DNA of 64,000 bases from an uncultured Erysipelotrichaceae bacterium (GCA_902789425.1 CADANX010000001.1:16206-80205), one strand, 5' to 3'. Positions 1 through 64,000 are shown, counted from the stretch's first letter. Made by a program: numbers and translations. Notes: generated from the letters alone by a model not told the origin.

Positions 1-113
1 TTAGAACAAACTTCAACTTCGATTAATTCTTTAGTTGACATAGTTTCAAATGATTCTCCACAAGAACAAACAACTTTAGCTGGTTTATATATATCTAATT
101 TTTCTTTTGACAT
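1..113 (-). CDS. rpmE: 50S ribosomal protein L31, N-terminal part (gene runs off the left edge)
   Basis: Not in the ORF track because it is open-ended. The minus strand from ATG (113-111) reads MSKEKLDIYKPAKVVCSCGESFETMSTKELIEVEVCS, which matches the L31 N-terminus including the Cys pair. GGAGG lies about 7 nt upstream. Confidence 0.85.
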   Translation of the reverse strand, partial: MSKEKLDIYKPAKVVCSCGESFETMSTKELIEVEVCS

Positions 114-172
114 GTTTATTCTCCTTCCGCCATAACTAATTTTTAGTTATAGAATTTATAAAAATCTTTTAT

Positions 173-201
173 ATTATAGCAATTAATAAGATTTTTTGCA
201 A
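173..201 (-). promoter_or_regulatory. sigma-A type promoter for rpmE
   Basis: The minus strand reads TTGCAA (201-196), a 17-nt spacer, then TATAAT (178-173) with a TG-containing extension. An 8-bp hairpin ATAACTAA/TTAGTTAT (about 132-150) sits in the leader. Confidence 0.5.
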
Positions 202-242
202 GATATTTTAAGCATTATTTACTCTATATTGACATATTTAAT

Positions 243-300
243 AAAAAAATGAGAACAATACTAAAATTAACAATAAAACTATTAAAAGTATAATTCTCAT
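243..300 (-). terminator. probable intrinsic terminator after murA
   Basis: Minus-strand arms are ATGAGAATTATAC and GTATTGTTCTCAT (7+4 bp with a 2-nt mismatch). The loop is 26 nt and is followed by a T-run. Confidence 0.45.
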
Positions 301-323
301 TTTCAATATAATCACCTAATTAA

Positions 324-1577
324 TTATATTTCTATTAATTCTACCTTAGCACCCAAATTTTCTAATTTTTCTTTTATATCTTCATAACCTCTTAATATAT
401 AGTCTGCACCATTTATTGTTGTTGTTCCATTTGCAACTAATGCAGCAAGTATTAAACTTGCACCCGCTCTTAAATCTGTTGCACTAACATCACATCCAGT
501 AAGTTCTCTTACACCATATATTTCTGCTTTATTTCCATCCAATTTAACTGATGCTCCCATTTTACTTAATTGATATAAGTTTAAAAACCTATTTTCATAT
601 AAAGTTTCCTCTACTCTTGATGTTCCATCAGCTTGTGTCATTAAAGTAGCCATGATTTGTTGCATATCAGTTGGAAAGCCAGGATATACAGCAGTTACTA
701 CATTAACACTTTTTAATTTTGCTTTATTTGATATAGTAATTTCATCACCATCAATTTCTAAATCAGAACCCATTTCAACAAGTTTTTTAATAACAGTATC
801 TAAATGTTCCGGAATTACATTTTTAACAACAAGATTTTTACAAGCAGCTGCTCCTATCATTAAATAAGTGCCAGCTTCAATTCTATCTGGAATTACTTCA
901 TGTATACAGCTATGTAAATAATCAACTCCTTTAATCTTAATAGTTTTAGTTCCTGCTCCAATTATTTTAGCACCCATATCATTTAAAAATGAAGCAAGAT
1001 CTACTATTTCTGGTTCTTTTGCAGCATTTTCTATAATAGTAATACCTTTAGCTTTAACAGCTGCTAACATTAAGTTTACTGTAGCACCAACACTAGCAAC
1101 ATCTAAAAATATTTTGTTACCAATTAATTCTTTTGCTTTTATTGAATATTTGTTATCTTTTTGAACCACTTTTGCACCTAATGATTCAAACCCTTTTAAA
1201 TGAAGATCAATTGGTCTTGCACCTATAGTACAACCACCTGGAAAGCACATTTCTATTTTTTTATTTCTACCAAGCATTGCACCCATAAAATAGTAAGATG
1301 CTCTTAGTAATTTTGATGCATTATCAGGTATTTGTTTATTTTCTATATTTCTTGAATCTATTGTAATTTCATTAGCTGTTCTTTTTACTTTTGCACCTAA
1401 ATATTTTAAAATTTTTTCTAAGTTATCAATATCTGATATCTTTGGAATATTAGTAATAGTAACTTCCTCATCACAAAGAATAGCTGCTGGTATTAAAGCA
1501 ACAGCACTATTTTTAGCACCACTTATTCTTACTGTGCCAGATAAATTTTTATTTCCTTTTAACTTCAAAATATACAC
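324..1577 (-). CDS. murA: UDP-N-acetylglucosamine 1-carboxyvinyltransferase
   Basis: 417 aa with a full-length MurA-like sequence. It has the catalytic Cys loop FPGGCTIGARPIDLHLKG and sits next to rpmE, as murAB does in Bacillus. Confidence 0.95.
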   Translation of the reverse strand: MYILKLKGNKNLSGTVRISGAKNSAVALIPAAILCDEEVTITNIPKISDIDNLEKILKYLGAKVKRTANEITIDSRNIENKQIPDNASKLLRASYYFMGAMLGRNKKIEMCFPGGCTIGARPIDLHLKGFESLGAKVVQKDNKYSIKAKELIGNKIFLDVASVGATVNLMLAAVKAKGITIIENAAKEPEIVDLASFLNDMGAKIIGAGTKTIKIKGVDYLHSCIHEVIPDRIEAGTYLMIGAAACKNLVVKNVIPEHLDTVIKKLVEMGSDLEIDGDEITISNKAKLKSVNVVTAVYPGFPTDMQQIMATLMTQADGTSRVEETLYENRFLNLYQLSKMGASVKLDGNKAEIYGVRELTGCDVSATDLRAGASLILAALVANGTTTINGADYILRGYEDIKEKLENLGAKVELIEI

Positions 1578-1723
1578 TATAGTTATCTCCTCTTGCTTTA
1601 TAATATGCTTTTTTTAAAATAAATTACATCATTATTTTAGCACATAAAATTAATTAAAAAAAGTAGATATTTTATATTTATGAAAAATTAAAAAAATGAT
1701 ATAATTATAATAGGTGATTTATA

Positions 1724-2689
1724 ATGGCAGGATCAATTACACATACTTATTTTTCAAAAGATATTTATTCAAAATTAGATACAAATACTAAAGCAATTAT
1801 TGAAAATTCTAAGGAAAGTTTTAAAACATTTAATCAAGGATTTGACGTATTATTCTTTGCTGGTAAAAAGTATAAAAAATTAGGAAATTATTTTCATCAA
1901 AATAATACTCAATTATTCTTTTTAAATCTTGTTAATTATATAAGAAAGAATAATTTAAAAGGAAATCCAGAAGTAATGTCATTCTTATATGGACTTATAT
2001 GTCATTACTCTCTTGATTTAAATATACATCCTTATGTTATTTATAAATCTGGTTATTTTGATAGAAGCAAAAAAGAAACTTGGAAATATAAAGGTAACCA
2101 TTCAGAAATGGAAAGTTATATAGATGCTTATTTAATTGAACAAAACGAGAATATAAAAGCATATGAACTAGATCCAGGTAAATTTTGTTTTGATTATGTA
2201 AATTTATCTGATGATATTATTAAAATGATTGATAGCGTATTTTTAAGTACATATAATAAAAAGAATATTGGTAAAAAATATGAAAAAGGAATAAAGAAAA
2301 TGAAATTCTTATATTCTTTACTTAGATACGATAAAAAAGGAAAGAAAAAGAAATTTTATGAATTTTTAGATAATAAATTTCCTAGCAAAAATATGAAATA
2401 TTCACCTATTTCTTATTATATTAATTTAAATAAAAATTATTTTTACTTAAATTTAGAACATAGAAAATGGTGTCATCCAATGGATAAAAAAGAAACATAT
2501 ACTTATTCTTTTGAAGATATATATAAAAATGCTATGAAACAAGCAATAGCACTTATTAATGTAGTTAATGAGGTTATCTATTATAATAAAACTTCTAATT
2601 ACTTAAAAAAATTCTTTAAAAATACATCTATGGTTTCTGGAAAAGAAATTGGAGAAAAGAAAGAATATAAATATTTTGAATTTAAATAA
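1724..2689 (+). CDS. hypothetical protein, possibly zinc-dependent phospholipase C-like fold
   Basis: 321 aa. The N-terminal GSITHTYF and the later CHYSLDLNIHPYV His/Asp pattern resemble the Zn_dep_PLPC family. This is recalled, not searched. Confidence 0.4.
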   Translation: MAGSITHTYFSKDIYSKLDTNTKAIIENSKESFKTFNQGFDVLFFAGKKYKKLGNYFHQNNTQLFFLNLVNYIRKNNLKGNPEVMSFLYGLICHYSLDLNIHPYVIYKSGYFDRSKKETWKYKGNHSEMESYIDAYLIEQNENIKAYELDPGKFCFDYVNLSDDIIKMIDSVFLSTYNKKNIGKKYEKGIKKMKFLYSLLRYDKKGKKKKFYEFLDNKFPSKNMKYSPISYYINLNKNYFYLNLEHRKWCHPMDKKETYTYSFEDIYKNAMKQAIALINVVNEVIYYNKTSNYLKKFFKNTSMVSGKEIGEKKEYKYFEFK

Positions 2690-2720
2690 AAAAAAACATA
2701 GATTTTAATCTATGTTTTAA
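2690..2720. terminator. bidirectional terminator between convergent genes
   Basis: 9-bp stem AACATAGAT (2695-2703) / ATCTATGTT (2708-2716) with a 4-nt loop. An A-run lies on one side and a T-run on the other. Confidence 0.7.
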
Positions 2721-3823
2721 TTTAACCCTTTTGACATATCATTAGTATGATAAATATCATATATTATAGCATCTTCATCACATGTGTCATAGAAATAAAC
2801 AGGCATTGTTGAAATAATGTTATAATAAGCTTCTTCTAATGATAATTTGTCTTCATTACTTAAATTAATAAGTTCTTTTATTTTTTCTTCATCAAGTCCA
2901 GTATATATTGAAGCTTGAGCAATTGCATCTTCTCCAACTAAACCTTCTTTATTTAATGCATTGAAATATTCAATAGCTTGATAGTTAGTAATTATAATTC
3001 TTTCACCAGCATCTGCATAGTTAATTTTAATAGCTTGTTTTTGACCATTACCGATATCTAATTTATCATTATATATCCATCCACCTGGTGTTCTAGTTTC
3101 AGGGTTAGCTGCCATTCCAAGATTTAATAAACCACGATTAGCTGAATCAAGAACTAATACTTTACCAATTTTATCAGTATCTTTAACACCTGATTTGTCA
3201 CCAGGAATTACATCATGATATCTATCAACTATTCTAGAATTGATTGCATTAATATCTTGATCTAATGAATTATTTCTTACTGATGAAGCTATTTCATCTC
3301 TTATGTCTTCGATTTCTTCAAGTGAAGCTTTTGTAGAATCATCACCAGATATTAATTTAGATACTCTTGGTAATTCTTCGATTGTAGTATGTTCTACATC
3401 ATCATAATTAAGACCATTAATACTAATTAAATCTTGTGTATTCATTTCTTCAAGTAAATCAAATGGACTATAAATGTCATCTAATGCACTTAAAGCTTCT
3501 TTATATTCTTCATAAGACATTACTGATTTTAAATCATCTACATTTGAATCTAATAATAATTTAATATTTCTAACTGTATCAACAGTATAGTTTTTATCTT
3601 CTAATCCTTGGAAGAAACCTAAGTATTCATCATAAAAACCTTGTACATCATTTTCTATTTGTGTATTAGATTCTTCAACTTCAGTTGCAGTTGTAGTTTC
3701 AACAGCTACAGTTTCATCTTTAATTTCTTTATCATTTTTACAAGCTGATAAAGATAAAGCTGACATTAAACTAAGTGCAACAAATAAAGTTCTTTTAAAT
3801 TTTCTTTGTTTTAGATTTTTCAT
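2717..3823 (-). CDS. lipoprotein of unknown function
   Basis: I prefer the start MKNLKQRKF (3823), which is preceded by GGGGGA. The signal peptide ends in the lipobox LSLSAC. No family was recognised. Confidence 0.7.
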   Translation of the reverse strand: MKNLKQRKFKRTLFVALSLMSALSLSACKNDKEIKDETVAVETTTATEVEESNTQIENDVQGFYDEYLGFFQGLEDKNYTVDTVRNIKLLLDSNVDDLKSVMSYEEYKEALSALDDIYSPFDLLEEMNTQDLISINGLNYDDVEHTTIEELPRVSKLISGDDSTKASLEEIEDIRDEIASSVRNNSLDQDINAINSRIVDRYHDVIPGDKSGVKDTDKIGKVLVLDSANRGLLNLGMAANPETRTPGGWIYNDKLDIGNGQKQAIKINYADAGERIIITNYQAIEYFNALNKEGLVGEDAIAQASIYTGLDEEKIKELINLSNEDKLSLEEAYYNIISTMPVYFYDTCDEDAIIYDIYHTNDMSKGLN

Positions 3824-3841
3824 ATCAATTTCCCCCTTCAA

Positions 3842-4978
3842 TTACATTAATTTTAAAGTTTTAACTTTTACATTATTATAACTAATATCTATATCTTCAT
3901 AGAAATACTCTTCCATGTTATCTTCTTTACCATCTTCTTCGATTGGCATATCATTTGTTGGTTTTTTTCTATTATCTATAGTTTCTTCAGTATTACCTGG
4001 ATATGTTTTATCTTTTAATTTTCTTTCATCTTCAGGAGTAGCTGGTGTTGGTTTATTTTCTTCAGTTGTAATTTGTTCAGTTTTAGGAGCTTCAGTTGTC
4101 TCCTTAATTACTCTTGTAGATGTTTCAGTAGTACTTCTGTCTATATTAACTCTCTTTGTAGATTCTTCAGTAGTTTTTTCTTTTTTAGATTCAGTTGTAC
4201 TATTTGATTTTGTACTATCAGATGTAGTACTTGTAGTATTTTTTGAAGTATTTGTATTAGTATTTTTAGATTCGTTTGATTTTTTATTAGAATTATTAGA
4301 TTTTTTTGATGAATTATTATCATTATTATTATTATTGTTATTGTTACTATTATTGTTGTTATTAATTACAGTATTATCATTATTATTATCATCTATAATA
4401 GTTTTACTTGATTCAGTGTTATCAATGATACTATTTTCTCTTTCAGTTGTCATATCATCAGCATTTAAATCTTTAGATTCATCTTCAGTTCTATATTCAG
4501 TAGTTATAACTTCAGTTGTTGTAGAATCTAAACCTGTAATACCTTTATGTTTATGACCATCTTTAACTATTGAATGAAGTACAACTCCACCAACAACTAT
4601 AAGAGCAAGTCCTCCAACTACTACAGCTGGTTTAAATTTTTTGAATTTTAATTTATTGATTTCTCCTCTAGTTAAAATTCTGTCTTCATTAACAATAACA
4701 TTAGCAAATTCATCAATTTTATCTTCTTTTTCTTCATATTTTTCTAAATCAATTCTTTTTGCATCAGCATTTAAGTATTCATCTAAAGAATCTGCTTTCT
4801 TTAATTCAGCTTTTATATCATCTTCATCTATTTCAGCCATAACATCTTTATTTTCAATTAATTCGTTATAAACTTGGAAGAATTCATCCTTTAAAGCTGC
4901 TTTATCTTCAGAATCAGCAGTTAAATATTCTTTTCTTATTTGTTCTAATCTTTTTATTACTTCATCATATCTTTTCAT
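3842..4978 (-). CDS. single-pass membrane protein with an extracellular Asn/Ser/Thr/Lys-rich low-complexity region
   Basis: I prefer the start MKRYDEV (4978), preceded by AAGGGGGA. There is one TM segment, AVVVGGLALIVVGGVVLHSIV, followed by about 200 aa of low complexity including NNNNNSNNNNNNNNDNN. The track start at 5119 has no RBS. Confidence 0.7.
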   Translation of the reverse strand: MKRYDEVIKRLEQIRKEYLTADSEDKAALKDEFFQVYNELIENKDVMAEIDEDDIKAELKKADSLDEYLNADAKRIDLEKYEEKEDKIDEFANVIVNEDRILTRGEINKLKFKKFKPAVVVGGLALIVVGGVVLHSIVKDGHKHKGITGLDSTTTEVITTEYRTEDESKDLNADDMTTERENSIIDNTESSKTIIDDNNNDNTVINNNNNSNNNNNNNNDNNSSKKSNNSNKKSNESKNTNTNTSKNTTSTTSDSTKSNSTTESKKEKTTEESTKRVNIDRSTTETSTRVIKETTEAPKTEQITTEENKPTPATPEDERKLKDKTYPGNTEETIDNRKKPTNDMPIEEDGKEDNMEEYFYEDIDISYNNVKVKTLKLM

Positions 4979-5009
4979 AGTATATCCCCCTTTTCGAAAT
5001 ACGCGCATT

Positions 5010-5038
5010 ATTCTACCATAAAGCCCCTTTTTTGTCAA
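5010..5038 (-). promoter_or_regulatory. sigma-A type promoter for the membrane-protein/lipoprotein operon
   Basis: The minus strand reads TTGACA (5038-5033), a 17-nt spacer, then TAGAAT (5015-5010). Confidence 0.55.
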
Positions 5039-5099
5039 ATAATAGAAAGCGCCTTTCAAAACAGTGAATATGTTATCATAGTACCCTAAAATTGTCAAA

Positions 5100-5627
5100 T
5101 TATTTGAGGTATCTATCAATAAGTTCTTTTATAGCAAATTTGTACTCTATATCACTTGTTTTAGTATCTTCATTCTCAATTAAACAAAGCGGTGGAAATA
5201 ATACACACCAAAAGTTATTACCATCTCCTTTACCAAGAGTAATAACAAGAGATTCATATGTACCACTTTTATATCTTATTCCCTTATATTTTTTACTAGG
5301 AAAATAGTTTTTACCATATTTTATAGTATATTTTTGATTATAATTAAGCTCTTTTAACTTATTATTTACTATTTGATCAATGTTTTTCATGTTATTTTTA
5401 ATTATATTACGGCTTTCATCTATTGTTTTACTATCATTTAATAGACTAAGTAATTTGTTTTCTACTTCATTTCTAATAATAATTTTAACATTTTGATCAT
5501 CAATACTATTAGAATTTGCAATAATTCTAAATCTAATTGCTTCATCTGGTATTATGTTTTCCTGTTTATAACTATTTATATATAATGTAATACTTATAAT
5601 TAATGCTATTAATAGCATTTTTTTCAT
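5100..5627 (-). CDS. spoIIR: stage II sporulation protein R
   Basis: 175 aa with a signal/TM N-terminus and the motif EAIRFRIIANSNSIDDQNVK typical of SpoIIR. It sits next to prmC-prfA as in Bacillus. Confidence 0.85.
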   Translation of the reverse strand: MKKMLLIALIISITLYINSYKQENIIPDEAIRFRIIANSNSIDDQNVKIIIRNEVENKLLSLLNDSKTIDESRNIIKNNMKNIDQIVNNKLKELNYNQKYTIKYGKNYFPSKKYKGIRYKSGTYESLVITLGKGDGNNFWCVLFPPLCLIENEDTKTSDIEYKFAIKELIDRYLK

Positions 5628-5631
5628 AAAA

Positions 5632-5664
5632 AAATCATCCTTTCATATTCTTTATGGATGATTT
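5632..5664 (-). terminator. hairpin/terminator between prmC and spoIIR that contains the spoIIR RBS
   Basis: The minus strand reads AAATCATCC, a 15-nt loop, GGATGATTT, then a T-run leading directly into the spoIIR ATG (5627). Confidence 0.6.
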
Positions 5665-5672
5665 ATTGTTTT

Positions 5673-6386
5673 TTATTCAAAATTTTGTATAAAAACCATT
5701 CTATCTCTTTGTTGCATATCCTTTTTAACAATGATTTTTATGTTTTTTAAGTATTTATTCGCCAAATTAGATATCTCTTTTGCTTGTGATTCACCTATTT
5801 CAAAAGCTATTAAGTATTTATTATTAAGTATTTTACTAATGTTTTTAAGGATTTCTTCATAATAATATAGGCCATTATTATCAGCATATAAAGCTAAATG
5901 TGGCTCATTATTATATACAATATCCATTATTTCCTCATCTTTTGCAATATATGGTGGATTACTTATTACAATATCAAATTTTTTATTTATATTATCAAAT
6001 AAATTAGTATTTATAAAATCTACTTTAACACCATTATTACTAGCATTTTCTTTTGCCACCTTTATGGCTTCTTTAGAAATATCTGTTGCAATTACATTTG
6101 AATTAGTATTTTTAGAAAGTGTAATTGCTATTGCACCTGAACCTGTTCCAATATCTAATATATCTACCTTTTTATCAAAATATTTATTAATATAATTTAT
6201 TGTATTACTTACTAATTCTTCTGTTTCAAATCTAGGAATTAAAACATTTTTATTAACAATTAAATTAACATTATAAAAATCAACATTTCCAACTATGTAC
6301 TGAACTGGTTCACCTTTTTCAAGTCTTTTTATAGCATCATCTATATTACCTTTATAGTATTTCTTTAAATAATCAATATTATTCAT
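5673..6386 (-). CDS. prmC: release-factor glutamine N5-methyltransferase
   Basis: 237 aa with the SAM motif DIGTGSGAIA and the NPPY motif (ISNPPYI). Its ATG overlaps the prfA stop (TAATG). Confidence 0.9.
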   Translation of the reverse strand: MNNIDYLKKYYKGNIDDAIKRLEKGEPVQYIVGNVDFYNVNLIVNKNVLIPRFETEELVSNTINYINKYFDKKVDILDIGTGSGAIAITLSKNTNSNVIATDISKEAIKVAKENASNNGVKVDFINTNLFDNINKKFDIVISNPPYIAKDEEIMDIVYNNEPHLALYADNNGLYYYEEILKNISKILNNKYLIAFEIGESQAKEISNLANKYLKNIKIIVKKDMQQRDRMVFIQNFE

Positions 6387-7444
6387 TATTCTCCTGCTAA
6401 TTTTCTTCTTTGATCTTCATTAATTAAAGCTTCAACTATCTCTTCTAATTTACCTTCCATTATTCTATCTAAATGCATTAATGTTAAATTAATTCTATGG
6501 TCAGTAACTCTATTTTGTGGATAATTATAAGTTCTAATTTTTTCAGATCTATCACCAGTACCTATTTTACTTCTTCTTTCATCTCTAGCTTCAAGTTCTT
6601 GCATTCTTTGCATATCTTCATATATCTTACTTTTTAAAACTTGCATAGCTCTTTCTTTATTTTTAAGTTGGCTTCTTTCATTTTGACAAGTAACAACTGT
6701 ATTAGTTGGTAAATATGTAATTCTAACAGCACTATCTGTAGTATTAACTCCTTGTCCACCAGCTCCACTACTACGATAAACATCGATTCTTAAATCAGTA
6801 TCTTTTATTTCAATATCAATATCATCATCTACTTCAGGAAGCACTGCTACTGTCGCAGTAGACGTGTGAACTCTTCCTTGAGATTCAGTTGCTGGAACTC
6901 TTTGTACCCTATGAGTTCCTGATTCATATTTTAACTTAGAATATACTTTTTCACCTTTAATCATAAATTCTATTTGTGCAAAACCACCTGCTGTTCCTGG
7001 TACTTCATTAAGTACTTCAATTTTCCAACCTTGGCTTTCCGCATATCTACAATACATATCAAATAAGTCACCGGCAAAAATGTTAGCTTCATCTCCACCA
7101 GCAGCTCCTCTTATTTCAACAATAATATTCTTATCATCATTTGGATCTTTTGGTAATAAAAGTATTTCTAATTCTTTAATTAATTCTTCTTTTTGTATAG
7201 TTAATGAATTTATTTCTTCTTTAGCAAACTCTTCCATTTCTGGATCACTTAACATCTCACTAGCAGATGCTAAATCTTCTTCTATTTGCTTATATTTTTT
7301 ATATTTTTCAATAGTTTCTTCTAATGATGATTGTTCTTTTGATAATTTAGTCATTAAAGTAACATCACTTAGAACTTCATTTTTAGATAATTCATTAGTT
7401 AAATAATTATATCTTTCTAATATAGTATCTAATCTTTCTATCAT
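6386..7444 (-). CDS. prfA: peptide chain release factor 1
   Basis: 352 aa with the GGQ motif (SGAGGQGVNTTDSAVRITYLPT). The overall sequence is RF1-like. Confidence 0.96.
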   Translation of the reverse strand: MIERLDTILERYNYLTNELSKNEVLSDVTLMTKLSKEQSSLEETIEKYKKYKQIEEDLASASEMLSDPEMEEFAKEEINSLTIQKEELIKELEILLLPKDPNDDKNIIVEIRGAAGGDEANIFAGDLFDMYCRYAESQGWKIEVLNEVPGTAGGFAQIEFMIKGEKVYSKLKYESGTHRVQRVPATESQGRVHTSTATVAVLPEVDDDIDIEIKDTDLRIDVYRSSGAGGQGVNTTDSAVRITYLPTNTVVTCQNERSQLKNKERAMQVLKSKIYEDMQRMQELEARDERRSKIGTGDRSEKIRTYNYPQNRVTDHRINLTLMHLDRIMEGKLEEIVEALINEDQRRKLAGE

Positions 7445-7446
7445 TA

Positions 7447-7899
7447 CTATTCCTCGTCTATTTCTTCTTCATCAACTATTGTAAGATCTTCCATTCCATC
7501 ATCTTCATTTATATCATCATCTAAGGCATCTTCGCTATAATCATCTTCATCTAAAACATCTTCTGTTTCTTCATCAGATTCTTCTTCATCATCTTCATTT
7601 TCTTCAATTTCTTCTTCATCATCTTCACCATCATCAATTACTACATCAACAACATGGTTTTCTTTTAATTCCCAATTTGTACTATCAATTAAAATAAATC
7701 TTTGATCAGTTGATAGTGCTGTAAAGAAATCACCTATTTTAGCTTCGAATTCTTCTTCACTAAGATTTAATAAATTACAAACTTCTTTAAATAAACTTGG
7801 TGTATTATATCCTTTTTTATCTTCTTTTATTATTTCATATGCTAAATCTGTGTAACTTAATTGTTCTAGTTCACTAATATCTTTCTTTCTTATACTCAT
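7447..7899 (-). CDS. rpoE: RNA polymerase delta subunit
   Basis: 150 aa with an N-terminal HARE-HTH-like domain (LSYTDLAYEIIKE) and a long Asp/Glu tail. Confidence 0.85.
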   Translation of the reverse strand: MSIRKKDISELEQLSYTDLAYEIIKEDKKGYNTPSLFKEVCNLLNLSEEEFEAKIGDFFTALSTDQRFILIDSTNWELKENHVVDVVIDDGEDDEEEIEENEDDEEESDEETEDVLDEDDYSEDALDDDINEDDGMEDLTIVDEEEIDEE

Positions 7900-7914
7900 A
7901 ATAAAATCCTCTCC

Positions 7915-9615
7915 TTACATTTTATTTGGCATTTCAATACCTAGTAATTTTGAACCTTCTTTTAATATATTTCCAACAATATTTATTAAATATAAGTATG
8001 AATTTCTTTCATCCATATCATCAGATAATATTTTGTTATTTGCATAAAATACACTATATGTATTTGCAAGTTTTATTAAATATCTTGATAAAATATATGG
8101 TTCATTCTTAGAAGCTGCCTCTTCAATAACATTTTTATAATTATATATAAGTTTGATAAGTCTATATGACAAATCATTTGATAATTTATCATAATTAACA
8201 TCTTTTAGCAATACTTTTCCATCTACTTTGTGTAAAATACTGTTAATTCTTACATACATATATTGAATATATGGACAAGTTTCTCCTTGGAAATTAAGCA
8301 TTTCATCTAAATCAAATACTTCATCCTTAATTCTTGAATTATATAAATCTCCAAATACTACTGAACCTATTCCTACTTTTTTAGCAGTTTCATCAATATC
8401 TTCAATATCTGGATTCTTTTCTAATATAATACTTTTTGCTTTTTCTATTGCTTCATTTAAAATATCTTCAACTTTTACAAAATTTCCTTTTCTAGTGGAC
8501 ATTTTACCTTCTTTTAATCTATACATACCATAAGATATATGTTCAAGACCAGCGATATATTTTTTATCTAAGTCCAAATATGAAGCTACAGCAAATACTT
8601 GCTTAAAATGTAAATCTTGTTCATAACCAGTAACATATAAACATTTATCAAAATCATATTTATTTGCTCTATATTTAATTGCGGCTAAATCTCGAGTAGC
8701 ATAAATACTAGATCCATTTGATTTTTGAATGATACAAGGCGTATTAATATTTTTATCTGATAAATCAACTATCTTAGCTCCTTCACTTACTGTAACTTTA
8801 TTATTCTTTTCTAAAGTACTAATTATATCATTCATATCTTTTACATAAGATGCTTCTCCTTTTATTTCATCAAATTTAATATTTAACATATCATATGTTC
8901 TATTAAATTCTTCCATACTATATTTACTAAACTTTTTCCATAGATTAACACAATATTCATCATCTTGTTCAAGTAATTTAAAATTATTTCTGCATCTTTC
9001 TAGAACTTCTTCATCTTCATCACATAAAGCATTTATTCTTACATACATTTTAACAAGTTCATCTATTGGATTTTTTTCAATATCGTATTCATTACCCCAT
9101 AATTTATATCCTTCGATTAATTTACCAAATTGAGTACCATAATCACCTAAATGATTTATACCAATAGTATTATAACCTAAAAACTTATAAATATTATAAA
9201 GAGCATGTCCAATAACTGTTGTTCTTAAATGACCAATATGAAATGGTTTTGCTATATTTGGTGATGAATATTCTATTAATACAGTTTCAGGCTTTTTAGA
9301 ACCTTTTCCATATTCTTCTTTTGTTTTATCAAATTCTTCAAAAACAATTTTTGTTAAATATTTTTTATTAATAAAGAAGTTTAAGTATCCATTAACTGAT
9401 TCTACTTTTTCAAATATATCATTATTACCTATTTTTTCTTTTAAATCATCAGCAATATCTTTTGGAGATTTTTTTAATTCTTTAGATAACATAAAACATG
9501 GAAATGTATAATCTCCATTTACTTCATCTTTAATCTCAGTAATATTTTCATATAAATTATTAATATCTACATATTTTTTTAATACTAATTCTATTTCTTT
9601 TTTTACATCTACCAT
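7915..9615 (-). CDS. argS: arginine--tRNA ligase
   Basis: 566 aa with the HIGH motif (PFHIGHLRTT), KMSTRKG, and an anticodon-binding C-terminus ending in M. Confidence 0.95.
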   Translation of the reverse strand: MVDVKKEIELVLKKYVDINNLYENITEIKDEVNGDYTFPCFMLSKELKKSPKDIADDLKEKIGNNDIFEKVESVNGYLNFFINKKYLTKIVFEEFDKTKEEYGKGSKKPETVLIEYSSPNIAKPFHIGHLRTTVIGHALYNIYKFLGYNTIGINHLGDYGTQFGKLIEGYKLWGNEYDIEKNPIDELVKMYVRINALCDEDEEVLERCRNNFKLLEQDDEYCVNLWKKFSKYSMEEFNRTYDMLNIKFDEIKGEASYVKDMNDIISTLEKNNKVTVSEGAKIVDLSDKNINTPCIIQKSNGSSIYATRDLAAIKYRANKYDFDKCLYVTGYEQDLHFKQVFAVASYLDLDKKYIAGLEHISYGMYRLKEGKMSTRKGNFVKVEDILNEAIEKAKSIILEKNPDIEDIDETAKKVGIGSVVFGDLYNSRIKDEVFDLDEMLNFQGETCPYIQYMYVRINSILHKVDGKVLLKDVNYDKLSNDLSYRLIKLIYNYKNVIEEAASKNEPYILSRYLIKLANTYSVFYANNKILSDDMDERNSYLYLINIVGNILKEGSKLLGIEMPNKM

Positions 9616-9616
9616 T

Positions 9617-9982
9617 TTACTTCTCCTTATATTCTATTTTTATTTCAAAATCACCGATTAATTCATCATCTAACCACATTTTATATTTAACATGGTATTT
9701 ATCATTTTTATCTATTAGATGAGTTTTTGTTTTTAAATCAAATATACTATCTAGTTCCTTAATATAATATGAACCATTTTCATTTTTTTTGTCATTAAAT
9801 TTAAGTATCATCATTGAATCATTATTTTCTTTTCTAATTATGTCTTCTTTAAGATCAATTAAAAATGAATCATTATCTATTTTAAAAGTTAACATATTAT
9901 TATCTTTATTGTATTTAATCTTATCTTTATTAATTTCATTATCAACATTTTTAAAATAATAATTAAGGTACAATAGAATCAC
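9617..9982 (-). CDS. DUF1934-like small beta-barrel protein (YwiB-like)
   Basis: 121 aa, located immediately upstream of argS as ywiB is in Bacillus. Size and composition fit. Confidence 0.55.
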   Translation of the reverse strand: MILLYLNYYFKNVDNEINKDKIKYNKDNNMLTFKIDNDSFLIDLKEDIIRKENNDSMMILKFNDKKNENGSYYIKELDSIFDLKTKTHLIDKNDKYHVKYKMWLDDELIGDFEIKIEYKEK

Positions 9983-10080
9983 CCTCTTTTTACAAGAGAA
10001 ATTATAACATATATATATGAAAAAAGCACTTATATTTTATATTTTTTTTAACATAATAAAAATAGTAAAGGATAATTATT

Positions 10081-12006
10081 GTGAAAAAGAATAAATTTTT
10101 ATTAAAATTATTTATTATTAATATGTTTTTACTGTGCATATTTTTTTCCTTATTATATATATATGTAAAATCTACACCTAAACTTGATTTAAAAAAAACT
10201 AATAACATTATTATATATGATAAAAATAATAAACCATTTTTCAAAGGAAATGGATCTAAAGAATGGGTAGAACTTAAAAATATAAGTAATAACTTAATAG
10301 ATGCTACTATTTCTACTGAAGATAAAAGGTTTTACTCGCACAATGGATTTGATTATATAAGAATTATTAAATCAATTTTTAATAATATTAAAAATAAATC
10401 TATAGTAGAAGGTGGTTCTACAATTACACAGCAATATGCAAGGAATCTATATCTTTCATTTGATAGAAATTTTAATAGAAAAATAAAAGAAGCATTTCTT
10501 GCATTTAAGATGGAAATTAATTATCAAAAGAATGATATTTTAGAAGGATATTTAAATACAATAAACTATGGTAATGGAATATTTGGAATACAAAATGCCG
10601 CTAAATATTATTTTAATAAAGATGCTAAAGATTTAAATTTAGCAGAAAGCTCTATGCTAGCAGGTATTCCAGGTTATCCACAAGAATATTCACCTATAAA
10701 TAATTTAAAAAACGCTAAAAAAAGACAAAAACTAATACTAAATACAATGGTTAAGAACAAATACATTACAAAAGATGAAGCAAACCTAGCATATAATGCA
10801 AAACTAATCCTATATGGCAAAAAAGATAAACTAAATCTAACAACACTAATGTATTATAAAGATGCTGTGATGAATGAACTAAATGATCTAAATGTAATAC
10901 CTAAAGATTATATTGAAAATAATAATATTAAAATATACACTAATCTAGATTTAGATGCTCAAAAGAAATTAGATGAAGCAATAAATATAAATATGAATAA
11001 TACAACTCTTGAAGTGTCTAGTGTAATGATAGAGAATTACACAGGAAAAATAATAGCTCTTGCAGGTGGTAAAGATTATGAAAACAGCCAATTTAATAGA
11101 GCTGTATTATCTAAAAGACAAGTTGGATCAACTATGAAACCCCTCCTTTACTATACAGCACTAGAAAATGGTTTAACTCCTTCTTCTACTTTTTCTTCTG
11201 AAAACACTAATTTTAATATAAATGAATCAGAAACATATTCACCGCATAATTATGCAAATATGTACGCTAATAGGCAAATACCAATGATACTTGCAATACC
11301 TTATTCTGATAATATATATGCTGTTAAAACTCATTTATTTATAGGAAAAAACATGCTAGTTAATACAGCTAAAAAATTAGGAATAAAAGATGATATAAAA
11401 AATAATGCATCATTGCCACTTGGAACATCCGAATTAAAAATGATAGACTTTATAAATGCATATAGTACAATCGCAAGTGAAGGCATATATAGTTCTCCAT
11501 ATTTAATTAGAAAAATAAAAGATAAAAATAATAAAAATTTATATAAACATAATGATTATAAAGAAAAAATATTAAACATTAATTATACATACATTTTAAG
11601 TGAATTATTAAGTAATTGTTATGATAGCACATTGATTGATTATAGTGCACCAACATGTTTAAGCATAAGACCTAAACTAACAAATAAATATGCTATTAAA
11701 ACCGGAAGTACAAATACTGATTCTTGGACAATAGGATATAACAAAAACACAACATTAGGTGTTTGGATAGGTTATGATAATAACAAAAAATTAGATAAAT
11801 CCGATTCAAAATATTCTAAAAATATATGGGCAGATACTATGGAAAATTATTTTAGAAATAAAGATAGTTTATGGTATGAAAAACCAAAGGATGTGGTTCC
11901 TGTATTAGTTAATCCTATTAATGGTAAAATTGCTACTGGTAAATCAAATAAAAAGAAAATTGTTTATTACTTAAAAGGTACTGAACCTGAAGAATATGAT
12001 AAATAA
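10081..12006 (+). CDS. class A penicillin-binding protein (glycosyltransferase plus transpeptidase)
   Basis: 641 aa with a GTG start and an N-terminal TM segment. GT51 motifs EDKRFYSHNGFD and GGSTITQQ are present, as is the transpeptidase SxxK motif within QVGSTMKP. Confidence 0.9.
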   Translation: MKKNKFLLKLFIINMFLLCIFFSLLYIYVKSTPKLDLKKTNNIIIYDKNNKPFFKGNGSKEWVELKNISNNLIDATISTEDKRFYSHNGFDYIRIIKSIFNNIKNKSIVEGGSTITQQYARNLYLSFDRNFNRKIKEAFLAFKMEINYQKNDILEGYLNTINYGNGIFGIQNAAKYYFNKDAKDLNLAESSMLAGIPGYPQEYSPINNLKNAKKRQKLILNTMVKNKYITKDEANLAYNAKLILYGKKDKLNLTTLMYYKDAVMNELNDLNVIPKDYIENNNIKIYTNLDLDAQKKLDEAININMNNTTLEVSSVMIENYTGKIIALAGGKDYENSQFNRAVLSKRQVGSTMKPLLYYTALENGLTPSSTFSSENTNFNINESETYSPHNYANMYANRQIPMILAIPYSDNIYAVKTHLFIGKNMLVNTAKKLGIKDDIKNNASLPLGTSELKMIDFINAYSTIASEGIYSSPYLIRKIKDKNNKNLYKHNDYKEKILNINYTYILSELLSNCYDSTLIDYSAPTCLSIRPKLTNKYAIKTGSTNTDSWTIGYNKNTTLGVWIGYDNNKKLDKSDSKYSKNIWADTMENYFRNKDSLWYEKPKDVVPVLVNPINGKIATGKSNKKKIVYYLKGTEPEEYDK

Positions 12007-12008
12007 AA

Positions 12009-12034
12009 AAGTAGATATTAATCTCTATCTACTT
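12009..12034. terminator. bidirectional terminator between the PBP gene and the ParB-family gene
   Basis: Stem AAGTAGAT (12009-12016) / ATCTACTT (12027-12034) with flanking A and T runs. It overlaps the stop of the minus-strand gene. Confidence 0.6.
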
Positions 12035-13073
12035 TAACTACAAATTGAATTTCATTTTGAAAATCATATTCTTCTAATTTTGCATTAAAACCAATTGATT
12101 CAAGTTCTTTAATTAATGAATTCATTTTATCTTGAACTTGTTCAATACTCTTATTCATTTTAGTTGTAAATGGTAATACTTTATCATTTAATTGAGCAGG
12201 TTTTGGTTCAACTACTGCATCTGTATTAACATTACTTAATAAGTCATCTTGTTCAAGTACAGGTTTAATATAAGGAATTGGATTTTTATTATTATCATCT
12301 AGAATTGGTTTAATAAAATCATCATTTTTTGTAACTTCCTCAGGTGCTGTATTTATACTAGGAATAATTTTATCAAAATCAAATATTCCTTTATCAAAAT
12401 TATCATCTTTAATTTCTACTTTAGGCATAGTATTTAAATTTAAATCTACAGGTTTTACTTCTGTTTGATTTAATTTATCACTAATAGCACTTTCTGTATC
12501 TTTAACATTTAATTTATTATTTATAATTGTATTTAACATTTCTATTTGTTCTGATGGATTACTAAGTCTAAGTAAACTTCTTGCATGTCTTTCACTTATT
12601 TTATTATTTAAAAGTGCATCTTGAACTTCATCTGTTAAATTTAATAATCTTAATTTATTTGATACTGTTGCTTGAGTTTTACCCATTCTATTTGCAAGTT
12701 GATCTTGTGTTAAATATCCTCTGTCAAGTAATTTTTTATATGATTTAGCCTCTTCTATTGGACTTAAATCTTTTCTTTGTAAATTTTCAACTATTGCTAC
12801 TTCTGCTGATTCATTATCATTTAAATCAATTATAATAGCAGGTACTTTTGTAAGACCAGCAATATATGATGCTTTAAATCTTCTTTCACCAGCTATTATT
12901 TCAAATTTATTTCCAACTTTTCTAAGTACTAGAGGTTGGATTATACCATGTAATCTAATTGATTTTGCTAGTTCATTTAAAGAATCTTCATCAAATGTAA
13001 GTCTTGGCTGAAACCTATTAGGTATTATATCTTCTAAAGAAACTTCAACTATTTCTTTTTCAATTTCTCCCAT
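12018..13073 (-). CDS. noc: ParB-family protein, Noc-type (nucleoid occlusion protein-like) with a long internal linker
   Basis: I prefer the start MGEIEKE (13073), preceded by AGAGAGGT. Motifs are PNRFQPR, GERRFKAS, the HTH GKTQATVSNKLRLL, ISERHARSL and NVKDTES, plus a Noc-like C-terminal end. It lies directly downstream of rsmG, where noc sits in Bacillus. Confidence 0.75.
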   Translation of the reverse strand: MGEIEKEIVEVSLEDIIPNRFQPRLTFDEDSLNELAKSIRLHGIIQPLVLRKVGNKFEIIAGERRFKASYIAGLTKVPAIIIDLNDNESAEVAIVENLQRKDLSPIEEAKSYKKLLDRGYLTQDQLANRMGKTQATVSNKLRLLNLTDEVQDALLNNKISERHARSLLRLSNPSEQIEMLNTIINNKLNVKDTESAISDKLNQTEVKPVDLNLNTMPKVEIKDDNFDKGIFDFDKIIPSINTAPEEVTKNDDFIKPILDDNNKNPIPYIKPVLEQDDLLSNVNTDAVVEPKPAQLNDKVLPFTTKMNKSIEQVQDKMNSLIKELESIGFNAKLEEYDFQNEIQFVVKVDRD

Positions 13074-13135
13074 AATCAAACCTCTCTTCTTATTCTTTTA
13101 CTCTTATATATAATAATACAATAAAAATCCATTTT

Positions 13136-13843
13136 TTACAATGGATTTTTTTTAATTTTATCAAAATTCCTAGGATACTTAGTACTTGTTTTTGATATTT
13201 TTTTTATTTTTACAAGGTTTCTTACAGAGTTTTCAATTGGTAATTTAAACGATATTACTTCCTCAATTTTGCTATTTAATAAATTAAGTGAATTCTTTGA
13301 TAGTTCTAATTCTTCTTCTACAGTTGCTTTCATTGGTATAAAATATCCATTTACTTTAACTAGAGGAATACATAATTCATTTAATATATTTAATTTAGCT
13401 ACTGCTCTAGATGTAACAACATCAAATTCTTCTCTATGATTCTTAGAAAATAGTTCAGCTCTATCATGAATTACTTCTATATTTTTTAAATCTAATTCTT
13501 TTATTACTTCTTTTAAAAATACAACTCTTTTCTCAAGTGCATCCACAAGAGTTATTCTTAAATTAGGAAAAAATATTTTCAATACAAGTCCTGGAAAACC
13601 AGCTCCTGTCCCTATATCGCATAAAGTTAATTCTTTATTTAAATCAATTGCTTTTGATAGCGTAACAGAATCATAAAAATGTTTTAAATATACATCTTCT
13701 TTTTCTGTAATAGATGTAAGATTAATCTTGTTATTCCAAGATACTAATAACTCATAGTACTTTTCTAATTTTTCTTCTATATCAGAATTTAATTCAATAT
13801 TTATTTTTTTTAATTTCTCTGAAAATAATTCCCTATTCATCAA
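13136..13843 (-). CDS. rsmG: 16S rRNA (guanine527-N7)-methyltransferase
   Basis: 235 aa, GidB-like, with the SAM motif [10 protein letters not shown]. It lies downstream of mnmG. Confidence 0.92.
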
Positions 13844-15650
13844 AATACCTCTTCATATAAACTGATAAAATCATAATATCAGATGGATTAACACCACTTA
13901 TTCTCATAGCTTGTCCAAAATTTTCTGGTTTAACTTCTTTTAATTTTACTCTTGCTTCACTTGCTATATTTGTAATTTTATCATAATCAATATCTTTAGG
14001 AATCTTCTTATTTTCAAGCTTTCTCATCTTTTCTGCTTCTTTTCTTGTTTTCTTTATATAACCTTCATATTTGATCATTATTTCAGCTTGTTCTAATTCT
14101 AATTCGTCATATTCTTTATCTAAATACTTAACTACATCATTAATAGAAACTTCAGTTCTTTTTACATAATCATAAGCTGTAATATTCTTTTCATCTTTTA
14201 TTTTTATGTTCTTTAAACTTTCCATAATATCATTTATATTAGATTCTTTTTGAAGTAATTTGTTATATCTTTTCTCGTCTATTAAACCAACTTCATAACC
14301 ATGTTTTCTAAGTCTTAAATCTGCATTATCACTTCTCAATAATAAACGATATTCAGCTCTACTTGTTAATAATCTATATGGATCTCTAACACCTTTTGTA
14401 ACAAGATCATCAATAAGAACACCAATATATGCTTCATCTCTTTTAAGTACTAGCGGTTCTTTACCTTCTAATTTTAATGAGGCATTTATACCAGCCATTA
14501 ATCCTTGACAAGCTGCTTCTTCATAACCACTTGTTCCATTAATTTGACCAGCTGTATATAAATTTTCAACTAATTTTGTTTCAAGTGATGGATATAAATC
14601 TCTTGAATCAATTGCATCATATTCAATTGCATATGCATATCTTAATATTTTTGCATTTTCAAGTCCTGGTAGTGAGTGAACCATTTGCTCTTGAACATCA
14701 TATGGCATACTAGTTGAAAAACCTTGTACATAGATATCATCAAAATATCTACTTTCTGGTTCTAAAAATAATTGATGTCTTTCTTTATCTGCAAATCTGA
14801 CTACTTTATCCTCAATTGATGGACAATATCTAGGACCTGTTCCTAATTTTTCTTTTATTCCACCATACATACTAGATTTTTCTAAATTATCCATAATAAT
14901 TTTGTGAGTTGTGCTTGTAGTATATGTTAAATAGCAAGATTCTTGATCTTCTGGTTTATAATTTGGTTTTAAATCAAATGAAAAAGTGTATAATTTTTCA
15001 TCTCCAGGTTCCTCTTTTGTTTTACTAAAGTCAATCGTATCTCTTTGAATTCTTGGAGGTGTTCCAGTTTTTAATCTTAATATTTTAAATCCTAACTTTT
15101 CTAGATTTTCACTTAAAAATAGAGATGGTCTAGTATTAGTTGGGCCACTTCTTGTCCTTTTATCACCTACAAGTATATCTGCTTTCATATATGTACCTGT
15201 GGTTAATATAACTGCATCAGATAATATTTCTTCTCCACCAGATAATTTAACACCCTTAACTATATTATTTTCAACAATTAAATCCTCTACCATATCTTCA
15301 ATAATTTCAATGTTATCATGTTCTTTTAACATTTTTTGCATTTCTTTTGGATAAGCTACCTTATCACCTTGGGCTCTTAAAGATCTAACTGCTGGGCCTT
15401 TACTAAAGTTTAACATTTTCATTTGAAGATGTGTTTTATCAGAAACAACTCCCATAACTCCACCTAGTGCGTCAATTTCCCTAACTACAATACCTTTTGC
15501 AGAACCTCCAATATGTGGATTACATGGCATCATTGCTATTTTATCTATTGAACCAGTTACTAGAAGTGTTTTATGATTTTTATTTGCACAAGCAAAAGTA
15601 GCCTCACACCCTGCATGGCCACCACCTACAACAATAACATCATATTTCAT
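13833..15650 (-). CDS. mnmG: tRNA uridine 5-carboxymethylaminomethyl modification enzyme
   Basis: I prefer the start [17 protein letters not shown] (15650), preceded by GGGTGA. The sequence is GidA-like over its full length. Confidence 0.96.
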
Positions 15651-15713
15651 ATAATTCACCCACTTTTTTTAGCAAAAATATTATACTACATAAAACAAAA
15701 AAAAGAAATATTT

Positions 15714-16304
15714 TTACATATTTCTTATTTCATCTTGTAAATTCCTAAATAAATCATCTTCATAGTAAATAGAATCAAAAGTTAACCATCCATCTGATGC
15801 ATTTGTTATATTACCTACTTTTGATTTAATGTCTTGTGGATAATTTTCAATATCTTTTAAAGCATTTTCAACAGTAAAATCTCCGCTCTTTTCATATAAT
15901 TTAGCTTGAACATCTGATTCTAATTTTGATACTTGATATACAAATTTAGCTTCATTTGATTCTTTAGTCTTGTATTCAGTAAATACTTTTTGTAAATCCG
16001 AAAAATCTTTTAATACATCATTTGTATAATTATCTACTTCTTCTTTTGTATTTAAAACAGACTCTTCTTTATTTGTAATTGCTTTTGATAATTCTTTAAC
16101 AATAATCATTTCAAATACTTTAGTAATATCTAAATTTAATTTTTTTTCTTCTATTATTGCTAATGATAAAATCATAGTACCATATACATGATCAGCTACT
16201 GATTCTATTTTTTCACTTGGAATCCCAACTTCTTTCCAACCTGTTCTAATAACATTTTTTAAATTACTAGCTTTTACATAAAATTCTAAAATATTTTTAT
16301 TCAT
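15714..16304 (-). CDS. HD-domain phosphohydrolase (YfbR-like 5-prime-nucleotidase family)
   Basis: 196 aa with RTGWKEVGIPSEKIESVADHVYG, typical of HD_3 proteins. Confidence 0.7.
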   Translation of the reverse strand: MNKNILEFYVKASNLKNVIRTGWKEVGIPSEKIESVADHVYGTMILSLAIIEEKKLNLDITKVFEMIIVKELSKAITNKEESVLNTKEEVDNYTNDVLKDFSDLQKVFTEYKTKESNEAKFVYQVSKLESDVQAKLYEKSGDFTVENALKDIENYPQDIKSKVGNITNASDGWLTFDSIYYEDDLFRNLQDEIRNM

Positions 16305-16314
16305 ATTATCCTCC

Positions 16315-17646
16315 TTATTTTAAACTATAAACAGTTTCTTTAAACTCATTACCTCTGATTTCAAAATCTTTATATTGATCCCATGATGCACATGCTGGAG
16401 ATAATAATATAACATCTCCTTCTTCACTTATTTCATAAGCTTTTTTAGTAGCATCAATAAGATTATCTACAACTATTACATCAACTTTATTTTTATTAGC
16501 AAATTCTTTTATTTTCTCTTTTGTTTCACCATAACATACTATAGTTTTTACATTTGTTAAATGAGAACTAATTTCATCAAAAGGTATATTTCTATCAAGA
16601 CCACCCATTAATAAAATTGTTGGTTCTTTAAAAGAATCTAATGCTATAATTGTTGATTTATTATTTGTAGCTTTTGAATCATTATAGAATTTTCTTTTAT
16701 TTATTTCAGTAACATATTCAATTCTATGTTCTACACCACCAAACTTTGATAAAAAATCTTTTATATTTTCATTAGTTATATCATACATTTTAGCAATTAA
16801 TATAGCTACCATTATATTTTCATAATTATGATTTCCTTTAATCTTAATATCATCAAGACTAATTATTTTCTCATTATTATATACAATATAATTATCTTTT
16901 AAACAAATATCAGCATCTTCTTTACTAGAAAAATATAATTTTTTATCAGGAATATCTTCAGTTAATTTAATAACATCATTATCACTTTTGTTAAGTATTG
17001 CTATATCATTTTTCGTATGATTATTAAAGATTTTTTTCTTAGTATTTTTATAATTATCATAAGTTCCATGGAAATCTATATGAACTTCACTTAGATTAGT
17101 TAAAACACTTATATTTGATTTAAAATCATACATATCAAGTAATTGATGATCTGATATTTCAAGTACTAAAGTGTCTCCTTTTTTGACTTCATTTACTAAA
17201 TCAGAAACAGGAACACCTATATTTCCTCCTAAATGAATATTATTATATTTATATTTTAATAATTCATAAACAATTGTAGTTGTAGTTGTTTTTCCATTTG
17301 AACCTGTTATTGCTATTATTTTTACGTCTTCTGGTAAAAATTTATAAGCTACTTCTACTTCATTTATAACTGGAATATTTAATTTTCTTGCAATATTAAA
17401 TATTTCTTTATCTTTTCTAATACCTGGATTTTTAACAACATAATCAAAAGAGTCATCTATTAATTCATAATCTTTATCAGTTATTACTACTTTTATACCT
17501 AATTTTTCAAGTTCATCAAGTACTTCTTTTTCTTGTTCATTACTGTCATTAATAACTATTTCATTATTATGTTTACTAAGTAGTTTGGCAACACCGATTC
17601 CACTTCTACCCATTCCTATAATTAATATCTTTTTATTTTCTATCAT
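16315..17646 (-). CDS. murD: UDP-N-acetylmuramoylalanine--D-glutamate ligase
   Basis: 443 aa with the N-terminal Rossmann motif GMGRSGIGVAKLL and the P-loop ITGSNGKTTTT. Confidence 0.93.
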   Translation of the reverse strand: MIENKKILIIGMGRSGIGVAKLLSKHNNEIVINDSNEQEKEVLDELEKLGIKVVITDKDYELIDDSFDYVVKNPGIRKDKEIFNIARKLNIPVINEVEVAYKFLPEDVKIIAITGSNGKTTTTTIVYELLKYKYNNIHLGGNIGVPVSDLVNEVKKGDTLVLEISDHQLLDMYDFKSNISVLTNLSEVHIDFHGTYDNYKNTKKKIFNNHTKNDIAILNKSDNDVIKLTEDIPDKKLYFSSKEDADICLKDNYIVYNNEKIISLDDIKIKGNHNYENIMVAILIAKMYDITNENIKDFLSKFGGVEHRIEYVTEINKRKFYNDSKATNNKSTIIALDSFKEPTILLMGGLDRNIPFDEISSHLTNVKTIVCYGETKEKIKEFANKNKVDVIVVDNLIDATKKAYEISEEGDVILLSPACASWDQYKDFEIRGNEFKETVYSLK

Positions 17647-17655
17647 GATTTCCTC

Positions 17656-18144
17656 CTATAAAGTTTTTTTCTTTTTTTCATAATATGGATTATTTGTTGT
17701 AAATACTTGATATCCTTGTCCTGTACCTTCTTCACTTAGTATTTCTGTTTTTTCAGAATCAAATTTCCATCCTGATTTTTTTGCAGCATTTATTGATGCT
17801 TCGTTATCGTAATTAATTAAGCTAATAAATTCTACTTTATCTTTATAAAATTCACCAGTCATTTCAATTAATTTTTGTTTTGCTATAGATGAAATACCTC
17901 TACCTCTATATTCTTTTTTTACTAATGTTCTTACTTCAACTGAATCAAATATAAATGAAGAACTTGTTATAAAACCAACTAGTTCCTTATTATAAAAAAT
18001 ACCAAATGTAAGACTATTTACTTTATCATTTAAATAATAAAAATGAATATTACCACCATTTTTTTTATAATCATCTTCTAGTGCTTCAAATTGTTCTCTT
18101 GTAATTTCTTTTAATTCAATTAAGTTATTTTCATTATTTTCCAT
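17656..18144 (-). CDS. GNAT family N-acetyltransferase
   Basis: 162 aa with acetyl-CoA motif A, RGRGISSIAKQKL. Confidence 0.75.
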   Translation of the reverse strand: MENNENNLIELKEITREQFEALEDDYKKNGGNIHFYYLNDKVNSLTFGIFYNKELVGFITSSSFIFDSVEVRTLVKKEYRGRGISSIAKQKLIEMTGEFYKDKVEFISLINYDNEASINAAKKSGWKFDSEKTEILSEEGTGQGYQVFTTNNPYYEKKKKTL

Positions 18145-18182
18145 ATTATCTTCTCCTTTAATTTTCTATGTATTATATATTA

Positions 18183-19103
18183 TTATTCACAAAATGACAA
18201 TAAGCTTTTAACATCCTTATCATTATAAATAATGTTATATAAACTATTTATTAGTTTACAATCTATATTATATTTATTAATTATCACTTTTACACTTTTT
18301 AAATTATTAAGTCCTTCGATTGTATCTATTTCATCTAATGACATTCCATTTGCAATTAATTTTCCTGCTCTTTTGTTTCTACTATCATCACTAAAAGATG
18401 TTGTTATTAAATCACCAAGTCCTGATAAACCATAAAATGTACTTTCTTTTGCTCCCATTTTTAATCCAATTTCTTTTATTTCATTAAGTCCTTCTGTAAT
18501 GATATACGAAATAGTATTTGATTCATAATTAAGTCCTTCTGCTATACCAACACTTAATGAAACTAAATTTTTTAGCACACCACCTATTTGCATACCAATA
18601 GAATCTTCATTATAAATCATTTTAAATTCTTTTGTTTCAAATAATTTATTTATATTTTTGTTTCCACTATATTCAACAAATGTAAGTACATCTTTTACTA
18701 TTTGTTCTGCATGAGATGGCCCACTAATTATTGATACATCTTTATTTAATTCTTCTTTTACTATATCGCTCATTAATTTATCATTTTCTATTCCTTTTGA
18801 TGCTATTATGATTTCTTGACAAGTAATTATATTTTTTATATTTCTACAAATATTTCTAATAGTATTACTAGGACTAACTAGTACAATATAATCAGTATCA
18901 TTAATCACTTCATTATAGTCATTAGAACATATCACCTTTTTATTAATCAAATAATTATTTAAATACTTACACTTATGTTCATTATTAATTAAATTTTTTT
19001 CTTCTTCTGTATAAGACCAAATTTTTACATCATTATTATTTTTAACAAGTAAATGAGTAAGTGCAATTCCAAAACTTCCACTACCTATAACAGCTACTTT
19101 CAT
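18183..19103 (-). CDS. gpsA: NAD(P)H-dependent glycerol-3-phosphate dehydrogenase
   Basis: 306 aa with the N-terminal MKVAVIGSGSFGIAL. The overall sequence is GpsA-like. Confidence 0.88.
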   Translation of the reverse strand: MKVAVIGSGSFGIALTHLLVKNNNDVKIWSYTEEEKNLINNEHKCKYLNNYLINKKVICSNDYNEVINDTDYIVLVSPSNTIRNICRNIKNIITCQEIIIASKGIENDKLMSDIVKEELNKDVSIISGPSHAEQIVKDVLTFVEYSGNKNINKLFETKEFKMIYNEDSIGMQIGGVLKNLVSLSVGIAEGLNYESNTISYIITEGLNEIKEIGLKMGAKESTFYGLSGLGDLITTSFSDDSRNKRAGKLIANGMSLDEIDTIEGLNNLKSVKVIINKYNIDCKLINSLYNIIYNDKDVKSLLSFCE

Positions 19104-19109
19104 ATATAC

Positions 19110-20456
19110 CTACTTTCCTAAACAAAAGTTACTAAATAAAGTATCAACTAATTTATCATCATAACTCTCACCTATTATTTCACCAAGTACTTCACAAATT
19201 TCTTTTATATCTATTTCAAGCATATCAATTGGTAAATCTTCATCTAATGATTTTTCTAATTTTTTTGATAAGTTAATTGCTTTTTTAACTAGTGATATTT
19301 GTCTTGAATTTGATAAATATGTAAAGTCTTTATTATTTAATTCTTCAAGATTAAATAGTTCACTTATTTTATCTTTTATTTCATCAATACCTTGATTATT
19401 TATTGCTGAAACATTTACTGTTTCTAAATCTAAATCTAAATCTATTTTTTTATCTAAATCTATTTTATTAACAACTATAATTCTTTTTTTATTCTTTGTT
19501 TTTTCTAATAATTCTTTGTCTTCTTTTGTTAATTTTTCATTATTATTAAATACTAAGATTATTAAATCGGATTTATCAATAAGATTTAATGATTTTTCAA
19601 CACCAATTTTTTCAACTACATCTTTTGTTTCTCTAATACCTGCTGTATCAATAATATTTAATAATACTCCATTTATTCTTATATTTCCTTCGACTATATC
19701 TCTTGTTGTACCAGCAACATCTGTTACTATTGCTTTTTCTTCTTCTATTAATCTATTAAGAATAGAACTTTTTCCTACATTTGGTTTTCCGATTATTAAT
19801 GTATCTATACCTTCTTTTATAATTTTTCCGTTTTCACTTTCTTTTAAAAGTTTATTTAATTTTTCATTAATATAATCACTTATTTCTTTTACATTAGATT
19901 TAGTCATTATTTCAATATCTTCATATTCTGGGTAATCAATATTAACTTCGATATTAGCATTTAAATCTATTAATCTTTTAATAATTTCTTTTATTAATGA
20001 AGAAATTTTTCCGTTAATACCATTTATTGCTAGTTTTCTAGAACCTTCTGTTTTTGCATTTATTAAATCCATAACACTTTCCGCTTCAAGAAGATCAATT
20101 CTTCCATTTAAAAATGCTCTTTTTGTAAATTCTCCTGGTTCTGCAAGTCTTGCACCATTAATAAGTAATAATTCTAATATTTTATTTGTAGTAGCAATTG
20201 ATCCATGTGAATTAATCTCTACTACATCTTCCATAGTAAAAGTTTTAGGAGCTCTCATAACTGAAACCATTACTTCATCTATTACTTCATTTTCATAAAT
20301 AATATGTCCATAATTAATTGTATGACTCTTTACTTTAGTTAAATCTTTATCAAATATTTTATTAACAATATCAATTGAATTATCTCCACTAACTCTAATT
20401 ATTGATATTGCACCTACTCCCATTGCTGTTGAAATTGCAGCTATACAATCGTTCAT
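19110..20456 (-). CDS. mnmE: tRNA modification GTPase
   Basis: I prefer the start MNDCIAAIST (20456), preceded by GGGGAGTGA. The G1 motif GKPNVGKSS and the C-terminal CLGK are present. Confidence 0.95.
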   Translation of the reverse strand: MNDCIAAISTAMGVGAISIIRVSGDNSIDIVNKIFDKDLTKVKSHTINYGHIIYENEVIDEVMVSVMRAPKTFTMEDVVEINSHGSIATTNKILELLLINGARLAEPGEFTKRAFLNGRIDLLEAESVMDLINAKTEGSRKLAINGINGKISSLIKEIIKRLIDLNANIEVNIDYPEYEDIEIMTKSNVKEISDYINEKLNKLLKESENGKIIKEGIDTLIIGKPNVGKSSILNRLIEEEKAIVTDVAGTTRDIVEGNIRINGVLLNIIDTAGIRETKDVVEKIGVEKSLNLIDKSDLIILVFNNNEKLTKEDKELLEKTKNKKRIIVVNKIDLDKKIDLDLDLETVNVSAINNQGIDEIKDKISELFNLEELNNKDFTYLSNSRQISLVKKAINLSKKLEKSLDEDLPIDMLEIDIKEICEVLGEIIGESYDDKLVDTLFSNFCLGK

Positions 20457-20509
20457 ATAATCACTCCCCATTACCTTTATTATAACAAAAAAAAGAGTTT
20501 TATTAAACT

Positions 20510-21118
20510 CTATTTTACTGGCTTTACAACTACATATCTATTTGGTTCTTCACCTTCAGATAATGTTGTAACATTTTTATTTTTTGAAATTATATTATGA
20601 ACAATTCTTCTTTCATATGAATTCATTGAATCCATTTTAACTTCTACTCCTGTTTTTTCTACTTCTTTTGCTATTTTTTTAGCTAAAAATTCAATGTTTC
20701 TTTCTCTTTTAACTTTATAATTTTCAACATCTAATAATATATTAGCAGCTACTCCTGTTTTATTTAAAATAGCTTGTCTTAATATATTTTGTAATGATAA
20801 TAATGTTTTTCCATTTTTACCAATTAATAATGGATTTTCATTTGAATGAAGTGTTAGTTTTAAAAAGTTTTCATTTCTTTTTGTTTCTATTTGAACTTCA
20901 ATTCCCATTCCATTAATAATTTCTTTTAAAAACTCTTTAGAAAATTCAAGTACGTCAGTTTTTAAAATAACATTCATTATGTATTTTTTCTTTTTTAGTA
21001 ACCCTACTTTTTCTTCTGTAATGTTATAAAACATTTCTTCTTCTTTAACATTTAATTCTTTTAAAGCATTTAATACTACTTCTTCTTCTGTTTTAGCTTC
21101 AAATACATATTTTTCCAT
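20510..21118 (-). CDS. jag: Jag/KhpB RNA-binding protein (KH plus R3H)
   Basis: About 202 aa counted from MEKYVF. The R3H region is MNSYERRIVHNII, and the gene lies downstream of yidC. Confidence 0.88.
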   Translation of the reverse strand: MEKYVFEAKTEEEVVLNALKELNVKEEEMFYNITEEKVGLLKKKKYIMNVILKTDVLEFSKEFLKEIINGMGIEVQIETKRNENFLKLTLHSNENPLLIGKNGKTLLSLQNILRQAILNKTGVAANILLDVENYKVKRERNIEFLAKKIAKEVEKTGVEVKMDSMNSYERRIVHNIISKNKNVTTLSEGEEPNRYVVVKPVK

Positions 21119-21119
21119 A

Positions 21120-22061
21120 CTACTCACCTTTTCCCTCGTTCATTTTCTTAACAATAATAGTTTGAATTATTGTAAATGTTGTTGATGCAATCCAATATAA
21201 TGATAATGCTACTGAAAAGTTTAATGACATTACAGCAATCATAATTATCATTGTATTCATCATAACATTTGGATCAACTCCATCACTTGATTTTGGTACT
21301 TGAACCAATCTTTGTGATATAAATGTTGTTAATATAATTAATAAAACAACTATTATGTATAAGTAATGACCAGATGAAATTGCTTTCATTGGTGTTGTAC
21401 CAAGTACTAGTCCAAATAATTTTTCTTCAAAAATGACTGGTACTCTATTTATAGCTTCAAAGAAAGCGTATAATATTGGTAATTGAATAAATGCTGTTAA
21501 ACAACTAGATAAAGGATTGAAATTATATTTTTTATATAAAGTCATCATTTCCATAGATTTTTTATTTAATGATTCTGTATCATTTTTATTTTCATATTTT
21601 TTATTTATTCTATCTATCTCTGGTTGCATTTTTTTCATAACAGCAGATTGATTTGTTGCTTTTAAAGTAAATGGTAATAATAATACTCTAATTAAAACAC
21701 CTATTATAATTAGAGATAAACCGTAATTTTTAATTACATTACCTAATTTAATTATTAATAATGCAAGTGGTTTAACAAATAAAGTTTCCCATAATCCATC
21801 ATAAGAACTATCACTTAACTTATAAGTTTTACAAGCTGGTAATTTATCTATATCTATTTCTTTTTTATATTTATTATATTCCTTAATAACTCCCTTATTT
21901 GTTGGTTTACAAAGAATATTTTTATTTAATGTTATCTTAACTGAATTATTTTCATAATAAACAACTTTCTTAGTTTTTGGATCTTTTAGTGAAACTGTAC
22001 ACCCTGTTACTGTAATAAGTAATAATACTAAAAGTAAAATTTTATTTATTTTTTTCTTCAT
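21120..22061 (-). CDS. yidC: membrane protein insertase YidC/SpoIIIJ (lipoprotein type)
   Basis: I prefer the start MKKKINKILL (22061), preceded by GAAGGAGA. It has the lipobox ITVTGC and a conserved 60-kDa insertase core. Confidence 0.92.
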   Translation of the reverse strand: MKKKINKILLLVLLLITVTGCTVSLKDPKTKKVVYYENNSVKITLNKNILCKPTNKGVIKEYNKYKKEIDIDKLPACKTYKLSDSSYDGLWETLFVKPLALLIIKLGNVIKNYGLSLIIIGVLIRVLLLPFTLKATNQSAVMKKMQPEIDRINKKYENKNDTESLNKKSMEMMTLYKKYNFNPLSSCLTAFIQLPILYAFFEAINRVPVIFEEKLFGLVLGTTPMKAISSGHYLYIIVVLLIILTTFISQRLVQVPKSSDGVDPNVMMNTMIIMIAVMSLNFSVALSLYWIASTTFTIIQTIIVKKMNEGKGE

Positions 22062-22395
22062 TATTATCTCCTTCAACAATTTTTAATAAACTAATAAGAT
22101 TCGATTTTTTCTCTTCAAAATCAATCGAATTAATTTCTCTGTTTAATATTATAACATAATCTTTATTCTTAGAAAATAATAAATTGCTTTTATCTATAAT
22201 ATCTTTTACTTGCCTTTTATTCTTATTTCTTGTAACAGCATTACCTAATTTTTTTGAAACGCATATTCCAAATCTATATTTATCTAAGTTATTGTTTTCC
22301 TTATATATAATATAGTATTTATTTTTGTATTTTTTTCCATTTAGAATAACATTATTAAAATCTTTTTCTTTCTTTATTATATTAATTTTTTTCAT
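22042..22395 (-). CDS. rnpA: ribonuclease P protein component
   Basis: 117 aa, basic, located between rpmH and yidC. It contains the motif KKLGNAVTRNKNKRQ. Confidence 0.9.
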   Translation of the reverse strand: MKKINIIKKEKDFNNVILNGKKYKNKYYIIYKENNNLDKYRFGICVSKKLGNAVTRNKNKRQVKDIIDKSNLLFSKNKDYVIILNREINSIDFEEKKSNLISLLKIVEGDNNEEKNK

Positions 22396-22437
22396 AATTC
22401 ACCTTTTAATACAAAAAAAACCACTATTGTGGATTTA

Positions 22438-22560
22438 TTATTTAGATAGTACTTTACGACCTTTTTTTCTTCTTCTATTGATTACTTTACCTTTAATTCT
22501 AGAAAAGAATCCATGTTTTTTAGATCTTTTTCTATTATTTGGTTGAAATGTTCTTTTCAT
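22438..22560 (-). CDS. rpmH: 50S ribosomal protein L34
   Basis: Not in the ORF track. The minus strand reads [40 protein letters not shown] (40 aa), with GGAGGTG upstream. Confidence 0.92.
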
Positions 22561-22593
22561 AATTACACCTCCAAGTCCATAAAAAACATAACA

Positions 22594-22622
22594 ATTATAA
22601 TATTTTTTTACAATAAAGTCAA
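22594..22622 (-). promoter_or_regulatory. sigma-A type promoter for rpmH-rnpA
   Basis: The minus strand reads TTGACT (22622-22617), a 17-nt spacer, then TATAAT (22599-22594). Confidence 0.6.
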
Positions 22623-22648
22623 ACCTTTTTTTATACTTTTACATTTTT

Positions 22649-22715
22649 TTGATATAAAAAAATATTTTGAATATAATTAAATATATTGATATTTTTTATT
22701 TTTTTTTGATATAAT
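22649..22715 (+). promoter_or_regulatory. two tandem sigma-A type promoters upstream of murE
   Basis: The first is TTGATA (22649), 17 nt, TATAAT (22672). The second is TTGATA (22686), 18 nt, TGaTATAAT (22710). AT-rich DNA inflates chance matches. Confidence 0.4.
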
Positions 22716-22736
22716 CAAGTCAAAGAGGTGATTTAA

Positions 22737-24095
22737 ATGATAGATATTAAAACAAATTCAAGAAAAGTAAAAGAAGGAGATACATTTATTGCAATTAAGA
22801 ATGTTAATACAGATGGACATGACTTTATAGAAGATGCAATTAAAAATGGAGCTAAAAAAATAATATGTGAAAAGGGGAATTATCCTGTTGAAACAGTAAT
22901 AGTTCCAGATACTAAAAAATATTTAAATGAATACTTATATGAAAATTATTATCCTAAATTTAAAGATATGAAATTAATTGGTGTAACAGGAACAAATGGT
23001 AAAACAACAACTTGTTATTTAATATTTCAATTGTTGAATAAATTAAATATTAAATGTGCTTATATAGGAACAATTGGTTTTTATTATAATGATGTTAAAA
23101 AAACATTAAATAATACAACGCCTGATACTGACTTACTTTATGAAATGTTTTTAGAAGCAAAAGAAAATGGATGTGAATGTGTAGTAATGGAAGTAAGTTC
23201 ACATGCTCTTGATAAAAATAGAATATATGGACTTGAATTTGATGAAGTAGCATTTACAAATCTTACACAAGATCATTTAGATTATCATAAAACTATTGAT
23301 AATTATATTAAAGCAAAACAAATATTATTTGAAAAAACTAGAAATGATAAAATAGCAATAATTAATGGTGATGTAGAATTCCATGAAAAATTCATTAATA
23401 AGAATAATAAAAATATAATTATAAGTGATACAAAAGGGGACTTACTTATAAAAGATATGAAGTTTAATATTAATAGTACTGATATTAAATTTAGCTATAA
23501 CAATAATGATTATGAAGTTACTACTAATATGGTTGGAAGATATAATGTTTATAATTATTTAACTTCACTTTTATTAATTGAAAATTTAGGTGTTGATATA
23601 AATAAAATTATAGATATAACAAAAGAAATTAAAGCACCAGATGGTAGAATGGAATGTATTCATTATAATAACAATAGTATTTTTATTGATTATGCACATA
23701 CACCAGATGCTGTTTTAAATGTATTAAATAGTGCAAAAGAATATAAAAAAGGTAAGATAATAACAATAATAGGTTGCGGTGGAGATAGAGATAGAACTAA
23801 AAGACCTATTATGGGAAATATAGCTGAAGAAAATTCTGATTTTGTAATATTAACTAATGATAATCCAAGAACAGAAGATGAAAAACAAATTATGAATGAT
23901 ATATTAGAAGGTATTAAAAAAGATAATCATATTGTTATTCATGATAGAAAAGAAGCTATAGAAAAAGGTATTGATATGCTTAATAAAAATGATATATTAA
24001 TGATTCTTGGAAAAGGTCATGAAGATTATCAAATAATTGGAACAGAAAAAATTCATTTTAGTGATAAAGAGGTTGTAGAAAATTATATAAAATAG
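22737..24095 (+). CDS. murE: UDP-N-acetylmuramoyl-L-alanyl-D-glutamate--2,6-diaminopimelate ligase
   Basis: 452 aa with the P-loop VTGTNGKTTT and a DNPR motif (LTNDNPRTED). DNPR is associated with meso-DAP specificity. Confidence 0.92.
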   Translation: MIDIKTNSRKVKEGDTFIAIKNVNTDGHDFIEDAIKNGAKKIICEKGNYPVETVIVPDTKKYLNEYLYENYYPKFKDMKLIGVTGTNGKTTTCYLIFQLLNKLNIKCAYIGTIGFYYNDVKKTLNNTTPDTDLLYEMFLEAKENGCECVVMEVSSHALDKNRIYGLEFDEVAFTNLTQDHLDYHKTIDNYIKAKQILFEKTRNDKIAIINGDVEFHEKFINKNNKNIIISDTKGDLLIKDMKFNINSTDIKFSYNNNDYEVTTNMVGRYNVYNYLTSLLLIENLGVDINKIIDITKEIKAPDGRMECIHYNNNSIFIDYAHTPDAVLNVLNSAKEYKKGKIITIIGCGGDRDRTKRPIMGNIAEENSDFVILTNDNPRTEDEKQIMNDILEGIKKDNHIVIHDRKEAIEKGIDMLNKNDILMILGKGHEDYQIIGTEKIHFSDKEVVENYIK

Positions 24096-24102
24096 GTGGG
24101 TT

Positions 24103-24591
24103 ATGAGTAAATATAGAATAAATAATGTTGATAAATTTATAAAATTTATTATTCCTTTATTTGCCGAAAACTGCAACATGATTGAGATACAAAATAATAG
24201 GGATGCCATTATTTATTTTACTCATGGCGGTTGCTATGAATTTGCTAAGGCAATTAAACATTTTTTTAAAACTTCAAAATTTGTAATAAATAATAATAAT
24301 GATCATATTGCTATATTATACAATGGTGAAATATATGATGCATATAATTACTTATCAGAAGAAGAATTATTTAACTTAACTGTACATAATGATGATATAC
24401 ATAAAATTTTAACGAAATTTGAAATAATTAATGAAGATGAAATTGAAAAATACAATAATTTTGGAATGAATATAAAAATAGAAGATAAAAGTATCGATAA
24501 ATGGATAATAGATGAAATTAATGATATTGAAAGTATAGAGGTTTATGATGAAAACATTAAAACAATTAAACGTACAATTACTTATAAATGA
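24103..24591 (+). CDS. hypothetical protein inserted between murE and murF
   Basis: 162 aa, preceded by GGTGGG. Its 3-prime end overlaps the murF start by about 47 nt. No family was recognised. It contains HGGCYEFAKAI ... DHIAILYNGEIYDA. Confidence 0.55.
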   Translation: MSKYRINNVDKFIKFIIPLFAENCNMIEIQNNRDAIIYFTHGGCYEFAKAIKHFFKTSKFVINNNNDHIAILYNGEIYDAYNYLSEEELFNLTVHNDDIHKILTKFEIINEDEIEKYNNFGMNIKIEDKSIDKWIIDEINDIESIEVYDENIKTIKRTITYK

Positions 24592-25936
24592 GTTTAATGC
24601 AAAAATCATTTATGGAAATGAATCAGAAACATTAGAAAATTTTTCTAAAGATACAAGAGAAATAAAAGAAAATGATGTTTATGTTGGAATAAAAGGTGAA
24701 AACTTTGATGGTAATTTATTTTATGAAGATGCATTTAACAAAGGTGCTAAAATAGCAATTTTAGAAAAAAAATCAATTGATGAAGATAATATTAAAAAAT
24801 ATGATAATAAAACAGTTATATTAGTTGATAACTCAATTGAATTACTTCAAAAATTAGCTAATTATAAAATTAAAAATTCTAATGTTAAGGTAGTTGCTGT
24901 AACAGGTAGTGTAGGTAAAACAAGTACTAAAGATATAGTTTATAATACAATTAAAACTAAATATAGAGTAATCAAAACAGAAGGTAATTTAAACAATCAC
25001 TTAGGATTACCATTAACAATACTTAGATTAAAAGATGAAGAAGTAATTGTACTAGAAATGGGAATGAATCACTTTAATGAAATAAGTATACTTAGTAAAA
25101 TAGCTATGCCTGATATAGCAATAATAACAAATATTGGTACAGCTCATATAGGTAACTTAGGTTCAAGAGAAAATATTCTAAAAGCTAAACTTGAAATTTT
25201 AGATGGAATGAATAATGGTACTTTAATAATTAATAATGATAATGATTTATTACATGAACATTTAGATGAAATTAAAAAGAAAACTAATGTAATAACAGTA
25301 GGAATAGACAATAAAAGTAATTATAATGCGACTAATATTGTGGATAATGTTTTTTCATCTGAATTTAAAATAAATAATAATGATTTTAAAATAAATGTTG
25401 GCGGAAAACCTTTTATATATAATAGTTTAGTATCTTATGCTGTGGGAAAACTACTTAATATAGACGATAAAGATATTATAAAAGGTATTAAAGAATTTAA
25501 ACTTTCTAATAATAGAATGGAACTTATAAATATTAATGGATATACATTAATAAATGATACATATAATGCAAGTTATGATTCAGTAATAGCAGCTATTGAT
25601 CTAGTATCTAAATCAAATTATAAAAGAAAAATACTTATATTAGGTGATATATTAGAACTTGGTGAATTTAGTTCAAAAATACACGAAGACATTGGAAAAT
25701 ATATAATAAATAAAAATATAACAAGTGTTATTTTAATAGGAAATGAAGTAAATAACATAAAAAAAGTACTAGAAAATAATAAATTTAATGAAATTTACTC
25801 ATTTAAGTCTGAAGAATTATCATATAATTTTTTAGATGAATATTTAAGTAAAGATGATATAGTTTTAATAAAAGGATCTCATGGAATGAATCTTATCAAC
25901 ATAGTTAATTATTTAAAAACATCAAAAAGTGAATAA
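24545..25936 (+). CDS. murF: UDP-N-acetylmuramoyl-tripeptide--D-alanyl-D-alanine ligase
   Basis: 463 aa with the P-loop VTGSVGKTSTKD. AGAGGT lies just upstream of the ATGATG start. Confidence 0.93.
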   Translation: MMKTLKQLNVQLLINEFNAKIIYGNESETLENFSKDTREIKENDVYVGIKGENFDGNLFYEDAFNKGAKIAILEKKSIDEDNIKKYDNKTVILVDNSIELLQKLANYKIKNSNVKVVAVTGSVGKTSTKDIVYNTIKTKYRVIKTEGNLNNHLGLPLTILRLKDEEVIVLEMGMNHFNEISILSKIAMPDIAIITNIGTAHIGNLGSRENILKAKLEILDGMNNGTLIINNDNDLLHEHLDEIKKKTNVITVGIDNKSNYNATNIVDNVFSSEFKINNNDFKINVGGKPFIYNSLVSYAVGKLLNIDDKDIIKGIKEFKLSNNRMELININGYTLINDTYNASYDSVIAAIDLVSKSNYKRKILILGDILELGEFSSKIHEDIGKYIINKNITSVILIGNEVNNIKKVLENNKFNEIYSFKSEELSYNFLDEYLSKDDIVLIKGSHGMNLINIVNYLKTSKSE

Positions 25937-25950
25937 AATCACTTTTTTTT
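25926..25950 (+). terminator. intrinsic terminator after murF
   Basis: Stem AAAGTGA (25926-25932) / TCACTTT (25939-25945), followed by 8 T. Confidence 0.7.
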
Positions 25951-26139
25951 GTGGAAAACTTTCAATTTTTTTATTATAATATAAGGCATATTCTTATTTA
26001 TAAACATATCAACAATACCTGTTTATAACTCTTTATTGTAGATAATTTTATAAACATCTATTGAAATGTGGAAAATGTGGATAACTTTTCAATTTTCTTA
26101 TTTTACATAGAAATATTATCCACAGTATAGTGTGGAAGA
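25950..26139. promoter_or_regulatory. oriC left part: DnaA-box cluster upstream of dnaA
   Basis: Perfect boxes are TGTGGATAA (26076-26084) and TTATCCACA (26116-26124). One-mismatch TGTGGAAAA occurs at 25950-25958 and 26067-26075, and TGTGGAAGA at 26131-26139. Three TTATAAACA-type variants lie at 25998, 26020 (inverted) and 26048. Confidence 0.85.
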
Positions 26140-26225
26140 AAAAAAGTTGTCTAAATCTTATTGTAATAAAAGCAAAAGGGAATATAATTAAATTATAGGC
26201 TAAAACGAAGTGGGGAGGTGGTTAA

Positions 26226-27593
26226 ATGAATAATAATGAGAAAATATGGAATAATTTTCTAGGCGTAATGAAGTCTAGATTAAATTCTTTATCTTTTAAT
26301 ACTTGGTTTAAAGATACATCATTGTATGAACTTAATAATGGTAAAGCAAAAGTAATTGTTCCAACAACAACTCATAAAAAACATCTTACAGTATCTTATA
26401 TTGATCTAATAGATGAAATATTTGATTCATTAACTGGAACTCACTTTGAATTTGAATTCTTACTTGAAAATGAAATTAATGAAATAAAAAAAGAAGTTGT
26501 TGAAGATTCAATGGATGTTGGTGTTCCTTATTATAGTGCTGAAAAAGCTAATTTAAATAAAGATTATACATTTGATAACTTTATTGTTGGTACATCAAAC
26601 AAATTTGCACAAGCTACAGCACTTGCAGTAGCTGAAAATCCAGGTAAAATGTATAATCCGCTTTTTATATATGGAAATAGTGGACTTGGAAAAACACACT
26701 TAATGCATGCAATTGGTAATTATATTATAAAGAATACTAATTTAAGAGTATTATATGTAACATGTGAACAATTTATCTCTGACTTTTTAGGATTAAATAG
26801 AAGAGAAAAGGATGGAACTAATTTTAATATTGCTGATAGATTTAAAGATAAATATAGAAATATAGATGTTTTAATAATAGATGATATTCAATTTTTAGGA
26901 ACAGCTCCTAAAACACAAGAAGCATTTTTCCACACATATAATGACCTATATGAAGGTAGAAAACAAATAATTATATCATCAGATACTTCTCCAGATGATT
27001 TAAAAAATCTAGAAGATAGACTTAGAACAAGATTTTCACAAGGTTTAACAGTAAATATTTATCCACCAGATAACCAATTAAGAAAAGATATATTATATAA
27101 AAAGATAGAAGCTATGAATTTTGCACAGCATATAAATGATGATGTAATTGAATATATAGCTAATAACTGTCATTCAGATATAAGAAAGCTTGAAGGAGCT
27201 TTAACAAGAGTATGTGCATATTCAACAATATTCTTCCAAGAAGAAATAACACTTGATTTAGCTGTAGATGCTCTTAAAGAAACAATAAGTAAAAGTAATT
27301 TTGTATCCAAAAATGATATAAATAGAATTCAAAGAGTTGTTGCAGAGTATTATAATGTAACAGTTGAAGATTTAAAATCAAAGAAAAGGGTTGCTACAAT
27401 AGCATTTCCAAGGCAAATAGCCATTTATTTATCAAGACAATTAACTGATGAATCCTTTCCAAGAATAGGTATGGAATTTGGAGGAAGAGATCATTCTACT
27501 GTGATACATTCAGTTGATAAAATAGCAAACGAAATAACAACTAACAAACAACTAAGTAAAATAATAGATGAAATAAAGAAAAAATTAGAATAG
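26226..27593 (+). CDS. dnaA: chromosomal replication initiator protein DnaA
   Basis: 455 aa with the Walker A motif GNSGLGKTHL and the C-terminal DNA-binding region FGGRDHSTVIHS. GGGGAGGTGG is the RBS. Confidence 0.98.
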   Translation: MNNNEKIWNNFLGVMKSRLNSLSFNTWFKDTSLYELNNGKAKVIVPTTTHKKHLTVSYIDLIDEIFDSLTGTHFEFEFLLENEINEIKKEVVEDSMDVGVPYYSAEKANLNKDYTFDNFIVGTSNKFAQATALAVAENPGKMYNPLFIYGNSGLGKTHLMHAIGNYIIKNTNLRVLYVTCEQFISDFLGLNRREKDGTNFNIADRFKDKYRNIDVLIIDDIQFLGTAPKTQEAFFHTYNDLYEGRKQIIISSDTSPDDLKNLEDRLRTRFSQGLTVNIYPPDNQLRKDILYKKIEAMNFAQHINDDVIEYIANNCHSDIRKLEGALTRVCAYSTIFFQEEITLDLAVDALKETISKSNFVSKNDINRIQRVVAEYYNVTVEDLKSKKRVATIAFPRQIAIYLSRQLTDESFPRIGMEFGGRDHSTVIHSVDKIANEITTNKQLSKIIDEIKKKLE

Positions 27594-27745
27594 TGGATAA
27601 ATTAAAAGTTATTAATAAATAATTAACAAGTAATCAACAGTAAAAATATGTTATAAATAAAGGAAAAAATATATTTATTAACAGTTTTCCACTTCATAAT
27701 AATAATAATTAATGTTATAATATAATTAATAAAAATAAATTTTCG
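27592..27745. promoter_or_regulatory. oriC right part: weak DnaA boxes plus an AT-rich candidate unwinding region between dnaA and dnaN
   Basis: AGTGGATAA lies at 27592-27600 and TTTTCCACT at 27685-27693. A nearly pure A/T stretch follows, including (TAA)x4 at 27697-27708. Confidence 0.6.
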
Positions 27746-27771
27746 CAATAATCGACAAGGAGGGTTTTATT

Positions 27772-28893
27772 ATGAAATTTAGTATAAAAAAAGAAATATT
27801 ATTAGAAAACTTAAATAATGTATCAAAAGCTGTATCATCTAAAAATGTTATACCTGTATTAGGTGGTATAAGATTTAATTTAACAAAGGATGGTTTATAT
27901 TTAACAGCAACTAATAATGAAATAGATATAGAATCATTTATTGAAACAAAACTTATAGATAAAGTAGAGGAATTAGGATCAATAGTTATTCAAGGTAAAT
28001 ATTTGATAGAAATAGTTAGAAAACTACCAAATGGTATTATTAATATAGAAGTAGTAGATGGACTTAAAATAATTTTATACACAGCAAATTCTACATTTAA
28101 TTTAAATGGTATTGATTCTAGTGAATTTCCTAATTTAAAAATTGAAAAGTCTACTAATCCTATAGTATTAAGTAATAAGAATTTAAGAAATATTATTAAT
28201 CAAACAATATTTGCTACATCAACTCAAGAATCAAGACCAATATTAACAGGTATTAATTTTAAAATAGAAAAAGACATTATGGAATGTGTTGCTACAGATT
28301 CTTATAGATTGAGTAAAAAAATAATTAAACTTGATAATACTGTGGATAACATTATTAATATAGTTATTCCATCAAAAAACATTGGTGAACTTATTAAAGT
28401 ACTTGAAGATAATGATGATAAAGTTAATATTCATATATTCTCAAATAAAATATTATTTGAATTTGAAAATATATTATTTCAATCAAGATTATTAAATGGA
28501 AATTTTCCAGATACTTCAAGATTAATTCCAAGTGAGTTTAAATTTACTATTAAAGCTAATTTAAATGAGCTATATGAAGTAATTGATAGAGCATCATTAC
28601 TTACTAGTGAAAAAGATAAAAATGTCATTAAATTTGAGACAAACGGAAATATATTAACAATTAGTTCAAATACACCAGAAATCGGTAAAGTAGAAGAAAA
28701 ACTTGCTATATCTAAAGATAATAGTGAAAATATTAAAATTGCCTTTTCTTCAAAATATATGATGGATGCATTAAGAACTATCACAAGTACTAATGTTGTT
28801 ATATTATTAAATTCTGATATAACACCTATTATTATTAATAATGAAGATGATGATACATTAGTTGAATTATTATTACCAATTAAAACTTATTAA
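27772..28893 (+). CDS. dnaN: DNA polymerase III beta sliding clamp
   Basis: 373 aa, located downstream of dnaA. The sequence is typical for a clamp (SRPILTGINF, LLPIKTY end). AAGGAGGG is the RBS. Confidence 0.96.
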   Translation: MKFSIKKEILLENLNNVSKAVSSKNVIPVLGGIRFNLTKDGLYLTATNNEIDIESFIETKLIDKVEELGSIVIQGKYLIEIVRKLPNGIINIEVVDGLKIILYTANSTFNLNGIDSSEFPNLKIEKSTNPIVLSNKNLRNIINQTIFATSTQESRPILTGINFKIEKDIMECVATDSYRLSKKIIKLDNTVDNIINIVIPSKNIGELIKVLEDNDDKVNIHIFSNKILFEFENILFQSRLLNGNFPDTSRLIPSEFKFTIKANLNELYEVIDRASLLTSEKDKNVIKFETNGNILTISSNTPEIGKVEEKLAISKDNSENIKIAFSSKYMMDALRTITSTNVVILLNSDITPIIINNEDDDTLVELLLPIKTY

Positions 28894-41072: not shown

Positions 41073-41912
41073 ATGAGTCAAAAGAGTTATGATGATACAG
41101 CAAAATTATATTTAATACCAACACCAATTGGTAATCTTGAAGATATAACTATAAGAAGTATTAATACTTTAAAAGAAGTTGATGTAATTTTTTCAGAAGA
41201 TACACGTGAAACATTAAAGTTATTAAAAGCTTATAATATTGAAAAAAAGTTAATATCTTATCATAAATTTAATGAAGATACTGCCTACCAAAAGATTCTA
41301 GAATATTTAGATGATAATAAAAACGTTGCACTTGTTTCTGATAGAGGTACACCTTCAGTTAGTGATCCTGGCTATGTAGCTGTCTATAAAATAATAGAAA
41401 AGGGATATAATGTCATATGTTTACCAGGAGCAACAGCTTTTACTCCAGCACTAGTTATGTCTGGATTGAATCCTAATAAGTTCTTATTCTATGGTTTTTT
41501 AGATAATAAAAAATCTACAAAAAAGAAAGAATTGGAGTCATTAAAATTAATAAAAGAAACTATTATTTTTTATGAATCTCCATTTAGAATAAAAGAAACT
41601 TTAACAATAATGAAGGAAATATTTGGTGATAGAAATATTTCAGTATCAAGAGAAATAAGTAAAAAATTTGAAGAAGTATACAGAGGAAATATATCTAATG
41701 TTCTTGATGAGCTAATTGAAAAAGGTGAATTTGTAATAGTTGTAGATGGAAATAAAGAGGAAGTAAGTTTTGAAAGCATATCTGTATTAGATCATATTAA
41801 TTTATTATTAGCTTCTGGTAAAACAGAAAAAGAGGCAATAAAGGAAGTTGCAAAACTTCATAATTTAGAAAAGAATACAGTATATTTAAAATATCATAAT
41901 AATAAAAAATAA
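41073..41912 (+). CDS. rsmI: 16S rRNA (cytidine1402-2'-O)-methyltransferase
   Basis: 279 aa with a tetrapyrrole-methylase fold. It starts LYLIPTPIGNLEDIT and contains GTPSVSDPG. Confidence 0.9.
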   Translation: MSQKSYDDTAKLYLIPTPIGNLEDITIRSINTLKEVDVIFSEDTRETLKLLKAYNIEKKLISYHKFNEDTAYQKILEYLDDNKNVALVSDRGTPSVSDPGYVAVYKIIEKGYNVICLPGATAFTPALVMSGLNPNKFLFYGFLDNKKSTKKKELESLKLIKETIIFYESPFRIKETLTIMKEIFGDRNISVSREISKKFEEVYRGNISNVLDELIEKGEFVIVVDGNKEEVSFESISVLDHINLLLASGKTEKEAIKEVAKLHNLEKNTVYLKYHNNKK

Positions 41913-41924
41913 GGTGGTGATAAA

Positions 41925-42476
41925 ATGAAGTTAATCGTTGGTTTAGGAAATCCAGGTAAAGAATATGAAAATACAAGACATAATGTTGGTTTTGATGTTA
42001 TTGATAAATATTTAAATAAAAATGGATTTAAACTAGATAAAAATAAATTTGGTGGTTTGTTTACAAAAGTTAAAATAAAAAATGAAGATGTTGTATTTTT
42101 AGAACCACAAAAATATATGAATTTATCTGGTGAAGTAGTAAGACAAGTAATGGATTTTTATAAAATTAATCCAAATGATATATTAGTTATTCACGATGAC
42201 TTAGATTTACCTGTTGGTAAAATAAAATTAAAACAAAATTCATCATCAGGTGGTCATAATGGAATTAAGGATATAGAAAAGAATATATCAACCAAAGACT
42301 ATAAAAGATTAAAAATTGGAATTTCAAAAACAAATAATGATATAAAAGACTTTGTTTTATCTTCTTTCAGTAAAGATGAAAGATCTTTAATAAATGATGC
42401 AATTTTGAAATCATGTGATATAATAGATGACTATCTTTCATTAGATTTTAGTGAATTAATGAATAAATATAATTAA
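41925..42476 (+). CDS. pth: peptidyl-tRNA hydrolase
   Basis: 183 aa with MKLIVGLGNPGKEYENTRHNVGF. Confidence 0.95.
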   Translation: MKLIVGLGNPGKEYENTRHNVGFDVIDKYLNKNGFKLDKNKFGGLFTKVKIKNEDVVFLEPQKYMNLSGEVVRQVMDFYKINPNDILVIHDDLDLPVGKIKLKQNSSSGGHNGIKDIEKNISTKDYKRLKIGISKTNNDIKDFVLSSFSKDERSLINDAILKSCDIIDDYLSLDFSELMNKYN

Positions 42477-42486
42477 TGAGGTCTTT

Positions 42487-45400
42487 ATGAATTTTGAAAA
42501 AGAATTAATTGAGTTTAAAAGTTTTGATAATATAGGTATTACAGGATTAACTAATCAGTTAATCTCTTTTTCAGTTGAAAATTTATATAAACAAAGTAAT
42601 AGGGATATTTTACTTATTACAAATTCTTTGTTCGAAGCAAATATAATTTATTCATCTTTATCAAAAATTAATGAAAATGCCTTATTTTTTCCTATGGATG
42701 ATTTCTTAACTAGTGAAGCAATAGCAATATCACCTGAACTTGAATCTATTAGAATTAGTACGTTAAATAAGTTATCAACAGCAAAACAAAAAAATATAGT
42801 TGTAACAAATCTTATGGGGATACTTAGATATTTACCTACACTTAAAACATGGAAAAATAGTAATGTTGTTATCAAAAATAATATGAGTATCTCAAAAGAT
42901 GAATTATTAAATAAACTTTTATCTTTAGGTTATGATAAGAATTATATGGTTACTAAAACAGGTGATTTATCATCAAGAGGATTTATTTTAGATGTATTTC
43001 CAATAAATAGTGATTATCCTATAAGAATAGAATTCTGGGGTGATGAAATTGATTCTATAAGATACTTTGATGTTGATTCACAAAGATCTTTAGATAAAAT
43101 AGACGAGTTTAAAATAACTCCTTTTACGGAATTTATAAATGAAAAAGGTATTGAAATAGAAAAGAAACAAAAGTATTTACCTTTTGTATTAAATAGTATT
43201 TCATCTTTATATGATTATTTAGAAAATCCAATTACAGTTTTTAAAGATTACAATCAAATTAAAAGTTCTTATGTTAATTTAAGAAATGAGATTTTTGAAT
43301 ATTCAAAAAATGATAAAACTGATTATAAAACAAATTATATGTTTGACTTAGATGAAATAAAATTTGGTAATAAAATTTATTTATTAACTGTAGATAATTT
43401 ATTATCTGGTATCAAATTAGATAAATTAATTGATTTAAAATCTAGGTCTATTACATCTTTTAAATCTAATACATCTTTAATTAATGAATATATTGATAAT
43501 TCTATTAAGAATGGTAAAACAATTATTATTGTACTTAGTAATATAAATAATCTAAAGAATTTAAAAAGGTTTATAGATTTTGATATTTATGAAACAACAA
43601 TTGATAAAATATATGATAATTCAGTTAATGTTATATTAAAAGAATATAATGAAGGATTTGAAATTAATAATACTGTTGTACTTACTGAAAAAGAATTGTT
43701 TGATAAAAAGAATAATAATTCAAAAGTAAGAAGTAAATTTAAAATTGGAACAAAAATTAATTCAATTAATAACCTTGAAAAAGGTGATTATGTTGTTCAT
43801 ATGAGTAATGGTATTGGAATATATGAAGGTATAAAAAAAATATTAAAAAATGGAAATGAAAAAGATTATATAGAAATATCATATTTGGATAAAGATAAAC
43901 TTTATATTCCTGTGGAAAAAATTGATTTAATTAGTAAATATTCGTCAAAAGAAGGTGCAACACCCAGATTAAATAAATTAGGTGGAATTGAATGGCAAAA
44001 AACTAAACTAAGAATAAAAAATAAGATAAAAGATATAGCTGGAAGATTAATAAAGGTTCAAGCTGAAAGAAAATTAAAAAGGGGATATGCTTTTAATGAG
44101 GATGATTCTCTTCAACTTGAATTTGAAAAAGAATTTGAATATGAACTAACAAAAGATCAACTTATTTCTATAAACAGAATAAAAAAAGAAATGGAAATGG
44201 ATAGTCCAATGGACATGCTTCTTTGTGGTGATGTTGGATATGGTAAAACCGAGGTTGCTTTTAGAGCAATATTTAAAGCTATAAACAGTAAAAAACAAGT
44301 TGCATATTTATGTCCTACAACTATTCTTTCTAATCAACAATATAATAATTCTTTAAAAAGATTTAGTAATTTTGGAGTAAATATTGCATTAGTTAATAGG
44401 TTTACTACGACTAAAGAATATAATAATATTGTGGAAAAACTTAAAGAAGGAAAAATTGATTTAGTATTTGGAACTCATAGATTATTAAGTGATGATATTA
44501 AATATAAAGATTTAGGATTACTTGTAATAGATGAAGAACAACGTTTTGGTGTTACTCACAAAGAGAAAATAAAAGAGTATAAGGCATCAGTAGATGTTCT
44601 TACTCTTAGTGCAACACCTATTCCAAGAACACTTCAAATGTCTCTTACAGGAATTCGAAGTTTATCTTTAATAGAAACACCTCCTGAATCTAGATATCCA
44701 GTGCAAACTTATGTAGTTGAAGAAAGCAAACAATTAATTAAAGATGCTATTTATAAAGAAATTTCAAGAGATGGTCAAGTGTTTATTTTATTCAATAGAG
44801 TAGATGGTCTTGAAGAAAAATTATTTGAATTAAAATCACTTGTTCCAGAAGCTACATATCAAATAGCTCATGGTCAAATGAGTAAAGAAAAAATTGAAGA
44901 TACAATGACAGCATTTATTAATAATGAATTTAATGTTTTACTGTGTACAACTATAATTGAAACAGGTATAGATATCCCAAATGTTAATACATTAATTATT
45001 TATGATGCCGATAACTTTGGTTTAAGTCAGTTATATCAAATTAGAGGTAGAGTTGGTCGTAGTAATAAAATTGCTTATGCATATTTAATGTATAAGAAAA
45101 ATAAAGTATTAAATGAAACGGCAATTAAAAGACTAAATGCTATCAAAGAATTTACAGAACTTGGTAGTGGTTTTTCAATTGCAATGAGAGATTTATCTAT
45201 AAGAGGAGCTGGAGATATTTTAGGTTCAGAACAAGCTGGTTTTATTGAATCAGTGGGATATGATTTATATTTAAAACTTTTAAATGAACAAGTTGATGTA
45301 TTAAAAGGTAATAAAGTAAAAAAAGAAGAGACTGAAGATGATAAACCATTACTTGATGTAAAAACACATATTGATGATAATTATGTTAAAGAGGATGCTA

Positions 45401-45792
45401 TTAAAATAGAAATACATAAGTTGATAAATGAAATCGATTCATATGATAAATTAGTTCAAGTAAAAGAAGAATTAATTGATAGATTTGGAAAAATATCTGA
45501 AGACTTAGAAATATATATGTATAGTGAGTGGTTTGAAAAAATGGCTAAAAAGTTAGAAATAGTTGTAGTTAATCAAACTAGAACATATATAGAATTTGCA
45601 CTTGAAAAGAATGTATTTGAAAAACTAGATGTATCTGATTTATTTTATGAAGCGTCTAAGATTAATATGAGTTTTAAATTTCAATACAAGTTTAGTAGAT
45701 TATATATTAAATTAACATTCGCATCATTAACTAATCATTTTATTTATGATTTAACGAAATTGCTTTGTAAAATTGACGATATGTTAGTATAA
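42487..45792 (+). CDS. mfd: transcription-repair coupling factor
   Basis: 1101 aa with helicase motifs GDVGYGKTEVA and DEEQRFG and a CarD-like domain. It lies downstream of pth. Confidence 0.96.
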   Translation: MNFEKELIEFKSFDNIGITGLTNQLISFSVENLYKQSNRDILLITNSLFEANIIYSSLSKINENALFFPMDDFLTSEAIAISPELESIRISTLNKLSTAKQKNIVVTNLMGILRYLPTLKTWKNSNVVIKNNMSISKDELLNKLLSLGYDKNYMVTKTGDLSSRGFILDVFPINSDYPIRIEFWGDEIDSIRYFDVDSQRSLDKIDEFKITPFTEFINEKGIEIEKKQKYLPFVLNSISSLYDYLENPITVFKDYNQIKSSYVNLRNEIFEYSKNDKTDYKTNYMFDLDEIKFGNKIYLLTVDNLLSGIKLDKLIDLKSRSITSFKSNTSLINEYIDNSIKNGKTIIIVLSNINNLKNLKRFIDFDIYETTIDKIYDNSVNVILKEYNEGFEINNTVVLTEKELFDKKNNNSKVRSKFKIGTKINSINNLEKGDYVVHMSNGIGIYEGIKKILKNGNEKDYIEISYLDKDKLYIPVEKIDLISKYSSKEGATPRLNKLGGIEWQKTKLRIKNKIKDIAGRLIKVQAERKLKRGYAFNEDDSLQLEFEKEFEYELTKDQLISINRIKKEMEMDSPMDMLLCGDVGYGKTEVAFRAIFKAINSKKQVAYLCPTTILSNQQYNNSLKRFSNFGVNIALVNRFTTTKEYNNIVEKLKEGKIDLVFGTHRLLSDDIKYKDLGLLVIDEEQRFGVTHKEKIKEYKASVDVLTLSATPIPRTLQMSLTGIRSLSLIETPPESRYPVQTYVVEESKQLIKDAIYKEISRDGQVFILFNRVDGLEEKLFELKSLVPEATYQIAHGQMSKEKIEDTMTAFINNEFNVLLCTTIIETGIDIPNVNTLIIYDADNFGLSQLYQIRGRVGRSNKIAYAYLMYKKNKVLNETAIKRLNAIKEFTELGSGFSIAMRDLSIRGAGDILGSEQAGFIESVGYDLYLKLLNEQVDVLKGNKVKKEETEDDKPLLDVKTHIDDNYVKEDAIKIEIHKLINEIDSYDKLVQVKEELIDRFGKISEDLEIYMYSEWFEKMAKKLEIVVVNQTRTYIEFALEKNVFEKLDVSDLFYEASKINMSFKFQYKFSRLYIKLTFASLTNHFIYDLTKLLCKIDDMLV

Positions 45793-45795
45793 AAT

Positions 45796-45837
45796 AATTC
45801 CTTCATAACAATATAATAATATGGAAGGAATTTTTTT
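45796..45837 (+). terminator. intrinsic terminator after mfd whose 3-prime arm is the spoVT RBS
   Basis: Arms AATTCCTTC (45796-45804) / GAAGGAATT (45824-45832) enclose a 19-nt loop. A T-run leads directly into the spoVT ATG (45838). Confidence 0.7.
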
Positions 45838-46350
45838 ATGAATTCAGTTAGTTTTATAAGAAGAATAGATGATTTAGGTAGAATAGTTATTCCAAAAGAA
45901 ATTAGAAAAAAATTAAAGATAAGAGAAAATGAAGTTTTGGAAATTTTTAATGATGATGATAGAATAATTGTAAAAAAACATAATGAAATAGATAATAATA
46001 TGAAAGTCATTAATATGTATGGAAATATTATAAGAAAACTTACTAATAAGAATATTATCATAACTAATAATCATAATATTATATATACAAACAGTTTGAT
46101 AAAAGATACTTTTTTTAATAAAGAAATAACAGATTTGGCAATAGATATTCTAAATAATAGAACTATAAAAGAAGGTTATGAATTTGAATTAATTATGAAT
46201 GTTAAAATTAATAATTATTTAATATATCCTTTAATAGTTAATAGTGATGTACTTGGACTTATTATTCTTTTTAGTGATGAACAAATATCTGATAAAGATA
46301 GAACATTACTATTATTAGTATCTAAAATATTAAATGTTTGCTTAGAATAA
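45838..46350 (+). CDS. spoVT: stage V sporulation protein T (AbrB-type N-domain plus GAF-like C-domain)
   Basis: 170 aa with IRRIDDLGRIVIPKEIRKKLKIRENEVLEIF. Its size and its position after mfd match spoVT. Confidence 0.85.
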   Translation: MNSVSFIRRIDDLGRIVIPKEIRKKLKIRENEVLEIFNDDDRIIVKKHNEIDNNMKVINMYGNIIRKLTNKNIIITNNHNIIYTNSLIKDTFFNKEITDLAIDILNNRTIKEGYEFELIMNVKINNYLIYPLIVNSDVLGLIILFSDEQISDKDRTLLLLVSKILNVCLE

Positions 46351-46351
46351 A

Positions 46352-46380
46352 TTGCAATGACTCCTAAATTATGATATATT
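46352..46380 (+). promoter_or_regulatory. sigma-A type promoter for dut-metG
   Basis: TTGCAA (46352), a 17-nt spacer, then TGaTATATT (-10 at 46375-46380). Confidence 0.5.
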
Positions 46381-46404
46381 TATTAAGAAGTAAGGAGTGA
46401 TTTT

Positions 46405-46854
46405 ATGAGAGGTTTTGAAATAGCAAAAGGATGGGAAGATAAAAATATTAATTTGCCAAAAAGAAGTACTAAGCATGCAGCTGGTTATGATTTTGAAGCA
46501 GCTGAAGATGTTGTTATTCCAAGTTTTACTAAAGGTATGAAACCTACACTTGTTAAAACAGGAATTAAAGCATATATGATGGAAGATGAGATGTTATGCT
46601 TATATAATAGAAGTTCAGGACCAAAAAGAGGATTAATACTTGCAAATAGTGTTGGTATTGTTGATAAAGATTATTATGGAAATCCTGATAATGATGGTCA
46701 TATTATGTTTGCTTTCTTAAATGAAAGTGATTCTGATGTAGAAATAAAAAAAGGTGAAAGAATAGGACAAGGAATTTTTCAAAAATTTTTAATAACAGAT
46801 TCAGATGATGCAGAAGGAGAAAGACAAGGCGGATTTGGATCAACAAGTAAATAG
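46405..46854 (+). CDS. dut: dUTP diphosphatase
   Basis: 149 aa with the motifs AAGYDF, NRSSG, GIVDKDYYG, GERIGQ and GGFGSTSK. Confidence 0.88.
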   Translation: MRGFEIAKGWEDKNINLPKRSTKHAAGYDFEAAEDVVIPSFTKGMKPTLVKTGIKAYMMEDEMLCLYNRSSGPKRGLILANSVGIVDKDYYGNPDNDGHIMFAFLNESDSDVEIKKGERIGQGIFQKFLITDSDDAEGERQGGFGSTSK

Positions 46855-46867
46855 AAGAGGTGATAAA

Positions 46868-48433
46868 ATGAGTAAACCATTTTATATAACAACTCCAATA
46901 TATTATCCTAGTGGTAAATATCATATTGGTACTGCATATACTGAAGTACTTTGTGATATGTTAAAAAGATACCATAAACTTCATGGTGAAGATAGTTTTA
47001 TGCTTACAGGAACAGATGAGCATGGACAAAAAATTCAGAATAAAGCAATTGAAGCAGGTATTACACCAAAAGAATATGTTGATAAACAAGCAGAAGAAGC
47101 AAAAAAATTATGGAGTTTAATGAAAATTGATTATGACAAATATATGAGAACAACTGATGATTATCATGAAAAAGTAGTTCAAGATATATTTGAAAGATTC
47201 TTAAAACAAGGTGATATATATTTAGGAGAATATGAAGGATGGTATTGTGAACCATGCGAAAGTTATTGGACTGAAACTCAATTAGTTGATGGAATGTGTC
47301 CAGATTGCAATAGAGAAGTTAAGAAGATGAAAGAAGAAGCATATTTCTTTAATATGAAAAAATATGCTGATAGACTTTTAAAATATTATGATGAACATCC
47401 TAACTTTATAAAACCAGATTATAGAAAAACAGAAGTTGTTAATAATTTTATAAAACCTGGTTTAGAAGATTTATGTGTAACTAGAACATCTTTTGATTGG
47501 GGTGTTAAAGTAAAAAGTAATCCTAAACATGTTGTGTATGTTTGGCTTGATGCACTTACAAACTATATTACAGCACTTGGTTATGGACAAGAAAATACAG
47601 AATTATTTGATAAATATTGGCCAGCTAATATTCACTTAGTTGGTAAAGATATAGCTAGATTTCATTTAATATATTGGCCAATTTTCTTAATGGCACTTGA
47701 TTTACCTATACCTGAAACCATTTATGTTCACAACTTTATAGTAATGAAAGATGGAAAGATGAGTAAGTCAAAGGGAAATACTATATATCCAGAACAATTA
47801 ATTGATAAATATGGATTAGATGCAACTAAATATTATTTACTTAGAGAAATGCCTACTAGTGGTGATGAAGTGTTTACTCCAGAAGATTTTGTAGGTAGAT
47901 ATAATTCTGATTTATGTAATGATTTAGGAAATTTATTAAATAGAACGATTTCTATGATTAATAAATATTTTGATGGTATAGTTCCTGATTATAAAGGACA
48001 TATTAATCCTGTGGATAAAGAACTTGAAGAATTCATAACTGAATCAGTTAAAAATAATGCTGATTATATTGAAAAATTTGAATTTGCAAGTTCAATACAA
48101 GCAATTTGGGATCTAATTAGCAGAACTAATAAATATGTAGATGAAACAGAACCATGGGTTCTTGCAAAAGAGGAAGATATAACTAAACTTGAATCATCAA
48201 TGAATCATTTAGCAATGTCACTTAGAGCTATAGCTATTTTAATTAGACCATTTATGAAAGATACTTCTGATAATATATTAAGACAATTAGGTTTAAATAC
48301 TGAAGTTACTTTTAAAGATTTAGATATTATAAAAGAATTTAATAATATTAAAGTAATTGATAAAGGTGAGCCTATATTTTTAAGATTAGATGCAGATGAA
48401 GAAATTGCTTATATAAAAGAATTGATGAAATAA
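46868..48433 (+). CDS. metG: methionine--tRNA ligase (short form, no C-terminal tRNA-binding domain)
   Basis: I prefer the start MSKPFYITTPIYYPSGKYHIGTAYT (46868), preceded by AGAGGTGA. It has a CxxC...CPDC knuckle and KMSKSKGN. Confidence 0.95.
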   Translation: MSKPFYITTPIYYPSGKYHIGTAYTEVLCDMLKRYHKLHGEDSFMLTGTDEHGQKIQNKAIEAGITPKEYVDKQAEEAKKLWSLMKIDYDKYMRTTDDYHEKVVQDIFERFLKQGDIYLGEYEGWYCEPCESYWTETQLVDGMCPDCNREVKKMKEEAYFFNMKKYADRLLKYYDEHPNFIKPDYRKTEVVNNFIKPGLEDLCVTRTSFDWGVKVKSNPKHVVYVWLDALTNYITALGYGQENTELFDKYWPANIHLVGKDIARFHLIYWPIFLMALDLPIPETIYVHNFIVMKDGKMSKSKGNTIYPEQLIDKYGLDATKYYLLREMPTSGDEVFTPEDFVGRYNSDLCNDLGNLLNRTISMINKYFDGIVPDYKGHINPVDKELEEFITESVKNNADYIEKFEFASSIQAIWDLISRTNKYVDETEPWVLAKEEDITKLESSMNHLAMSLRAIAILIRPFMKDTSDNILRQLGLNTEVTFKDLDIIKEFNNIKVIDKGEPIFLRLDADEEIAYIKELMK

Positions 48434-48458
48434 AAAAAACAACATTTGTTGTTTTTTT
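48434..48458. terminator. bidirectional terminator between metG and a small minus-strand gene
   Basis: AAAAAACAACA-ttt-TGTTGTTTTTT. Confidence 0.7.
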
Positions 48459-48687
48459 ATATGTTTAAAATTATATATAATAATCCAGATATAAATAACA
48501 TTATAAAAAGTATTATTGTAATAAAACAAATTAATCTCTTTTTATTTAATTTTCTTTTTTTTACTTTTTTAATATCACTTTTATTAATAGACATAATCAT
48601 ATTTTTACTAAAGTCACTCATAAGAAGATCTTTTAGTCCAAGAATTTCATATAATGTCATGTTATTACTATATTCATTTTTAGTCAT
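48457..48687 (-). CDS. small tail-anchored membrane protein, unknown function
   Basis: 76 aa, with GGTGA 7 nt upstream of the ATG. The N-terminus is hydrophilic, then comes a Lys/Arg patch (KKVKKRKLNKKR) and one C-terminal TM segment. I prefer it over the overlapping plus-strand ORF 48446-48769. Confidence 0.5.
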   Translation of the reverse strand: MTKNEYSNNMTLYEILGLKDLLMSDFSKNMIMSINKSDIKKVKKRKLNKKRLICFITIILFIMLFISGLLYIILNI

Positions 48688-48792
48688 AATTAATCACCAA
48701 CTATATTATATTCATTTTTTATTTAAAGTAAACAATAATTTAATAAATTATAAATATAATATGGTATAATAGCCATATATATGGAGGTAATT

Positions 48793-49047
48793 ATGAATAA
48801 AACAGGACTTATAAAAGAATTAAGTGTTAAACTTGATGTATCAGAAGAAAAAGCAAGTAAAATAGAAAGCTTGCTTGAAGAGAATTTTATTGTTGGAAAA
48901 AAGAATAAAGAAAAAACAGTAGAATTATTTATGAATGAATTAGATTTATCTTTAGAAGAAGCAGATGAATTATACAATCAATCAATGGATGTTATTAAAG
49001 ATTGTTTAGTTGATAAAATTAAACATCCTTTTAAAGGTAACGATTAA
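48793..49047 (+). CDS. small acidic helical protein, unknown function
   Basis: 84 aa counted from MNKTGLIKEL (GGAGG upstream). The first helix is HU-like, but the rest is not HU. Confidence 0.5.
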   Translation: MNKTGLIKELSVKLDVSEEKASKIESLLEENFIVGKKNKEKTVELFMNELDLSLEEADELYNQSMDVIKDCLVDKIKHPFKGND

Positions 49048-49070
49048 GTAGATTGATATCTACTTTTTTT
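49046..49070 (+). terminator. intrinsic terminator
   Basis: AAGTAGAT-tgat-ATCTACTT followed by a T-run. Confidence 0.7.
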
Positions 49071-49112
49071 AACATTTTAATTTTTATTACATATTATATA
49101 AAGGGGATTTAA

Positions 49113-49382
49113 ATGAAGAATATAGAGGCAAGTAAACTTCGAAAAGAATATAATATTATAGATATTAGAGATAAAATTGATTATTTAAATGGACATATTT
49201 ATAATGCAATAAATATAAGTGAAAATGAACTTATTAAAAATTATTTTTTATATTTAAATAAAAATGATACTTATTATATATATTGTAAAAAGGGAATTTC
49301 AAGTAAAAAAGTATGTAATATATTAAATGCTTTAGGATATGATGTTATTAATGTATATGGAGGATATGCTAGTTTTAAATAA
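49113..49382 (+). CDS. single-domain rhodanese-like protein
   Basis: 89 aa with the active-site loop context YIYCKKGISSKK and GGY near the C-terminus. Confidence 0.75.
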   Translation: MKNIEASKLRKEYNIIDIRDKIDYLNGHIYNAINISENELIKNYFLYLNKNDTYYIYCKKGISSKKVCNILNALGYDVINVYGGYASFK

Positions 49383-49384
49383 AA

Positions 49385-49409
49385 AATAAGATATAGTCTT
49401 ATTTTTTTT
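49385..49409 (+). terminator. intrinsic terminator
   Basis: AATAAGA-tatag-TCTTATT followed by a T-run. Confidence 0.6.
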
Positions 49410-49442
49410 CTTAAAATATATTATAATTATATTGGAGGATAT

Positions 49443-50000
49443 ATGGAAGAAGTAATTATTAGTTTAGTTAAAAATTTTGGTAATTTAGGTCCAATGTTTG
49501 GTTTCTTTTTAATATATATAGAATCAATGATTCCAATATTACCGCTTGCAGTATTTATCACACTTAATGTTGCTGCTTTTGGTAGTTTTATGGGATTTAT
49601 AATTTCGTATATTGCAACTGTATTTGGATGCATTTCTATGTTTTTTATATGTAGAAAGCTATCAACTTTCTTTTATAAAAAATTTAAACATAATAAAAAA
49701 ATAAATTCTTATAGAAAAAAAATAGATAATATTAGTTTTCCAAATTTAGTATTAATAACTTCAATTCCATTTATGCCAGCTTTTGCAGTTAATATAGCTG
49801 CAGGTTTAAGTGATATTGATTCTAAGAAATTTATTAGTTCAATAATAATATCTAAAATTGTTATGGTTTATTTTTGGGCTTTTATAGGAAAATCATTATC
49901 TGATAGTTTAACTGATATATATACAATACTACAAATATGTGTAATGTTAATTTTAGCATTATTAGTTTCAAAAATAGCAAATAAGTTTTTAAGATATTAA
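49443..50000 (+). CDS. TVP38/TMEM64 (DedA-superfamily) membrane protein
   Basis: 185 aa and multi-pass. The N-terminal pattern GPMFGFFLIYIESMIPILP is typical of this family. Confidence 0.75.
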   Translation: MEEVIISLVKNFGNLGPMFGFFLIYIESMIPILPLAVFITLNVAAFGSFMGFIISYIATVFGCISMFFICRKLSTFFYKKFKHNKKINSYRKKIDNISFPNLVLITSIPFMPAFAVNIAAGLSDIDSKKFISSIIISKIVMVYFWAFIGKSLSDSLTDIYTILQICVMLILALLVSKIANKFLRY

Positions 50001-50010
50001 GGAGGATATC

Positions 50011-51084
50011 ATGGATTATATTATAATTGGAATATTAATTTTACTTGTAATTTTAGTTACTATATCTCTAATGAAAAATATTAATGAGGGAAGAATTACT
50101 GAAAGACTAGGTAATTTAGAAACAAATGTTACTAAAAGTTTGGGCGATTTTAATGTTGATATAAATAAAAATTTAAATAAAGATTTTACTGAATTAAATG
50201 AAAGAATTGAATACAAATTAAATGTAATGAATGAGAAAGTAAATGAAAGATTGGATGAGAATTTTGAAAAAACTAATAAAACATTTACTAATGTATTAGA
50301 AAGATTGAGTAAAATAGATGAAGCCCAAAAGAAGATAGATAGCTTATCAAGTGATATAGTTTCACTTCAAGGAATACTTACTGATAAAAAAAGTAGGGGT
50401 ATATATGGTGAAGTTAATTTAACTCATATATTATCAAGTGTATTTGGAGAAAAAAATGATAAGATTTATAAACTTCAATATTCATTTAATAATAGTACAA
50501 TAGCAGATGCAGTTTTATTTGCACCTGAACCACTTGGAACAATTGCAATAGATTCTAAGTTTCCACTTGAACATTATAGAATTATGGTTGATAAAAAATA
50601 TAGTATTTCTGATAGAGAAAAAGCTGCCAAATTATTTAAAATTGATGTAAAAAAACATATTGATGCAATAGCAGATAAATATATAATTGCTGGTGTTACT
50701 TCTGATCAAGCAATAATGTTTTTACCAGCAGAGGCAATATTTGCTGAAATAAATGCATATCATAGTGAATTAATAGAATATGCATATAAAAGAAGAATTT
50801 GGATTACATCACCAACAACATTAATGAGTACATTAACTACTATTCAAATAATAATTAAAAATTCAGAAAGAGATAAATATACAAAAATTATTCAAGAAGA
50901 ATTATCAAAATTATCAGTTGAGTTTTCAAGATATAAAGATAGATGGGATAAACTATCAAGATCAATTCAAACAGTTAGTAAGGATGTCGAAGATATTCAT
51001 ACAACCACTGATAAAATTACGAAAAGATTTAATAGTATTAATAGTGTAGATATTGAAGAAATAGAAAAAATTGAAATGAAATAA
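50011..51084 (+). CDS. rmuC: DNA recombination protein RmuC
   Basis: 357 aa with an N-terminal TM segment, a coiled coil, and a conserved C-terminal nuclease-like region (IMFLPAEAIFAEI, ITSPTTLMSTL). Confidence 0.85.
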   Translation: MDYIIIGILILLVILVTISLMKNINEGRITERLGNLETNVTKSLGDFNVDINKNLNKDFTELNERIEYKLNVMNEKVNERLDENFEKTNKTFTNVLERLSKIDEAQKKIDSLSSDIVSLQGILTDKKSRGIYGEVNLTHILSSVFGEKNDKIYKLQYSFNNSTIADAVLFAPEPLGTIAIDSKFPLEHYRIMVDKKYSISDREKAAKLFKIDVKKHIDAIADKYIIAGVTSDQAIMFLPAEAIFAEINAYHSELIEYAYKRRIWITSPTTLMSTLTTIQIIIKNSERDKYTKIIQEELSKLSVEFSRYKDRWDKLSRSIQTVSKDVEDIHTTTDKITKRFNSINSVDIEEIEKIEMK

Positions 51085-51128
51085 TACTTTTTAAGTATAA
51101 TATGTTATAATTTCAATGGGTGAGAAGT

Positions 51129-51881
51129 ATGCTTATAGATAATCATTGTCACATATATCCTAGTGAAGTGAAAAATGCAAATGCAATAATTGAATCATGT
51201 AAAAAAGAAAACATTTATATGATATTAAATGGTATTTGTAAAAAAAGTAATTTAGAAATAATAGAATTATCTAAAAAATATGATAATGTGTTTGCATCAA
51301 TAGGATATGATCATTCAGTTGTAAATAAAATTACAGATGAAGATATTGATTTATTAGAAGAACAAATTAAGAATAATGATATAACAGCGATTGGCGAAAT
51401 AGGACTTGACTATTATTGGGTTAAAAATAATAAAAATAAGCAAAAAGATTTATTTAAAAAAATGCTTAATTTAGCAGAAAAATATAAATTACCTGTGATA
51501 GTTCATGCAAGAGATGCTGAAGAAGATGTATATGATATTCTAAAAGGATATAAATTAAAAGGATTAATGCATTGCTATCAAGGTAGTACTTCACTTGCAA
51601 AAAAATTTATCAACTTAGGTTACTATATTGGAATAGATGGACCAATTACTTATAAAGATAATAAATTAAAAGATTTAGTAAAAGAAATTGGTATAGAAAA
51701 TATTTTAATTGAAACTGATTCACCATATTTATCACCTAATCCAAAAAGAGGTGAAAAAAACACTTCATTAAACTTAATTTATATAGCAAAAGAAATATCA
51801 AAAATATTAGATTTATCATTAGATGAAACAATAGAGAAATTAAATAATAATTCAATTAAATTATTTAATATAGGAGTATAA
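51129..51881 (+). CDS. tatD: TatD-family metal-dependent hydrolase
   Basis: The start MLIDNHCHIY carries the HxH motif. GEIGLDYYW, the synteny with ksgA, and the upstream metG all fit. Confidence 0.9.
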   Translation: MLIDNHCHIYPSEVKNANAIIESCKKENIYMILNGICKKSNLEIIELSKKYDNVFASIGYDHSVVNKITDEDIDLLEEQIKNNDITAIGEIGLDYYWVKNNKNKQKDLFKKMLNLAEKYKLPVIVHARDAEEDVYDILKGYKLKGLMHCYQGSTSLAKKFINLGYYIGIDGPITYKDNKLKDLVKEIGIENILIETDSPYLSPNPKRGEKNTSLNLIYIAKEISKILDLSLDETIEKLNNNSIKLFNIGV

Positions 51882-51883
51882 GA

Positions 51884-52675
51884 ATGAATTTTAATTTTAA
51901 AAAGAAATTTGGTCAAAATTTTCTAAAGGATCAAAATATACTAAATAATATAGCAATAAAAAGTGAAATAGATAAAGAAACTCTTGTTATAGAGATTGGT
52001 GTAGGAGCTGCAGCTTTAACAAATAAATTGTGTGAAAGAGCTGGATTTGTACTTGCATACGAAATAGATAAAGAGTTAACTGAAATAATTGCTGATAATC
52101 TAAAGGGTAAAGATAATGTTAATGTTGTATTTGATGATTTTTTAAATAGAGATTTAAAAGAAGATGTTAGTAAATATAATTATAAAAAAATATATGTAGT
52201 TGCTAATTTACCTTACTATATAACTACACCTATAATTGAAAAAATAGTTAATTCAAATGTAAATGTTGAAAGAATTGTTGTTATGGTTCAAAAAGAAGTG
52301 GGTGACAGATTTAATGCAAAAGTAGGATCTAAAGAATATAATTCACTAACTATTTTCTTAAATTATTATTATGAAATAAGTAAACTTATGGATGTTTCAA
52401 GAAATTGTTTTATTCCGGCACCTAATGTAGATAGTATTGTTGTCATGATGCAAAAAAGAGATAAACAATATGATGTAAAAAATGAAGAAATATTTTTTAA
52501 ATTAGTTAGAGATTCATTTAAGTTCAAAAGAAAAAATCTAAGGAATAATTTAAAAGACTATGATTTAGATAAAATACTAAAAGTATTAAATAAGTATAAT
52601 ATGGATTTAAGTGTAAGAGCAGAAAAATTAACTATTGATATATTTGTAGAAATGAGTAATTCATTAAGTGAATAA
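51884..52675 (+). CDS. rsmA: 16S rRNA (adenine1518/1519-N6)-dimethyltransferase
   Basis: 263 aa with KKFGQNFL, IEIGVGAAALT and NLPYYITTPI. Confidence 0.95.
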   Translation: MNFNFKKKFGQNFLKDQNILNNIAIKSEIDKETLVIEIGVGAAALTNKLCERAGFVLAYEIDKELTEIIADNLKGKDNVNVVFDDFLNRDLKEDVSKYNYKKIYVVANLPYYITTPIIEKIVNSNVNVERIVVMVQKEVGDRFNAKVGSKEYNSLTIFLNYYYEISKLMDVSRNCFIPAPNVDSIVVMMQKRDKQYDVKNEEIFFKLVRDSFKFKRKNLRNNLKDYDLDKILKVLNKYNMDLSVRAEKLTIDIFVEMSNSLSE

Positions 52676-52716
52676 CACATTTCTTTTTTTTTCATAAAAT
52701 ATTTTAGGTGAAAAAA

Positions 52717-53487
52717 ATGATCAATGTTAATGATATAGTAACAAGAAAAAAATATAATAATGATATTTACTTTATTGTAGTAAAAATAGAAAATAATATT
52801 GCTTATTTAGAAGGTTTAAATGAAAGACTATGTGCAGATGCTTATCTTGATGATCTTGTAATAGAAAAAGAAACACCTGAAGATGACTCATCTATATTAG
52901 ATAGACTAGATATAGATTTAGATAGAAATAATTATTTTTATATTCCTGGAAAAATCCTTCATATAGATGCTGATAATAATTATTTAAATAGATGCTTAAA
53001 ATTTTATAAGTCAGCAGGTATAAACGCTTATGGAGTATATACAAAAGAAGAAAACATGAAAGAAAAAATAAAAAAGTATTTAAATGATATAAAACCAGAT
53101 ATAGTTATAATTACAGGTCATGATGCATATTATAAAAAGAAAGGTGATAAGGATAATCTATCATCATATAAAAATAGTAAATTCTTTTGTGAAGCCATAA
53201 GGGAAGCAAGAAAATATGAATCATCATATGAAAAATTAAAAATTCTTGCTGGTGCTTGTCAATCAGACTATGAAGAATTAATTAGAGCGGGTGCAAACTT
53301 TGCATCAAGTCCTAAAAGAGTTAATATTCATGCATTAGATTTATCAATAATTGCTTTATCAATTGCACTAACTGAAAATACTAAAGAATTAGATTTAATT
53401 AATATATTAAATAAAACAAAATGTAAGATTGATGGTATTGGTGGAATTAAAACTTATGGTAGCATGCATGTAGGTTATCCAAGATAG
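52717..53487 (+). CDS. yabG: sporulation-specific protease YabG
   Basis: The start MINVNDIV follows AGGTGA. GKILHIDADNNYLNRCLKFY and PDIVIITGHDAY match YabG. It lies between ksgA and veg as in Bacillus. Confidence 0.88.
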   Translation: MINVNDIVTRKKYNNDIYFIVVKIENNIAYLEGLNERLCADAYLDDLVIEKETPEDDSSILDRLDIDLDRNNYFYIPGKILHIDADNNYLNRCLKFYKSAGINAYGVYTKEENMKEKIKKYLNDIKPDIVIITGHDAYYKKKGDKDNLSSYKNSKFFCEAIREARKYESSYEKLKILAGACQSDYEELIRAGANFASSPKRVNIHALDLSIIALSIALTENTKELDLINILNKTKCKIDGIGGIKTYGSMHVGYPR

Positions 53488-53697
53488 GTGATTATGATTG
53501 AGATAAAGGAATTTATTAAAAATAATAAAGGAAAATCATTAAAACTAGTGATAGACGAAGGAAGAAGTAAGAAAGCATTAAAATCAGGAAAAATTATAGA
53601 TTATTATCCAAATATTTTTACGATTTTAGTAGATGAAAAATTGCTTTCTTTTTCTTATTCTGATGTACTTATAAAAAAGATAATTTTTGTAAAATGA
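53488..53697 (+). CDS. veg: Veg protein
   Basis: About 68 aa with GRSKKALKSGKIIDYYPNIFTILVDEKLLSFSYSDVL, matching the Veg family. The start is either GTG 53488 or ATG 53494. Confidence 0.85.
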   Translation: MIMIEIKEFIKNNKGKSLKLVIDEGRSKKALKSGKIIDYYPNIFTILVDEKLLSFSYSDVLIKKIIFVK

Positions 53698-53699
53698 TA

Positions 53700-53728
53700 T
53701 TGATTAATTAAAAATATTATATTATAAT
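53700..53728 (+). promoter_or_regulatory. sigma-A type promoter upstream of spoVG
   Basis: TTGATT (53700), a 17-nt spacer, then TATAAT (53723). Confidence 0.45.
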
Positions 53729-53761
53729 TTAATTAACATATACTAGAGAGGAGATTTTATT

Positions 53762-54058
53762 ATGAAAGTAACATCAGTAAATGTTAAAAAAATTGAAAAA
53801 GAAAATTCAAGAATGAAAGGAATCGCTTCAATATTATTAGATGATATTATTGCTATTCATGACATAAGAATCATTAATGGTGATAATGGATTATTTGTTG
53901 CTATGCCTAGTAGAAAAACTGCTACAGGTGGATATAGAGATATAGTTCATCCAATAACTCAAGAAGGAAGAAATATAATCGAAACAGCAATTATAGAAGA
54001 ATACAATAAAGCAGAAGATGATTCATCAGCTGAAGAAACAAGCGAGGAAGCTGAATAA
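53762..54058 (+). CDS. spoVG: septation protein SpoVG
   Basis: 98 aa with MKVTSVNVKKIEKENSRMKGIASILLDD...FVAMPSRKT, a canonical SpoVG sequence. Confidence 0.95.
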   Translation: MKVTSVNVKKIEKENSRMKGIASILLDDIIAIHDIRIINGDNGLFVAMPSRKTATGGYRDIVHPITQEGRNIIETAIIEEYNKAEDDSSAEETSEEAE

Positions 54059-54083
54059 AACTCTATTATTAGAGTTTTTTTTT
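54057..54083 (+). terminator. intrinsic terminator after spoVG
   Basis: AAAACTCTA-ttat-TAGAGTTTT followed by a T-run. Confidence 0.75.
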
Positions 54084-54126
54084 CATATTTTTTTATTTGA
54101 TTCATATATTAAATTATGGAGGATAT

Positions 54127-54420
54127 ATGGATAAAATTAAAGAAATTAGTATTAATTCAAATTTAAGTCATTCATTTTCAGTAACAGAAAGAAAAAGTAT
54201 TGTAATATCTGGTATTGTTAAAATTGAAAGTTTTGATAGTGAAGAGTTTTTGATAGAAACTATTCAAGGTATTATGAATATTAAAGGAGAAAATTTGGAA
54301 GTAGTTAAGCTTGATACATATCAGGGTAATATATCAATAAGAGGTAAAATAAATTCTGTAATTTATATCGATGAAAATAATAAAAAAGAAGCATCTATTT
54401 TATCTAGATTATTTAAATGA
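54127..54420 (+). CDS. yabP: sporulation protein YabP
   Basis: 97 aa counted from MDKIKEIS (GGAGG upstream). The segment KSIVISGIVKIESFDSEEFLIETIQG...LEVVKLD is typical of YabP. Confidence 0.85.
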   Translation: MDKIKEISINSNLSHSFSVTERKSIVISGIVKIESFDSEEFLIETIQGIMNIKGENLEVVKLDTYQGNISIRGKINSVIYIDENNKKEASILSRLFK

Positions 54421-54698
54421 GTTTATTACTTCAAATAAGATCTATTTTATTTTCATTTATATATGGAATATTTTTTGTATTCACTTTTAATTTAAATAAA
54501 AAATGTTTTTTAGATAAAAATAAAATATTTTCATTCATAATTAGTTTTCTATTTATTATTAATCATGTATTAATATATTTTTTATGTATTAGATTAATAA
54601 ATAATGCAATATTAAATATCTATTTCTTATTTTCTTTTTTACTTGGCATTTTATTTTACACTTTATTATTTAAAAAATTGACTAATTATTATTCTTAA
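54417..54698 (+). CDS. yabQ: spore cortex biosynthesis protein YabQ
   Basis: 93-aa multi-pass membrane protein. It has an ATGA overlap with yabP, and synteny supports the call. Confidence 0.7.
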   Translation: MSLLLQIRSILFSFIYGIFFVFTFNLNKKCFLDKNKIFSFIISFLFIINHVLIYFLCIRLINNAILNIYFLFSFLLGILFYTLLFKKLTNYYS

Positions 54699-54731
54699 TG
54701 ATAAAATTTATATGATAGGATGGTGAATTGT

Positions 54732-55016
54732 ATGAAAAAGAAGCAAGCAAGAAGACGTTTTTTAGTTTTTTTCTTTATTTATGCATTAATTACAGGCATA
54801 CTTGTTCATAACATAGGTTCATCATTTATTCAAATCTATGAAAAAAATAAAGAAAAAAAAGAATTTGAACAAAGAATTGTTGAATTAAAGGAAAAAGAAG
54901 ATGAATTAAAAGGAACTGTAACTAAGTTACAAAATCCTGATTATATAGCAAGATACGCAAGAGAAAAATATTTGTTTAGTAAGGATGGAGAAATTATAAT
55001 AAGAATTCCTGATTAG
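54732..55016 (+). CDS. divIC: septum formation initiator DivIC/FtsB family
   Basis: 94 aa counted from MKKKQARRRF. It has one TM segment, a coiled coil, and the C-terminal YIARYAREKYLFSKDGE motif. Confidence 0.75.
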   Translation: MKKKQARRRFLVFFFIYALITGILVHNIGSSFIQIYEKNKEKKEFEQRIVELKEKEDELKGTVTKLQNPDYIARYAREKYLFSKDGEIIIRIPD

Positions 55017-55024
55017 AGCATTGT

Positions 55025-55056
55025 AAAGTAAGTTTAATAAAAATCTTACTTTTTTC
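55025..55056 (+). terminator. intrinsic terminator after divIC
   Basis: AAAGTAAG, a 12-nt loop, CTTACTTT, then a T-run. Confidence 0.6.
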
Positions 55057-55090
55057 TTTTTTTTGTGTTATTATATAGGCGGTGAAACAA

Positions 55091-55471
55091 ATGAATATAA
55101 ATCAAATAAACATTTTAGTTCTAGCATATATAGGTGATAGTGTTTATGAAACTAAAGTAAGAGATTATCTTATTTCTTTAGGTTATAATAAAGTTAATAG
55201 ATTACAAACATTATCATTAAATTATGTTACTGCTAAAAAACAATGTGAATTTATAAATAAATTTATTGATAACAATTTATTATCAGAAGAGGAAATAGAT
55301 GTTGTGAAAAGAGGAAGAAATGCTAAAGTATATTCTCACCCCAAAAATGTAGATATAGTTACATATAAATGGGCAACAGCTTTTGAATGTTTATTTGGTT
55401 ATTTACATCTTATTAATAATGAAGAAAGAATTAATGAATTAATGAATTATGTAGTAGGTGGTTTTAAATGA
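55091..55471 (+). CDS. mrnC: mini-ribonuclease 3
   Basis: 126 aa counted from MNINQIN, with the motif LAYIGDSVYETKVRDYL. It lies upstream of rlmB as Bacillus yazC lies upstream of yacO. Confidence 0.88.
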   Translation: MNINQINILVLAYIGDSVYETKVRDYLISLGYNKVNRLQTLSLNYVTAKKQCEFINKFIDNNLLSEEEIDVVKRGRNAKVYSHPKNVDIVTYKWATAFECLFGYLHLINNEERINELMNYVVGGFK

Positions 55472-56154
55472 TAGTATATGGAAGAAATGTTGCAAAAGAA
55501 TTATTAAATAATAATACTAAAATTAATAAAGTAATATTATCCAAAAACTTTAGTGACAAAAACTTATTAGAAAAATTAAAAAAATATAATGTTACTTATT
55601 TAGATAGAATTATTATGGATAAAAAATATAACGGCAATCATCAAGGTGTAGTTCTTGAAATAGATGATTATAAATATGAAAAAATAGATAGTACAAAAGA
55701 CGATAAATTTGTAGTTATATTAGATCATTTAGAAGATCCACATAATTTTGGAGCAATTATAAGAACATGTGAAGCTGCAGGCGTTGATTCTATTATTATT
55801 CCAAAAAATAGAAGTGTTGAAGTAAATTCAACTGTTATGAAAGTAAGTGTTGGTGCACTTGATAATATGAAAATAGTTGAAGTTAATAATCTTGTAGATG
55901 CAATTAAAAAATTAAAGGATAATGGTTTTTGGGTTTATGGAACTGATATGGAAAATAGTGAAGTATATACGAAAGTAGAATATGATGAAAAAACAGCTTT
56001 AGTAATTGGAGCTGAAGGAAATGGAATTAGTGAACTTGTAAGAAAGAATTGCGACTTTATTGTTAACATTCCTATGTTTGGAAAAATAAATAGTTTAAAT
56101 GCCTCTGTTGCAGCAGGTATTGTAATATATGAAGTAGTTAGACAAAGAAAGTAG
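55468..56154 (+). CDS. rlmB: 23S rRNA (guanosine2251-2'-O)-methyltransferase (SpoU/TrmH family)
   Basis: 228 aa with the SpoU motifs DPHNFGAIIRT, LVIGAEGNGIS and SLNASVAAGI. Confidence 0.88.
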   Translation: MIVYGRNVAKELLNNNTKINKVILSKNFSDKNLLEKLKKYNVTYLDRIIMDKKYNGNHQGVVLEIDDYKYEKIDSTKDDKFVVILDHLEDPHNFGAIIRTCEAAGVDSIIIPKNRSVEVNSTVMKVSVGALDNMKIVEVNNLVDAIKKLKDNGFWVYGTDMENSEVYTKVEYDEKTALVIGAEGNGISELVRKNCDFIVNIPMFGKINSLNASVAAGIVIYEVVRQRK

Positions 56155-56160
56155 GTAATA

Positions 56161-56763
56161 ATGGATTATAAGGAAAATGATTATGAACTTATTTATTTGA
56201 TTAATGAAAATAATGAAGAAGCTAAGGAAATATTTTATAAAAAATATTCACATCTAGTAGAATTAAAAGCTAAGAAGTACTATTCATATGTTAAAAACAG
56301 TGGAATAGAATATAGTGATATTGTTCAAGAAGGAATGATTGGACTTTCAAAAGCTATTAATAGTTTTAAAGATGAAAAGAATACTTTGTTTTCTACATAT
56401 GCTAATAAATGTATTGAAATGCATTTATTATCTTTTATTAGATCTTCGACTAATTTAAAGAATCATATTTTAAATAATTCTATATCATTAGATTATGAAA
56501 TAAATTCTAGTGGAAATACTTTAAAAGATTTTATTAAAGATAAAAGTAATATAGATCCAGAAGATATAATAATAAAAGAAGAAAAGAATTTGGAAATTAA
56601 AGAATATAGTGATAAAAAATTTACTCCTTTAGAAAGAGATGTATTTAATCTTCGAAATAAAGGTTTAAAATATAGTGAAATTGCAAAGGAATTAAACATT
56701 ACTAAAAAATCAGCTGAACATGCAATGTCAAGAGTAAGGAAAAAAATTGAAAAAATAAGATAA
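56161..56763 (+). CDS. sigH: RNA polymerase sigma factor SigH (Spo0H)
   Basis: 200-aa sigma-70 family protein with regions 2 and 4. It lies between rlmB and secE-nusG, which is the sigH position in Bacillus. Confidence 0.8.
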   Translation: MDYKENDYELIYLINENNEEAKEIFYKKYSHLVELKAKKYYSYVKNSGIEYSDIVQEGMIGLSKAINSFKDEKNTLFSTYANKCIEMHLLSFIRSSTNLKNHILNNSISLDYEINSSGNTLKDFIKDKSNIDPEDIIIKEEKNLEIKEYSDKKFTPLERDVFNLRNKGLKYSEIAKELNITKKSAEHAMSRVRKKIEKIR

Positions 56764-56851
56764 TATGTTGACTTTTAGCCAAATGATGTGGTATTATTTA
56801 GGCAAGAAAGCACATAGGTGTTTTTTATTTTGGAATTAAAGGATGGTTTTT

Positions 56852-57058
56852 ATGGGTAAAATAAGAGACTTTTTTTCAGATATGAAAGTTGAATTTAAAA
56901 GAATAAGATGGTGTAAAGGAAAAGAATTATGGAGTAATGTATTAATAACAATATTATTTGTATTATTCTTTGCCATTTTTTTCGTGATAATACAATATTT
57001 AATTGCTGGAGTATCTTCAATAGATTTTTCATCAATTATAGATAGAATAACAGGGTAA
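56852..57058 (+). CDS. secE: preprotein translocase subunit SecE
   Basis: About 68 aa counted from MGKIRDFFSDMKVEFKRIRW, with a single TM segment. It lies upstream of nusG. Confidence 0.88.
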   Translation: MGKIRDFFSDMKVEFKRIRWCKGKELWSNVLITILFVLFFAIFFVIIQYLIAGVSSIDFSSIIDRITG

Positions 57059-57069
57059 AGGAGTAAATT

Positions 57070-57612
57070 ATGGAAGAAGCAAAACAATGGTATGTTGTAA
57101 ATACTTATTCAGGTCATGAAGATAACGTAAAAGAAAAACTAGAAATGCGTATTCAATCTATGAATATGCAAGATTATATCTTTAATGTAATTGTTCCTGA
57201 AACAAAAGAAGTAGAAATTAAAGATGGTAAGAAAAAAGAAAAAATTAAAAAAATGTTCCCAGGTTATGTTTTAGTGGAAATGATTATGACTGATGAGGCT
57301 TGGTATGTCGTTAGAAATACACCAGGTGTTACAGGATTCTTAGGATCATCTGGTAAAGGTGCTAAACCATTCCCATTATTTAAACATGAAATAGATAATA
57401 TCCTAGATAAAATGGGTATGCCTAAGGGAGAAGTTAACGTTGATATTAATGTTGGCGATAAAGTAAAAATTACAGATGGACCATTTAAATTAATGGCTGG
57501 TGTTGTTGATGTAATAGATACAGAAAACAATAAAGCAACAGTTTCAATTGATTTATTTGGACAAGAAACTACAGTAGAAGTAGAGTTAACACAAATAGAA
57601 ATTGAAAAATAA
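57070..57612 (+). CDS. nusG: transcription termination/antitermination factor NusG
   Basis: 180 aa with an NGN domain (WYVVNTYSGHE) and a KOW domain (GDKVKITDGPF). Confidence 0.96.
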   Translation: MEEAKQWYVVNTYSGHEDNVKEKLEMRIQSMNMQDYIFNVIVPETKEVEIKDGKKKEKIKKMFPGYVLVEMIMTDEAWYVVRNTPGVTGFLGSSGKGAKPFPLFKHEIDNILDKMGMPKGEVNVDINVGDKVKITDGPFKLMAGVVDVIDTENNKATVSIDLFGQETTVEVELTQIEIEK

Positions 57613-57615
57613 TTA

Positions 57616-57644
57616 TTGATTTTTTAAGTAAATAGTGTTAAAAT
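57616..57644 (+). promoter_or_regulatory. sigma-A type promoter for rplK-rplA
   Basis: TTGATT (57616), a 17-nt spacer, then TGtTAAAAT (-10 at 57639-57644). Confidence 0.5.
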
Positions 57645-57683
57645 TAACTCGCGCTATGTATTTTTATATATATAGATTGAAAA

Positions 57684-57714
57684 GTGGGAGGTCAAAAACA
57701 ACCGTTTTAACCAC
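57684..57714 (+). promoter_or_regulatory. candidate L1-binding mRNA structure in the rplK leader
   Basis: GUGG-GAGGUC-[AAAAC aacc GUUUU]-AA-CCAC. It shares GTGGGAGG.CAAAA...AACCAC with a second copy upstream of rplA. Confidence 0.45.
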
Positions 57715-57747
57715 TCGCGAAAAAAATTTAAATAGGAGGTGTTTTTC

Positions 57748-58173
57748 GTGGCAAAAGAACTTATTAACAAAATTAAATTTCAAATTCCTGCTGGAAAAGC
57801 AACACCAGCTCCACCAGTTGGTACAGCATTAGGACCTGCAGGTATAGCATTACCAGAGTTCTGTACAAGATTCAATGATGCAACTAGAGATAAAATGGGA
57901 GATATTTTACCAGTTGAAGTATATATATATAATGATAGATCTTTCGACTTTAAAGTAAAAACTCCACCAGCAGCATTCTTAATTAAGAAAGCAGCAAAAC
58001 TTAGCAAAGCATCATCAAAAGGAAGAAATGAGATAGTTGGTTCTATTACAACAGCTCAACTTCGTGAAATTGCAGAAGCTAAAATGGTAGATTTAAATGC
58101 TTATGATATTGAAGCAGCTATGAAGATAATTGAAGGTACTGCTCGTAACATGGGTGTTGAAATTAAAGATTAG
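57748..58173 (+). CDS. rplK: 50S ribosomal protein L11
   Basis: GTG start at 57748, 8 nt after AGGAGG. The sequence reads VAKELINKIKFQIPAGKATPAPPVGTALGPAG. Confidence 0.97.
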   Translation: MAKELINKIKFQIPAGKATPAPPVGTALGPAGIALPEFCTRFNDATRDKMGDILPVEVYIYNDRSFDFKVKTPPAAFLIKKAAKLSKASSKGRNEIVGSITTAQLREIAEAKMVDLNAYDIEAAMKIIEGTARNMGVEIKD

Positions 58174-58199
58174 AAATTTTACATATAGGGTTTACCTAT

Positions 58200-58225
58200 G
58201 TGGGAGGCAAAACCGATAAAACCAC
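58200..58225 (+). promoter_or_regulatory. second candidate L1-binding motif, upstream of rplA
   Basis: GTGGGAGGCAAAACCGATAAAACCAC, ending 6 nt before the rplA RBS. Confidence 0.45.
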
Positions 58226-58242
58226 AAAGGAGGAAAATAATA

Positions 58243-58941
58243 ATGGCTAAAAAAAGCAAAAAATATTTAAAAGCAATCGAATTAATAGATAAATCAAAAA
58301 GCTATACTAAAGAAGAAGCTGTTGATTTAGTAAAAAAGACTAGTACATCTAAATTTGATGGTACTGTTGAAGTGGCAATCAACTTAAATGTAGATCCAAG
58401 AAAATCTGATCAACAATTAAGAGGTGCTATTGTACTTCCAAATGGAACAGGAAAATCAAAAAGAATATTAGTTTTATCTAAAACTGATCAAGCAGAAGTT
58501 GCTAAAGAGTTAGGTGCTGATTTTGTTGGTGCTGAAGATATGATTCAAAAAATCGAAAAAGAAAATTGGTTAGATTTTGATGTAATTATAGCTACACCAG
58601 AAATTATGCCTTTACTTGGTAAAATTGGTAAATTACTTGGACCAAGAGGATTAATGCCTAATCCAAAAACTGGAACAGTAACTACTGATGTTAAAAAAGC
58701 AATCGAAGAAATTAAAAAAGGTAGAGTTGAATATAGAACTGATAGTTATGGTAATATTCATTCTATTGTTGGTAAAGTTTCATTTGATAGTAATAAATTA
58801 GTTGAAAACTTAGATGCTTTTGTTAGTGTAATTTTAAAATCTAAACCAGCTACAGTAAAAGGTAAATTTGTTAAAAACATATCAATATCTTCTACTATGG
58901 GTCCTGGAATTAAGATTGACATAAATTCATTTGACAAATAG
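58243..58941 (+). CDS. rplA: 50S ribosomal protein L1
   Basis: The start [13 protein letters not shown] follows AAGGAGG. 232 aa. Confidence 0.97.
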
Positions 58942-58959
58942 TAAATAATATTATAAAAT
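58931..58959 (+). promoter_or_regulatory. sigma-A type promoter for rplJ-rplL
   Basis: TTGACA (58931), a 17-nt spacer, then TAAAAT (58954). Confidence 0.5.
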
Positions 58960-58965
58960 AAATGA

Positions 58966-59100
58966 TGTTGAAAAAGTTATGTACCGAAGACAGTAAGTGC
59001 TAAATGCTTAATTTCTTACCGAGGACAATTACTTAATACTTTTAAGTCTTTGTCTTTGCGTACAAAGACTTTTTTAATATAAAATATGAAGGAGGATATC
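58966..59100 (+). promoter_or_regulatory. ribosomal protein L10 leader (autoregulatory attenuator)
   Basis: The position and approximately 135-nt length fit. It contains GUACCGAAGACAGUAAG...CUUACCGAGGAC and then the terminator AAGTCTTTGT (59044) / ACAAAGACTT (59062) followed by T5, as in Firmicute L10 leaders. Confidence 0.7.
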
Positions 59101-59598
59101 ATGGCAAGTCAAAAAATACTTGAAGGAAAAGCAAAAACTGTAGAAGAAATAGCAGAAGTTGCAAAGAATAGCTCTTCATTTATCTTATTTGATTATCGTG
59201 GTCTTACTGCAGAAGAAACTGCTGAACTTCGTGGAAAGCTTCGTGAAAACGATTCTAAATACAAAGTTTGGAAGAACACTTTAGCAAAAAGAGCATTAGA
59301 TAGTCTTAATTACAACTTAGATGGATGTCTTGAAGGTCCTAGTGCAATGGCATATTCAAATGATTCTATTGCACCTATTAAAGCATTAAGTGATTTTGCT
59401 AAAGAACATCCAGCTTTAGAAATTAAAGGTGGTATTGTTGATGGTAAAGTTACAACACTTGATGAAATAAAAGCATTAGCTTCATTACCATCAAGAGAAG
59501 GTTTATTAACAATGCTTGCAGGTGGCCTAATTGGACCATTAAGAAATTTATCTATCGCTATCAATATGTATAGTGAACAAAAGGAAAATGAAAAATAG
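59101..59598 (+). CDS. rplJ: 50S ribosomal protein L10
   Basis: The start [10 protein letters not shown] follows GAAGGAGG. 165 aa. Confidence 0.96.
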
Positions 59599-59611
59599 GG
59601 AGGAAATTAGA

Positions 59612-59983
59612 ATGGCTAAATTAAACAAAGAAGATTTTATTGCTTCATTAAAAGAAATGACTTTATTAGAAATCAATGAATTAGTAGATGCTATGAAAGA
59701 AGAATTTGGTGTTGATCCATCAGCTATGGCTGTAGCTGCAGCACCAGTTGCTGGAGGAGCAGCATCTGATGAACCAAGTACAGTTACTGTTAATTTAACA
59801 AATGCTGGAACTTCAAAAATCCCAGTTATCAAAGTAATTAGAGATATTACTGGTCTTGGATTAAAAGAAGCAAAAGATATAGCTGACAATGGTGGAGCTA
59901 TAAAAGAAAACATTTCTAAAGAAGAAGCAGAAGAAATCAAAGCTAAATTAGAAGAAGCTGGAGCTTCAGTAGAATTAGCTTAA
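59612..59983 (+). CDS. rplL: 50S ribosomal protein L7/L12
   Basis: The start [25 protein letters not shown] follows GGGAGG. It has an Ala-rich hinge and ends [11 protein letters not shown]. Confidence 0.97.
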
Positions 59984-60049
59984 TTAAAAGGCACGTATGT
60001 GTCTTTTTTCTTTTATGTGATATAATAAAAAAAGAAGTGAAGTGATAAT

Positions 60050-60637
60050 ATGAATCAATATTTTGAAAATAACAATAATTTAAAAAGTGATGTTAAAATT
60101 AATAAAGAAAATATTAATGGAACTGAATTTTATTTTTATACTGATAATGGTGTATTTAATAAAAAAGGATTGGATTTTGGTACAAGATTACTTCTTGAAA
60201 GCATAGATTATAGTAATAAAAGTTCTTTTCTTGATATAGGTTGTGGATGTGGACCTATTGGAATATATATATCAAATTTATCTGATGGTTTTATTGTTGA
60301 TATGGTAGATGTAAATGATAGAGCTATTCATTTATGTAAAAGATATATCAAAGAGAATAAAAAAACAAATCTAAATGTTTTTAAAAGTGACATATATGAA
60401 AATGTTGACAGTAAATATGATTGTATAATTACAAATCCACCTATACATGCTGGTAAAACAAAAGTATATGAAATAATAAATAATGCAAAAGATCATTTAA
60501 ATAATAATGGTGAATTATGGATTGTTATGAGAAAAGACCAAGGTGCTTTATCAATGATGAGAGATTTAAGTGATGTATTTACATTTGAAGTAGTTAAAAA
60601 GTCAAAGGGATTTTTAATAATAAAAGCATTTATTTGA
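60050..60637 (+). CDS. class I SAM-dependent methyltransferase (YbxB/RsmC-like small domain)
   Basis: 195 aa with DIGCGCGPIG and the NPPxH motif ITNPPIHAGK. It lies between rplL and rpoB, as ybxB does. Confidence 0.8.
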   Translation: MNQYFENNNNLKSDVKINKENINGTEFYFYTDNGVFNKKGLDFGTRLLLESIDYSNKSSFLDIGCGCGPIGIYISNLSDGFIVDMVDVNDRAIHLCKRYIKENKKTNLNVFKSDIYENVDSKYDCIITNPPIHAGKTKVYEIINNAKDHLNNNGELWIVMRKDQGALSMMRDLSDVFTFEVVKKSKGFLIIKAFI

Positions 60638-60662
60638 CAATAATTCACTCTTGTGTTAATAT
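60634..60662 (+). promoter_or_regulatory. sigma-A type promoter for the orphan ORF
   Basis: TTGACA (60634) overlaps the upstream stop codon. A 17-nt spacer precedes TGtTAATAT (-10 at 60657-60662). Confidence 0.5.
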
Positions 60663-60692
60663 ATGCCCAATTAATTTTTTGGGGGTTAACTT

Positions 60693-61064
60693 ATGAAAAG
60701 AATAGAAGTTCAAAATGATAACGGAAATTACAATATTGATATCTTAGAAGATAATAAATATTTAGCAGGAACTATTATTGATATTAAAAGAAAACAATTT
60801 TACTTGATAATTCCAGAAGGATATGATCAAAGTTCAGTAGATTTTCTTGTGGAAAACATTATTGACAAGATTTCATTAAAAAAATTCAATAAAGAAAAGA
60901 ATGAAAGAGTTGGTGAAATAAAGTCTTATTCTAAAGAAGTTTTATTAAGAATATTTGCTGAATTTGGACTAGAATTATCTTATAATGATGCAGATTTAGA
61001 TAATTATTCAGTATTATCAAATAATAATAATTTCGTTAATGAAGTTAAATACATTAATATATAA
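60693..61064 (+). CDS. hypothetical protein
   Basis: 123 aa, with GGGGG upstream of the ATG and its own promoter and terminator. No family was recognised. Confidence 0.5.
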   Translation: MKRIEVQNDNGNYNIDILEDNKYLAGTIIDIKRKQFYLIIPEGYDQSSVDFLVENIIDKISLKKFNKEKNERVGEIKSYSKEVLLRIFAEFGLELSYNDADLDNYSVLSNNNNFVNEVKYINI

Positions 61065-61070
61065 AGAAAT

Positions 61071-61093
61071 AAGCACGATACAGTGCTTTTTTT
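61071..61093 (+). terminator. intrinsic terminator
   Basis: AAGCAC-gataca-GTGCTT followed by a T-run. Confidence 0.6.
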
Positions 61094-61127
61094 CTGTAAA
61101 ATAAAAAAAGTTTTTTTGTAAAATGTA

Positions 61128-61156
61128 TTGACTTTAAAACAATTATCTAGTAGAAT
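61128..61156 (+). promoter_or_regulatory. sigma-A type promoter for rpoB
   Basis: TTGACT (61128), a 17-nt spacer, then TAGAAT (61151). Confidence 0.55.
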
Positions 61157-61232
61157 TTTAAATTGGTACTATGTCCTCTTTTTTAGGTCTTAGGGACATG
61201 TTCTTTGAATATTATTGTTAGGGGTGAAACAT

Positions 61233-64000
61233 GTGGCTTACAAAGTAAGAAAAGTATGTAAAGATCGTGAAAGAAGAGATTTTTCAAAGATAGAAAATTC
61301 TCTTGAACTTAAGGATTTGCTAGAAATCCAAAAAAAATCATATCAATGGTTTACCGAAGAAGGAATAAAGGAAGTTTTAGAGGAACTTTTTCCTGTTGAA
61401 AACTTTGCTGGTACTTTATCACTAGAAATAGGTGATTATTCTTTTGAAGCGCCTAGATTAACAATCAAGGAGTGTAAAGAAAGAAAATCAACTTTTGCTT
61501 CTCCATTAAAAGTACAAGCTCGTTTATTTAATAACGAAACTGGTGAAGTTAAAGAACAAGAATTATTCTTTGGTGATATGCCTATGATGACTGATAGTGG
61601 TACATTCATAATCAATGGTGCTGAAAGAGTAATTGTATCACAATTAGTTCGTTCACCTAGTGTTTATTATGGTGTTGAAGTTGATAAGAACGGAAGAAAA
61701 ATATTTACTTCCCAAATAATACCTAATAGAGGAACTTGGCTTGAATTCAAATTAAATAGTAAAGATGCTGTTGATATCAGAATTGATAGAAATAGAAAAG
61801 TAACAGCAGCTACTTTTTTACGTGCATTTGGACTATCAAGCAATGAAGATATGTTAGATTTATATGGTGATAGTGTATATTTAAAAAATACAATAGATAA
61901 GGATTCTACAACTAATACTGATGAAGCTTTAATTGAAATATATGAAAAGTTAAAACCAGGAGAACCTGCTACACTAGATTCTGCAAAGAACCAATTAATT
62001 ACAAGATTCTTTGATATGTTTAGATATGACTTATCTAAAGTTGGTAGATATAAATTTAACAAAAAATTAGATGTATGTGATAGATTATTTAATAGAACAC
62101 TTGCAGAAGATATCAAAGTTGATGGTAAAGTTAAATTCAAAAAAGGTACTCTAATTAATAGAGAAGTTTTTGATGAACTAAAACCATTATTACATGATGG
62201 ACTTAACTTAATTGAAGTTAAAATAAATGAAGAACTTGATACTTATAATAAAGTACAATTAGTTAAAGTATATGCACCAAATGATGAAACTAAAGTTGTA
62301 AATATTATTGGTAATGATCCAAGTATTAAAGAAAAAAGATTAACTATATCTGATATATATGCATCAGTTTCATATTACTTAAACTTACTTGAAGGAATTG
62401 GTAATCTTGATGAAATCGATCACTTATCAAATCGTAGAGTAAAACAAGTTGGTGAACTTATTCAAAATCAATTTAGAATAGGTGTTACTAGAATGGAAAA
62501 AGTTATTCGTGAAAGAATGACTACATTAGATGAAGCAGAAGCTACACCTAAATCTTTAATTAATATTAGACCAATAACTGCTGTTATCAAAGAATTCTTT
62601 GGTAGTTCTCAGTTATCTCAATTCATGGATCAAGTTAATCCTGTATCAGAACTTACAAATAAAAGACGTTTATCTTCTCTAGGACCAGGTGGTCTTTCTA
62701 GAGAAAGAGCTGCTATGGAAGTTCGTGACGTTAACGAATCACACTATGGTAGAATTTGTCCAATTGAATCTCCAGAAGGTGCTAACATAGGTCTTATTAC
62801 ATCATTAGCTAACTATGCTAAGATTAATGAATACGGATTTATTATGTCACCTTATAGAAGAGTTAAAAATGGTGAATTATTAGATGAAATCGATTATTTA
62901 ACTGCTGATGAAGAATTAGATTATGTTATTTCTCAAGCAACAGTTAAAATGGATGGAAATAAAATAGTAGATGAAGAAGTTGCTGCTAGATTTAGAGGTG
63001 AAAATATAATTTCTTCTCCAAAAGATGTTAATTATATTGACGTATCACCACAACAAATTATTTCAGTTACTGCATCTTGTATTCCATTCCTAGATCACGA
63101 TGATGCTCACCGTGCACTAATGGGTGCAAACATGCAACGTCAAGCATTGCCATTATTAAAACCAGAAGCTCCACTTGTTGGTACTGGTGTTGAATATATG
63201 GTTGCTAGAGACAGTGGTGCAACAGTTGTTGCTAAAGCAGACGGTGTTGTTGAATATGTTGATGGAAAACAAATCGTTGTTAAAACTGTTGGTGGTAAAG
63301 ATGTTTATACATTAATGAACTTCGAAGGAAGTAACAATGGAACATGTTATCATCAAAAACCAATTGTTAAAGTTGGAGAAAAAGTTAAAAGAAATATGAT
63401 TATAGCTGATGGACCTAGTACAGATAAAGGTGAACTTGCTTTAGGTAAAAACCTTACAGTTGCATTCATGACTTACAATGGATTTAACTATGAGGATGCT
63501 GTAATCTTAAATGAAAAATTAGTAAATGATGATGCATTTACATCTATCCACATTGAAAGTTATTCAATTCAATGTAGAGATACAAAACTTGGACCTGAAG
63601 AAATTACTAGGGATATTCCTAATGTTTCTGAAGAAGCAAGAAAGAACTTAGATGAAAATGGTATCGTTAGAATAGGTACAGAAGTTAAAGAAAACGATAT
63701 ATTAGTTGGTAAAGTTACACCAAAGGGTGTGGTTGAATTAACTTCAGAAGAAAAATTATTACATGCTATATTTGGTGAAAAAACAAGAGAAGTTCGTGAC
63801 ACATCATTACGTGTTCCAAATGGTGGCGCTGGTATTGTTCATGATATTAAAGTTTATACTAAAAAAGATAATGATGAACTTGCTAGTGGCGTAAGCATGG
63901 AAATAAGAGTATATATTGTTCAAAAGAGAAAAATTCAAGTAGGAGATAAAATGTCTGGTCGTCACGGTAACAAAGGTGTTATCTCATTAGTATTACCAGA
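61233..64000 (+). CDS. rpoB: DNA-directed RNA polymerase beta subunit, N-terminal about 922 aa (runs off the right edge)
   Basis: Not in the ORF track because it is open-ended. It has a GTG start after AGGGGTGA. The translation reads [40 protein letters not shown]...[24 protein letters not shown]...MGANMQRQA. The track ORFs 61667-62140 and 63569-63802 are antisense shadows. Confidence 0.97.

What the first reader, a model, noticed from the sequence alone, without database searches (positions are those of the whole stretch)
12009..13135. parS sites are present but soj/parA and a canonical spo0J/parB are missing from the conserved rsmG-noc-soj-spo0J locus
In Bacillus and most Clostridia the order is mnmG-rsmG-noc-soj-spo0J. 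Here rsmG is followed by one Noc-type gene. After that comes a bidirectional terminator and a convergent PBP gene, with no ParA ATPase and no second ParB. Yet the window holds three consensus parS sites and two consensus NBS sites. One possibility is that the cognate ParB (and ParA) have moved elsewhere in the genome. The other is that this single protein, with its mixed Q/K/N/R specificity set, serves both site types. A single protein handling both parS-type centromere sites and NBS-type nucleoid-occlusion sites would be a compact arrangement that I do not recall being described.
Basis: inference. Interest (0 to 1): 0.7.

Follow-up and report, generated by a model that had tools for sequence, protein, structure and literature searches.

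The report
Noc-type gene; ParB probably encoded elsewhere
The lone ParB-like gene after rsmG is an ordinary-specificity Noc-type protein that should bind the NBS sites, and the parS sites almost certainly serve a normal ParB (Spo0J) encoded outside this 64-kb window, so the proposed two-in-one protein is unlikely.

Summary
The window has one ParB-family gene (12018-13073, minus strand) after mnmG-rsmG, followed by a convergent class A PBP gene. There is no Soj/ParA and no second ParB in the 64 kb or in 10 kb further left. Three tandem parS sites and two NBS sites are present.

The dual-specificity reading is not supported.
- The protein lies on the Noc side of the ParB/Noc split (bootstrap 200/200; best solved-structure matches are Noc).
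- Its Q-K-N-R set is not "mixed". Published mutagenesis shows Q173 and R201 are the two NBS-switching residues, one lysine at 179 or 184 suffices, and parS binders always keep R173.
- All 81 orthologues carry Q-K-x-R, including relatives with soj and a canonical spo0J next to the gene or moved across the origin.
- NBS sites are enriched around these genes in relatives.
- Relatives carry arrays of 2-13 perfect parS sites in the same gyrA-dnaX interval.

The ancestral block after noc holds essential genes absent here, so it must lie elsewhere. That favours relocation of soj-spo0J, but I could not search the whole genome.

Separately, the whole clade lacks Noc's N-terminal membrane-targeting helix and has a long disordered linker.

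The parts
12018..13073 (-). Noc-type ParB-family gene, 351 aa. Domains: ParB_N CTPase domain (GERRFKA), HTH domain with Q-K-N-R at the four specificity positions, a roughly 100-aa disordered linker (aa 205-306), and a small helix plus two-strand C-terminal domain. It has no N-terminal amphipathic helix and no ParA-binding motif.
   Evidence: Pfam ParB_N and HTH_ParB. Best NCBIfam model is TIGR04285 nucleoid_noc at 281 bits, below its 315 cut-off. Best solved-structure matches are Noc 7NG0, 7NFU and 7OL9. NJ split from Spo0J has 200/200 bootstrap support. AF2 model. N-terminus analysed.
12008..12035 (.). A/T-rich 10-bp hairpin between the convergent PBP and noc-type genes. It overlaps the noc stop codon. 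A U-run follows it on the minus (noc) strand.
   Evidence: Fold energies -9.6 and -10.3 kcal/mol, z-scores -3.7 and -2.3. Not found by the G+C-dependent terminator scan.
13136..13843 (-). rsmG (gidB), directly upstream of the noc-type gene.
   Evidence: Pfam GidB, 2e-54.
10081..12006 (+). Class A penicillin-binding protein gene, convergent with noc. It occupies the place where soj-spo0J sit in the ancestral order.
   Evidence: Pfam Transgly and Transpeptidase. Same neighbour in relatives L091, L092 and L218.
35037..35052 (.). NBS site, 16/16 match to TATTTCCCGGGAAATA, starting 3 bases after the gyrA stop codon.
   Evidence: The same 16-mer is the commonest G+C-containing palindrome in relatives' loci.
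35051..35066 (.). Second NBS site, 15/16, overlapping the first by 2 bases.
   Evidence: The same pair (a perfect site plus a CCTGGG variant) follows gyrA in relative L110.
35638..35653 (.). parS site 1, 16/16, in the tadA-dnaX intergenic region.
35665..35680 (.). parS site 2, 15/16 (last base G).
35690..35705 (.). parS site 3, 16/16.
   Evidence: Arrays of 2-13 parS sites lie in the same gyrA-dnaX interval in 11 related loci.

Best explanation
The gene at 12018-13073 is the clade's orthologue of noc, the Firmicute paralogue of parB. It is not a hybrid.

Shown: its position after rsmG, its place in the tree, and its residues Q173, K179 and R201.

Inferred from published mutagenesis: it loads as a CTP-dependent clamp at the NBS palindromes, such as the pair at 35037-35066, and does not recognise parS.

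Inferred: the three tandem parS sites at 35638-35705 are the origin-proximal centromere for a separate canonical Spo0J/ParB, probably with Soj, encoded outside this window.

Inferred from synteny: a rearrangement with a breakpoint exactly between noc and soj carried away the ancestral downstream block (soj-spo0J ... ychF ... rpsF-ssb-rpsR ... rplI-dnaB). It brought a PBP-argS-prfA-prmC-spoIIR segment next to noc.

Open: how this Noc variant acts after binding DNA. The whole clade lacks the N-terminal membrane-targeting helix that canonical Noc needs.
For: Noc lineage:
- NJ tree of the ParB_N and HTH core separates {B. subtilis Spo0J + 6 relatives' second ParB} from {B. subtilis Noc + window + Noc-type orthologues} in 200/200 bootstraps.
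- The top three solved-structure matches are Noc (196-218 bits) against 172 bits or less for Spo0J/ParB.
- TIGR04285 minus TIGR00180 score is +108 bits here. It is +154 for B. subtilis Noc and +32 for B. subtilis Spo0J.
- The ParA-binding motif is absent in 81/81 Noc-type orthologues and present in 6/6 Spo0J-type proteins.

Specificity:
- The residues are Q-K-N-R, and Q-K-x-R is invariant in 81 orthologues.
- Jalal 2020 reports that Q173 reads A1 and R201 reads C6 of NBS, that one K at 179 or 184 suffices, and that parS binders always have R173.

Cognate sites:
- There are 18 NBS sites (1 mismatch or fewer) in 1.34 Mb of relatives' loci against 0 in shuffles. There are 0 parS sites in the same loci.

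Co-existence with canonical ParAB:
- Q-K-S/T-R Noc-type genes sit beside or near soj and a spo0J with R..G/S in L064, L215, L023, L047, L066, L068 and L076.

parS is a maintained clade feature:
- Eleven low-GC loci with GyrA 55-75% identical to the window's carry 2-13 perfect parS sites in the gyrA-dnaX interval.

Relocation:
- The order rsmG-noc-PBP-argS-prfA-prmC-spoIIR is shared by relatives at 57-75% identity.
- The ancestral block after noc contains essential genes that are absent from the window and its extension.
Against: - No Spo0J or Soj of this species was actually found. Only about 74 kb around the origin could be read. A protein-database search seeded with a relative's Spo0J returned only close relatives of the seed, all 74% identical or more.
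[quoted passage not shown] It is N, S, G, T or A across the clade.
- The protein scores below NCBIfam's Noc cut-off (281 against 315).
- It lacks the N-terminal amphipathic helix that is essential in B. subtilis Noc, so canonical nucleoid occlusion is not established.
- DNA binding was not tested. The specificity prediction transfers results obtained in a Caulobacter ParB scaffold.
Confidence: 0.78

Rival explanations
1. This is the only ParB-family protein in the genome, and it binds both parS and NBS. It would act as centromere binder and as Noc at once.
For: No second ParB or ParA in 64 kb plus 10 kb around the origin. Both site types are present in the window and lie about 570 bp apart. 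In relative L110 an NBS pair sits inside a parS array. Residue 184 is not the Noc lysine.
Against: Q173 and R201 are the NBS-switching residues. parS binders invariably keep R173, and dual binders mostly have T/S at 201. The same Q-K-x-R set occurs in relatives that have their own canonical Soj-Spo0J, so it is not an adaptation to being alone. There are no hybrid sites (TATTTCACGTGAAATA or TGTTTCCCGGGAAACA) in the window. The protein lacks the ParA-binding motif.
Confidence: 0.05
2. Spo0J and Soj were lost from this lineage. The three parS sites are decaying relics with no binder.
For: There are only three sites here, one imperfect, against up to 13 in relatives. Loss of ParA is known in Staphylococcus aureus and Streptococcus pneumoniae (PMC7142367).
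Against: Two of the three sites are perfect 16-mers with a CACGTG core in a 24% G+C genome. The array lies in the same interval as in relatives 55-75% identical in GyrA, which argues for selection. Strains of the species are 100% identical over the region, so that comparison gives no information either way.
Confidence: 0.06
3. The site partition is as in the best explanation, but the Noc-type protein is not a nucleoid-occlusion factor. Without a membrane-targeting helix it would be an NBS-loaded CTP clamp with another role, for example origin-region organisation or gene regulation. Alternatively it reaches the membrane or a partner through a motif in its linker.
For: All 81 orthologues have a stop codon 12-25 codons upstream of IIPNRFQPR, so none can carry the Noc N-terminal helix. 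That helix is essential and 'extremely' conserved in studied Noc proteins (PMC4331003). The linker is 100-400 aa and disordered. It holds a recurring F-rich motif: NKFFNFLEDE in many relatives and GIFDFDKII in the window. The window motif is the hydrophobic-moment maximum of the linker, 0.58 against 0.43 for the B. subtilis Noc helix. NBS sites lie in the noc promoter region in L030 and L056 and next to parS arrays.
Against: NBS density in relatives' loci, about 1 per 75 kb, is similar to the roughly 70 sites I recall for the 4.2-Mb B. subtilis chromosome (my own knowledge). The linker motif is acidic, which does not favour binding to anionic membranes. AF2 predicts no helix there. Nothing here tests function.
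Confidence: 0.35
4. The 'NBS pair' at 35037-35066 is only the gyrA transcription terminator hairpin and not a protein-binding site.
For: The two overlapping palindromes fold into a 13-bp hairpin of -18.5 kcal/mol (z-score -5.0) directly after the gyrA stop codon.
Against: No U-run follows it on the gyrA strand, and the terminator scan finds nothing. The identical 16-mer occurs as single sites at other positions in 18 relatives' loci against 0 expected. It equals the published NBS consensus.
Confidence: 0.08

Closest known systems
Bacillus subtilis Noc (YyaA) with its NBS sites
   Same: Same gene position after rsmG. Same ParB_N, HTH and small C-terminal domain architecture. Same Q173, K179 and R201. 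Same 16-bp site TATTTCCCGGGAAATA in the genome. No ParA-binding motif. 49% identity over the core. Noc structures are the best solved-structure matches.
   Different: No N-terminal amphipathic membrane-targeting helix. N instead of K at position 184. A roughly 100-aa disordered linker, up to about 400 aa in relatives. Below the TIGR04285 cut-off.
Staphylococcus aureus: Noc plus Spo0J without Soj
   Same: It is a Firmicute precedent for an incomplete ParABS set that coexists with Noc. S. aureus has no ParA/Soj but has Spo0J and Noc (PMC7142367). From my own memory, unverified here, its spo0J is not adjacent to noc.
   Different: S. aureus Noc keeps the N-terminal helix (sequence recalled from memory). 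Whether this organism has Soj or Spo0J at all is not yet shown.
Bacillus subtilis Spo0J/ParB with parS
   Same: The window's parS sites match the Firmicute parS consensus exactly and lie origin-proximal, about 10-13 kb from dnaA/oriC. Relatives' second ParB has R173, G/S201 and the LG[KR]GL motif, like Spo0J.
   Different: The window's own protein is not of this type. The parS sites here and in relatives are tight tandem arrays with 25-40 bp spacing and up to 13 copies. From my own knowledge, B. subtilis parS sites are dispersed single sites.
Noc-type plus Soj-Spo0J loci of related uncultured gut Bacilli (L064, L215, L023 group)
   Same: The Noc-type proteins are orthologous: 59-65% identity in the core, Q-K-S/T-R, no membrane-targeting helix, and the same C-terminal domain.
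   Different: Those genomes show soj-spo0J within 10 kb, either adjacent or across rnpA. In the window's subclade the neighbour is PBP-argS-prfA-prmC-spoIIR.

Membership tests
Noc (nucleoid occlusion protein, TIGR04285) | ParB-type fold: ParB_N CTPase domain with a GERR box, plus the ParB HTH domain | tested here: met
   PF02195 at 8e-32 and PF17762 at 1e-34. GERRFKA is present.
Noc (nucleoid occlusion protein, TIGR04285) | Falls on the Noc side of the ParB/Noc duplication | tested here: met
   NJ split supported 200/200. The top solved-structure matches are Noc.
Noc (nucleoid occlusion protein, TIGR04285) | Specificity residues Q173, K179, K184 and R201 | tested here: inconclusive
   The residues are Q, K, N and R. 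Three of four are met. By Jalal 2020 one lysine suffices, but K184 is 'almost invariably' K in known Noc proteins.
Noc (nucleoid occlusion protein, TIGR04285) | Curated family score cut-off | tested here: not met
   281.4 bits against a cut-off of 315. Only model positions 1-199 of 255 align. B. subtilis Noc scores 373 and B. subtilis Spo0J 258.
Noc (nucleoid occlusion protein, TIGR04285) | N-terminal amphipathic membrane-targeting helix, essential for function in B. subtilis | tested here: not met
   The protein starts about 8 aa before the first strand. An in-frame stop lies just upstream in all 81 orthologues. The requirement is reported in PMC4331003.
Noc (nucleoid occlusion protein, TIGR04285) | Cognate NBS sites present in the genome | tested here: met
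   Two sites in the window. 18 sites in relatives' loci against 0 expected. The genome-wide distribution and sparing of the terminus cannot be tested here.
Noc (nucleoid occlusion protein, TIGR04285) | Binds NBS and not parS; CTP-dependent spreading and membrane recruitment | not testable with these tools
   Needs ChIP-seq, EMSA and localisation experiments.
Chromosomal ParB/Spo0J (parS-binding centromere protein) | R173 and small residue (G/S/T/C) at 201 | tested here: not met
   Q173 and R201. parS-specific variants invariably have R173.
Chromosomal ParB/Spo0J (parS-binding centromere protein) | N-terminal ParA-binding motif (L/F/I)G(K/R)G(L/F/I) | tested here: not met
   Absent in the window protein and in 81/81 orthologues. 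Present in 6/6 relatives' Spo0J. The motif definition is from PMC12704722.
Chromosomal ParB/Spo0J (parS-binding centromere protein) | Adjacent parA/soj gene | tested here: not met
   No Soj-like ORF in the window or in L084.

The most novel reading that the evidence does not exclude
The genome truly has no second ParB-family gene, and this helix-less Noc-type protein loads at both the NBS pair and the neighbouring parS array. One CTP clamp would then serve as centromere binder and as Noc, against the specificity rules derived from the Q173/R201 mutagenesis.
Probability: 0.05. Interest if true: 0.7.

Novelty: new variant of a known kind. Interest (0 to 1): 0.27.

Why it matters
As posed, the finding matters little. 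A noc gene separated from soj-spo0J is a synteny break, and incomplete ParABS sets are already known in Firmicutes. Q-K-N-R is what published rules predict for an NBS-only binder.

Two points may interest specialists.

First, a large clade of uncultured, very low-G+C gut Bacilli carries a Noc orthologue that keeps NBS-type specificity residues and perfect NBS sites. It has lost the N-terminal membrane-targeting helix, considered essential for nucleoid occlusion, and the K184 lysine. It has gained a long disordered linker with a conserved F-rich motif. This gives a natural test of whether Noc function needs that helix, or whether the membrane or partner contact can sit elsewhere in the protein.

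Second, the same clade keeps unusually dense tandem parS arrays, up to 13 sites, in the gyrA-dnaX interval. In some members NBS sites lie inside or beside the array.

Tried and rejected
- Hybrid binding sites. I searched for TATTTCACGTGAAATA and TGTTTCCCGGGAAACA, which a mixed-specificity protein might prefer. None was found beyond the NBS itself.
- Pseudogene remnants or divergent ParA/ParB in the window. An unfiltered HMM search of all six frames found nothing better than E=0.11 for ParB or 0.45 for Soj.
- Walking along the contig. One step left of the window (L084) shows murA, rpmE, rpiB, spoIID, an M23 peptidase, mreB/mbl, a glycosyltransferase, a LytTR two-component pair, agrB, csp and hpf. 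There is no ParA or ParB. The right end runs into rpoB, so I did not extend it. Further walking is blocked by the look-up rules.
- Finding this species' Spo0J in the protein database. I queried with the Spo0J of relative L064. All 120 listed hits are 74% identical or more to the query, so they are its own relatives. None could be tied to this species.
- A near-coincidence in contig length (44,035 against 44,036 bp) between a Spo0J hit and a Noc-type hit turned out to be two different contigs.
- Same-species contigs covering gyrA-dnaX are 100% identical over 771 bases, so they say nothing about selection on the sites.
- The deep-mutational-scanning table of Jalal 2020 is not among the held supplements. 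The measured phenotype of Q-K-N-R itself could not be read.
Spo0J could therefore not be searched in the related reference genomes.

Full report
**What is there.** The window is about 24% G+C and spans a replication origin. GC skew changes sign near 22 kb. dnaA is at 26226-27593 and dnaN at 27772-28893.

Leftward from the origin, on the minus strand, lie rnpA, yidC, jag, mnmE, gpsA, an acetyltransferase, murD, an HD protein, mnmG, rsmG and then a single ParB-family gene. Its ORF is 12018-13079. The likely ATG at 13073 follows a GAGAGG ribosome-binding site and gives 351 aa.

The next gene is a convergent class A PBP at 10081-12006. Between the two genes is a 10-bp A/T-rich hairpin. A U-run follows it only on the noc strand. 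The G+C-dependent terminator scan does not report it.

**Absence of partners.** tblastn with B. subtilis Soj, Spo0J and Noc finds only this one ParB-family gene.

An unfiltered profile search of all six frames of the window plus 10 kb further left gives 1e-111 for this gene. Everything else scores E=0.11 or worse for ParB and E=0.45 or worse for Soj.

- Three tandem parS sites lie at 35638, 35665 and 35690 (16/16, 15/16, 16/16). Chance expectation is 0.05. They sit between tadA and dnaX.
- Two overlapping NBS sites lie at 35037 and 35051 (16/16 and 15/16). They sit between the gyrA stop codon and the SRP RNA gene.

**Which paralogue is it.**
- The protein has ParB_N and HTH_ParB domains.
- Its best NCBIfam model is the Noc model TIGR04285 at 281 bits, below the 315 cut-off. 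As calibration, B. subtilis Noc scores 373 and B. subtilis Spo0J 258. Relatives' Noc-type proteins score 281-295 and relatives' Spo0J-type proteins 227-241.
- The three best matches among solved structures are Noc (7NG0, 7NFU, 7OL9), ahead of every Spo0J/ParB.
- A neighbour-joining tree of the 211-column core puts B. subtilis Noc, the window protein and its orthologues on one side. B. subtilis Spo0J and the relatives' second ParB fall on the other side, in 200 of 200 bootstraps.
- The C-terminal roughly 45 residues resemble the Noc C-terminus (G-x-x-x-K-L-E-E-x-D-F ... Q-x-x-[VI]-K-[VI]). AF2 folds them as a helix plus two strands after a disordered stretch at 205-306.
- The ParA-binding motif (L/F/I)G(K/R)G(L/F/I), as defined in PMC12704722, is absent here and in all 81 orthologues. 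It is present in all six relatives' Spo0J-type proteins.

**Is Q-K-N-R a mixed set?** No. Jalal et al. 2020 (PMC7383237) report the following.
- NBS differs from parS at two positions per half-site.
- R173Q lets the protein read A1 of NBS, and G201R lets it read C6.
- Both switches work only if a lysine is present at 179 or 184 "or both".
- parS-specific variants "have an invariable R at position 173".
- Dual-specificity variants mostly carry T or S at 201.

Q-K-N-R has both switching residues and one permissive lysine, so the published rules predict an NBS-only binder. The N at 184 does depart from known Noc proteins, where this position is "almost invariably a lysine". The measured value for Q-K-N-R itself could not be read because the table is not among the held supplements.

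**Relatives.** The family is large and comes from uncultured gut and rumen Bacilli. Records label them variously Bacilli, Tenericutes, Mollicutes or Erysipelotrichaceae, for example Clostridium sp. CAG:433, Coprobacillus sp. CAG:605 and Firmicutes bacterium CAG:321.

In 80 reference-genome loci plus the window, every orthologue has Q-K-x-R: 64 N, 11 S, 3 G, 2 A and 1 T at position 184.

Six of those loci also hold soj and a second ParB with R-x-x-G/S.
- In L064 the order is the ancestral noc-soj-spo0J.
- In L023, L047, L066, L068 and L076 the soj-spo0J pair has moved to the other side of rnpA and points the other way.
- A further relative, L215, shows the full ancestral order: dnaA | rpmH rnpA yidC jag mnmE mnmG rsmG noc(Q-K-S-R) soj spo0J DUF951 ... 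ychF ... rpsF ssb rpsR ... rplI dnaB.

The Q-K-x-R protein thus normally coexists with a canonical ParAB pair in this clade. Its residues are not an adaptation to being the only ParB.

**The sites in relatives.** TATTTCCCGGGAAATA is by far the commonest G+C-containing palindrome in the relatives' loci.
- There are 18 sites with at most one mismatch in 1.34 Mb, against none in shuffles.
- Twelve of them lie about 4-5 kb upstream of the noc-type gene. Two lie in its promoter region, in L030 and L056.
- There are no parS sites within 10 kb of noc in any relative.

A scan of metagenome contigs for tandem parS sites returned 11 low-G+C loci whose GyrA or DnaX match the window's. GyrA is 55-75% identical. 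Each carries 2-13 perfect parS sites in the same gyrA-dnaX interval.

In L110 an NBS pair, one perfect site and one CCTGGG variant as in the window, lies inside the parS array just after gyrA.

Both site types are therefore long-maintained features of the clade. The parS array in particular implies a working parS binder.

**Where did soj-spo0J go?** The order rsmG-noc-PBP-argS-prfA-prmC-spoIIR seen in the window recurs in relatives whose Noc-type protein is 57%, 70% and 73% identical (L218, L092, L091). The breakpoint is old and lies exactly at the noc|soj junction.

The ancestral downstream block contains genes that no bacterium can lose: rpsF, ssb, rpsR, rplI and dnaB. None of them is in the window or its 10-kb extension. 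The block must therefore be elsewhere in the genome, and soj-spo0J most likely went with it. This step is an inference.

I could not find the species' own Spo0J.
- The tools give only 10 kb around a known protein.
- The database search seeded with L064 Spo0J listed only its close relatives.

**Verdict on the interpretation.** "One protein for both sites" is disfavoured, at about 0.05. A third possibility, recent loss of Spo0J with relic parS sites, is about 0.05.

Precedent for incomplete or dispersed ParABS sets next to Noc exists. S. aureus has Noc and Spo0J but no Soj (PMC7142367).

**Found in passing.** The clade's Noc orthologue cannot carry the N-terminal amphipathic helix. In all 81 genes an in-frame stop lies 12-25 codons upstream of the IIPNRFQPR motif. 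B. subtilis Noc has 37 residues there, including the helix.

Adams et al. 2015 (PMC4331003) report three relevant points. The helix is extremely conserved. It was predicted in all Noc homologues they examined. Deleting 10 residues abolishes membrane binding and function.

In place of that helix, these proteins have a 100-400 aa acidic, low-complexity linker. AF2 gives pLDDT of about 30 for it.

The linker holds a short F-rich motif.
- In many subclades it reads NKFFNFLE(D/N)E-x-(A/V)-N-M-N.
- In the window it reads GIFDFDKII.

The window motif is the hydrophobic-moment maximum of the linker, 0.58 against 0.43 for the B. subtilis Noc helix.

The motif might be a relocated membrane anchor or a partner-binding peptide, or it might mean nothing for function. 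None of these was tested. The held literature did not turn up a description of such helix-less Noc proteins, but that search was shallow.

Because a defining feature of Noc was tested and not met, I file the protein as a Noc-lineage variant. I do not file it as an established nucleoid-occlusion factor.

**Scores.** As posed, the finding is mostly explained by known biology and scores low. The helix-less Noc variant and the dense parS arrays add modest specialist interest.

Noticed in passing
window 12018-13073 (protein aa 1-20 and 205-306); L001-L080 orthologues: All 81 Noc-type orthologues lack the N-terminal amphipathic membrane-targeting helix of canonical Noc. They carry a 100-400 aa disordered acidic linker with a recurring F-rich motif. 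In the window it is GIFDFDKII at about aa 228-236; in many relatives it is NKFFNFLEDE-x-x-NMN. It may be a relocated membrane or partner contact.
   Followed up: partly
L095, L108, L110, L127, L128, L141, L151, L159, L184, L189, L199 (gyrA-dnaX interval); window 35638-35705: Relatives carry dense tandem arrays of 2-13 perfect parS sites, 25-40 bp apart, in the same gyrA-dnaX interval. L199 has 13. In L110 an NBS pair lies inside the array.
   Followed up: partly
L022, L024, L028, L031, L035, L040, L043, L045, L046, L050 at about 5.6-5.95 kb; L027 and L029 nearby; L215 4950; L030 4389; L056 9824: A perfect or near-perfect NBS recurs about 4-5 kb upstream of the noc-type gene in 12 relatives. 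In L215 it lies in the mnmE-mnmG interval. In two relatives an NBS lies about 100-150 bp upstream of noc itself, which hints at autoregulation. The window has no NBS at either place.
   Followed up: no
window 22737-25936: The usual rpmH-dnaA adjacency is interrupted by three plus-strand genes: a Mur ligase (murE-like, 22737-24095), a phage YunG-like protein (24103-24591) and a second Mur ligase (24545-25936). This leaves two candidate oriC gaps, at about 22.4-22.7 kb and 25.9-26.2 kb.
   Followed up: no
window 28955-29425: A ComK-family gene (Pfam 8e-45) sits between dnaN and recF. This is an unusual place for a competence regulator.
   Followed up: no
window 5100-5627; L084 12188-13798: Sporulation genes are present: spoIIR in the window, and spoIID with an M23 peptidase just left of it. 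BofA lies near recR in L088. The lineage has 24% G+C, and some records label its relatives 'Tenericutes' or 'Mollicutes'. It also has PBPs and Mur ligases, so it is a walled, probably spore-forming Bacilli lineage.
   Followed up: no
window 1724-2689: A zinc-dependent phospholipase C homologue (PF00882, 3e-12) is present. This is the family of clostridial alpha-toxin. It is conserved in all same-species contigs seen.
   Followed up: no
window 35128-35223 and 35200-35637: The small SRP RNA gene (Rfam 54.9 bits) overlaps the mechanical GTG start of the tadA ORF. The real tadA start is the ATG at 35228. The -10 box of a strong promoter-like site at 35102-35130 (11/12 match) ends two bases into the RNA gene.
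   Followed up: no
L084 16009-19431 (left of the window): A LytTR response regulator, a histidine kinase, a 37-aa ORF and AgrB lie about 6-9 kb beyond the window's left end. Together they look like an agr-type quorum-sensing cassette. A LytTR-regulator/kinase pair (240-261 aa followed by 431-437 aa) also lies about 5.5-7.5 kb downstream of the noc-type gene in L023, L047, L066, L068 and L076.
   Followed up: no
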